DNA of 64,000 nucleotides from Cirrosporium novae-zelandiae (Eukaryota), in NCBI GenBank assembly GCA_026023565.1, contig JAPETS010000014.1, forward strand, positions 558,001-622,000, given 5' to 3'. Below the pieces are notes generated by a model. The model was not told the DNA's origin, ran no database searches, and saw nothing but the letters and a program-made list of their open reading frames with translations. Positions 1-64,000 of this stretch are shown in pieces (the first letter of the stretch is position 1; each line of letters begins with the position of its first letter). The translations under genes were made by a program, and so were the position numbers.

Positions 1-2306
1 TGGAACGATGGATCTAGTAGGTTATTCATGATGTAATCTTAGGAACAAATAATGCTAACTTGATACAGGTTTTTGGCGAAGTTGATAGATAGTTGAAGCA
101 GCAAAATGCAAAGATGAGTTAGAAGGTTGTATAGTCGTGTACATATGTCTATCAATTGCTGAAGACCCAATTTTTTCAAGTCAGGCATAAAATGCCCGCT
201 CTTGTGGATACTAAGTTTGCTTTGTTTACAGATAGTTGCCACCATCCACCCCCATTAAACCGTTTCCCTAAACTAGATGGGTTCTACCTCTAGCTTGAAC
301 TCGCCGATCGGCCCTCTAGCCGAGAAACATAGCTAAGGCCACCCAAATACCAGATGCGATCTTTGAATTTGGGCTTGGATGTCCTCCAAATAATGCTACG
401 ACGGGTATGCAGAGATTCCGACAAGCGTAATGACTATTCTAGCCCCTTTTTCGTTGCATCCAATTTCATACCAGTGAATCTATTTGCCTATCTTAAGAAT
501 TTTTCATGTTTGTATTGCATATGCAATGTACGCTGTAACTATGCTTTAGAAAGTTTGTCTAGACTGGCTCCAGCAAACAGTTTTTGGTGAATATTTGGAC
601 TTTGCAAGGAATGTTGGCTATCACATTCACTAGTTGCAGCCTTGGTTGTTGGTTATCTAGCTCTCTTTGTTCCCTCTACTTCCTTTCCTTTTTCTTCAGC
701 ACCAAAAATCCACAAGTCATTAAGCCATCTAACCAGATCCATACTTCACGTTCCTTAGAAGGCTTATAAGTATCCTAGCTAGCCATGACTTGATATAGAA
801 TTAATCAAAGGTAATGATATAATTTCTTCATTTAACTAGCCATATGAGTATACCCTATCATTATCGAATATTTATATATTAATCAAAGCAGATGATATTT
901 CCTACCTAGGTATATTTTGAAGTCTCCCCCCCTTATTGTTTGCAGGTATTATTAACTATCCTCACAGCAGCAATGCAACATTCGTGCTTTTTCAATGCTA
1001 CAATTACCGTTTACTACAGGGGCTATTGATGTTGCCTCAGTCCTTCTTTGAATATCTACCTTAGACTTATTAGTTCAAACTTCCTCCTGCCATAGCTACG
1101 CAAGATCCATTACGAATAAAATAATCTAGATAATACTCAAGGTAGCCTACCACCACCATCGGAAAAGGAACAATTTTAACTCGGTCAAAGATTAAATAAG
1201 TACAAAGAAAATGAAAGACTGTATATTTAGAGCCCAGCTGAGAAGAGTCAACTTGGGGCCCCTTTTCCGAAAAGATCTTATACGAAGAACAAAGAACGAA
1301 AAACCTTGGGGATACGATGAAGATCGACAAGGTGAAGATGATAATTGGTGAAAAATAAAAGAACTATAACCTTCCTCATTACCTATATACTGTACAGTAC
1401 GTCGAGGGCAACTGATATTAAAACATTTGTTTCTGGCTGACTTCAAGCTTGTCTCTACCAACCTAGATTCTGGAGATAGATGTGCCTCGTCCTTCTCAGA
1501 AGAAAAGAAAACGTCTGAGAAATACTTCATCTGATAGGCCATATCCCCTTCTGAATCTGATAGATAGTCTACCCCTCCCAAGGCAATCGTGGTCTCAAAA
1601 AACCCTACGGTCTACTAGATACTTCAAAAGGTACATGGTCCTAGATAATTACACATCTACAAAAACAACCGAAAAAAGTTGTTGTCTCATTCTGAGGGAA
1701 CAAACCTATTGTATATTGTACATCTTCGTCTCTAGCAAAATCCATCATTCTACATTTACATATACAAAAAAATCACAATCATCATCTTTTTTTCCTCGTT
1801 ATTCTTCTTCTTTATTCCTCATCAAACAAGCTCCACCACAATTCCTATCTCTAAAGCAAATCGGATTTTCTAATAATCATTAACACAAACACACTCACCC
1901 GAGCAAGCTAGTTATTTCTAACGATTCCAAACAAACAACTATAAACCTCTATTATTATTACATACCCATCTATTAGATATTATAATCCCAATCCTCCCCC
2001 AAAAATCCTCAAATTCTTTCCTTCTCTTGTTTCTTGGATAGATAGATAGTATCTATTTGAGCACTTTCAATAAATACTTCTTCTTCACATCGACTGAGAC
2101 TATATCGTTCAAGTCTACTTCACTCACTCCACTCACACTCTCTAGTTTGTTTGCTTTTTTCTTTTCCCATTAAACAAAGAAAGAAGACAGAATGCTTCGT
2201 TTTTTTTTTCAAAACCAAAATAATTATTATCATCATTGTTTTTGTTTTGTTTTTTTGCCTTTGCCTCGCCTCGCCTCCCTTACTGGTTGGTTGTGGTTGT
2301 GGATGT

Positions 2307-3400
2307 ATGAATTATTTTATTCTTTATTGTTCAGTTTACAAAATCGAAGTAAAGATATTCTTTCAAGTTTTGGGTTACAAAGTAACCAGTATCATGCATC
2401 AATCGTGTGTCAGTCAAGTCGGTGTTCGAAAAACTGGATATACACATACACCCGAATTGCAAGTTCCAAGTTCCAACGTTGAAGAGTTCGGGTCAGAAGC
2501 GACCGATCACTACAATAGCCCCAACCAAATATATGATAACTAACACTTGACACACTCTCAAAAAAATGTCTTAATCAGAGAGAGAGAGAGTCAGTCTGCC
2601 CAGAAACAGATAAGGGTTGAGGTTGAGAGAGATTCTTTCAATCAAAGAAATGTTTTCTGCCTTCTACACCTATACCCCAATCCCTATTAATCTTACTCGC
2701 GGTAACTGACAACTCTGAAAGAATGTCTCAATGAGAGCAGAAGAAAAGCCAGAACGTGGTCTCTTTCCTAAATACAGAAGTTGAAATATTTCATCCAGAA
2801 AAATGGTATCTTCCCTATCCTTTTGTTCGTTCGCTATACCCCTATCTCATTCTTCCATAAATATTTACAACGTTCTGTCTGTATTTAGTTCGTGTCTTAG
2901 GGACAAAAATGACTCATCTAGGTGGCTAGTTTCCCTTCTTTTTTTCCTTCGCTTGCTTCGCTCGATTGCTAAGTGATCGGTTGAATGAAATTATTTTGCT
3001 TTATTGTTTTATTGTTTAGTTTATAAAGTTGAAGTAAGGATAATTTTTTTAAGTTTTGGGCTACAAAGTAGCCAGTATCTTGCATCAATCAATCGCGTGT
3101 GTTAGTGCTGTATTCGAAAAACTGGATATACACCTAAATTCGAAGTCCCAACGTTGAGAATTCGATCGAGGCTATAGAAGCGACCGAACATTGCAGTGAA
3201 GATGAATGGTCCCAAATATATAATACTGACACTCTGGAAAAATGCCTCGATGAAAGTACTGTAGAGGAAAGCCAGAACGTGGTCTTTTTCCCAAATATAG
3301 AAATTGAAATTTTTTATCCCGAAAAATGCTTTCTGCCTTCTTTGTTTACTGTACCCATACCCACATCTCACCCTTCAACTTTCTGTTGTCTTTGTTTGCT
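2307..3400. repeat. Diverged local tandem duplication (two ~0.5-0.7 kb copies plus a partial third)
   Basis: AAGTTTTGGGTTACAAAGTAACCAGTATC (2365) matches AAGTTTTGGGCTACAAAGTAGCCAGTATC (3051). TTCGAAAAACTGGATATACAC occurs in both copies. AAAGCCAGAACGTGGTCT occurs at ~2745 and ~3268. AAATG(T/C)TTTCTGCCTTCT occurs at ~2648 and ~3325. Confidence 0.85.
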
Positions 3401-5823
3401 TGTTGTGTCATCATGGATGGGACTAGCTACCTTTTTTTCAAATCTCTCTCTCTCTCTCTCCCGCCCAAGTTTGTTTTTATAATCGAATCCTGTGGTGGTG
3501 GTAATTTCTGTGGATTCTGGTGGTGCAGTAACGTCAAGGGGGCTGTTGTGGACACAAATCTGCTTGATGATCTGATGGTGGTGGGATTAGTTAGGTCTTG
3601 CTGGTATACTGTAGGGAGTAGAGCAGAAAGGCTTGAGATATTCACAACTCCCACGGCTCATTTCTTTCTAATGGTTATGAAGCTATTTATTGCTAATATG
3701 ACGACAACGAACGACAACGAACGATATAAGTTAAACCGGCTTACAATATGTTATTGCACTTAAGAGGGAGAACTGGTTTGAAGATTATCTTTTTATTCTC
3801 CTTTTTTTCTTTTTTCTTTCTCCCCATCTCACGCAACATGTGTTTCGGATAACACTCTGGCAGCACATCATACATCATGAATATTCCTCACCCACTTACA
3901 AAGAAAGAGAGATGATAGATCTACTCATTCGCAGAAGAAGAAGATCAAAACATTTTTGAAAAAAAAAAAATATGTACAAAAAGAAAGAAAAGAAATGAGT
4001 TAAAATGAAATTTTTTTTGTCTCATATACAGTGTATATATATTATAGACTGTGCTTGTTAGTGAGAATAAGAATGAAGATAGAGAAATTCTTTGTGCGTT
4101 AACTGAAGGGATGGAGCCAACGTCATAACACCGACTTACTACTTATATTATATATATCGATGGCATAGGATACCACTGATACTGGTTTCTCCGCATTTGA
4201 GCGAACAGGTTCCATTTATCCCTTTCCCCTCAATAAAGCGCCAATACGCCCGAGGTAACCTGGAAAATATATTAAACTGAAACTCTCAATTCCATATATA
4301 TCGTCATTCCCTCAAGGAAGAGAGCTTTCTTTCCCTGGTTCAACTAAGGTTCTACTACTGTACATGCATACAAATATTGAATGTTGTGTGATACTAATAG
4401 TCTTTGCTCCGGCACCCTTCTTGAAGTGGTGTACGGTTTCTGTACCGAGTTATTCGTTTTGGTGTGTAGTCTATATCTTAGAAACGTTTCAAGTATTTTT
4501 TTTGGTCCCTTCCTTTAAGTCTGTGTGTTGTGTGTGGTTTGGTTTGGCACCCCCCTTTCTGAGTACTATACAGTTCATCTCCTCTACTTTGTACGTGCGA
4601 TCACAGAATGGGACGAGAATACGGTTCTATAACATCTTGTCAAACAGGAAGAATATAGCAGGAAATCAAAAAATCGGTTGACAGCACATTTTAATGGGCA
4701 TATTCACTAATTTTACTGCGTACTGTACATTCAGATCGCCTATACTCAAAATTGGGCTTTGTATCATCGAAGGACCAGAAAAATGCACTTAGGTCGAGAA
4801 CATTCAGAAGCCAAATCTACTGATTGGAAATTTTCAAGACAGAGAAAACAAAGGGCAAAACAGATATCTGGCAGACGGCTACTCGAAGAACCTTATGAAG
4901 AGGCTGAGGGTGTTTTTTTTTTTAAAAAAAAAGAAGAAGCGACACAGGGAAATATTTTAATGCGATTTCAAAAGAACGGAAACGGGCCATCAGTAGGGAG
5001 TGTGGGGGTTTGCCTGCTCTCTTTATCGTCTGGGGCGGGGTTAGCTAAAGGGTATTACTTGAAGTGCAAGGAGGAGGCACGAATTTGGAGGAAATGGTGG
5101 ATATGAAGTTTGGGTGTGTTTGGCTCTTGTTGATAATTTTCCATTGGACAAGAGTTTTGGTCAGTAGGCCTGGGAGTCAGTAGTGTCGAAAGACCTACTA
5201 GGTGTCCTCTTCGGGAACGTAGAAGCAGAGACAGGAAGACCATCAATGTCGACTGAAGAGTTGAGATTAACCCAAAGGAACAGATCTAATCGCATTCACA
5301 AAATCATAACTAATGTAGATCGTGATGGGTCCTATTGATGTCATCAACTGTGTGTGCACCTTTTGAGAGCTAACATTACTCTAGGTATTTCTTTCTTGTA
5401 TGCTATATAGCATCCCGCCACTATTTGCAGTTTGGGTAGTACATGATATTTGATTTGTTTATCAATCAGACCGAAAATACGCTGATTCAATTTGGTGTGG
5501 GGTTAAACGTCTCATGGGATGACCGGTCTCATCTCAGTACAGAGGCACTTTTCAGAATCTTTCTTCTACTCTCCTTAGAACACGCTGACAATAAGACCCG
5601 CATCACAAAGCACACGTCTCTGTTCGGGGTTAGCTGTGGCTTCGAGTGAAGTCCCCATTCAGGCTGACCCTAGGAGCTACAAGTCAAGGATGATTGATCG
5701 ACTGCACCCAGGGTGGTCGGAATTAAATCGTCACCATAATCGCTGGAAACCAGCGTCGAAATATAATATGATTTATTAAAGACAACTATAAAACCTTTAA
5801 TATACCTTGGACCAAAAGCAGGG

Positions 5824-6561
5824 GTGGTCGCAGTTTTTGCAAAGGACAACTGTTCTCGAGCGATGGGCTACAACAAGGTCGGGGGCATTAAAGGCCATAC
5901 TGTGGCCTATAATACTGAGACTGGTGCCTGGATATCGAATCAGCGATCAAGCCCCGCGAGCTTGAACGGGCTTCATGCTCTTGTCATTAAGAGATTCAAA
6001 CACCTGGCAGCAGTGTCACCAGTCGATATCGCTTCCAACGTTTTCAAATTTCTCCCTTCCATAAACCATTCTATCAGACTGCCTCTCTATAACGGGGCAA
6101 CTCGCCTTTTATCCAATAACAAGGACGCTATCCTTGTCCTGCCTTCATCTTCCATCTGTGGCCAGGTGCTTAATATTCTTGCATCTTGTTGCCATGATCG
6201 ATCTATACTTGTTCTCACTCCATCTCAAGAGACCGCTCAAGCTTTCCCCATGCTACTCCATACAGCCAACACTCCTGTGGAAATTCTCTCCACAATTTTT
6301 GACGTATCTGGGCTCTCTCTGCCTTCTGTCTTCCTCCTACCGTTGGATTCAATGCCGTCTAGTGCCAATATGCTGGAATCGAACTGGAGGATTGGGGCAC
6401 CCCAGTTCATCCAGCCTGAAGATGATACGGTACTTACCTATATCACGGCCAAGGGAATCTCAGCCAAGCCCGATTTCCAAGGCTGGGGGGCTACCGTAAC
6501 ACACTGGGACATTGATGCAGCAGTCATTGCCATCATCAATAATCCTCTCCCGGATGGATGA
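5824..6561 (+). CDS. Orphan ORF (245 codons; first ATG 5863) with a degenerate SF2-helicase-like segment; may be the 3' remnant of a longer gene
   Basis: Longest open frame in the first 14 kb, open from 5767. KDAILVLPSSS...RSILVLTPSQETAQ resembles SF2 motif I/Ia spacing but lacks GKT/S. Confidence 0.35.
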   Translation: MVAVFAKDNCSRAMGYNKVGGIKGHTVAYNTETGAWISNQRSSPASLNGLHALVIKRFKHLAAVSPVDIASNVFKFLPSINHSIRLPLYNGATRLLSNNKDAILVLPSSSICGQVLNILASCCHDRSILVLTPSQETAQAFPMLLHTANTPVEILSTIFDVSGLSLPSVFLLPLDSMPSSANMLESNWRIGAPQFIQPEDDTVLTYITAKGISAKPDFQGWGATVTHWDIDAAVIAIINNPLPDG

Positions 6562-7169
6562 TTTGCCCAAACTTCGGCTTAAACCTGATGAGTGACATTT
6601 TCAAAGTACTATGTGCATGTGCATGTGTTGACAAAAACCTTGGCATTCCACTGCGTAACACCCAGCCCTCTTCTTCGGAGCCCTAAATTTCAGTACTTCA
6701 CTTACCTGGGGTGACCTAGGAAGGTTGTTGTAGACCACCCATTCCCAGCCATTAGAATACCAGAGACAGGCAAAAGGAAAATAACTGTATATAATAACGG
6801 AAAACGCGATAATATATACTATGACCAAGGAATGGATCGAAGAGCATAGCCATGTGACTCCTAAACAAGGTTCAATATTTGCAGATTCTGAACTAATTAG
6901 ACAGACTTGGATAAGCAATGCTTACTTAGATAATAATAGAGTGAAGTATAGATACGCGGAAGCCTAGAATCAGTTCAGGGAACATGGGATGAACATGCGC
7001 TTCACCTCATCTCATGGATCCGAGGGTATTTGAGACTATGTACCTATATTCAGACAGATGCCAATCCCGCCCATTCCAAAGTAGTCCTTGCTACCATTCG
7101 ATGGGCGGGCTGGTGATGAAATATTCACCAACCCCGATGCAAATGGTGTGTCATAGAATGCCACTGTTA

Positions 7170-10100
7170 GCAGCGACATCCCTCCCTACGAGATTACCAA
7201 TATTGCAACGGAACTCGGTCACGAGGAAAAGGAATAAAACAACATCCACGATATGGTTGCTCGAACTCTTGCAGGGGGGGTTTAAAGTCAGAAAAAGCCA
7301 AACTTGGCTATATTCAAAGGGATTATGCGTGGATTAATGATGCGTGCCACCATTAAATGAAAGAGTTCCAAATCAATATCCAACACCTTCTCCATGTCAA
7401 TATTCGGGAATGACGGAGGGATCTTAGTACAGGATAAGTCAGCAAACGTGAGCCGTAAATTATAAAATTTGATTTACTCCAAAATAGTTCCAAGGACGGC
7501 TCATGAGAGAGAAGGCCCAGAAGGATTACCCCCCCCCCCCCATGAACGATCTTCTTGGCACCCTTAACCCTGACCGGCGTCTCCCTCGGCATTAGCAAAT
7601 ACCGATAGATTTTTTTAGAGGAAATATAACTGCCTTTCTAGATATGTCTTTCTCAAGGCAACTTTGCAAAAATATATTGGAAGGCCGATTAGCAATGTTT
7701 TGCCACCATAATAGTCAAAAAACGACTTATTAGTCCATCATCTCCATTAGTGCGTTGTCTGAAAGGGCCGAACTCCCGAAATCCTTAGAAACTAAACTAC
7801 GCGATTGTCATAATCTTTATATCAACACTATGGAGACGGCAGCACCAACCACAGCGGTGACTTCAGTCGAAATGAGACAACTAAATTTTGAAGAAGAACA
7901 TAGGATACCAAAACTTGACCGAGTTTTGGCTTTTTGTGCCTACCTACAGCCATTGTTCATCAAGCACTATTACTAGGTGTTCGAGCCTTTAATACACCTC
8001 TTTACTACAGCCTAGCAATAAAGCTAGTGCTCCTAAGAAAATTGGCAGGAAGTAAGAGGAAAGAATTGGAGAAATCGATTTAGAAAATATATGCTGCTAG
8101 TACTTACTAAAAGAACGGAGACAAGAAGCGGAGACAGAAGACGAGTATGCTCCGATGCCTCAGGTTCAATCTACCGATAAAGAACCCTAAGAAAACACCT
8201 AAAGCGCCACAAAAAGGATGGTTGGTATAATCGATCAAAATTTTTTTGATATAACACAGGTGCTTAGAAACACCACTATAACAATAAGCTTTATGCAGCT
8301 GGCTGGAGTGTCAAGACAAATCCGTATTGACATAGATATATCAATGAAACCAGACCTATCAAACAAACCTATGAGGAGGAAGCCTATGGTAAAAGAAACT
8401 ACAACTACACCTACAACCTCAACTTGGACAATCTTCTACATGTTCGATCCAAGCTACTCTTGCACGCCGGATTGGGAGATTCTGAACGTACAAAGCTGGT
8501 GAACCGTGTTAATAACCCCAATGATTCTCCGAAAATTCTCATTTTGTCCAAAGATGCATTCAAAAGAATATAATGTAGTCTCAGATCTAGACATTTCTGA
8601 AATCTGCTGCTGGAAAATGCAGCTGCTCCTCCTTTTTATTTTCAGATTAAAATAGATAGTCGGTTTAGGGCACCCTTCCCTACAGCGGCCGACACTCCCA
8701 TTATTGTGATCACAGTATAGGGAAGAAATCACTTGATATAGTTTTGTCTTAAGTTAGTTACTCTTTTTCATTTTTCTTGCTTAATTGAGATTAACCTAGA
8801 GACCCTTGATATTCACTTATTCTTAAAGCTATCTTTCTCCTTCTTTTACCCACGCTATGCCAGTTTTCCTACTCATTTGATAACCTTAAACGGAGCTGTT
8901 CGTTGGATGGAGAACTTCCTGTTCGCGGCTCCCAGAACAGTGTACCCTTGATCAAGTCTGAGATCCAATTTATCACCGGCGTTAGACTTCAGTGGTGTGG
9001 GAAGCGATATCGCTAAGAAACAACACAGAACCCCGGATCACCGAAATGGAACTGGGAAAATGAGGGACATATACCACCGAGAGGCACAAGACGCGGTAGC
9101 ATTCACAAACGCAAAGGCAAAATTTCATAACAATACTAAATACAAACCTTAAACCTATAAATCATCTCTGTGGGTGTGCGCACGAACTCTACAAGTAACG
9201 GAGAGCAAAAGATTACCAAGCCCATTATCGACTGATTAAAGAAACCTCAATAAAGAGGATCTATACCGAGATCAATAGCCAACAGGCTAGACCGAGTCTT
9301 TTTTGGGACAAATAGCTTAAGGGAATGGAAAGATATCGGAGCAGATAATTCAAGAAACATTGCTTAAGAGAGACTCGAAGGTACTCGCAACCCACAACAC
9401 ATAAAACAAATCTCCTAGGCCAACGAAACTTACAGCGGTAAGTCCATTCCACATGGAAGCTCAATATTCATCGGAGGCGGGTATCAACCAAGGAATTCCT
9501 AGGACAGGAGTACCAAGAAACCATGATAAAAGTTATTGAAGCAAAATTTCGCACTTCATCTCACTCCTGCCTTAGAACAATATTAATGACTCTCCTGATC
9601 AAGCTTTCGGGGGGCCAATAATGCAATAAACAGTGATAGTAAAAAAAAAGGAATATTGAAAGCGACGAGCTAATAGATGAGAAAAATGGCATCTTGGCCC
9701 AAAATTGAAAGAAAAAAAAGAGTATCATCTACATTGGTTAAAACATCGGACCAGAAGAAATTGAGCATAAGCAGCTGAAGCTATTACCGAATATAATTAA
9801 TCTCAAAACAAAATGGTTGACTTTGATGAAAAACAGAAGTTAGTTGGAGTGAGCAATAGTCAGTCGATCAGTATCAAGAGCTTTAGAAGTTATCCATTGA
9901 TATCTCACAGTAAAGGTTTATAATAGTGATTAATCGTCGAATACTATAAAAGGGATATTAAAGGTTGAAACCCCTTTTTTAAAGCAGTGAGATGTGACTA
10001 AGATGCATAAAACCCAACTCGACAATATAGTCCAACACTACAAGCAAGCATCTTCTGATTCTTCTCGATGCCGACTTTGACTTTGCTCTGTAAGCAGGGA

Positions 10101-10430
10101 ACAGATAAACTCGTGACAGAGCAGCCTTCTCAAGAATATCCTCACATACTTTCTCTCAACGCCAGTATGGATAGCATGGGCCAATTTTCGCCCTCCCTAC
10201 AATTAAAGCTAAGAATAATGAAGTCGGTTAACAAGCTCCACGGATTCGGAAAACGGAATTATACATGTATGGTTATCATTAAACCGTATATGTGTACGTG
10301 AAATCAAGAGATGGTCACCTATGTGTCAAGTGTGGAAACACTTATGCCTTTGGAGCAAAATGCACATGCTTGATACAAGACTATCTTGCCCGGGGTGAAC
10401 AATCAGTTCTCAGAGCTATTGTCTTCGAGG
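7170..10430 (+). mobile_element. Cluster of degenerate Ty3/Gypsy (chromovirus-like) LTR-retrotransposon fragments
   Basis: RT N-terminus-like WLLELLQGGF...GLCVD**..LNERVPNQYPTP (~7250-7390; consensus LCVDYRxLN...YPLP). Gag-like FDITQVLRNTTITISFMQLAGVSRQIR (~8245-8325). Integrase-tail-like MRDIYHREAQDAVAFTNAKAKFHNNTKYKP (9060-9152). IKRIYTEI..FW (~9250-9310). Chromodomain-like EYHLHWL../GPEE (9720-9759). Gag knuckle-like LCVKCG...EQSVLRAIVF (~10318-10426). Many in-frame stops and frameshifts; no LTR pair identified. Confidence 0.65.
8424..8573 (+). pseudogene. Fragment of an SF2/SNF2-type helicase C-terminal domain
   Basis: Translation LDNLLHVRSKLLLHAGLGDSERTKLVNRVNNPNDSPKILILS matches the HELICc pattern LHAGxxxxERxxxVxxFNxPxxxxxILILS. 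No start codon and no GLNL continuation. Confidence 0.5.
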
Positions 10431-12409
10431 GACATACCCCCCCTATGAAGCCTCAAGTGGCTAACAACTTCCGTGTATCTTCACAGTATAATCATAACAC
10501 AATGAATCCTAACCATCCTCCTTTGCCCAATAACCATCCTTCTTGTTCATACCTGCTAAACGGTCTCGCCCTCGCGTCCCTCCCGCTGCCGTCTCGTCCC
10601 ACACCCTCGCTCCTATATTCCCTATGTGTCTTAAGTGCCTTTTTCGTCTTGCTTCCCTGCCTGGTTTAGAAAGCTGACCTTCCTCTCGTTCCTTTCCCTT
10701 CCCTATATGAACTCCTCGTTTTATCTATGACGCGTTTACCCTCAACTGTGTCTGCGCCATAGCCTTATACTTTCCGCATCCAGGCCGCATACATCAATCC
10801 TCTTCTTTGTATCCTCTCTACCCTTTCCCTTGTTACATAGTCCCCTTCTTTTTTAAGTTCATGGCACTCATCCACTACGTACTTATATAGTCATCTAGCT
10901 ATTGTCCAAAAGGACTTCGACCCAGACTTCAATCCATCATCCCTAACTACCTAATTCCTAATGCCCCAAATCGCCCCCCCTCCCCTCTCCTCTCGAATAA
11001 AATTTCAAATCCAAACTCTATTCTCTATTCTATCATCACCAAAGATTGAATAATTACTGCTCTCCACGCGGTTCGACTTTAAACATTCTTATTACCATCA
11101 CCTCCATTATCGTCAGCTCTACCACCCGTCATCTCTAATAGCGACAATGCCTCCAATAAACCCAGCAAACACCACCCCCGAACATTTCCTTCCTCTCCTT
11201 TGTTTTTTTCTTTCAGAACTTCGAGAATGTATGTTTATCATTGTTTGCTCCTTCCTCACCCCCACCTTCGAACTGCGTAGTTAATATTTCCACCGACCAG
11301 TTTACAGTATCAGCATAACACACACAGAGAAGAAAGCTACAGTATAGCCACGGGCATTCGACCGACATGGGGAGAGTACACTTACTATATATTCCCTACA
11401 ATATCATCAAACACAAAAAAAGAGCTAATTAGCACTCACTCACTCACTAGGCTTTTCTCAAGGAATGTGGTGCTATACTTGCTTGTACAGCTTTTACTCG
11501 TTTCGTTCATCCCGTCCCTCAGCTCAGGACTCTTGTGATGCCCACACACTGACCTTATCACTTCCATATCGCTTTTGTTGGGAGGGATCAAGGACTGGAA
11601 CCAAGGACCAGGACCAAAACGACAACCCCCCCCCCCCCTTTCTCCCTCTGAGTCCCACCTATTATACAGCACAGTACTAAAAGCTATAATATAAAAGCAA
11701 AACCCTTACAACAATAAACAATAATAGAGATTATTTAGATTTTTATGAAATAACCCCTCACTTCTATCGAAACTGCAGCTCAGACAAGCAAGTTCGAGTT
11801 CAAGTTCAGCAAACCCATTAACTCCCCCCCACTAATCTAATCTGATTCAATATTAAACAATAACAATGACAATGACAAAGTACACACATATAGTCCCCTA
11901 CATCCTCTATTCTTCTTCTCTAACCGGTGTGGGTTGGTGGTGGTTTTAGCCAACAGTGGTGTGGTCTATTCCCATTATTCATTATCACTATGGACGGACG
12001 GATGATATGGCGACCCAAATATCAAAGAGAACTGAAGGGAAACTAACTGGTTGAAAAAGACAACAAAAACAAGAAGAACAATAAATAAATAAACAATACA
12101 CCGAAAAAGCGAAAACCGGGATAAAGCAAAACCGATGGAAAGCATTTTTTTAGGGATCCCCTGTACATGTACACATATATAGCATACCCCCTCCCTCCCT
12201 CCCTTTTCTCCTCCCCCAGTCTGGGTGGTCGCAGGAGGTAAGCAACAAGATCAGACCATCCTCTCGATTACTATATCACTAATCACCAAAGTGCAAATGA
12301 CAATGAAAATGCAAATAAATAAATAAATGGAATCACCAAAAAAAAAACTTGGGCTTGGAGAGGGAAGGGGTTTGGTTATTTTGGTGGTTTTGGGATTGGT
12401 GATAAATAT

Positions 12410-13720
12410 ATATCTAAGTAATGAGAAATGAGAAATGAGAAATGAGATATCTAGATTCTAGATTCTACAGTATAACCCCCCCCCCCCCCAAGCCATGGAA
12501 ATATGAAAAGGACCAACCAAGCTACTAGTCATATAACTCTATACCATACCCCTAATATACCATACCCATACCCATACACCCCACGCCCACAATTTACCAA
12601 TTCCCCATTCCCCCTATTCCATTTCACCCCCCCCCCCCCTTCAAACTCCAAACCTCACCCTTTAAAAAAAAAGACAGTTTCCATAAAACTTCCCAACTCC
12701 CAAATTCTTAACTTCTTAATGCTAGCTTAAATCTCGGAAGTGGGAAGTAGGGAATAAAAGGTAGGGGAGATTAAAGATAAAGAACCCCCCTCTTATTTTG
12801 ACAACATTCAAATATATAGATATATCTATATGGAAGCTGGAAGCTGGAGACAGGAGGGGTAGGCTGTGTTTGGTTGGGGTTGGTTGGGTTAGTTATGAGG
12901 AATAGAAGGAAGAAAGGAAGAGTTGGAAGGGGGAAGGGGGAAGGGGGAAGGGGGAAGGTGATTATCGTGACTTGTGTGGTTTGTGCTCTTTAAAGCTCTA
13001 AAGAATATAGGGATGGATATTATATATATATATATATATATTCCTTCTCTTCCTTTCTTTTTCTTTCTGTTTTTGTGTTTTCGTGTTCGTAGTAGTAGTA
13101 ATAATAATAATAATAATAATATATGTATATGTATACGATATGTGTGTCTCGAACTAAAACTAGGAACTAGGGACTGGGACTAACATGCTATAAAAGTTAC
13201 AGAAAGAGATGGTAGAGAGGAGGGAGGGGTATGAAAGAAAGGGAAAGAAAAGAAGGGAAGAAAGAGATATGAGATAACCCTTTCTCCCCCTCTCTCCTCA
13301 AGAAAAGGAAACAGAAAATAATACCTAATAATAATAGATGGGAGGAGAGGAGGAGGAGGGTGGAGGTTTGTTATTCTCTCTCCTCTCCCTTTCTTCTTTT
13401 TCACTTCCCTTTTGTAATTTTTGTATTTTTTTTATATCTAAGTGTGTGTTTGTATGTTTGTATCATATTATATAATAATGGAACATAATAAGATATAAAG
13501 AAAAAAAACAAAAAGAAGAAAAGAGTCAGGGGATTCTTAGGGGTCGAGGTGGTTGATTAAATAGTAATATATTGATATAGTGGTATAATGGGTAAATAAA
13601 TGGAGTTTGGGATTGGGAGTTTGGTCTAAGAAAGAGAGAAAGAGAGAGAAGGGTGGGGCGGAGAAAAAAGGGGGGAGGGAGGATGGAGGGGGGAGGGTAA
13701 ATGTCCAATTCTGTTCTGTT
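12410..13720. repeat. Microsatellite / low-complexity tract
   Basis: (AATGAGA)n ~12420, poly-C 12476-12489, (GGAAGGG)n ~12925-12958, (TA)n ~13017-13041, (TAA)n ~13098-13121. Confidence 0.9.
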
Positions 13721-14081
13721 CTATTTATTCGTCAAAAGATGGGCGGAGTTTGGGGTGGGTGAATGGGTGGGTTGTCTTGGGATGGGTTCATAGCCGTGTT
13801 TGTATCGAATATAAAAATTTCTTTCTGATTTATTCATGTGGCTGCTGCTGTATGTTCTTATCACTATCAAGTCTCACCAAATCGATCTTCCATTCCCCTT
13901 TTTATATTTATATATTTATATAAAAATATCTATATACAATACCCCTAGTAAAATTAATCTAAACCAAGTAAAGGTACTGTCCCCAACTATCCCAAATTTA
14001 CCCGCTCAATCCCCCACCCCCCATGGTATAAACAAAGAAACGCCATCCACAAAACAAGTCCGACTGCGTTGATAAAAGTTT

Positions 14082-17000
14082 TCAAGATCCAAAGCTCAGT
14101 CCACCCCTATGCTTAGGAGCATTCGGCCTTTTGACACCCCCCACAGCCATCTTCCTCACTACACCACCACCACCACCACTCACAGGATTCTTCTTCTTGC
14201 CTCCTCCAGCCCTCGCACCATCTTCTTTGTCCTTGAGTCTCTTTTCCTCCCTCTCCTTATCCTCCTGCATCTGCTGCTCAATTTCCATTTTCCGGTTGAA
14301 TTCCGTTTCTATGACTTTTCTATCCTTGGTGGAATATCCTTTTTCTCGGACCGAGTAGAATACCCCGCCCAGGTCGGCGAGCCAGTGCGGGTCTACGGAT
14401 GTGACGACAGACATATACTCCTTGGAGGTAAGGATCAGTTCGTGGTAGATGACGTAGTCTGGGAGGTAGCCGAGGCCGTAGAGGGCCGAGGTCGGGTGTA
14501 GTTGTACGGTGACCGAGGTTCGGAGGTTGATGTATTCGCCGATTCCTTTGACCTTGGCGGCTTGGTGGTAGTATCCTGAGCAGATGCACTTGCGGATGAT
14601 GTCCCAGTCCGTTCCGCAGGAGATGAGTTCCATTTTTTGCATTTTCATTATATCGGAGAGCTGGTTTCGGATTTCCTGGCCTCGGCGGAGCGCTTTGGGG
14701 TGGAGAAAGTGGCGGACGCACCAGCCGTCAGAGTAGTTGTTGGATTTCCATTGCGTGTATACATGTAAAAGAGTAAGATGGTCGGACTCGGGAACAAAGA
14801 ATTTCTCGCGCGCTGCGTCAGATTCTTCCTGGCGTTCTTTCGGACGGTAGAATACTGATGGGACGGAGAGCATGGAGACAATGGTCAGCATTTCATTGCT
14901 ACAACCATATTCGCAGGATGTGATTATTAGTTTGGCAAGGGAAGGGTCCATAGGGAAGGCCGTCATTTTTCGACCTAGAGGGGTGAGTTCCCCAATATTG
15001 TCCAAGGCACCAAGGGCCCAGAGATCGAAGAGGGAAGTTGTAATTGTGTCTTGAGGAGGAGGATCCATAAAGTCAAAGTCGAGAAGATCCCTCACGCCAA
15101 GGGATTTGAGGAGGAGGACTGTATTTGCGAGGTTGGTTCGCTGAATTTCTGGAATGGTTTGTATGTAGAATTCGTCTCTAAAGGCTCGTTCGGTGTAGAG
15201 ATGGAATGCCTTGCCAGGTCCTGTTCGGCCTGCTCTTCCAGCTCTTTGAGAGGCATTGGCTTGGGATATTGGGGTTATTTGGAGTGTGTCCATGCCCATC
15301 CGGGGATTATATACTTTAAGCTTCGAGAAACCTCCATCAACAACATACATAATACCATCAACAGTCAAACTAGTCTCGGCAATATTGGTTGCCACAATGA
15401 CTTTTCGAACGCCAGGGGCGGCCTTATCGAAGATCTTTGCTTGCAAGTCTGCAGGCATTTGACTGTATATTGGAAGAATGCTAAGTTTAGGAGGATCATT
15501 GAGCATCCGAAGCCGTTCATCGATCAATTCACAGGTGACCTCGATATCTTCTTGTCCAGTCATGAATACCAATATATCCCCAGCAGGCTGAGAAACATGA
15601 ATGGCCAAAACTTGCTTGACAGCACTATCCACGTAATCCTCGCAAGGAGAGCGGGAATATTGTATATCAACTGGAAAGGTACGGCCAGGGATAATGAACT
15701 CAGGAGCACCACCATAAAAGTGAGAGAATCGCTCAGAATTCATGGTGGCCGAGGTAATAATCAACTTAAGGTCCCTCCGACGAGCGAGGACTTTCTTTAT
15801 AAGACCCATAAGCACATCAGTATTCAAGGCTCTCTCGTGAGCTTCATCCATGATAATGCAAGAGTATCTGTCAAGGTCTGGTTCGACCAGAGACTCTCGG
15901 AGTAAAACACCATCAGTCATATACTTTATAACTGTTTCACGGCTTGTACAGTCTTCAAAACGAATTGCATATCCCACAAGAGCTCCAAGTCTAACCTCCA
16001 TCTCCTCGCTCACTCGTTTCGCTACACTCATGGCAGCAACACGTCTGGGTTGAGTGCATCCGATGAGACCTTTTTTCCCATAGCCATCCTCATACAGAAA
16101 TTGTGTCAACTGGGTTGTTTTTCCTGATCCTGTTTGCCCTACCACCACCACAACCTGGTTGTCCCTGATGACACGAAGAAGCTCCTCTCGGACTGCAAAT
16201 GCAGGCAAAAATTCTCGTTGTTCTTTCAAAGTCTTGCTCTTGCTGAATGCACTCTGTCCATCAGATTTCTTGAGATGTTCCGCAAACTTGCTACCTCCTT
16301 TATGGTCTTCTTCCCCAGGTATCGGGGCGGCACTATCTCCTTCATCATCTTTTACTCCCATTATATTACCCAAAGTAGTACCGGCAATCTTGGTGGCTTC
16401 CTGAGCCTGCTTCTGCCGTTCTCTCTGCTGTCTTTTTTCCTTTACAACTCTGCTACCTTTTCGAGCGAAAACGGCCATATCACTTTGAGGATCTTTGACT
16501 GCGGGAACCGGGTCCAATTGTTTCGTAAAAACTTTCTTCCCGTCCAAAAACGGCGGTTTGAGGTCGTGTACCAGTAAATGGATCCTAGTACCGTCGTCAT
16601 CATCTTCAAGGTCCCCTAAAATCCCACTTCGCTGAGCTACTCCAGATGTAAGCAACTGTGTCGCCTCCCATTTATCAACATCTTTTTGTTTTTGTGCTGC
16701 TCTGGCAGTCATTCGCTTGTTAATCTTCTTCTCGGCCAACGCTGCTTCTCGTTGCTGATCCTCCCAGGTGTTGTCAGCACCTCCAAATGGGTTATGCGAC
16801 TCATCGCCAAAGGTGTGTCCAAACTCGTCGCCATCATACCAATCTCGATCTAAGGCATAGCTATCTTGTTCATTGATCTGGGACTCGGATTCCTCGAATT
16901 TATCTTGGCGTGGTGTGGAGGCATAATGCGAATTCCGTGGAGTAGAGGCACGCGAGGAAGACCGAGATCCGTTATATTCATCTTTGAACCGATCGAAGGA

Positions 17001-17123
17001 TTTATGATCTGAGTGATGTGAATTATGGGTCGATCTGAACGGTCTCGAGTTATAAGGGCGAGGAGGAACTGAAAATTCTTCAGAGTCCAACTTCCTCTTG
17101 AGTGGACTGTTTTCTCTAGCCAT
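14082..17123 (-). CDS. PRP16: Pre-mRNA splicing DEAH-box RNA helicase Prp16 (1013 aa, single exon)
   Basis: [47 protein letters not shown] and [12 protein letters not shown] motifs; Prp16-typical N-terminal ALDRDWY and [13 protein letters not shown]. Confidence 0.97.
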
Positions 17124-17313
17124 TTCTAGATAGTATCAGGAACGTCGTAGAGTCAGAACCTCGGGGCTCTGATCGGAACCTTACCTGAGTTATCCGAAGA
17201 ACCACAACGTACTTTGCAATACCTTTGGAAAACCAAAAAGATACACAGTATTGATCAATTAGTGATTTCTTGAATCTGTAAATCATTCGGGCTCTGCAGT
17301 GGTATGTCAATGG

Positions 17314-17334
17314 CACGTGATTTGCAATCACGTG
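17314..17334. promoter_or_regulatory. Paired CACGTG E-boxes in the 337-bp PRP16/GIM4 bidirectional promoter
   Basis: CACGTGATTTGCAATCACGTG is a near-perfect palindrome carrying two TCACGTG (Cbf1-type bHLH) sites in inverted orientation. Confidence 0.55.
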
Positions 17335-17460
17335 GTGAACCTTATCGGAGCTTGAAAACATAAAGTTCCGGCCCCTCCATTCTAGTATTCAACCCCAGAT
17401 AGTTAATATTTGCAATATCCAACCTCATTCCCCTCAAATTCTGGTTAGACTAAATTCCCC

Positions 17461-18103
17461 ATGGCGCAGCAAGTATCCATGAAACGGCAGCAAGGTATAC
17501 ATTAATTCTAGTTCTCTACTGCTCAAGATTCAAGGCTAATATCTTCTCCAGAGCTGCAACTCCAATATACCAATTACAAAAACACTCTGCAGCAGCTCGC
17601 ACAAAAAATTGGTGACGTGGAGCAAGAGACTGAAGAGCACAAGTAAGTCTGTCATGCGATGATCTCGTCCCATTACCTAGCTCTCCCGACTTCGTGTTTT
17701 ATGATCTCTACTAGCAGCCTAGCTTGTTACCATTAACATTTGAGCTGACCGCTATTTTGTTGAAACAGGCTTGTCCTTGAGACTTTGGAACCTTTGTCCG
17801 AGGACAGAAAGTGCTTCCGTATGATCAACGGGGTACTGGTAGAAAGAACGGTGAAGGACGTTGTTCCCGCACTAAAGACGAATTCCGATGGATTGAAAAA
17901 GGTGCTGGATGATTTACTGAAGCAGTACAAGACGAAGCAAGATGAGCTGGAGAAATGGAAGGTTTGTCTAGCCCCGTTTTCTGATCGACCATGGACATAT
18001 TGTTTCCCCGCAATGTGACGTATGGCAGTTTCAGTCCCTCGTTTCACCGCTAACATTTCTCGATATGTAGAAGAAAAATAATATTCAAGTAGTACAACAA
18101 TGA
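17461..18103 (+). CDS. GIM4: Prefoldin subunit 2 (116 aa); exons 17461-17494, 17552-17642, 17769-17961, 18071-18103
   Basis: Spliced product contains QLAQKIGDVEQETEEHKLVLETLEPLSEDRKCFRMINGVLVERTVKDV and ends KKNNIQVVQQ; three GT-AG introns keep the frame. Confidence 0.95.
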
Positions 18104-20304
18104 AGCGATGACAAGAATTAGCGCAGTACGGTCGAGTCCGATCCTTTAGGACCTTTCTGCCCTGGAGGAAGACGTGTTCTGAATGATGAAAATGAAGGAC
18201 GTCATACATAGGAGGGGACGTCGGAGCCTACAATTGACATTGACTAGGCTATCCATGGTGACGATAAAGCGTCGAGACCGTTGAAAGCTACAGCATATCG
18301 GCGCTCGTTCCGGTTGAAGACAAATCACTAAGCTACCACTGTCAGTATCATGATGGGGGTTTTGAACGTAGGACGAAGATAGAATAATTTCGCCTTGTCC
18401 ATACTGCACGGATGCCCAAAAGATATCGGTCATCATCATCCATGATTACGACTTTGTGCTTCATACTCATGCCCCAAGGCTGGGGTTAAGCTGCAACCTT
18501 AGGGCCTTAGGCATCTTAGGCAGAAGCCAACCCCGACCCAGACTGGTTTTTTAGCAGTTATGCAACTCAACTTAATCGGCAATCCAAATGACCGGGTTAA
18601 AGATGGCAGAATTTCTAACATTGTAGAATCTTATTGAATACAAAACATTTAGATGGGCATAATGGGCACGATGGGCAGGACGGTGTGTGGCTTGGATGAG
18701 TTGGCGATCATGCAGAATGCTTGTAGTTGCAGTAGACCAAGGTTGGTTACTTGATGGTGGTGACGAGCGAACATACCGATAATACGGGCATAGGTTGGGG
18801 TACTTTTCTGAATTCTCCAGGTACCGACTGGGAGCATTTTAGACTGTTTAGTTGATGGGAAATAAGTAGAAAATTCTAGAACCTTTTGGGAGTCTTGAAT
18901 TCTTGAATTCTTGAAAGAGTTGACATGCCGGGACTTGCAGGTTTGTCATGTACAGCAATCCATGATCAGTAAGTAAACCGAGTAAGATTTGTCTCTCTCT
19001 CAATATTTCCCAAAGGTGATGATTTGGGCAACACGAGGCCTTAGACTCTGGTTCTTAGTGTAGAGATTGCCCAAAAGGCCTAAAATTAATTAAAATAATG
19101 CAAGGGGTTCAGAATTATCTATTGTCTACTATAGTATTATTATTGTCTCTTGTCTCTTGTCTATTGCTTATTGCTTATTGCTTATTGTCGACTTTAGGAT
19201 GATGATGATGATGATGATGATGAATGTTACACCCATACCCATACCCATGACCCAAGGAGCATGAACCAGGCCCCCTTGTCATTGGATTTCCTTTGTTTTC
19301 TCCCTCATCTTTGGTCCTTTTTGACATTTCGCTTTCGGAACGGCCCTCGGTTGAGTGGAGTAATAACGACGGAAATAATTGTGACGGTCTCAGCCTTAAG
19401 AGGTCTAAGATGATAGGAAATAATTTGATGAAATCCAACTGGCTGATGATAATTTTAGGTGCAAGGTTTGAGTTGACCAGCTGTCAAATCCATGGATTCC
19501 TGTTAGATAGTTTTTCTGTTTTGGATTTGATCCGGATCCTTTGGGTCATTGCTTTCCATTAAGAGTTGATTAAAATCATTCAGACCTTATCCAGAGCAAC
19601 GGGCTTCCCTTCAAGCCTCTTACTCGAGTCAACTTGTAAACCTTCAGCCTCTTAACTAAGACAGCCTTGCAATTTCCCTGACATCGATCATCAGTATAAA
19701 AATAAAAGAAATCTATAGTTACTGAAAATACATTGTAAATAAACAGGGAAATAAATAAATAAACAAATAATAGTTAGTCAATTAATTAGTACATCCATCC
19801 TGAGTACGTACATACACAGACACAGACACAGACACATACACATACATAAAACTCTTATCAACTTCAAGAAAACAAAAAGAATACCTAATATCAAACCTTG
19901 AATTTTTAGGTCAAACCCATTGGTGAATTTGTTGTCATTTTTTTTGTGTGAAAGTGCACGTTGTAGGAGCCGGCGCGTCCTAAGCTACTGATTGTATATT
20001 CCTTCTCTCCCCCCCCAAAAATCAAACACCCCCAACCCCCAATTCTGCCGAGACTTACTTTGGGCAGCATTACTGTATTCAATCAATCAACCTCGACCTG
20101 AACACCGGTGAACTGTCCATATTCGTTTCATCGTCATTGTGGTCATTTTGACCCATTGTGACTTCCTGTCACCTTCTTACCTACCCCCCTCATCCCATCC
20201 CCCCCCCCACACAGCTTAGAGAAAAAAAAGCAAAGGGTTATGCGCTTGGTCGATTTCAACAACCTTCTTTCGTATTTCCACTAGGATCCCTCGTTCTACT
20301 GCAG

Positions 20305-20660
20305 GTAAGTCATACATTGCTGGGACTCGTAATTCCCCAAAGGGTACTCTGGATTCTCCCAAGTCAAACTGACAGCTCTCTGTGGGCGACCCTGTTTCTT
20401 AATAGATTTCTCCAAAATTGAAACCAATCGCGCAAACAAACAATTGACACCCCACTCGTACCCATCAAAGAAAAAACCGGTCGCGAAGCTGCAGCAGTAG
20501 TCTGTTCACTCTCCAACACCATTGATTTGATCCGTTCAAACACAATTGACTTCCAATTGGTCTTCCTTTCCACCCTGTTCCCCTCTACGATTACCCTCGT
20601 CTACGTTCGCAGCACGCCTGCGTGCTTGCAGATAGCTAATAAACTGGGCCCTGTTGGTAG
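20305..20660 (+). other. Candidate 5'-UTR intron of hapC
   Basis: CAG|GTAAGT donor at 20305, GCTAAT branch at 20635, TAG at 20660, all upstream of the hapC ATG; no transcript evidence. Confidence 0.35.
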
Positions 20661-20897
20661 TTGTTGGTACTAGTGGGATCGCTGTGCAATTGTACGACGG
20701 ATTCCTTGCGAGCCATACATTCCCGACGCTTGGTTCAATCTTGGTTTTGAGGCTGTTGTGAGGCCGTCGTAACGCAACCTGACGCGGAGCTGCATAGAAC
20801 TTGACACTTGAGGCCACAGTGACGTGGTCATTTGCCAGCAGAGCAGCCAACTATTCTTCACCGAGGCTGGCAACCGCTGCAAGTAGCCAAGTACATC

Positions 20898-22126
20898 ATG
20901 TCGGCCTCCCCTCCAAAGGAAGCGGAGGTGGAACAAGAACCGCAGTCGCACGACGAAGAGGGGCCCATGGAAAGGGATCCTCATACTGAGCAAGCACCAG
21001 GACTTAGCTACGAGTTCGAGGTCAAGGAGCAAGACCGATGGCTTCCGATTGCAAATGGTTGGTGGTCCACCTCTTACCTTATGCACCTTACCCGTCTTTT
21101 CATTTGAGCGTACCTTACTTCCGCTGCTGCACGATCGGAGAAGCTATGTTTACTGGATCGCTTCAACGAGCGTTGTTGTGTCTCGAGTGCTCATTCGTCT
21201 TTCTTATCAAACTACTTCTGCATCGCAGCGCAAGCTCGATGGTCAAGATTTCAAGGACCACTCAGAGATTGCAATGCCTCGCAACCCTGCCAGCTCCGTT
21301 TCACCCTCTCATCGACATGGAAGCAAATCGCATAACATTGCTTCTGATGCTAACATTCGAAACTTTGCTCCAGTGGCCAGAATTATGAAAACCGCCCTAC
21401 CGGACAATGCAAAAATTGCAAAGGAGGCAAAAGAATGCATGCAGGAATGCGTGAGCGAGTTCATCTCGTTCATCACCAGCGAAGGTACGTCGTTGCTCGC
21501 ATTGATTCTTTGATATCTACTAACCCAGGGTCGGTGGCGTCGGCAGCATCGGAAAAGTGTCAGCAGGAGAAGAGGAAAACGGTCAATGGGGAGGATATCC
21601 TCTTTGCCATGACCAGCTTGGGGTTCGAAAATTATGCCGAAGCGTTGAAAATATATTTATCCAAATATCGCGAAGTAAGACATTCCCTACAAGGGACCGC
21701 TGGTTACCATGACAAGGTAGCTGGCACCGTCCCCCTCCTCCCCTTTCCCCTCCTTTCCCCGTGTGAACTATACCCCTCTCCCTCCCCTTTTTCCGCCCTC
21801 TCATTCCTTTTGTCGTCTATATTTGAATAGACAAGTATCTGAACTATGAAATTGATGGGTGGTATGAGACACAATCCACGAGAGGGGAGAACCAGAACCG
21901 GCCCAGCAGCGGATACGGGGCAGGCGGCCCAGTCGTCAGCGGCGGCGGCGCGACCAGCACCAACGCTGCTCCATCCTCATCCTCCACAATCTACACGGGG
22001 CATGCCGAGAACAACAACAACCTACTAGGGACACAAGGCATCGAAGGCACGGAGCAAGACCCCGGCGCGTACGGTCAGGTGTATCCCGGCATGGTGGGGA
22101 CAAGCCACAATGGCGACGCATATTAA
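20898..22126 (+). CDS. hapC: CCAAT-binding complex subunit HapC/Hap3 (NF-YB), 218 aa; exons 20898-21057, 21374-21484, 21547-21674, 21869-22126
   Basis: [86 protein letters not shown] histone fold. The last acceptor is GAG, so that exon boundary is less certain. Confidence 0.96.
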
Positions 22127-22926
22127 GAATGGTGCCGTCTCTGGGGGGAAGGGTTATAGACAATTATAGCGAGCATCATTCTTTCGAAGAGAATTCCTGC
22201 TTTCATCTTCCCCAACCACGAGCGCGGTCGAGTGAGATGGAGAGTGGGGAGGGAGGTATTGGATAAGAATGGAAAAAAGAAAGATTGTTGGCATGTACGA
22301 ATGGGGAGGGATAATTTGCATTTGGTAAGTGTATAAGCTACTTGGAAACGTTCGTTTGTATGGAAGTTTGAGGGTTTGAAGTTTGAGGTATGAGGGTTAG
22401 AAAGAATGGCAATCATTGGGCGGTTAAATGGGATGTGCGCCTTTATCATTGTTGACTCAGATGTATTAATGTCAAGAATCATTCATCTTCATTATTAGTA
22501 TTATTAGTATTCCAGCAGGAAGATGATTGTTTGTGTAGTAAATAAAGCTGAAGATTTGTCGATAATTCTTTTTTGTTTGTTGGTGTAAGTAAGTACCTGT
22601 CTAGGTAGATAATTGGGGTGAGAGAGGGGGATTGTTTCGGTTCCCTGCGGAGATCTCTCAGGGCATTGTTGATTGTTGGTTGATTGCCGGATGATAGCCG
22701 GAAGATAGCCGGAGGATACCTGGGTACAGGACAGTCTGTACAGTACAATGGCCCGTCTCTTATCGATCATTCATTTATTTCTTTTCCTTTTCCTTTTCCT
22801 TTTCCTTTTCCTCCGATGCAAACCGCTTTGACAAGTTGCCCCGTGCACCTACGCCCTTTGAATTGGAAATGACATTAAATTTCTCCACATTTACATGCAG
22901 CTTAAGGCCTCCAATCTTTGTCCAAT

Positions 22927-22933
22927 TGACTCA
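22927..22933 (+). promoter_or_regulatory. Gcn4/CpcA response element upstream of ARO8 (second copy at 22453-22459)
   Basis: Exact TGACTCA ~210 bp upstream of an amino-acid aminotransferase ATG, followed by TATAAA at ~22964. Confidence 0.55.
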
Positions 22934-23142
22934 TCCCCCCGATAACGGTCCTTTTGTAATCCTTATAAATATCCTACTTTCTGAAAGATATTTTTTTTAA
23001 AATTCATTCTTGAACATAACCCGAAAAACAGAGGGGGAAAAAGTCCCCGATTTTCGTATGAATTATAGAAAGTCTACCAGCTATCTACTACCAACTACAT
23101 ATTCAGTTGACATTTAAAAAAAACATAAAAATTAAAAAAAAA

Positions 23143-24937
23143 ATGGCCCCTCCTTCCGCCATTGATATCGTACCTGTGACAGATACTGAATCTATTATCA
23201 TCGAGAAGCCATTGAGTGTTGGGAATGTCGCGGCTAGGAGAGCTAAAGCTGCGGCCTTGAACACAGCTGTTGCGCCATTTGCTAATAGTGATATGTTCAA
23301 GGGTGTTGTATGTTGACACTTTCTGAGGAATGATTTATTGCCACTAACTGGTTTGTGATAAGTCGAGCCAGGGAAAACCATTAGCAAAACGATGGGACCG
23401 TACGTTTTTTTTGTCTCTCTACAAGAGTGGGTATAGGGCTAATGTCGATAAGACCGTATATCTGAAGAATGCAAGGCGAGAAATGTGAGATTACCCCCAT
23501 CATGCATCTTTAACCCATAGTAGCCTTTCTACTAATTACTATCCCCCTCAGCCCTCGTCCCTAAAAGCTGCAGCCAAATATCTCGTAAAGCCGGATGTGA
23601 TATCCCTCGGGGGTGGCCTCCCATCCAGCAGCTACTTCCCCTTCGAATCCATCTCCGCCCAGGTCCCGACAGTCCCCAAATTCAGTGAAGCCGAGATGCT
23701 CGAATCAAGCCAAACGATCACCGTTGGGAAATATGACTGTGCCCAAGGCAAAGGCGTGTACGACCTCTCCGTCGCCCTCAACTACGGCCAATGCATGGGC
23801 TCCCCGCAGCTTTTACGATTCGTGACCGAGCACACGGAAATTATCCATAACCCGCCTTATAGGGACTGGCAATGCAGCCTGACGGTGGGAAGCACATCCT
23901 CACTGGACATGGCACTCCGAATCTTCACGCAGCGTGGTGACCACGTGCTGGTGGAATCCTACGCATTCTCCTCGGCGCTAGAGACCATGCACCCCCTAGG
24001 TCTACATCCCGTAGGCATCTCCATGGACGCCGAAGGCATCATCCCATCGGACCTTGACGACATTCTCTCAAACTGGGACCCAGCTGCACACAACGGGGCT
24101 CAAAAGCCCTTCCTCCTCTACACCGTCCCCACAGGCCAAAACCCAACAGGGTCCACACAATCGGTCCCGCGACGCAAAGCCATCTACGCTGTTGCGCAGA
24201 AACACGATCTTTATATCTTAGAAGACGAACCCTACTACTTCCTACAAATGCAACCCTACACCTCGACCCCAGAACCCCCCGCACCACCACCCACACACTC
24301 CACGTTCCTCAAATCCCTAATCCCCTCATACCTCTCCATCGACACCGACGGGCGTGTCATGCGCCTCGACTCCTTCAGCAAAGTCGTCGCCCCGGGCTCC
24401 CGCATCGGCTGGATCACAGCCTCGGCCCAAATCTGCGAACGCGCCGTCCGCCACTGCGAAGTCTCGATGCAGTTCCCCTCGGGCCTCTCCCAAATCCTCC
24501 TCTACAAACTCCTCGACGAATCCTGGGGCCACTCCGGCTATCTCGACTGGCTCATCCACCTCCGCTTACAATACACCGCCCGCCGCAACAACCTCGTCCG
24601 CGCCTGCGAGGCATATCTCCCCGCCGACGTCGCTAGCTGGACCCCGCCTGCGGCAGGAATGTTCCACTGGATCCATATCGATTTCAAGAAACACCCCTCG
24701 CTAAAGGAAAATCCTGAAAGGGATATCCTGGAGCTGGAACACGAAATCTTTGAAACTGCGGTCGAGTGTGGAACGTTGGTTAGCAAGGGGAGCTGGTTTA
24801 GGGCTGATAAGGGTGGGGTTGTGAAGGATATGTTCTTTCGAGTTACGTTTGCGGCGGCGCCGGAGGAGAAGGTGGCGATTGCAATTCAGAGGTTTGGGGA
24901 TGCGTTGAGGAAGAGTTTTGGGTTGGAAGAGAAGTAG
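23143..24937 (+). CDS. ARO8: Aromatic amino acid / 2-aminoadipate aminotransferase, class I PLP-dependent (539 aa); exons 23143-23307, 23363-23399, 23453-23484, 23552-24937
   Basis: KPLAKRWDH, ISLGGGLP, YTVPTGQNPTG, ILEDEPYYFLQM, RLDSFSKVVAPGSRIGW (PLP lysine), AGMFHW and FFRVTFAAA motifs. Confidence 0.93.
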
Positions 24938-24959
24938 GGGAAGAAATGAGGGGGTGGGG

Positions 24960-26340
24960 GGGAATGTCTCTATCCATCCATAGTCATGGTCATAGCCACA
25001 GCCACAGCCACAGTCGTATCCATAGCCGTTAGTCGTATATATATATATATACCCACCCAACACGTATAATAAATATATCTATCTATATACGGACGAACCA
25101 ACCAACCATCCAACATCTAACCAACCCAACCCAACAAACAGGACAGAAACAGAATAGGAAAAAAGAAAAGAAAAGAAAAGAAAAGAAAATTAATTAGCAA
25201 ATACAAATACAATGCCAGGTGTGGGATATGTGAGGGGGAGAGATGGAAATTAGTGAGGATGTGTAGGTGTAGAGTCGGGTGGAAATGGGGAAATAGGGAA
25301 CAGAATAAATATATATTGTAGATAACCTAGGTAAAAGTAGCTAGGGGGGGGGGGCATAAATCCCCTTTTTTTTTCTTTTTTTCTTATTTTGTTCTGGCTT
25401 CTCCCTCTTCTTCTTTTACTCTTCTAAGCTCTTCCAGTTTCCTTAAATATTGATTGCATAGCTAGACTGTGACTAGACCAGACCACCCCCTTTTCCCCTC
25501 AGGCTCTTCCCCCTCAGGCTTTCCTTTAGGCCCTTTTTAGGCCTTCTCTATTTGTCTCTACGCCTGATCCGGTTTGAAGTGAAATGAAATGAAATGGAAT
25601 GGAATGTTGTTCATAGTAAGAAGAAAGGAAGAGGAAGAGGAAAGGAAAAGAGGGAGGGGGGGGGGAGAAAAAATAAATAGAGGGGAAAGTATTTAGGTAG
25701 CATAGTATAGAGCACATACATATCCAGGCACATTATCTCATTTAAAAAAAAAAAAAAAAAAACTCCTTTTCTCCTCTTTTGGATATTGGATATTGGATAT
25801 ATGGTATGAACGAGACCTCTCCCCCTTCCCCCCCGACCATCTTCTTCCCCTTACACGGATTGAAAACGAAACGAAATAAAAACGATTCGACTCGACTCGA
25901 CTCAAAACAGAATAAAACGGGATGAACTGTTAATCGCAGAGATCGAAGGGGAAGAAAGGGGGGGGGGGGGAAAGAGGGAGATACGGGGAAAGATAGTATA
26001 GTGTATATATATATAGCACACGTTCAAACGATCAATCTTATCTATCCATCCATCCAAAAAAAAAGAAAGGAATTCTTTCCCTCTATGGCTCGACTTGAAA
26101 TAAAAATCACAAGTGAGGAAAAAAGGAGCGAAAGAAGGATGGTAAAGAAAAAAAAATATTCAGGTAGTTTTTTGCATGGTATAGCGTAGTTTTGCGTAGC
26201 ATAGCCCACATCTAATCAATCAATCCACCCAAACGAACTCCCTCCATCTCCCTCTCCTCTCCTCTACACTTTCTCTTCTCCCCTCTCCATTTCCCCTCCA
26301 TCGCTTTTCCCTTTCTTCACTTTTCCATTTCTTTTTTCCC
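24960..26340. repeat. Microsatellite-rich spacer between convergent ARO8 and OST2
   Basis: (TA)n, (AAAAG)n, poly-A 25744-25762, poly-G tracts, (GAAAT)n, (CGACT)n. Confidence 0.85.
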
Positions 26341-26357
26341 ATATCCCCCCCACCAAA

Positions 26358-26950
26358 TCAATTAATAAAATTCACACAAAAGAAATGTAATATCATGCTT
26401 CCAAAGACGTAATCTGCGAACGCCCTGTAATAGGTTAGTAGCCATCAATTGAAACAGATATGGATATAAAGGGATATAAAACGTACCTCTCATGACTAAT
26501 CCGCACAAACTCCCCCTTATTCTCCTCATTCGTCTGAATCCTCAAACTAGCCGTCAGTACAAACTGTCCCACCGTGGCACTAAATCCCGATAGGAATGCA
26601 TTGAATGGCTAAAATACACAAATCAGCAACTTCCCCATCATATCCCCCCATCCCAAAACGAAAAAAAAAGGGAGCACAAAAGAACGTACATAATTCCCCC
26701 CAACAACACAATATAAAAACTGTACCGCGCCCACCACCATCAAAAATACCAAAAAGGCATCTAGGATTTTTACGCGGGGGGGGGTTTTGGATGTGTATTT
26801 GGAAGAGAGCGTGTGCAGGATTTGGAGGTGGGTTGCTTCATATGACGAAGATGGAGAGTGGGTTTTTGAGGAAGAGGTGGTTGTGGTGGGTGTTGGGGGG
26901 GTGGGAACGGAGGAGGTAGTAGAAGAGGTGTTGCGTTTGGGGGGGGCCAT
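26358..26950 (-). CDS. OST2: Oligosaccharyltransferase subunit Ost2/DAD1 (149 aa); exons 26950-26690, 26608-26487, 26424-26358
   Basis: [52 protein letters not shown]...[25 protein letters not shown]. Confidence 0.96.
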
Positions 26951-27587
26951 TGTGAGTTTCGCTTTTCTTTTTTTCAATTTAGATAGGAGTAATTGAGTCG
27001 AATTGGATTGAGATTGAATTGGAAAGGTAATATAATGAGGAAGTGAAAGGTGAAAGGGTGAATGTGGTTTCGAATTCGATTCGTATATCTAAAGTGCAAG
27101 TGGTCTCTTTTTCGAAAAGGCAACGTCGCGCCAAGATCAAAGATCGGGGTTAGAGCTCCGAGCTTGGTTTGTGTTTTGCTCTGACCGACCGGCCGAGTTT
27201 GTTCGTTTGTTTGTCGGGGTATCGGGGTATTAATTCATTAGTCGTTATGATTGGGCGAGAGAGGGGCAAGGCAAGCCACGGATAAGGGAGCACGGACCAT
27301 GTAAGCTTGAAGAACGAGAGTTGGAGAGTTGAAGAGAGGAGTTCCCTTCTCTTGCTCTCTTATTGGAACCTATAAAAGAAACGAGGTTCACTTGCTTCTC
27401 TTCTCCTCAACTTCCTTCTCCTTCTTTCCAATCAGAATCCTGATTTGGAATTGAACGAGAAGAAAAAGAAAAAATACATAATTAGACGGATTAACAAACG
27501 CTTTCAAAGCGTTCTTATAAAAAACTTTCCACTCTACTCCACTCTAACTCGATTCTTGAAAACATATAATAAGGAAAAGGAGCAATA

Positions 27588-27996
27588 ATGGTTCGTTTCT
27601 GTCCCTATCCCTCACTTTCACTCTCACCCATTTCATCCATCAAAAACTAACCCCCCCCCCCTTCCCCTCTAGTCTCCCCCCTCCACACTCGCCTACACCC
27701 TCAGCGCCCTAACAGCCCTCGGCGGCCTAACAGGCTACATCCGCGCCCGCTCCCTCCCCTCCCTAATCGCCGGTCTAACAGTCGGCTCCCTCTACGGCCT
27801 CGGCGCCTACCGAATGCAAAACAAATTACCTTATGGTGTGGAACTGGCTTTGCTTGCTAGTGCGGTTTTGGGTGGGAGTTCGATTCCGAGGGCTGTGCGG
27901 TCGGGCGGGAGGAAGGTGGTTCCTGTTGGGTTGAGTGTTGGGGCTGTGGTGGGGTTGGGGGTTTTTGGGAACGCTTGGAGCGGGGGGAGGGATTAG
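27588..27996 (+). CDS. TMEM14-family small membrane protein (108 aa); exons 27588-27590 (ATG only) and 27673-27996
   Basis: AYTLSALTALGGLTGYIRARSLPSLIAGLTVGSLYG (TMEM14 signature GGxxGYxxxxSxPSLIAG); ATG|GTTCGT...ACTAAC...TAG intron in phase 0. Confidence 0.9.
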
Positions 27997-28713
27997 AGGT
28001 GAGAGGGTGAGTTGGGTTGAGCTGGGTTGGGGGATGGCTTATATGCTATGAGGGAGGGGGATGGCTTATCTTTTTTTCCCCTGGAGGCTTGGGGAATTGG
28101 ATGGATAGGTGGTATCTGTCCGGTACGAAACATCTCTTAATGTATCAGTAATACCAAAAGCAGAAAGAAACAGAAAGAATTTGAGATGATAAAAATTCTA
28201 GGTCTAGGTCCAGGCCATATACACATATAGCTAGAGAGATACTGTAAAGACAGCTAAAAAATTATCCTACAAACGCCATATCATGCATCCAGACCTTTTA
28301 ACCCCCCCAAAGAAACAAAACGCATAAAGTCGAAGCGGAAATTTTTGTGTATCATCCAATTCCATCCGTCCGCCCATAAAACTAATCGAGCCCGCGTAAC
28401 GCCAACAGATGCCTTTCCCTATATCCAGTAGCAAACACCTATCAATCAATAATGATTATTCACTTTTATTGTCCGCATGTCGCCTTCGTCTTATCAACCA
28501 ACCAATCAATCAATCAATAAAGACGGAATTTATGGGTTTTTGTCCTGTCCAGTTAGTTCAAATTGTAAATCATCTTTACTTTGCACCAACTTTCTGAGCG
28601 TCATCGGATTCATCTTGTAGAAGATCAGTGCTACTTCGGTCTCGTCGTGCAATATGTTATCTAGTAGAATGATAGGTTTTCGACAAAAACTCACCACAAG
28701 GAGCTCTTCCATT

Positions 28714-30010
28714 TTATTTCTTAAAGTACCCCGTACTCCCGTCAACAATCAACGGACCTTCATCTCCTCTTTTCTTCTTTTTCTTTCCTTCCGTCGCCTT
28801 CTCCTCCCTTCCTTTCCCTTTTTCGTTCTGCTCCACTTCTGGCGGTTCCGTTGGTCCCATAGCTGTCCTGGAACTGGTACGAGCAGCATCATCACTTTCT
28901 CGATCTAGTCTCACGCATATTCTTTTTCCTAATAAAAGGCCTCCATCCAACATGTTTACTGCCTTGACAGCGTCTTGTGCCTTTCGAAAAGTTGCCTTGG
29001 CATGTCCTTTGCTCTTCTTCGTAACCGGGTCGGGCAACACGTCACATCGTTCCACACTTCCAGCTTGACGGAGATAATCTTTCACATGTTTCCAAGTAGC
29101 GGCATAAGGCAATTGGGTTATGAAAACGCTGCGAACGGGGGTGATGTGTGCGCCGTGGGTAATATTGACGGGATGTGAGGTACTGGGCGAAGGACAATAA
29201 ATAGGTGGCGGGGTCAAGGGAGTAGATGGCATGGCGCTATAGTACGATATAACGGACAACGTTGGCGATGCTGGGGTAAAAGCCGGAAGAAGAACAGGTG
29301 GAGCCATAACTGTCATTGGAGGTGGACTGGGTTCTGGAATAATCGCACCGGTAGGGGTACGCCCTGGTATAATGTTGGGAGCAATAGGGCTGAGAGGGAC
29401 GGGAGCCATCGAGTAGACTGGCGGTGGTGGTGCGCGAGACCTTCGATCGCGATGCCGATTACTTATTGATGAGTGTAGAGACCCCCTTGCAGGGAAATGT
29501 GGATTCGCATGTGGACTTGCATGTGGATTGGCTTGTTGTGGCGCAATAACTTGAGCAGGAGTGCTTGGTCCGGCAATACGTTCTGGAGGTGAACTTGCTT
29601 TTGAAAGCTGTGCGCTCAAAGGGCTTCCATGCCAGGTATAGGTCGAGAGTCTATCTTCGCCCAGTCAGCTAGGAAAGGTCCAACCAAGGAAGTAGTATAC
29701 TGTATGCGATCCATGCTTCCTTTTCCCCTTTGATGATCACGTGTCCAAGACCACTAGGAAATCCGTCGATATAGTCATGTACATCGGACCTGCGAATGTT
29801 GCAGCCAAAACTACGAACGAGATCCTTTAGCTCTTGCCATTCGCATTGTGGTGGTATCTTATCCTTTGCTTTAGTTTTCGGTAATATTTTGTCTTGAAAA
29901 TGTTCAAAATAAGGGAACCTGAACCCACTTACACCGGATATAAAGACTACATATTCCTCTTCGTCATTTGGACGGCTGCGGCCACCTCCTTTGCTGCGAA
30001 TGCCAGCCAT
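28714..30010 (-). CDS. Two-RRM RNA-binding protein with a Pro/Ser-rich linker (391 aa); exons 30010-29933, 29857-29701, 29654-28714
   Basis: RRM1 VVFISG-IPPQCEWQELKDLVR...GLGHVII. RRM2 VFITQLPYAATWKHVKDYLRQAGSVERCDV...SKGHAKATF..AVNMLDGGLLLGKRICVRLDRE. The WxxLKD motif is SR/Gbp2-like. Probable 5'-UTR intron at ~30065-30113. Confidence 0.85.
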
Positions 30011-33000
30011 TGGCAGGAAGGTCGACCGAGGGCCAAGCCAGAGGCGATTTCTACCTTGCAGGAACTAGATATCAATTAGATTGACAGAAAAATAAACATT
30101 TTGAGGTGCTTACAAAACTTTCTTGATGACTAGAATTTTCTTGCGCGTTTGACCCTACTAGACCAAAACTTTACTAGAGCAATTGCGTAGACCTTATAAG
30201 AAATATCGTAGTCAATATTGCCACAGAACTTGTAGTCATCCAATAAACAGGGACACCGAGGAAGGGATGAAACGGAATGTGCTATATGTCATGCATTAAT
30301 CGTCAAGTACCAAACCTAGCACCCAAATAGAACGTGCCTGATCAAATGAGATTATCAAGACCAGAAACTATCAAAGGTAGCAAGATAAGCGTTACCTGAG
30401 GACAGAACTCTAGTCTTAAGAATGATGTTGGAAGAGTCTCGACCGTTCTCTACTCTATTGTCGGTCAGGGCCGAAACTTGGAACAGAATAGATAAAGGAA
30501 ATAAACTGATGCCGTGGAAGGGAACACTGCTCCTGAAACTTCGATGGATCAAGGGAGACTCTAAATACCACCATGGGATCGCATAGCTAGGTTGAATCAA
30601 ACGAAAGCAGAACCGAGGAGATCCCTTTGGCAAGGAAACGAAAACCAACGTCTCCTCATTTATTTCATAGAGCATGGATGGCATTTCATGCATGTTGTTT
30701 GCCATCATGAGAGAAGGATGTTCTCTTGGTTATCCAAATTTCAAGTAGCCAAACCTTGACACACGGGCGCAGATACCAAAGTATCTGTAATCATTATAGC
30801 AAGGTCCTGATAGGCTGCTGAATCTTACTCATACCATCAAACAGTCTTTTTTGTATGTTCAGTCATGCTACCAGTCGCTCGGACTCAAGCGCATCTCGCT
30901 ATGTGGCAAGGCGAGGTAAAAGCTGGAGGCGAGTTTGGGGCTTGTGAGCATGGATGTAAATTTGAGGCAGACCCGCAGATATGGAAACAATTTTTCGAGA
31001 CAGATTGGTTGACAGACCACCTGAAAATCAAAGCCTTACTGAGGATCATGATAGTAAATGGACAGATAAACCGGAAGAGTAATGCGACGCGCCACATTAA
31101 GAACTTCTGGCTGTCAGAGTGGATTTGTCGAAGCAAAAGGCATGAGGTAGCTAGGATGAATAACCAAGGGGGATTTCCTTGCATGCAGCAAAATCGGCGG
31201 ATAAATTGTGATATCACATTTTTTTCGAGAAGATGAGAGTTGGAGGGAATGATATTTATCGAATGAGAATGTTTGAGGGACATAACTATCAGTGGCGCTT
31301 GGTCCTTCCGGCCTCGAAAATTGTTGGTAACCTCGGCCTTGAGAGGCACTAGAGAGCAGAGAGGTGATAATTGGACGACGTATACGCACGAATGGCTATG
31401 GTGTAGGCAACAACCATGTCTACACCAACCAATTTAGTTGAACCCGTTCACCTGAAGCTAATCTGTAGTCTGCTGTGAACCATTTCTGCGGTATCAACTA
31501 GACCAGTTGAGTCACGTAAATCCTGTCGAGCAATGAGAACAGTCAGGAGACGCAAAAGCAGCAGACGCAGACGCAGGAAACGCGACAAGCTTAAAATAAA
31601 CCAAATAGGCCGAAGAAGAAGCCGACATGGCCGTCTTGCACGACTCACGAGTCTGTCTATCAGTTGCACTTCCATCTTTTACACCAATCAAACATTCGAG
31701 GGGCATTGCCATGGCCTCCTGCAGATATAGCCGCTTTTGTGCGAGTACATGTGGCTCTTCAGGGTAGATCCGCTGCATGTTGCAAGCCATCAATACCTAC
31801 CCTGGTTCTTTTTTAACTGTAGATATTTTCTGAGTCTGAAAGTCCGTGCCTTTGCTCTCCCCGGACCACCCCATCCTATTCGTATTCAATGGGCGGCACC
31901 ATCTCGGCCCTAGAAAGCCTTGCTTTTTCCATCCAGGCCCGTAGACCAGGTTCTTAAAAATAATCCTGGGGATCAGACTATAGTTGAGGATGAGGATAAA
32001 GCCCCGCAAAAAGGTAGAAGCTGAGTGGTGGCCTAGATGCGGAGAATGAAAAAAATGTTACACGGAGCTAGGATGATTTTCTCCAACTGTTGGAGCCAAT
32101 GTCTGTATGTACGTTGTTCCCCGTAGGCCCATAAGCTATGCAGCTCTCGGAAATGCTCGAAGCAGGTCAAAGCATAACAGCTGCACAATGTGAAAAGGAG
32201 CAGATGATTCAAGCGCAAGAAAATGAGGTTATAAGCATCAACATGGCGATAATAGAAAGATATGTGGCGTATGTAGATAGATACTAGAGGTTCAACCAAG
32301 GTCATTAGACTCCAAGGATGAGTTATCTTTGTCTTTCGGCATCATTATCATGGCCACGGCTCTCCATTCCCGTACTTCCGTACCCTCACTCCCGTGTTCC
32401 CGTGTTCCCCGCTCCCTCTCCCTCTCCTTCGATTGCGGTCAACTATCACCAGAGTCATACATAGTATACAGGAAGAATTGTTATTAATGTCACTGCCCTT
32501 TGGGCTGCTCTTAGAAATGTAATGTTCTTTGTCTGCCCAATTTTGCCCTGACTATCAACAGTGTTCTCCTGCATAGCTGCCTTAAGCATGACCGTCAATC
32601 AAGATCACAAGGAAAGGAACAGGCCTGGCATTTACGAGGAAAATAACTGCAACATTCCAAGACCTTACTCAATAATGGGGTCCCATTTACGTCTACTCGG
32701 GATAAAACATAAATAATCATTATCACACACAAACCCTTTTACTTAATGGGCACTTCCACCACCCAGATACTCAAATTATCGTGCTCATTGCAATTTCAAT
32801 CGATGATAATATTTCATGTTTATTGTTGGACGAACTGCTTCTCTATCCCCGGATAATAATACGTGTAATAAGCCAATCGACAACCTAGCAATCAGTTTTC
32901 CTCTGCAGTTGCAAGATCCGTGCTTTCCCCACCGAGTAATAGCATATAAGGTGGCGCAAAATAATCTGCGAACCAAGTCCAGTCCCTTCCTCTTCATCTT

Positions 33001-33561
33001 TAAGTTATGCCGCGCTTCCACCCGTAAACACCGCTCCGAAATCATGTTCCCCTCAGAAGCAGGTCTCATTTGCTTCCTGCATCTTTCCTCCCGCCTCTCA
33101 ACTCAATTCACATGTCATTCATCAAGAACCCCCGAAACCCAATCCGAATTCACTCAAAAGTCCTCAGACGCGGTGATCGAGATAGTTGTGTTAAGCCCAG
33201 CGGTCTGATAACCGAATGAGCCCAGATCCGCTGCTGAATGGCTCCAGGCCGATATCAATGTATAATTCGCGGCATCAAGTCTCAATATGTTTCAGACTCA
33301 AATTCTTCCGCAGTGTCGCAAAGCATTAGGTGGTTTCATATCCAAGTCATTTGAAACGCAGGGTCGTCAGATTTGTTGCGTCATCATATCCGAGCCCCAC
33401 GGAGACTTGTGTCACCCAATATGATTGGGAACCCATGACCATCAATATGTATTCGGTAAATCGTATAAGGGCGGAAGAGCGTTGTGAACTCTTGGATGGC
33501 TAGTAATAAAAGAAACTGTTTGTCCCACAGGACGAGGTTTCCGACAAGTTTCGAAAAGCGC

Positions 33562-33816
33562 TTATCGCAAATACCCCACCAAGCCCGCACATCTAGTGCA
33601 ATAAAAGGAGTTTATTCCAAAACGCACGGCGCCTTTGACAGCTCCCTTGGAATTAGCAGAGACGGCGTCAATGCTTAGAGATCGCTGACATCGACAACAG
33701 CGGACAACGTCAAAAGCGGAGGGTAATTGTGGGCTGGGTGAGAGCGATGAAGTGCTACTCCCACTGTCTGATCGACTGGTGCTTGGGATCGGCTGGGAAA
33801 GTTTGGAGGCGTCCAT
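33562..33816 (-). CDS. Small uncharacterised protein (84 aa) with a Ser-rich N-terminus and a C-terminal CxxC...CxxC putative zinc finger
   Basis: MDASKLSQPIPS...VVRCCRCQRSLS...VRFGINSFYCTRCAGLVGY; good start context (AACATGG). Confidence 0.7.
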   Translation of the reverse strand: MDASKLSQPIPSTSRSDSGSSTSSLSPSPQLPSAFDVVRCCRCQRSLSIDAVSANSKGAVKGAVRFGINSFYCTRCAGLVGYLR

Positions 33817-34700
33817 GTTTGAATGTTGGTTATGGTCAGGAAGACTTGGTCGAGCCCAGTTTAAAAATGATTGTTGGATTGCCAAGACAGAAGATGGATA
33901 TCTGGTGAGGGCGCTATGGAGCGGAATTGTAGACAAAAACGGGTGGGATAATCAGTATGGGGAACAAATTGAAAGGTTGGCGTGGTGGGCGGTGCAGTAA
34001 ATAGATTATTGCAACAGCGATGATGAGACCGAAATCGAATCAAAATCCGGTAAAGAGTATGGAATGGTCAAGGAATCACCAAGCGCCTGCGCAGTTGACT
34101 TCGTAATTCCTTGGTTTCTGTGGAATAACACAGATTGCGTCAGTGGATGGAAAAGCACAGTGGCTTGTGGAAGCTAGAGATGATAGCGGAGTGGTAGGAA
34201 TTGGTGGGAATTGGTGGGAGCTGGGGGGTGGTTTAAGAATAGCCTGGTTAGTGTAGGTAGTTAAAGTCCTACTACTGGATGATGACAGGAAACTTGTAAA
34301 TAGAAAAAAAAAATATGCAAAAAAATTGTGTGGCTTTGTGACTTCTAAGACCTCTACTTGTAGGACTTCCAAGACTTTCTCTGGATGATTATTTATTAGG
34401 TCAACGGATGTATCGGTGATGAGTCTTTTTTGGGCAGAAGAGGAGTTTTTTTTTCTTTCTTTCCTTCTTTTCGGATTAAGAAGATAGGCAGACAAGGCAT
34501 GAAATTAGAGGGATAATCGGCAAAGGGTGGAAGGGCAACTTAGGCAGAAACAAGTCTGGAGCATCTGGACATAGTTAGGCCTTAGTCGTCTTAGTCACTC
34601 TTAGTAGAACGGATACAAACGGCTAGTTAACTTTATTGCCCCCCGTCAAAATCGGCAAAATCAGCAAAATTGCCCAGCCTGACCAACCTACCCGTCGCTA

Positions 34701-34753
34701 TCCAACAACGCCCAGCAACGCCCAGCAACGCCCAGCAACGCCCAGCGACGCCC
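34701..34753. repeat. 10-bp tandem repeat (CCCAGCAACG) x5
   Basis: tccaacaacg cccagcaacg cccagcaacg cccagcaacg cccagcgacg ccc. Confidence 0.95.
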
Positions 34754-36771
34754 GTATTGCCAAATCTAGTCAAGAACCCCAACATCAACTTCTACCCATA
34801 CCCGTTCCTTCCGAACATCCAACGGTATTTCTATTAACTGCACAACTATTGTTGGATTCTTCTAGGCATCAGTTATTATCAACCACTCACGCACCCGGCT
34901 GTTGTTGATAATTAATCATTGGGTTCAATTTCCCAAATCCGAGGTATTTCTCGTATTGATGGGGACATGAGATGTGGCTGAGTAAGACTAGGGCTGTTCC
35001 TCAAACAACAGCCACGATATCCAAGATATGAGTTATTTCATCTAAATTAGAAATATACACTTGAACATCTCCCGCACATTCAGTGTGTTTCAAGTCAAAT
35101 AAGATTTGAACGATCCACCAACGACCCACAACGGTAGGGACACAGATATCAATTAATTATGTGAACTCTGAGTTGAAATCTAGAACCAATGGGAATAGGA
35201 TGGCTGGCGAGACCCATTGAAGAACCTCTGGCCCCTCTTCGACTTTTTATCCCTAACAGATCCTGAACAGATTCCTCACAAATCTGTAACAGAATACACC
35301 TTGTTGTCCGGGGCCGCATGGTATTTCAAAACTGCGCCCTCATGCCAGTTGGACTGTCCCAACCAATAAGCATCTATCGAACTTCGGGTTTCGGATTTAT
35401 AAAAAGGTGAAAATAACTAACAACAAAAACGAGGCTTTCCTATGTCGATTAATCGCATAGTTAATCTAGCTCACACTCGGCCTGTCAAGAGCTTAGAAAG
35501 TAAGGCGTTCGAACCACGTTTTAGGTACAAGGTATGGTAGCCGCTGTAACTACAAAAGAAGGTTGAAAGTGCTCTTTGTTCAGAAACAAAGAAAAGCTCC
35601 AAGGGTCGATCCACCAATAATGTTGTTAGTTAATCAAAACTGTAGGAACAACAGACAGAACCAGGCCTTCGGGAAACAGTAAGCTGCCGAGAAAAAGGCA
35701 ATCATTATAGAAACCAACTATGTATAGTGGGGTGAGATGCATTTGATGGTATTAGCTGCGAACACTGATGAGATTGTGTTCCTGTCAACCGACCTTTGAT
35801 TTGACAAATTTAAAGGAATTAATACTTGTAGAAGGGCCGAGTCAAGGGATTGATTTTTGATTTGACTTTTGACTTCCAACTGTGAATAAAATATTTTGGA
35901 CCCCACCCCAGGGACTTGGTTATCTCGCATGTGAAAATACATCCTCAACAGACTATTGTTTGTTGACTGAACGGCTATGAACGGAATAAATGCGAAGGAC
36001 AGAATACCTCTAGGCCTTTTGAGTAATAGTAACGAGTAAATACGTAAATAATGAAATGAAAAAAGAATAGTTCTCATGGTTCAGGGAACAGAAAAATATC
36101 AAAAAGTTTTTTTATTGGAGCAGGTGACTGATTTGGTTCCCGTAAATACAATTAGCTGCAAAGGATTTAATGGTTGGGACTGCCCACCTGTTCAAGAGAT
36201 TGGACATGGAAGAGATGGAATACAATAATACGAGTACACGTACAAACCCTTATCATCTGCGCCAGATGCCGCGGCTGTTTTTTTTTGTTTTGTTTTTTTT
36301 GCGTTTCAGTTCATCAATTCAACATTCAACGTTTGTTAGAAATCTTGAAAGGGAATCTGGAAAGGGAATCTGGAAAGGAATTGAGGGAACGATGACACCG
36401 CACTGATCTCTAAATGGTCAAGCGAAAGTGGAAAGCGCAAAAAGTGCCGCCCAGTCTATCGCCTGCTGGCCTTAAACTGGCCTACTTTACGTTACTTACC
36501 TTTGCCTTTGCCGATGACCGTTTCTACTAATCCATGTTTGAACCCAAACATTATTTTCTGCGAAAAGCGAATTTGCCAGATCTTCTTCCTTCGTCTGCTT
36601 CCGGTCTCATTCTATGATCTTCCCTTGATCAATAATACATTCTAGTTGATCCATCTTTGTTCTGAAATCCCTTTGATCCAAATAACCATCCCTCCAGGCC
36701 CTTGAGTCCACTCTCCCACCCTTATCGATAGCGCGATAGTCTTTGGACCTTGACCAACTCACCATCTTATC

Positions 36772-37560
36772 ATGGGGAAATCTCCAAATCTTTACACGTT
36801 TTCGAACATCGACAATCTCGCCAAAAGTCTGCGCACTTATATTGTCCACTGTCAGAACTCTGGACTAGGTCGCCATGGCGTTTTCAAGGTAGCTGTCTCG
36901 GGCGGCTCCCTGCCTCACACATTGGCAAAAGCCCTCCTCGCCCCCAGTAAAGGGTCCGATGACGTGATACACTTTAACAAATGGGAGATTTTCTTCGCAG
37001 ACGAGCGCGCCGTCCCTTTAGATCATCCCGACAGTAATTATAAACTTCTGAAAGATGAGCTCCTCGACAAGATACCTGCAAAGGCGGGAAAACCAGCAGT
37101 TCATCCTGTTGATATAAAATACCTTGATGATATTCAAGAGATGGCCGATTTATATCAAGAAGAGTTGATGAAATCTTTTGCTGCAAAGGATAGTGTCAAG
37201 CTTCCCATATTTGACCTCCTTCTGCTTGGATGCGGCCCCGATGGTCACACCTGCAGTCTTTTTCCCAACCATGAACTTCTTCGTGAATCTGACGCCTGGG
37301 TTGCTCCTATTGAAGATTCACCAAAACCTCCTGCAAAACGGATCACATTAACCCTCCCTGTGGTCACGCATGGCCTGAAAATTGCATTTGTTGCCACCGG
37401 GGAGGGGAAAAAGAAGATACTGAAAGAGATTCTCGATACTGAAGATGGGCGGAGCTTGCCGTGTGGGTTGGTGAATGAAGGAGGTGGGGATAAAGTCAGT
37501 TGGTTTACAGATGCTAAAGCTGTTGAAGGAACCACATTTCCACGAAGAGGAAGTCTTTAA
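36772..37560 (+). CDS. SOL1: 6-phosphogluconolactonase (Sol1/Sol3 family), 262 aa, single exon
   Basis: VAVSGGSLP, WEIFFADERAVPLDHPDSNY, DLLLLGCGPDGHTCSLFP and DSPKPPAKRITLTLP motifs. Confidence 0.95.
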   Translation: MGKSPNLYTFSNIDNLAKSLRTYIVHCQNSGLGRHGVFKVAVSGGSLPHTLAKALLAPSKGSDDVIHFNKWEIFFADERAVPLDHPDSNYKLLKDELLDKIPAKAGKPAVHPVDIKYLDDIQEMADLYQEELMKSFAAKDSVKLPIFDLLLLGCGPDGHTCSLFPNHELLRESDAWVAPIEDSPKPPAKRITLTLPVVTHGLKIAFVATGEGKKKILKEILDTEDGRSLPCGLVNEGGGDKVSWFTDAKAVEGTTFPRRGSL

Positions 37561-38196
37561 ATCTTATACTGTTTGGCATGTGTGAAGCCAGACCCCTCTC
37601 GCAGTCTTGTTTGATGCAGAAGTACATTCATGATTACCGTGATACGACCCCCGAGATTTTTATTTGTTAGCGATGTCTGGTGAGGTTTCATCTGATGACA
37701 CCCCTTAATGCTACCAGTTCCGAATGATGATTGGAGGATATGCAAAGTCAAGCGTTCTAGCCCTGCTCGATGTTGTGTCTATCTTATAAAAAAATCTTGA
37801 ATTGACATGAACAAATCGTGACCAACCATTGTAGGCCCATGTCATTCTAGGGACAGACATGAAAAAATATGGAAAAGGTTTTTGATGGGTATTTTCTTAC
37901 AAGCCGATCTCCTCAGAACATACAATACTCCCTCAAAGTCTGCTGTTAGTATACTCTCAGTTATAAATAATGCCAAAAGAGACTTATGCTCACAATGAAA
38001 GGTAGCTTGTGATATCTCGATAAGGAATGGTACCTGCGGAAGAAAGTAATTCCTGAGGTTCTCCAGTCATAGCTTCAACTAGAGCTTCAATCAACGAGAG
38101 CAGTAAACAAAACAATCACCAAGTACCCAAGATACAACCTTTGACAATAACTTTTAATTTCTGCCTATCAACCCTTCTCTAGAATTTATTGTGAGA

Positions 38197-39838
38197 ATGC
38201 CATTACCTTCCCGATCGCGTTCTCTCAGAGAACCTAAAACGTCTTCTCTCGCTTCAGCTGAGCAACACCGAGTATTGCAACAGGTTCCGGCATGAGTGCT
38301 CCTAGCTAATGTCTATTTAGAGGCATATGAGCATCCTTGCTGTTCCAGCTGAAACCATACAAGAATCCGCTCCTCCACAACCTTCACGGATTGCACCACC
38401 GAAAATACTTTCGAATCATGCGTCTTCAAATTCGAGCGAGACAACAACCCTAAAGCGGCGGAGTTTATTGCCCCAGAGATCCAATACGACTATAGTACAT
38501 TCATCAAGGGTGCAAAATATTCCTGAACGGCCGACACTTAACCAAAGATCCTCAACCCAGTCATTTACTGCTTTGGGGAACAAGAATATTGCTGACACCA
38601 GTACTGGAGCACTCAAACGCCCAAACATCCCTAAGACACTTTCGCTTCATCGAAGAGACGACTCAGGACAATTGGCAGCCAAAACCCATGCACGAGCACA
38701 AGGAGATTTGAAATCTGGAAGTTCAAGTCGTCTGAACAGCCCGCAATTGCTCGATGAAGGCCCTCGCAGTCCAGAACTACCTACCAGAAGTGCATCTCCT
38801 GCTTCAACAGTGTCCACAACGTCTCGCTTATCAGCTGCAATCAGTTATAATGCTCAGAAGAAAGTGAAAGAAAGTCTGTTGAAGGATGAATATCGCAGGG
38901 ATGGTCCTCCGCCGAGAAGCCTCCGTCAACCCATGCAAAGCTACCGGCGTGAAAAGGGGGAGGATGGTTCTAGTCAAGAACATGGGAATATACTGGAAAA
39001 GTCCCGACAAGTGAAACGGCCTGCATTCTCAACTTACCAGCAACATTTCACTCCTCGAAAAACCACGAAGGCCCTAACTGCAACATTCCTTCACCCCCCT
39101 TCGCAGGCTCCTGATTCATCTGTATCTTCCTACGATACCCGTCTCCAGGCAGAGTTGCTTCAGTTACACTTACTGCACCGAGAATCGTCCCAGGTTCAGC
39201 AAGATTGGGATCTGAGTGCTAGGAAACACTTTGAAGAATCTTTTACATCATTAGTGTCATTTGACCGGAAAACTAGAGAAGCTGGTGTACAAGCAGTAGA
39301 AGCCCGCAATCTCAATGCAGTCAGTCAATGGAATGGTGGATCTTCGGACTACCAGCCTGTGGAAAGGATACAGAGGCTTGCTCAGGTGATTCAAGAGGTA
39401 TCTAGTTTGACCCATAATAGTGGGAGATATACAATATTTTCTAAGCAGTTTGAGGAGTGGTACATGTGGGCCCAGTCACAGATTCAGAACAGAAATGACA
39501 GCAAATCTAGTGAAGACGCTGCCCCGCAACTTATCGAAAGCCTTGGAGATGGATGGAGGCGTGAAGCATCAGCCCTCGAAAGAAAATTAGTCCTATGTGT
39601 TCGAGATCTTGAAAGCCTAGAAGGAGCGCCAGCTGGGTCGGCGTTGGCTCAAGTTCTCGTGTCCCACAAAGAAATTACAACGATTCTGCTTGACCAAACC
39701 AAAACAATGCAGGTCATCGAGAGAGAAATGGTTAGTCGTGATCGGCAATGGTTAGAAGCTATAGTTCAGGAAATATCAACCCAAGCAAGCAACATGGATG
39801 CTCCAAACACGACAACTCTGGTGCCAGCATGGCGTTGA
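38197..39838 (+). CDS. Uncharacterised protein (530 aa): basic Ser-rich disordered N-half, helical coiled-coil C-half; exons 38197-38271, 38321-39838
   Basis: 503-codon ORF extended by a phase-0 49-nt intron (GTATTG..GCTAAT..TAG); motifs RPAFSTYQQHFTP and LQAELLQLHLLH. Confidence 0.85.
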
Positions 39839-42438
39839 TAATATTGTTGGTTAACAGATTCCATCGAGCCGGGAATCTTAAGAGATAGGTGGACCAAACA
39901 GAGGACGTAATGCAATAGTGGTAGCTAAGGTTACCGAGTATCCGCCATGACAACCACCTGCAGGACTCTGCAAGGTATTCTGAAAATTGCAAAATTCATG
40001 AAGCCATGGGGTTTCCAAGGGGACCCTGTGCTCGTGGGAAGTTTCTATTGAGAGATGGCGGGCGAACCGGGGGTGTTGTATTATGTACGCGCCCTTGTTT
40101 TTAGGAAAGTTCTTTATGACAGCATGCCTACGACTTTCCTTGTACGAGTATATCTGCCGTGGTATCCAAATGGAAGCTTCATGATCTACAATAGGATGGA
40201 AATTGCGTATCCGCAGTTCACCGAGGCTCAGTAGGGGAACACCGGGAAATAAGAGTGTGAAACGAAATAACTACCTTCTCCCCAAATTTGTCAGGAGATT
40301 TGGCGTGGACTGTATCTGGTGATTTCTGTAGATCTCGATGTAATAAGCCTGGATTTACGGACTGTAATGTAATGTAGTAGCTGGTTCTGAATAACCGGTT
40401 GATGCACCAACCGAAGGAACAAAAGACAAAGACAAAAGCAAAGGGATGGCTAAAATATGCTGCGAAGGATGGGAAAGAGGACAGGATTTCCCTGGAGAAA
40501 GGACATGAAAGGACACGAAGGGCATGAGAGGGCATGAAGGGCTTGAAAGTCGTTGGAAGGGGAGGAGGTTTGGTTTCACTCGAGTACGGTGTAACTAGAG
40601 TACAGTCAGCATCTTGGTAATAAATCTTTTTGGTGGGGACTAAGAAGGGATTGGTCCATCAGGTGTGGGAAAGGTTAGTAAGGGATCGGAATTATTCACA
40701 CATTATATAATTGGTTGTTTCTCTAATGCGGATTGAGTTTCCCAGGCATCTAAAATAGTGTGTTACTCTAAGATTCATCTCTGATCTCTGATATCAAGGC
40801 TGTATCAATGCCGTGGTTTGATCATTATCGATTGGCTGAGGTTGTTCTGGTCTTCCATCCGAACATTCTTAGTCATCCGGCTTATTTGACTTATTTGGCT
40901 TGTTGAGGTCGTTTGGCTCGTTTGGCCCGTTTGGCTCGTTTGGCTGTAACCTATTCCATCATCTTCCCTGTCAGGCCTTGACTTCCATGGGGCCATGGGT
41001 CCAAAAGATGAGAGAGAAAATGGGGTCACGTCTCGTTAACTAAGTCCAAGCACCTACCTCTATTCGACTACCAGGCCCAGTTGTACCAGTGCCAGTGCCA
41101 GTGCCAGTGCCAGTCCACACACCTACCCAGCAATATCCGGGACAACCGAACTAAAAAAAAACAAAACAAAAAAAAAATACTTAGTAGTTGCTGTCATGTC
41201 ATAGTATGAATAAACTGAAGTCATCGCCCTTGCTCATCACATTCATCATTATTATTCATCACATCCAAGATCATGGCGACTATCAATGGTCATGGTTAGA
41301 GGGGACTTGACTATCCAGGACCCCAAACTTTATCCGCATTCCCATTCGACCCGAGCCTTACAAACAAACCTTTTAACTCCTTTTTTTTCTTGACCAACAG
41401 CATTGTCCCGAAACGCCAAAAGTAGCAATAGCTACCGGTGATACCACCCACCGGCTGAAAGGCTTGGAAACATCAAGAACATTTCTACACTTTCTGCTTG
41501 TCATTCTACCCAGAAAGAAGCACCCCCTCCCCCCCCCTCCCCCCCCTAGCAGTCAAAGCAAAAAAAGAAAGAAAGAAACAAGCCATTCGCAACATTCATT
41601 CCCAGTATAAATCACTTCCCGTATCAATCAAATGAGGGATGCCAAAGATACCGCTGCACACACACATCATCCATGCTTGGATCATTCGTCTATCTTATTC
41701 CAGGCCTAACTATTACACTCCACCACTACTCCTCACAGTCATCACTCATCAATCGTCAGTCGTCACTGAGCGCTACTATGTACCTATGTTGTAATTACTA
41801 AGTCTGCTATTTTAACCTATCAAAAGCCTCCATTTCCCGTCTGGTGTAAGTTCCTACTTCAGTAATAACTGACCACCATCTTCTTCCATCTCACATCGTT
41901 GTGTGCGAGCAGGCCACACCGGGCATCATTGATTTCGTATTCAATTCCATATTTGATCTATTTGAACTTTATCATCTCTTCAGACGCCCGCGGCTCCCTT
42001 GTCGAGTTCCTTGCTGTCGGTAAAATACCACCACGCAAAGGCCATGAGGCGGGTTCCCCCACGAGAGCCCCATCATCTTATTAATAAATCCTAGAATATC
42101 ATGTTCTCATAACATTTCAACCTTTATCGCTTACATTTGACCATTCTTCTACTCGTCATCCTAGTAAGTATCCCTGTCACATCGCCTATACCGTTCCACC
42201 TAGTCACTACTAAGCTTGCCGAATCTAGTTTATCGCTTTTGTATTCTACCTTCCCCTCGATGCCCCGGCGCATTTATACTCATCGTGTCATTCTGTCGCA
42301 CAGAGATAACTCCTCTCAATCGGAGACGTTGTTCGATATCGGTGTACACTTACCATCCTAAACCGGGGAATAAAAAAAGCGCATGGAGTTCAACCTTTAT
42401 ATTAAACATTTCAGTCCAATTGGGCTTGAGTGGAAGTG

Positions 42439-44566
42439 ATGGGCACTAGTTCAAGGCCATGGCAGCCTCCAAGAGAAGTTGTATCGATGGATCGTCAACT
42501 CGCAACCGCGGATTCTATACCCCATATTCCTCCGCCATACAGCCATTTCTCCGCCATATCTCCAGAACATACGCAGATACCCCGATTGCCTCCTCTATCC
42601 AGTGCTCTCGAGCCCAGTTTACACTCACAAAGACCTCGTTATGACTCCTTTCGTCCGGAGTATGAAGGCACAGCCTCCCGCGGCTCCCGTTCAAGTTCAC
42701 CCGTCGAAAGATCATTCAAGCGACCAAGACTTCATCGTGACCAAGGTCAGGGGCCTTACATATTGCGAAGAGATTCGTCACACACGGGGGGAATTATGGA
42801 AGATCGAAACGCCCTCGGTAATGAAGACCATATACTTTGTTTTGCCCTGGCAATGATTAACTAATCATATTTCAGATCCTTGTGTATGGCAAACCAGTGG
42901 AGATTCTTTATCACCTCAGACAAATACTTCTTTTTTCATCCCTGGGCAAGGAAAACGGCGAGTGAATTCTGTACCTAAACCTCCTATTCCTCTCGAGGCA
43001 AAAAGGGAAAGGATGAACTCAATCAATTCGCCCGGCTGTTCTAATTGTTCAGATCTTCATGGTCTAGTTCATAAGGTCATTGCCGGTCTTGTTGCCCTGA
43101 CGGCAGAGCTAAGAAACTTCCGGGTACAGGAGCCGACAGGGCTGATTAACCAGGTAAGATATGCCAAGACCGGTTGACTGGGCTTTCCTTTTAACTTATC
43201 AGGCATATAGGGGATAAATAATGGGATAGCACCGCCTGATGATATCAAAAAAGCTGGGTTTCAGCTATCTCTGTCATGGGCAGTTACAAGCATTGAACAC
43301 AACACCAAGATAGCCCGTCAACTAGCAATAGACAGGAATTTGTCATCGAGTAATATGTCCGATGATAAAGGCCTATTTCGACCCGAATTGTTAGGATCAT
43401 ACGACAACTCGAAGCGCAAAGTTGATTCCGCTGACCCACGTCATGATGAGGGGTACAAGACGACCACTTATTCCTATCAAGAAAATCCACCTTTATTTGT
43501 CTCTAATTTTGGTGGTCCAGAAATTGGGAAAAGCAGACGAAGTCGAAGCTTGGTTGCTGAACTTTCACCGTATCCACCCCAGTCGCCCTTGTCAAATTCT
43601 GAGATTGCGCCCAAATCTCTACCCTCTCCAACACAAACTACTTCGCCTCACCGAGTACTTCCCTCGCCATCTTCTATAGCGTTTGGGTCCATTTCGACTG
43701 GATTCCCTCCATTGGCAAATTCTACAAACTCAAACCAAACTGCCCACTCCGCGCATTTACAGGACCTGCAGCATCAGATCAGCACCAAGGCTCTGGCTTT
43801 AGAGACCTTGCAACGTGAGCATGATGGTCTACTCTCGGCCTTCTCTCGACAACGTACTCGTTGTGAAACTTTGGATAAGAAGTCACGAGTTTCGGAAAAT
43901 GAAATTGCCGTTCTTACGGAGGAAAAGAACAGATTGGAGACGCAAGTATCTCAATTTGAATTTCAAGTAGAACAACTCATGAAAAGTCGTGATGATGCAC
44001 ACCGGCAATCTGTCGCCAGCGGTGCCCAATACATGCAAATCATGTCCATGTCATCCCGGCTTCAGGCCCAAGGTGCAGCTGATCTCAAACGATGGAAGTC
44101 GGAAAAGGAGGGCTGGGAAGCTGAAAAGGAACAGTATGAACAGCGTATTCACGATCTGGAATCCAAGCATGCCCGAAGAACTCAAGAGCTAGAAGCTCTC
44201 GGTCCAATTCAGATTGCCACCGAGAATACTAACCAGGAACAAGCAGTTCTTCCTATCCATGAGGTTTCCATCAATAGTCCACTAGATGCTTCGAGTCGTC
44301 GGCCTAATTCATCATCAGCCTTGCTTCAGGGGGAGATGCAACGACTTCGGAAGCGTTGTCTGTCTTTTGAAAATATGTTGCTGGATTTGCGAGGCGAAAG
44401 CGAGAACATTGATCGTGCCATGGAGCTATTATCTTCCATAGGTCAAAGAATAGCCACTAGAGTGCAGGATGTTGGTATGGCTCCAGCATCTTCTACTGAA
44501 GCACCAGCCTCCGATCGGCTACAATCTCAAACAATGGAGGAGAAAGCAGATCCATCGGTATCCTGA
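42439..44566 (+). CDS. Uncharacterised coiled-coil protein (670 aa); exons 42439-42817, 42876-43153, 43211-44566
   Basis: Three ORFs are joined in frame by two canonical introns; long heptad region HLQDLQHQISTKALALETLQREHDGLLSAFSRQRTR. The start codon is uncertain. Confidence 0.8.
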
Positions 44567-45684
44567 CCTGTGACATTTTTTTGAATCAAACTATAAATGG
44601 TATAAACCACTGGTCCAGGGTTGCTTTCCTGAGAAGGTCTCTACCATCATCCTACTATTAATTTACATAGCTGTGACCTATTTCTACATGCAATATGTTA
44701 CTCTAATTGGAATGGAGTTTAGAGAGACGAAAACTATTGTACAATATTGATGCATTGCCGGCGCAGTATCTTTGACACTGCCAATTTTATTATTGGGGTG
44801 CCTCGCTATGAATGCATTTGGGGCGTTGGAGATACCTTGCAGCAGTTCGGCACCCGCACTTTTCTCTTGTCTATGGCAGGTGCATGATTTATATGTTATA
44901 TTTCGGAAGTTTTGTTGAGTCTCATGATAAAATGACTGCACTTATTCAAAAGGTGGGAATTACATTACCACTAGAGACAATAGGGAGAATTTATGCGAAT
45001 GGAGTATTGGCTCTATTTGAAGTATTTTGATTATTCTATGGTATAGATGTTGTCATCGCCATAACATATAACGACCAGATGGTTTAAATAATATATTGAT
45101 CTATACAAAGTTTACTATGGTGAAAAGCTTTCTAGACGCAAACTTTCCTGCTTAGTGGGGCAATGGATAAGAACTTGGGTAGTAAAGGGAATGCATAATT
45201 GATGAGTAAATAGGTGGTTCGATCTTCGTCAGGCAGAACTGCTAGATGCTAGAAAGCATATATTTTATGGTAGTTGTATGCTAATATTGAAGAATAGATG
45301 AAATAGATAAAGGGGTTTGATATCAATATTTCTAACCGTTAGATTATGGCGGGGAAGTATTATAACGGTTCATCCGAGGTAAGGTTTCTAACCAAAGTAA
45401 TTAATTAATCGGCCGAGAAGTTTACTGCACGTAGTCCTGTTAAGACCTGTGTAAGCAAAAGTGACAAGCCAAAGAATATTCAAAGCCTCGGAATTACTGA
45501 TTGATGCACACCTTATTACCTTTTATTCGTAGCCTTTTGCGCATTATTCTTACATCATGATGCAGGCCACCTTTCTACTTTCGGATTCTATTCCACCTGA
45601 AAATAACCATTTCTTCTATCAGTTGCGATTTTGAAAACTATCAGTTAACCCATCGTGCCATCTACACCGCATGCTTCCCCCGCT

Positions 45685-48600
45685 ATGAAGTCCACATTGC
45701 AGGACCGCCTTTGGAGGCGTGAGCTAGGTTCCTCACAAGTATATTCGTCACCAAAGGCAATATATGGAGACCGAGCTTTGGTTGAGGAATTGGATATTGT
45801 GAATGAGCTTGGCGGACACTCTGGTTGCGTAAATGCTTTGAGGTACGCTATCAGAAGCTCTCTCAAATGTATCCCATCATTGGCATCTTTTCTTCGCAGT
45901 TGCTTTAGAAATAGCCCTACTAATGTAATGTCAAAGTTGGTCTCGTTCTGGGAGGCTCCTCGCCTCAGGTTCAGATGACGAGCGTTTGAACATTTACACC
46001 TATCAACCTGAGCATACACTAGCTCCTTTTGCTCTCTCGACATCCGTAACGACTGGCCATTCAGCCAACATATTCTCCGTCAAGTTCATGCCATTTTCCA
46101 ACGATGCTACCCTCGTAACTTGTGCCGGCGATTCTGAAGTTCGCGTATTCGATATCGAACATTCTAGCAGTAGTGTTACCAACACATATAACGGAACACG
46201 CTATCTCAGCGAAGGGGATACAAACGCCAGAGTTTATCGGTCTCATTCTGATCGTGTCAAAAGAATTGTTACCGAATCTTCCCCCTACGTGTTTCTTACC
46301 TGTTCGGAGGATGGTGAGGTACGGCAATGGGACCTGCGACAGCCATCATCGGCATACCCTGCCCCTCGAAGTCATTACGTGGTCTCACGAAGCTCTCGAG
46401 ATCTTGACAATTCGAATATACCGCCACCTCTGATATCTTACAAACGCTATCGTCTAGATCTTAATACAATATCCTGCTCGCCAAGCCAGCCTTATTACAT
46501 TGCACTGGGAGGTGCTCATCTACACTGTCTTCTCCATGATCGGCGAATGCTTGGCCGAGATACACTTGAAGAGCGCGGCATGCCTAGCCCGATCAATCCA
46601 TCTGTGGATGGGCGAGATGATATTGCTATGAGTCAAGCCACGAGGTGTGTCCGTCGGTTTGCTCCGAATGGGCGTAAACGTATGAAGAGAAGGGACAATG
46701 GCCATATAACCTCGTGTAAAATAAGTGACTATAATCCGAACGAGATGATTGTCAGCTGGTCAGGTGATTGGATATATAGCTTTGACTTAGTCCGCAGTCC
46801 TGATGCCCTTGAAAGCAGCAAAGAAGAAACTTTACCAAGAAAGAAGTCAAAGAGATCGAAAGCCTTCCAAGACAGTGATCGTAAAAGGAAAAGGGGGAAG
46901 AAAGAATCCCCTACGTCTGGAAATGGTACAGAGAGAGCTGGTCCTAGGCCAAAGCAAACTATACGGCATGATACTGAGGGGTCAGTGCCCTTGAGAGTTG
47001 ACTGTGAAAACGGCGAAACCGAAGACCTCCCAGGCGGTGCAGAACTAGAACCCCCAAACCACCTTTATGATTATCTAATGAATGAAGTAATGGAGAGGGG
47101 TGATGCCATAGTGATCAGTGATCATATAGCAATGGGGGTGATGAGGATACGAAAATACCTATTTTCTATGAGTGGTTTACAGAATGCTCCATCTGGCATT
47201 CAGCCGGGTGCAGATTATTCGGCCTATATCTCCTATTTCAACACAGCTCTTAGTCTTGCTGCTTCCGCAGTCCCACGAATGGATGAAATAAACCGAAACT
47301 GGCGATATCCGGTTAATCCGGATGTCGAGGAATTGGATTTACAACAAGAATTAAGAGGGGATCGTGAGGCAAGCCGGCGATTTGTTCAAGCGGCTGGAAC
47401 CCTAGCCCGCTTCCTGGGTGGAAACATAATTACAGTTGGAGGCGATAGTAGCGTTTCCTTGCGTTACTGCCAGCAAATTGTTCCAGCACCTAATGAGGAA
47501 CACCTGATGGATAGTACTTCACAATTTAGATACGACTTCCTCAAAGCTATTCTATTATGGCTCGAGGGCGGCCAGCAGGCTTTGCTGCAGGGCTTTAAAC
47601 GTCCTCCAGACCAAAGAATTAGCTCACCACGCTTTCCAATACCTGAAGATGCTGGTATGTCGGCGATTGATGATATACTAATCCCGTATCTACTACGCCT
47701 TGCCGGCAGCCAACGAATTGTGGATGTTGATGCTTCGCGATTTGAAAGGGATGAATATAGGGTTGTATTTGAAAGTGAAACTGCTGCCGTTATCGCATTC
47801 AGCCATGCTATCAGAATACCACTAGATGACTTATCGACAGCAGTCGTACCGGCAACGGACAGTAGTTCTTCCACTTTTGAATCTTCACAACAATTCTCTG
47901 CACAAGACAAAAGGACAGCAGCCCGATTTTGGGGGTTTAAAGTTGCCAGAGGAGTCTTGTTGAATGCTGGTGCAGGAATTAACTATGCACTTGTAGACAA
48001 AGCATTTGGGGGGCTAGGTATAGAAAATGTGGACATTGGGGAGAGATCCCAAGCAGACATTGATCCCAACGAAGACATAACTGTGGCTGAATGGAATCGC
48101 CGACAAATGATTAGGGCTGGTGTGGTCTTTCCAAGTGCCTCGCTAACAGAAGAACAATCTCCTGTTGCACAAGCAGGGGACGAACAAATTGGAAGCGGTA
48201 CCGACCAAAAATCCCACCCAGTTCCAGAAGACCCGTCGTCCGAGGAACAAGAAGATCTTCCAATGAGAGATGTCGATGAAGAGCAGGAAGATTCAGACGA
48301 TGATGTCGATGACGATGGAGATGCTGATAGCTCTGACGAAGACGATCATGACGAAGAAGACAGTGAAACTGGGGAACGTGATGCGTTGGAAGGGGCTTTC
48401 GCAGCCTTCTTCAGTCGAGAGCCAACCATGTATCAGAATAGCCCACGTGACAGACTTGAAGAAGATGTTCCATGTTCAAGCCACACTCGGACGTATCGCG
48501 GCCACTGTAATGTACAAACCGTCAAAGATGTTAATTTCTATGGTTTGCAAGACGAATACGTGGTAAGCGGAAGCGACGGTGGACATTTATTCATATGGGA

Positions 48601-49710
48601 CAAGAAGACTACGGAGCTTGTGAGCATTCTGGAAGGAGATGGTGAGGTGGTTAATGTTGTTCAAGGTGAAGCCACAATTTCCTTGCCCGTTGTTACACAC
48701 CGGGCCCTCGTTTTCATAAATCACCATCGATACATCTTGGCAAAGCCTTTCAGTATTACAACGCTGAAGACTATCTTAATATTCGATGTCCACTGTAAAT
48801 ACAAACACTAACTATTATTTAGGCCATCCCTACGAGCCCATGATCGCAGCATCTGGCATCGACCATACCATAAAGATCTTCTCCGCCGATAATCGCGCCC
48901 AAGATGCAGCACGAGCCGGCCTCAACCTCGCTCGCCCCGCAACCACAGCCGGTTTTTCCAATTTCCGCGCCATGCGCTCCCGGCGCATCTCATCCTCGAA
49001 CGAAAACGCGCCCGTCGTCCAACCTGACACCCCCGGAGAGGGCCTTCGGAGCCGGAAGCGAATCGATCAGGCATATCAGATCACAAATCAGAATGATGTT
49101 AACAGGGAAGGTGGGAACTCTGACGCTTTTATTGCGGTACGTGGAGACCCTATAAGAGAGGTGAGGCTGGTGAGGGTACCGGTCGCGTTTGCGGAATGGA
49201 TTATGGTTTTGACTGGAGGGGAGGACCATGACCATACAAATGATGACGACAGCAATAACAACAATAATAATTACCATAACCACCGAAACCCAGACAGTAA
49301 TGATGGTGACTACCATGACCACGACGACAATAGTGACTAAAACCACCATCGCATCCACCCATCTATCCATTTCTATATCCTCACACCCGCATATAAAATC
49401 TTCAAAAAAAGGCATAACACCATTACTAACTTTTTTCCCGGCCATTCGGGTTCGTTTTGCATAGAGGAGCATGCTATCCCAAATCGCGTCATCCCTTCGA
49501 CGAAGAACCGTCGTTTTGGATCGGGAAGGCCAGACTATTTTCGTTCCTACTGGTGGTGGGGGTGGACTTGATGGGGGTGTCACCGGCCAGCAGGGTGACT
49601 CGTGTGAGGTGAGTTTTTGTTTTTTTTTGCATATGCAATTCGAGATACTTTAGTTTCGGGAAAATTTACTTATATATTCTTTCCCCTCTTGGGTTTTATA
49701 GATGATGTGA
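45685..49710 (+). CDS. DCAF8/DCAF6 (Iqw1)-like WD40 CRL4 substrate receptor (1117 aa); exons 45685-45842, 45937-48665, 48823-49136, 49465-49608, 49702-49710
   Basis: GHSGCVNAL-SWSRSGRLLASGSDD, GHSANIFSVKFMP, TCSEDGEVRQWDLR (WDxR), YRGHCNVQTVKDVNF, SGSDGGHLFIWDK, GHPYEPMIAASGIDHTIKIF. The propeller is split by a long insertion; the protein ends DSCEMM*. Confidence 0.9.
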
Positions 49711-50199
49711 TCCGGCACGACGTAACATCAACATGACCTGATATAATTATATCGACAACGGAATGAGATGAGATTGGATGGAATAAGATGAAACGAAATA
49801 AAATAAAATGAACCCGAAGGAAACCACCATGGTCATTCTCATGATGCTTCCAATTACTTCTTCACCTTCACCTTTCATTCCTCCTCCTACCCTCCTAGCT
49901 TTGGATCCATCCAATTACATCTACATCTACATCTATATGGGAAAACGGAAACGGAAAGGAAGGAAGCCTGCTTTTTTCTTTTCTTTTGGCAATGCTTATA
50001 TGCCATGTTTAGTTTTTTTCTTTTTTGGCTTCGACTTGAACTTAAACTTGAGGGCATACATACAGAAATATGGAAATATGAAATATGAATATAAAAAGAT
50101 TTTTCAAATATTTTGGATATTTGTTCAGGTTGAGGATGATAGATAATAAGAATAAAGAAAAGAAAAAAACGACCTTGTAATTCAACCATCAACCACACT

Positions 50200-50930
50200 A
50201 TGCTGCTATGCCACACCATACTATTGCTACTATACTATACTGTTATGCTATGCCATGCTATGCTATGCTATGCTATGCTGCCATATATCTATCTATATGC
50301 AGAGGTATCATCCCAATCCCAATCCCAACCAATCCCATCCTTATGCCCTTATTTATCTACTCCCCAATCCCCATCCCCAACCCCCAATCCTCAATCTATC
50401 ATATCATGCACACCCACAAATCCATACAAATCCATACAAATCCATACAAATCCATACGTGCAAAGCAAATAACACTCCAAGCGCACCCCAATGCACCCCA
50501 ATGCACCCCAATGCATCCACCTTTACCCACCTCCCTCCCAACCTATCTATCCATCCATCCATACCCCTACTTAAACACATAAACCCCATCACATCCCATA
50601 CATGCATAATATCCTCATGAAATCTTAGCTTTATCACTCTAGTCACCCTATTCACCATATTCATTCATTCATGCATTCCCACCCCCTTCAGAATCCCCCC
50701 GTTTTTTTTATATACAAAGTTTTTTTCATCCATCCACAAGTCAAAGTCAAAGTCAAAATCAAAATCAAACTCAGGGTTCCATCTCCTATTTCCATTTCCA
50801 TTTCAAACTCAAAACTCGGGGCAAGGTAAAGTGAAAAAAGGTAAAGTAGAAGCAGTAGCAAAAAAACAAAAAAGCAAAAACAAGATTCGAATTTATATGA
50901 TGATGATGATGATGATGATTCATTGTCCGC
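50200..50930. repeat. Microsatellite / minisatellite tract
   Basis: (ATGCT)n ~50244-50280, (ACAAATCCAT)x4 ~50416-50457, (ATGCACCCCA)x3 ~50482-50515, (ATCC)n, (GAT)n ~50899-50919. Confidence 0.9.
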
Positions 50931-51991
50931 ATGTCGCATTCAGGTTATGGCGGACATATATATATTTGTGCCATCATGATCAACATCCAAAAAAAATCAT
51001 CAATTCCGGGCTATGTGAGGTTGGGGTGTTGTTCAAATAAGTAGATATATCGAGGGGAATGAATATAAGTATAAATGTAATGAATAATGGCGAATTTTGT
51101 TATTTCTTCGTTATTTGCCCCCCCCCCCTCTCTCTGCTGGCTTGTACAGTACAGTACAGTACATATAAATAACATATATATGTATGTACATAAGCATAAT
51201 TTCCTGTTGGCTACCCCATAATCCCACTCTTTTTCTTTCCGGAATTTAACCAGATATGTTATGTTCTCCAATTGGTTGGTTTTGTTGATTTGGAAGAGAA
51301 ATATTGATGATGGATGAATTTTTCTTCCTTTTTGGTTCCCGTAAAGAATGGGTGGGGGATATAGGGGACACCTTTAAGTCCCTCTGTACTGTTTTTTTGC
51401 TGTTGTCTAAACCATCCTTATCCCTTTTGACCTTTGAGGGTTAGCTAGTGGTTTACAATGTTGTTGATCCATGATTTCCTTTTCCGATTTGGTATGTTGT
51501 ATGTCCGTTGACTGGATTTCCAACTCTCCCTCCTACATGAGTACCGGATTGAAACGATGCGCTCGAATGTAAAATGCGGAAAACGAGAATGAAATGTTTG
51601 TTTTAGTAATTTAGCCTCATTTTTTTTTCTTTCGAAATTAATTCTTAAAGGTCCTTGGTGTTCGAGATGAGGTTTCAAAGACTCAGAGGTCCACTTCAAA
51701 GGTTCCAAAATCATAATATCAACAGCAAAAAGCTTCGCAGACTTAATTCTCCTTCAGTGTTGGATACTTGCTATGGGTGTAGTGTTAGGCAATCCTAGTT
51801 CCTAGATGTGTATTCAAATGCCCTGAGGTTTGTTGTAAGAGTTGAGTAGAATATTTAGATCAGTCGCATTTGCAGTGAAGGAAGCCTACAGCTTACTTAT
51901 TTGCGGCTGGAGTTGAATTGGCAGAATTTTGGAAATGATCCATCACTGTGAGTTAAAAATTAATGAGGATCCTTCGCTCTTCCTTGATTGT

Positions 51992-53972
51992 TCAAGCGAA
52001 TCTAGGATCATATCCATGACCACCACCAAACCCTGGTGCTGGAGACTGTAGGGAACTATACAGTATGGGCGGAGACATCATAGGCAAGCAAGAAGTGGTG
52101 ACCTCAGGATGCGAAATACCCGGTTGTAAGGTAGGTATTTCGCTCATCCCAAATCCAATAATCTGCGCATGCGAAATCGACCCTGTTGTTGATGAGGCGG
52201 AATCGTCAATTACAGAACCGTCAATTACGGAACTAATTCCATCCTCATCTCCCAGCTCTTCCATTTTCACAGCAGCTGTTGAGGTCGGTAGCGGTAGCCC
52301 GACGGAAAGTGGTGTAGCTAGGTTTGGAAGTGTCTCCTTGATTTTTCTAGATAGGAGTGGTAAGAAGCGTGATTCGCCGCGACGGAGCGTACGGATTAGA
52401 CCCATAAGCTGTATGAGATACTCGCGTGGTCCCACTTCAAAGGTCTGCATGGTGGGCACAACAGCCATCACATCGGTGAGAGACCAGGTTACGTCAAAAA
52501 GCTTTTCAATCTAGAATACAGTTAGGAGTAATGAAGGGAAAGGTGAAATAAATGGGGGTTTGGCAGGGGGGAGAGTAGGAGTTTAAGTACCAAACCAATC
52601 CCATGAACCTCCATAGACTGCCTGGAAAGTGATCCCGACACGCTGGCTAGATCCCTTGCAACCTCGATTGGAAACTGAAAGGTCATGCTTGAATCCGCAC
52701 TCCCAGAGCTCAAGAGCCCATTGGCAATACTCAGCTGCCAGACCATCGTTCTAAGCCATTGCTGGGATGTTCGCAGATCGGCTGCCTGGCTTTCAGTGCA
52801 ATCGAGATTGGGAGGAAGGGCTTCATTGATTTGTCGATGGAGCCGCGCAAGCCAATGCGTAGAACAATCATTGCGGGACTTATTCCATAGCCCGACAAAA
52901 ATATCGTCAAAGGGGTGAAAGAGGCGGACAAGATGTAGAAATCCACTTATAGTGGTGCTTTCGGTGGGGTCTTCTTCTAGAGTAGGGAGATCAATTGTTG
53001 CGTGAAGCGTTAATGGGCGATGGCGCTGAAGGGCGTAAGCTCTATTCCATGCAATCAGCTACTGGTAGGCAATAATTTCCCAAAGCTCTTTCATACCTTT
53101 CCGTCACAAATAGTAGCCAAAACAGTCTTCTTCGTCTCGAGGAATGGATTGGGTCGCTATTATCATAAGTGGCTTCATCCTGCATACCCAGTACTTGAGC
53201 AAAAGTAGTAGCTTCACGCAGATAGAACCATGCGGTATTGTTCTTGTCAAGACCAAAAAAGCACCCAAAGAGAAAAAACGAAGTTGTAACCGTAAGAACA
53301 GTAGGCTGCTCAATGTAGTCATATCCTTTGCGAACATGAAGTGTCTCGTCCAGTAGTGCGGTCCCAGATGTAGAGTGAAATAATATGCCAGATTCTAGAT
53401 CTTCATCCGCATCACTCTTCACCAGCTTCACTCTAGGTTGAATCATCATAAAGGCGCATAGAGATGTGAGCAAACAATAAGCCTCATCATCGTCGTCCAG
53501 TCGTTGGATCAAGGCTTGCAGGCTACCGCGATGAAGAATTGGCATGGTAGGATACATGTTCGTAAAGAAAAAGTCGATACATTCTGTCAGCAGGTCAGTC
53601 GTCAAAAGACCTTGTGTGCGCCGTGAGGGTGTCGGAGACGTTGGCACAGCATGGCGAAGCTGTGGTCGAAAATTCATGGGCGGGATGTCAGGAGGCTGCT
53701 GTGTTCTTCTCAATTCGGAGATAACTTTTGCCCTGCTACCTTTGGGACCTTTTTTCTGAGGTATGGCATTGTAGGTGCAGGCGAGAGAAGCGTGACTGCA
53801 GTTCCAACACGGTTGATTGCCGCTGCAGCTGTGGTGCCGTCAACCCCAATTCTCAAGTCAGGACACTATTCTTTTCAAATCCAAATCCTGCCATTTTGAG
53901 CTCTTACCGGATCTTCCGACGATGACATGGGTCGCAAGCTCTTTTGACAATTTCCCTCTTGACCGTGGCCAT
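51992..53972 (-). CDS. col-26: Zn(II)2Cys6 transcription factor of the COL-26/BglR/AmyR family (588 aa); exons 53972-53908, 53828-53097, 53041-52591, 52510-51992
   Basis: KRACDPCHRRKIR-CSGNQPCWNCSHASLACTYNAIPQKKGPKGSRAKVISELR; middle homology region MYPTMPILH, AWFYLREA, RRLFWLLFVTER-AYALQRH, WLRTMVWQL, SMEVHGIGL-IEKLFD. Orthology within the family is from recall. Confidence 0.88.
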
Positions 53973-55768
53973 TCTTTTGCTCTTTCTTTTATTTTTTATT
54001 TTTTTTTTTCGCGGTGGTTAGGGGAACGGCATGGCGGATATAATAATAACGGCAGACATCATAATAGAAGGTGTAGTATAGCCTTGGGTAATCAGGTAAT
54101 CATGGTAAGAAGTAGGACATCAAAAGAGACATGGTTATTTTATGCTTGATGGATCCTTCGGATCTGCACATAGTTTGCACATGGTGAAAAATACTTAGTT
54201 AACTAAAAGGTAACTACTATGGACACCACGGACACCTTGTACACAATCGAAATAGAATAATTAATTAGCTCGATAGATGATGATGATGATGGATGGGGAT
54301 AGGATGGGATGGGATGAGATGGTATGCAGAATGGGGGGATGTAAAGAACCAATTGCCGCATTAGGTTTCGGCATCTGTCACTCTTGAGGAGAAGGCGTGG
54401 AAGGTAAGGTAAGGCGCCATTGTTGGGGGTGTATAGTAGGGGAGGGGGGGGACTTTGGGGGGAGGGATATGGGAGGGGGAGAAGGGGGGGGGCGAAGGGG
54501 GGGGCACGGATGTTTCTTGGGGGGAAGGGGGGGGTGTGAGGGGTCTTTGATGGCTGGTTGTTGATTGGGGTTGATGGTTGAAGGTGGTAGTGGTTGGTGG
54601 TTGGTGGTTGGTGGTTGGTGGTAGTGGCTCTGGTGGCTCTGTCTGGTGGCTCTACTACTTTTTTTTTTCATTTTATTCCTAATTACTGTCTGCCTTACTA
54701 TGAATATCGGAGTACCTACCTAGGTAATTATCTACATATCTACGTATCTATCTATCCATCTATCCATCTATCTGGCTATCTATCTACTAAACTAATTACT
54801 GTGTAAATCCCATCGGTCATTATCTCTTGATCTTAATTGATGACTCTATTAACCTGCTTATTCTAACTAACTCATCTTGTATGTTTTTGTTATTATGGTT
54901 GCGTCTCTTCACCCCCCCCCCCCCGGACACGTCCAACTGAAAGCGGGGCGGATCAACCACCAGACCAGACCGCCATGGGTCTACCCATCACGCCCATCAC
55001 TGCCATCCTGCACCTCAAATCCAAGCTACTCGAAGTACTCGACCGACTTAAGGCCAATTTTCCAAACAACCCCCGACCTTGAAAATACCTCCACTAGCAC
55101 AGAATAACCTCAAAGCTTCAAAAAATCAAATCCCCTGGTTTGTCTTTCTTTTCTGACTTTTATCTCCTCTTCTTGTTAATAACTACGAAAGTAATATATT
55201 AATTAGTTTAATTATTTTTATTTTGTCCTGCTTTTCAGTTCCTTTTGTCCCAAGCTAACCCGAAATATCCCTTCGTCAGTTGTCATCTGAGTCCATTGGC
55301 TTTCAAAAAATAATAATTATGGTCACCCTACTAGCTAATAATGTCCAAAGTTTACGTGGTCAAGTTGCATTTCCAATACCCCCTATCCCCTAGCATTTGC
55401 TGCATTTGTTGTATTTGCTGTATTTTCAGTAATCGGCTTTGGTCCAGTAGCCCCTGTGCCCCCTCAACTACTGCAATTTGCTACTTCAAACCAACCTCAG
55501 CGTTAGATCTCTCTGCGGCACTGCCCGAACCGCCCATATCTTCCTTCAGCCCAGAGCGGAGCCCATGTCTAATTCTCCACCGTTCGAGCTTTTCGGCGAA
55601 CCATCTGGAGGAATTGGAGGAATTTGAGGGAGAGGAAAGGCCACGTTTCCGCGCATACTCAAAACCCAACCACCCTAACTAAAGTACTATTACTTGCTGC
55701 GTCAAACTATTTACCATCCACTAATGTTTTGAATTTGTCAATCTCATTGTCGTTATTGAACATTGAGG

Positions 55769-57566
55769 TCACGCGATTCCGCCTAATCGCCCTGACGTGT
55801 ACGCGCTCCTACGCTTATTGAAAAACCTCGCCAAACTTGTCCAGACTGATGCTAGCAAGAGAATCCCGTTGAAAATCGCAAGTATGAAAAACGGTGACCC
55901 AGGTGATAGTTTATCAAAAAGCAAGCCCCCTAGCTTGGTGAGAAGTAGAATACCAGCACCACCACAGAGTGAGTAAACGCCTGCTATAGACCCCTTGAGA
56001 TGGTGATGAGATGAGCGAGTTTGAACCGCCTTAGAATGACCTAGCAATGAAGCATCCTCGTCGCTCTCTTCGCCCAAGTCGCCATCAGTCTCAGGGAATC
56101 CGTCGGTTTCTGTTTCCATCACATCAACATCGATTTCCTTTTCCATACTTCCCTGCACGCCCTGACTTAAAAGACTCAAACTGCATACTATAGCCCCAAT
56201 TTGACTTGCCCCCATCATGGCTACGAACAAGAACACGGCTGGACTCCCATGTTCACCTGTCGGTTCCGGGCTAGGTAGAAGTCCAAATGCCACATATCCC
56301 ATTATACCAACTGACGCGGCGAAGACAAGAGGGAAGTTGTGACGTGAATAACGGTCGAAACAATACCCAAAAATAGGAGCACATATTAATGCAACTAATT
56401 GCGAGACACCTGTTAATTCTGCGGCGAGCACATAGGCTCGTCTGCAGTTCTGTTTGATGTCTCCAGGGCTGCCTGATGTACCGTCGCTGCATAGACCAGA
56501 TGATATAAAATACGAATTAACATATAGAGGGATAAATAGTGAAATTCCCACTGATGATGCACGGGCGATGAAACCTCCCAGATAACCAAGGCCAATCGAA
56601 CAGTGTGTAATGCCGAGATAAAGAGATGAGCGTAAAAGTTTCCACCAAGACAGCTCTTCAGAGTCTGTCAGCGTACTAGAACGCTCAGTACGTCGCGAGA
56701 ATATAGTTCCAAAACGACTAGTCTTCTTATTCTCAAGATTGCGGAACCCAAACAAACAAAGCACAGACACTACCAAAGCAATACTACCAACGATATAGTA
56801 GCTATCCACAACTGACTGTGCGAGTGGAACTCCGATGGACTGAAAGCGGGCTGGCAAGGGGAGAAAAGCGCTTAATGCGAGCAATGCGCCGCACCCTGAA
56901 CATAAGCCGACGAAACCTGAGGTTCGCCCGGATGCTGTAGGCGTCTTTCCATTTATTTTCTGGGGTTCCGATTGGGAATTTCGGTGTGAGCGGAATCGGG
57001 TTTGTGTAATTGTAAGCTCGGATGAGAGTGACGCAGTGGCCGCGCTTACAACTTGGGCATCATTAGCTGCGTCAGTTTCGTTGGTGAATGTATCCGAATG
57101 ATCTTCATCCTTCTCTTTAGAAGCTATCATTGATGGAAGTATCGCTGTCACCATTGTAGCAGTTGCGCATCCCCCCAGACTGAAAAACAGCCTTGCAAGC
57201 AGTAACTGAGGATATACATTGCGTGCTTGTACAAATAGAAAAAGTGATAGTCCAACGATTCCATAACCAAGAACACACACCTGTCGCGCATGTCAGCGCA
57301 AAACACAAATAATACGAATTAGATAAATATACAGTTCTAACGCCGATTTTGTCAGATAAGATACCCCACACGGGGCAGGCTACCAGAGCGACTAATTCAT
57401 CTGCAAAACCTAGAGTACCAACAGCATCACCAACATCCTTACGTTTCCCGATTAAATCAGTGATGACGAATGACACAGACGAATTGACGAAAACGAGGAA
57501 GGATATCGAGAAGAGGCAAACACCAAATAGATAAGTAAATACTTGCAAGCGAGAGGCGGTAAACAT
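55769..57566 (-). CDS. Major facilitator superfamily transporter, substrate unknown (581 aa); exons 57566-57333, 57280-55769
   Basis: About 12 hydrophobic segments; motif-A-like WGILSDKIGVR and FGYCFDRYSR; LLLARLFFSLG. Confidence 0.9.
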
Positions 57567-57984
57567 GATGGCAAGTAAAGTAGAATCTATCAGTAATGAA
57601 CTGGAACTATTTCATGGTAAGAGGAATGAATAGATATATCTGTAAAGTTGACAGTTACTTGAGTAGAGTTGAGCAGGTAATGATTGGTAAAGCATTCTTT
57701 AGAGGGGAAGGTAGCACATGCTGACGTACAGGTCAGTCTGGCGTAAGAATTTAAGCTATCGGACGGGGCAACCTCAGTCCGATGTTCCGGGATCTTGGAG
57801 AAAGACACCTTTATCACTATTCAGGGCCGTAGGTGAATAAACCCCATCGAAGGAACGACCGTCTTCCATGGAATGGGTAGCAAGAGGCCGCCACCAGAGA
57901 GCGAGCTTTCGATCTATTCTTATTGTCATGGCTAATATTTGAAAATATTTTTGACGTACAGAAATCCCAAACCTAGTATCCAAG

Positions 57985-60654
57985 ATGAGATTCTTAGCTT
58001 ATGCAGGAACCTCTGTGGCTCTGGCATCAGTGGTGATCCTACGTGCTCTGCATGAACGAGCCAACTTCTACTCTGCCACTGTCTACCTATCCCAGAGCAG
58101 TGCTTGTGTCATGGTAAGTTGTAATAGAACGGGCTGCTTTCTCAGCTCTGATGTTAATCACATTCCCAGATCCTTACCAATCTGGTCCTACTCGGAGTAT
58201 TTGCCTTGATGGTCGGTTTACAACGACTATTATTCGGTCGTCTTCGTCCATTGGAAGTTGAGACATTATATGAGAAAGCATGGTATGCTATCACAGAGAC
58301 CTGCCTTGCAATGACAATATTTCGCGATGAAATCGGAGGATGGTTCGTCGTGATGTTTGTCAGTCTGTTAATAGGGAAAGCATGGTGTTGGCTCGGAGAA
58401 GGACGGGTAGATGCTCTCGAACGGCAGCCCCCTGATGATCCACGGCTCTTCCATACTCGCTTGATAACATCGCTTTTAATTTCCCTGGTATACGATGGCT
58501 GGCTGTGGAAATATTGCCTACGGACTGTTCTCCGTCAAGCTCGTCCCGATATGATGGTGATGTTTGGCTTCGAGTTTGCAGTCTTGCTCGTTGGTGCATT
58601 TTCTACGGCTTGCCGATATACCATTACAGCAGTTGAACTCTACGTGATAAAGAAACAGACGAGAGCTAGGATAGAAGAGCGCAGGAACGAGCTGAGACTT
58701 GCTCGTGAGACAGCTTTACGCGAAGCTTCACAAAACGGAAATGACCCAGAAGCTGCAGTTGCAAATATTCCTGGGGAAGAGTCTGCCGAGGACATGGATG
58801 TTGATGTCCCAGGCTGGGAGGAAAAGGGAAGATGGGTGTTTTACCTTGACCTGAGTACAGGTAGGTCGAGATTTTTCTGCTCTGGAACATACAAGGGCAT
58901 ATTGTGTTAAAGCTACAGATTTCCCGAAACATAGATGCTGACTGGTTTTATTAGATTTCTGCAAACTTGTGATTTACGTTTCTTTTTTCATGATGATGCT
59001 TACTTTCTACAACTTCCCGATTCATATTATGCGCGACGTCTACTTGACGGCTCGTTCCTTCTTTACAAGATTGGCTTCGTTCTTGCGCTACCGGAATGCT
59101 ACAAGAGATATGAACGAGCGATATCCAGATGCCACTACGGAAGATATAAGGCCAGACGATGTATGTATTGTATGTCGTGAAGAAATGAGACCCTGGCAGG
59201 AACAAATTCAACCCCGTGAGGATGGACAGGAGCAAGGAAGGAGAGGACCCCCAGATGAACGTTTGCGTCCAAAGAAGCTTCCTTGCGGACATGTACTTCA
59301 TTTTGCCTGTCTCCGAAGCTGGCTGGAACGCCAGCAAAACTGCCCAACTTGCCGACGCCCTGTCTGGGTGCCTCGGAGACGGATTGGAGTGGCTCAAAGG
59401 GGCATCCCACCTGCCAATGGGCAAGCTTTCTTAGATCCTAGACAACCACCTGCGCAAATACCACCCCAGCAAGCGGTTCCTGGTAACCCCCTACCAGGAG
59501 GTGGACAAAATGGACCTCGGATATTTAATTTTGGTCCACTTCGTCTTGGGTTCGGCGTTGGACAGGCAAATATGAACATGTTTCAAGATGGAAACCTAGG
59601 ACTAAATAACCCACAAGCTCAAGCTGCCCAACAACCGCCAAACGTTCGGCATTTCGGATTTGGGATCGGAATCGGTCGCCCGCCAGTGCCTTTGAACCCC
59701 GCTATTCCTAATGGCAACCAACCTTCGATAGACGAGCAACTGCATCAATTGGAACAACGGCTAATGCAAGAAATTAACGGTTTGCGAGCTACGGCAGACC
59801 AGCTTCAAATCGTCCGAATGTTGCAAGGGGAACTTTCTAGAATTCGCATCGCTCAAGCCAACCCCAGCCTGCCAGTTGGTAGCAACGCGGGGGGTGTCAA
59901 CTTTCAACCAATCCAGCCAATGGGAGCTGGACAAGCTTTTATTACTGCCCCTCAAGCTGTACCTATGGGTACTGGTCATCCGGCCCTTCCCCAAGGAATG
60001 GTTTTGCCTCCTGGATGGAGCGTGCTGCCATTACAACGTCAGCCGCCTCCTGTTACCAGTCAATTGGCCAATTCTTCTAGGCTGCCATCTGCCAATATTT
60101 CACAGGAAGGCACCAACTCGGAACGCCCGAATGTACAATCTGACTCCTCGAGCACACAACCCACTCCACAAACTACGATGTTTAGTGTAAACTCTGGTCA
60201 ATCTCCAGACCCTAATCTACTTGGGCAAGCAAGACCGTCTGCTCATGTGACCAGTGGTGTGGAATCGAATACCGAATCGGACCCCACAGCTACCACCGTA
60301 ACGCCTCATGAACAGCAATCCTCGGGTTCAACTGAGCGGAATGATACCGTCAATGAAAATCGGCATACAACGGAAACTGCACTCGAAGCCGCACCAACAA
60401 AACGGCCTCGCCTCGCAACTGCTGAGAGCTCTACAGAGACCAAAACAATGTCAACCCCATCTTGGAGTTTCGGGGATGTGGTTGATGAACCTGCAGAGGA
60501 TAGCAAAGGGGTAGTACATGGCTCAGGGGAGAGTTCGTCAAGCGAGGAAAATATGGCCCCTGAGCCAAGTGGCGATAATGGAGATATTACACACAAGGCT
60601 GATAAAGGAAAGGGCCGAGCAGTGACAGTAGAGGACTTAAGTGAAGATGAATAA
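57985..60654 (+). CDS. HRD1: ERAD E3 ubiquitin ligase Hrd1/synoviolin (839 aa); exons 57985-58113, 58170-58860, 58955-60654
   Basis: N-terminal TM domain RANFYSATVYLSQS, LFGRLRPLEVETLYEKAWYAITETCLAMTIFR, WEEKGRWVFYLDL; RING-H2 CIVCREEM...KLPCGHVLHFACLRSWLERQQNCPTCR. Confidence 0.96.
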
Positions 60655-61739
60655 TAAAGGACCTTCTATTTCCAAAGGAGTTGGGTTATTAATTTTGATA
60701 CCAGACAGGACAAGTCAAGAACAAGAAATCAGCGGCATCAATGGAGTTAGGTCTAAGAAGGAAAAATTGGGGGGTGGGGGGGGCTTTCTGGGCAGCGTAC
60801 CAAATCGTGGTCCGAGATTGTTGGCTAAACTAGAGATTTAGGTTTGCTGCAATGATTGCTCTTTGAAAAGTTGGAATTCGATAAAATAATGTTTACGACG
60901 TTAAACTTACTCAGATATTTCTATGGGGATTCTCAGGGACGTGAAGGTGGCATACTAGTAAGGGACGTGGAAAGTAGGACCGAACAGATGGACCAAGAAC
61001 AAAGTTGGATCAAAGCAGAGGGACAACCCCACACGCGAACTACAACTACTAAGTACTTAGTATAAAGTTTGTAGAGATTAGGTGGTCCGAAAGGGATCTC
61101 GGACAAGGAAATGTAAGCCTCGGCTTGAACGTCATTGATGGCTGTTGTTATGCTTTGATTGATACTTGATGCTGGCCAGGCCACAGGTCATCATCTGCTG
61201 GGACTGTCGACAGGTATTGATGGATTTCATCCCCAAGGGAAAGTGCAATGGTTCTTTTCACCTCCTGTCATCAAATATAAATTATTAGGGTGATCATGGA
61301 GGGTTTTGTCAAGTCTGTACTCTTCGTAATCTTTGTTGATCGTTCTTGGATAATTAATAGGACACATTAAGATTTCTCCACAAATTCCCCATTCAGCAGA
61401 CTTTCTCCAAAGAAGCTCTTGACATGTCAAGCCGAAGAAACCAAGACTACTGCAAAATGTCAGTTCAATGCCCATCAGGATGATCGTCATATCAATCTTC
61501 ATGCCTTGAGATCGAAGGTTTCTCTCCTTTTTCCTCGGCCGTGGGAGAATAAATTTATCCTGTTCCCTTCCTTGTCATATAACTTCACCATGCCTTACAA
61601 GTACTCCTTAGTTAGTATTAGATATTGTGTGTAACTTTGTTATCTAATTTTTTAATACTTCTCTTTACCCTTCAATCTCCGCCTTGTTATCTCATCAATA
61701 CATTATCAACCATCTTTGCGACCAATCTTATATGCCAGG

Positions 61740-64000
61740 ATGTCTACTTCTTACACGGAATATCTGAGGCAGTACCCATCATCCCAACTCCACCCCCAAT
61801 CCCATGGGACTGGAAGGCCTCTGACACCCCAGCTTCTGGATGATAAAAGCCAAGCGCCGCCGACAAATCTTCCTAGAACCCCAGCTGAAACGGATTCTGT
61901 CAATATAAGAGATTTTCGCCAACTTTCGCAGTCTCCACTTGCAGATGGGAATTCGTGTCCTAGTCCTCCTATGTCAAATGCTTCTATTCCAATCAAGTCT
62001 GAGAAATATTCTTTCGCCACCCATAATGTGGAGCACTCACTGCCTTCCCCAACTCCGTCTAGGCCTATTAGGTATTTAATGCCCTTATATCCGACAAAAC
62101 ACGCAATAATAAATGAACTAATAATGGCTTGTTGCTGAATAGTACACAGCAGAACGATCCAAGCCACCCGCAATATCAGGATATTACACCCTCGATAAGC
62201 AGCGTCCCCCCTGCCTCCGTTTATTCTTTGGCGGCAGAAACATACGACACAGGAACAACCTCAATTGTTCTCCCCCCTCTTCAGGATAAAGGAGCTTCAG
62301 AAGAGTTTGAGAATCTCGAACAAATTGACGACGACGATCCACGTTCATTTGATCTAATTCCACCAGGAGAGGCGGGGCGACAAACATATTCACTAGAAAC
62401 AAGATCCCAGCAGCTCTTTTCTCGTGAACATCTGAAAGTTATCTTCTCAGATCCTTCTCTCCTTTTACGTTTTACATCGTTTCTCGGCACATATCGACAG
62501 CAATCAATTCCGATATTGATATACTATCTAGATGCACTAAAAGCTATCAAGGCAATAAATTATGCAAACGCAATTGCTGAAGCATTGGAACCAATTGATG
62601 GTTATGAATTCACTTTTCGAACAGCAAAAACAACTAGTAACACGTCACTTGAAGAGAAGGCCAACCAAGCTTTCAAAATTTTAGTTGAACAGGACCTACC
62701 GGCTTATATCACTCACGTTTACATTCAGATAGTTAGCTTGAGCATCACTAGGAGGATAACTGGCACCCTTACTCGTAATCTGAGAGAAGCTTCTGAGGGA
62801 CTAGCGGAGGTCTTCTGCCTTACCGACCCTTCGAGACCTGATAACCCCATTGTGTTTGCTTCTGAAGGTATAAACCTGTTCCTTCACACCAGAGTTGATA
62901 GTTGCTCATCTGTGTTATAGAATTCTATCGAACAACACAGTATGGTATAAGCTATGCATTAGGACGGAATTGTCGCTTTCTGCAAGGTCCACAAACGAAT
63001 CGATTAGCGGTCAAAAGAATCAGTGATGCAATCAAGCAAGGACGAAGCCATTGCGAGACATTCCTGAATTAGTGAGTACCATCAATGCGAAGATTATATG
63101 CATGAAATTAACCGGTATTTCTTTTAAGTCGGCGAGATGGTTCTCCTTTCATGAACCTCCTTATGGTAGCACCACTCTCCGACAGTCGTGGCAAGATTAG
63201 GTATTTCATTGGGGCCCAAGTCGACGTAAGTGGTATAGTCAAGGACTGCACCGAACTTGAATCATTACAGAAGCTTGTTGTGGAACAAAGAAAGAAGCGG
63301 ATGAGCCAGCCTCTTATCGTAGAGCCAGAAGAAGAGAAGGATGAATTTCAAGAATTGAGTGAGATGATGAACATGACAGAGTTAGAAACTGTACAGAAAC
63401 ATGGAGGTCGAATGCATCGAGAGCAACTGGATGATGAAGATGGCCAGGTGATACACAGTGTGAAGAAGTCAAGAGTGTTGGTCAAAGAACGTGATCCTTT
63501 TCCCAGTGGACTTTATGACCTCAGCAACAAATCAAATGGATTATTATCTGGTGTATATGAGAATGTAAGGGTTCAAAATCTCTGTGATTCAAGGTATACC
63601 TGCAATGCTAATCTTTTCTGAAGTACCTACTGGTTCGCCCGTACCCATCATTACGTATCCTGTTTGCATCCCCATCTCTTCGGGTTCCAGGAATTCTCCA
63701 GTCCCCTCTCATGAAGAAAATTGGAGGATCTCCCCAAATTCAAGAAGAATTGGCTACTGCTTTAAGCGAGGGAAGAGGGGTCACAGCCAAGGTTCGGTGG
63801 ATATCAAGGTACGATGAAGTAGGCTACAATCGTTGGATCCACTGCACTCCTTTGGTAGGTAGCAATGGTCAAATTGGTGTTTGGATGATTGTTGTGGTAG
63901 ATGACGAGAGAAGAGTCAGAATAAGGCAAGCACCTCCTGTTAAAAACTCGACGGGTGTGATTCGAGGAGATACTCTTGTGGATGAATATACCTACATTCG
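61740..64000 (+). CDS. Fungal RGS-LOV-(PAS-like DUF) blue-light photoreceptor, 3' end outside the window; exons 61740-62071, 62143-62867, 62921-63071, 63129-63564, 63624->64000
   Basis: LOV domain VFCLTDPSRPDNPIVFASE-EFYRTTQY...GRNCRFLQG...FLNY-RRDGSPFMNLL...YFIGAQVDV with the photoactive Cys; upstream helical RGS-like region; downstream YLLVRPYPSLRILFASP...RWIHCTPLVGSNGQIGVWMIV. Confidence 0.92.

Follow-up and report, generated by a model that had tools for sequence, protein, structure and literature searches.

The fungal CCAAT-binding complex (CBC) is usually treated as a fixed trimer with one HapC (Hap3, NF-YB) subunit. One-gene isoforms of a CCAAT-factor subunit are known from animals, where the splice isoforms of NF-YA and NF-YC alter the activation domains. 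In Candida albicans, two Hap3 versions, Hap31 and Hap32, are used by one fungus under different iron conditions, according to a review (PMC6652802). A further point of comparison is the HapE P88L lesion of Aspergillus fumigatus (PMC7266990; PDB 6Y39), in which the proline at the start of helix 1 is lost in the same register as in HapC (LPLARIKKVMK in HapE, LPIANVARIMK in HapC). That paper reports that helix 1 is lengthened in P88L, that affinity is lowered (116 vs 0.83 nM) and that loss of Pro88 cuts DNA bending from 68 to 9.3 degrees.

Here we describe hapC of Cirrosporium novae-zelandiae, in which the 3' third of the first intron probably serves as an alternative first coding exon of a second, shorter HapC form (we put the probability at about 0.8). 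Compared with chain B of PDB 4G91, this is the same gene with the same histone fold from VARIMK onward, but the short form is without 10 residues that the crystallised core includes. Whereas C. albicans uses two genes, here one gene carries two first exons, and in contrast to the animal NF-YA and NF-YC isoforms the exon swap alters the conserved histone-fold core of the B subunit. P88L is a point mutation in the partner subunit; hapC has a natural, conserved exon swap that places Asn at the corresponding position and Pro three residues later, and we hypothesise that the short form could have the same effect as P88L. Alternative first exons are a known mechanism; the HapC stretch is real, conserved and coding, and is probably an instance of it. 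Our literature search, with subscription papers and supplements outside its scope, returned no description of a fungal HapC isoform of this type. Iron, respiration and sterol genes would come under a further layer of control through a second HapC whose sole difference lies at the start of the fold, on the side facing the DNA; deletion of hapC removes both forms and complementation with a cDNA brings back only one.

The window, a stretch of 64,000 nt, contains the single hapC (NF-YB) copy of the C. novae-zelandiae genome, the remaining PF00808 matches being other histone-fold genes. All hapC exons lie on the forward strand. Coding exon 1a (20898..21057) opens with the canonical start ATG at 20898 and comprises 53 codons and one base; its junction agrees with 13 intron-free contigs and with PDB 4g91_B. 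Intron 1 of the canonical mRNA (21058..21373, 316 nt) has the donor GTTGGT, the acceptor CCAG and GCTAAC at 21349, and its position is identical in 103 of 118 loci (the listed scan loci and the window), the other 15 being intron-free. Exon 2 (21374..21484; VARIMK...FITSE) is common to both forms. The acceptor of exon 3 (21547..21674) was picked by homology at 21546, an in-frame AG at 21528 being the one that would add 6 residues, and the GAG acceptor at 21868 of exon 4 (21869..22126, including the stop) was also picked by homology. The alternative exon 1b (21274..21373) encodes a Met, a Ser/Pro-rich linker and DANIRNFAP in 33 codons and one base, and is continuous with exon 2. Its end (21346..21373) is a dual-use stretch, in which the DANIRNFAP codons overlap two splice signals of intron 1, its branch point (GCTAAC, 21349-21354) and its acceptor. 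Translation from ATG 21274 would yield a HapC of 198 aa that has exons 2-4 in common with the 218-aa canonical protein and in which everything upstream of VARIMK would be swapped for the linker and DANIRNFAP. Intron 2 of the gene measures 62 nt, and across related loci the median length is 307 nt for intron 1 (n=56) against about 62 nt for intron 2 (n=99).

The first-pass annotation had drawn attention to intron 1 as stop-free in the exon 2 frame over its full 316 nt and as splitting LPIAN/VARIMK, and both points are correct. The coordinates also agree with its placement of ATG 21274 in the exon 2 frame, with the phase compatibility of AAG 21247 and CAG 21265 (which GAG 21187 shares) and with a stop on plain retention of the intron, at TGA 21105-21107. 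Dinucleotide shuffling (20,000 shuffles) gave an equally open intron in a fraction of 0.022 for the exon 2 frame and 0.065 for any frame; the open frame of the window taken alone is only mildly unusual and is weak evidence. The importance attached to openness of the whole intron did not carry over to relatives: since only 7 of 45 complete introns with a second ATG are open throughout in the exon 2 frame, the full openness of the window intron is incidental. The lengths of these 45 introns split 15, 13 and 17 among the three phases, and the frame that would be read on retention stops before the second ATG in 34 of them and runs through in 9. On sequence comparison, the relevant conserved part of intron 1 is its last 100 nt only, from ATG 21274 to 21373. 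We also noticed, post hoc, a second frame that is open across the whole intron (21008-21388, 126 codons; two-frame shuffle fraction 0.0006), whose ATG at 21239 lies within a TATGGTCA-like block that is common to lichen-like loci, where its phase is variable. Another frame is stop-poor in most relatives as well (open for 30 codons in 60 of 74 listed loci), presumably as a by-product of the Ser/Pro-rich linker.

Conservation of exon 1b was assessed in two ways. When residues 50-112 of P0001, the translated intron frame, were used as a protein query, 411 of 708 candidates were hits, and in all of the best 120, which were examined, a Met is followed by a Ser/Pro-rich linker of variable length, DANIRNFAP and VARIMK. 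The presence of the 15-residue intron-end stretch in other fungal Hap3 gene models, which the first-pass annotation had put forward, is thereby confirmed. This search selects for the motif and therefore gives its breadth, not its frequency. We also scanned metagenome contigs without this bias, using a degenerate pattern from exon 2 alone, and obtained at least 117 loci (118 with the window); these are mutually related, so that the counts are of non-independent events. An AG acceptor precedes exon 2 in 103 of the 118 listed loci. Loci with less than 150 nt of upstream sequence were dropped, as were loci that shared 90% of their final 100 nt with another, which left 74 distinct listed loci. Intron 1 ends in the frame of the 13-residue motif in 65 of them; 5 carry a diverged motif ending in GN-x-x-L and 4 carry neither. 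An in-frame ATG lies 30-48 codons upstream with no intervening stop in 60 of the 65 motif loci (33 codons in the window), and of the 5 motif loci without an ATG in the 49 codons scanned, 4 are open throughout. The second ATG has a start-like context, with a purine at -3 in 46 and C at +5 in 59 of 60 cases.

The pattern of substitution is that of a coding sequence. Over 18 independent close pairs, protein-guided alignment gave a dN/dS of 0.19; when the last 9 codons were left out, so that only the linker remained, the value was 0.23. Frame-blind DNA alignment of the same pairs gave a pN/pS for the linker of 0.36 in frame, against 1.39 and 1.58 out of frame, and linker mismatches of 0.32 at third positions against 0.15 and 0.13 at the others. 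Upstream of the second ATG, in the 5' part of the intron (21058..21273, forward strand), the same alignment showed no codon signal (pN/pS 0.88-1.19); this part, which in relatives contains conserved short blocks, is a putative internal promoter and leader of the short form. Of the linker indels, 12 have a length divisible by three and 13 do not, the corresponding counts before the ATG being 13 and 54, so that indels lend only modest support to coding. Within the motif of the 65 listed loci the Ile codon is ATT in 30, ATA in 18 and ATC in 17, Arg stands at its position in 58 with all six codons in use, and the Asn, Phe, Asp and second Ala codons vary silently.

Two codons, GCT (63/65) and CCA (65/65), are nearly fixed, and these are the ones that fall within GCT-AAC, the branch point, and CCA-G, the acceptor. 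This is what would be expected if the end of the intron were a non-coding element, be it an extended branch point, a protein-binding site or an RNA structure, and the peptide a by-product of mis-annotation. We find that reading hardly credible, as the codons for Ile, Arg, Asn, Phe and the second Ala change synonymously without restraint, the codon signal spans the entire linker, there is no Rfam match and the whole window intron folds no better than shuffled sequence (z -0.63). In 6 of 65 loci the codon is even AGA or AGG, so that an AG falls between the branch point and the acceptor. A conserved intronic RNA structure, which the first-pass annotation had suggested as an alternative, was not borne out either: in 37 of 45 intron 5' parts (up to 260 nt) the mean folding z was -0.12, with 2 below -2, and an Rfam scan of 20000-22600 gave 4 matches, none near the gathering score and none on the intron proper. 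Conservation across relatives is of the codon type and extends well past the branch point and acceptor. Together with the dN/dS values it supports the hidden, conserved HapC isoform with an altered start of the histone fold that had been proposed for the window, and, judged by these comparisons, exon 1b is almost certainly under protein-level selection across filamentous ascomycetes. Two further ideas were dropped: nested inverted repeats seen by eye, each arm of which is kept without its partner in other clades, and, on inspection only, a stwintron or microexon, as the canonical junction requires no extra residues.

Indirect evidence bears on the transcripts. Of the 105 non-NCBI hits of the protein search, 103 run into intron 2, and proteins found only in Logan or JGI appear to have been called without regard to introns. 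Four such proteins (P0036, P0082, P0126 and P0172), however, begin at the intronic Met and have introns 2 and 3 removed; because 102 of 103 genomic loci have intron 2, the remaining locus being cut off, they look like cDNA. P0219 and P0220 are similar but less sure. P0036 is identical from the junction to the end to the canonical P0186 (both Logan only), and since four short-form proteins are without introns 2 and 3 and one of them matches the canonical form after the junction, both transcripts probably exist. We consider it very probable from these sequences that transcripts with exon 1b and with introns 2 and 3 spliced out are made; alternatively, the cDNA-like short-form proteins may stem from retained-intron or partly spliced RNA. 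Among intron-free contigs with the QDRWLPIAN junction in the scan loci, none of 13 was of the short form and all were canonical, so the short form is probably a minor or conditional species. Among the 120 proteins listed from a further search, which was designed to place such proteins at the top, 76 fuse both first exons and 37 have only the short form. The hidden exon would account for a frequent annotation fault, namely hapC models that are fused or short-only.

How the short form may be made is less certain. Its mRNA most likely starts at a promoter within intron 1, to which we give about even odds. An internal start is favoured because a retained-intron mRNA would present many ATGs to a scanning ribosome (counting all frames, a median of 5 in exon 1a, followed by a median of 3 within the intron) and because ATG density is halved near the second ATG, with 19 in 2700 nt for the last 60 nt against 106 in 6929 nt (P 5e-4, with loci not independent). 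The same ATGs count against a route in which intron 1 is retained in a full-length mRNA, exon 1a acts as an upstream ORF, the intronic ATG is reached by re-initiation or leaky scanning, and splicing efficiency is the switch: the ribosome would have to pass the first ATG as well as those of exon 1a and of the intron, and 44 of 45 introns contain at least one. Several features nevertheless suit retention. It is equally compatible with the cDNA-like proteins; the retention frame stops ahead of the second ATG in 34 of 45 introns; donors are frequently unlike GTAAGT (GTTGGT in 10 and GTTAGT in 10 of 56); and a branch-point-like TGATT[TC]G block, a possible decoy, lies 23-61 nt past the donor in 25 of the 27 introns that have it. 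The occurrence of the same 7-mer in the opposite orientation in 12 loci, by contrast, suits a DNA element over an RNA one, and we regard retention as an unlikely route.

Routes through other splice sites are, taken jointly, less probable still. Splicing of exon 1a to an internal acceptor would produce a longer fusion of LPIAN, linker, DANIRNFAP and VARIMK, which is what many public models show (the 76 of 120 listed proteins) and what AAG 21247 and CAG 21265 would permit by phase in the window; several Pleosporales-like loci also have a CAG 2-11 nt ahead of the ATG. Yet the acceptors of the models are scattered between 21 and 99 residues upstream, so the fusions are probably products of gene finders that stitched two coding signals together. 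The nearest YAG is of variable phase and L060 is without any, several loci have a stop only 2-4 codons ahead of the ATG, no branch-point consensus precedes the two AGs of the window, and a conserved Met in start context would serve no need. The internal acceptors noted in the first-pass annotation thus do not hold up as a conserved route, a YAG lying within 40 nt of the ATG in 34 of 45 introns, about as often as by chance and in variable phase, and we judge this route improbable. A little less probable again is splicing from a donor in the 5' leader to an AG just ahead of the second ATG, which would skip exon 1a, so that the phase of the AG would be irrelevant. In 21 of 55 loci, among them the window, a possible GC donor (GCA-N-GT) does stand in the 40 nt that precede the first ATG, and the window has CAG/GTAAGT near 20305. 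The GC motif, however, is absent from the other 34 loci and lacks an exon-side AG, the 20305 donor is unmatched in relatives, and AGs ahead of the second ATG are not enriched.

The 5' part of intron 1 contains short elements of its own. C[AG]AATCA, in either orientation, is found in 35 of 45 introns where 1.5 are expected, and in 4 of 36 control leaders upstream of the first ATG, while perfect CCAATCA occurs in none of the 45. The 7-mer is missing from intron 1 of the window, in which a CGAAT core (21190..21199, reverse strand) lies about 80 nt before the second ATG, weak evidence as a 5-mer. CGAAT is a measured CBC site in the promoter of another gene (PMC4954732). Like the absence of the 7-mer from the window intron, two observations count against the internal start: L025 and L109 have lost the frame and kept C[AG]AATCA, and the distance of the 7-mer is steadier relative to the donor than to the second ATG and therefore suits a decoy branch point. 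A further non-coding block, ACTGG..TCGCTT (21150..21164, forward strand), is aligned between loci, its pattern being present in 14 of 45 introns with 0.5 expected.

The histone-fold core of HapC from VARIMK on (PF00808) matches chain B of 4G91 with an E value of 2.4e-46. The helix-1 start LPIANVARIMK is intact in the canonical form and not intact in the short form, which has an 11-residue replacement. In the alignment to chain B, FAP stands in place of IAN, and IRN in place of the WLP before it. Two helix-1 positions stay alike, Phe replacing Ile at one and Ala being retained at the other. Pro88 of HapE is the P of LPLARIKK (6Y39 vs 4G91) and has the same register as the P of LPIANVAR in HapC. 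The short form probably still pairs with HapE, because it retains most of helix 1 and the whole of helices 2, 3 and C. We think it close to an even chance that, having lost the helix-1 LP cap equivalent to HapE Pro88 (WLPIAN to RNFAP), it binds or bends DNA less well and dampens the CBC. For yeast Hap3, a 7-residue DNA-binding stretch is cited in a review (PMC6652802). Monomer structures of P0036 predicted from the single sequence and from a set of 33 sequences had mean pLDDT values of 49.9 and 51.8, too low for the models to count as evidence.

The short form might instead be active in its own right, as a variant with a separate partner or separate targets; DANIRNFAP would then form a binding surface, and the Ser/Pro linker would be phosphorylated. 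Nine near-invariant residues exceed what a loss-of-function decoy needs, S/T-P sites occur in 56 of 60 linkers, likeness is preserved at the two helix-1 positions, and Candida uses its two Hap3 paralogues under different iron conditions (PMC6652802). Part of the invariance is, however, imposed by splice signals, and one lineage has a quite different motif; we see the active variant as a serious rival, with the odds somewhat against it. A dampening short form would also permit a more speculative proposal, which we rate as rather unlikely in full: the CBC would regulate itself, in that it would bind C[AG]AATCA, a near match to the CCAAT box, within intron 1 of hapC and so fire the internal promoter; the resulting HapC would take HapE without the helix-1 cap proline, and the arrangement would go far back among filamentous ascomycetes, with a loss in the Aspergillus-like lineage. 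If true, it would be a built-in CBC damper, a natural counterpart of the HapE P88L lesion that was lost in the very lineage in which the CBC has mostly been studied.

Named carriers of exon 1b among the matches listed include lichen fungi, Botrytis, Hyaloscypha, Fusarium, Podospora, Xylaria, Colletotrichum, Ascochyta, Aureobasidium and Exophiala, besides others (a Chaetomium gene model, like those of Podospora, has the motif), and there is no Aspergillus or Penicillium name among the protein matches listed. L025 and L109, in which the frame is lost, have IMKLALP like the Aspergillus PDB chain, as do two motif-bearing loci. Loss of exon 1b in the Aspergillus-like lineage may be taken from these sequences as a lead. 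The diverged motif ending in GN-x-x-L has an in-frame ATG 39-54 codons upstream and a dN/dS of 0.23 on 3 pairs, and a homolog search with it returned 3 JGI proteins among 3 candidates. The diverged exon (L005, L010, L048, L050, L071, L107 and L114) carries two basic clusters, LKR...PKRIKL, which we take to resemble a bipartite nuclear localisation signal.

Other features of the gene may be recorded here. In intron 2 of the window (21485-21546) only 4 nt separate the branch point ACTAAC from a CCAG (21528); this acceptor is in frame, lies 18 nt before the homologous one and would insert 6 residues resembling GSVASA in helix 2. Intron 3 (21675-21868) is long (194 nt), and its unusual GAG acceptor is common to 11 of 44 loci; earlier AGs at 21830 and 21835 would yield a truncated or an 11-residue longer tail. 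In relatives, intron 3 has a recurring block TGAAC...TGATTGG...GAG, in which TGATTGG, found in 7 of 44 loci, is a perfect reverse CCAAT box that doubles as the branch point; the window has TGATGGG. In L077, an intron-free locus known from a single contig, exon 3 is joined 14 nt before the usual exon 4 acceptor, at the branch-point A of related genomic loci, and the frame of the tail is shifted. L039, L066, L042 and L067 have an apparent extra short intron within exon 1a, directly before EVKEQDRW. Upstream of hapC, positions 20240-20375 contain a 14-codon ORF (ATG 20240), then CAG/GTAAGT and a possible 70-nt intron, unmatched in relatives. The last 80 nt before the first ATG (20819-20897) are conserved (83% to L027/L052). 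Of 46 loci, 19 have TGACGT in the 120 nt of leader next to hapC; CTGCA-N-GTAGCC occurs close to the ATG, and several Dothideomycete-like leaders also contain C[AG]AATCA.
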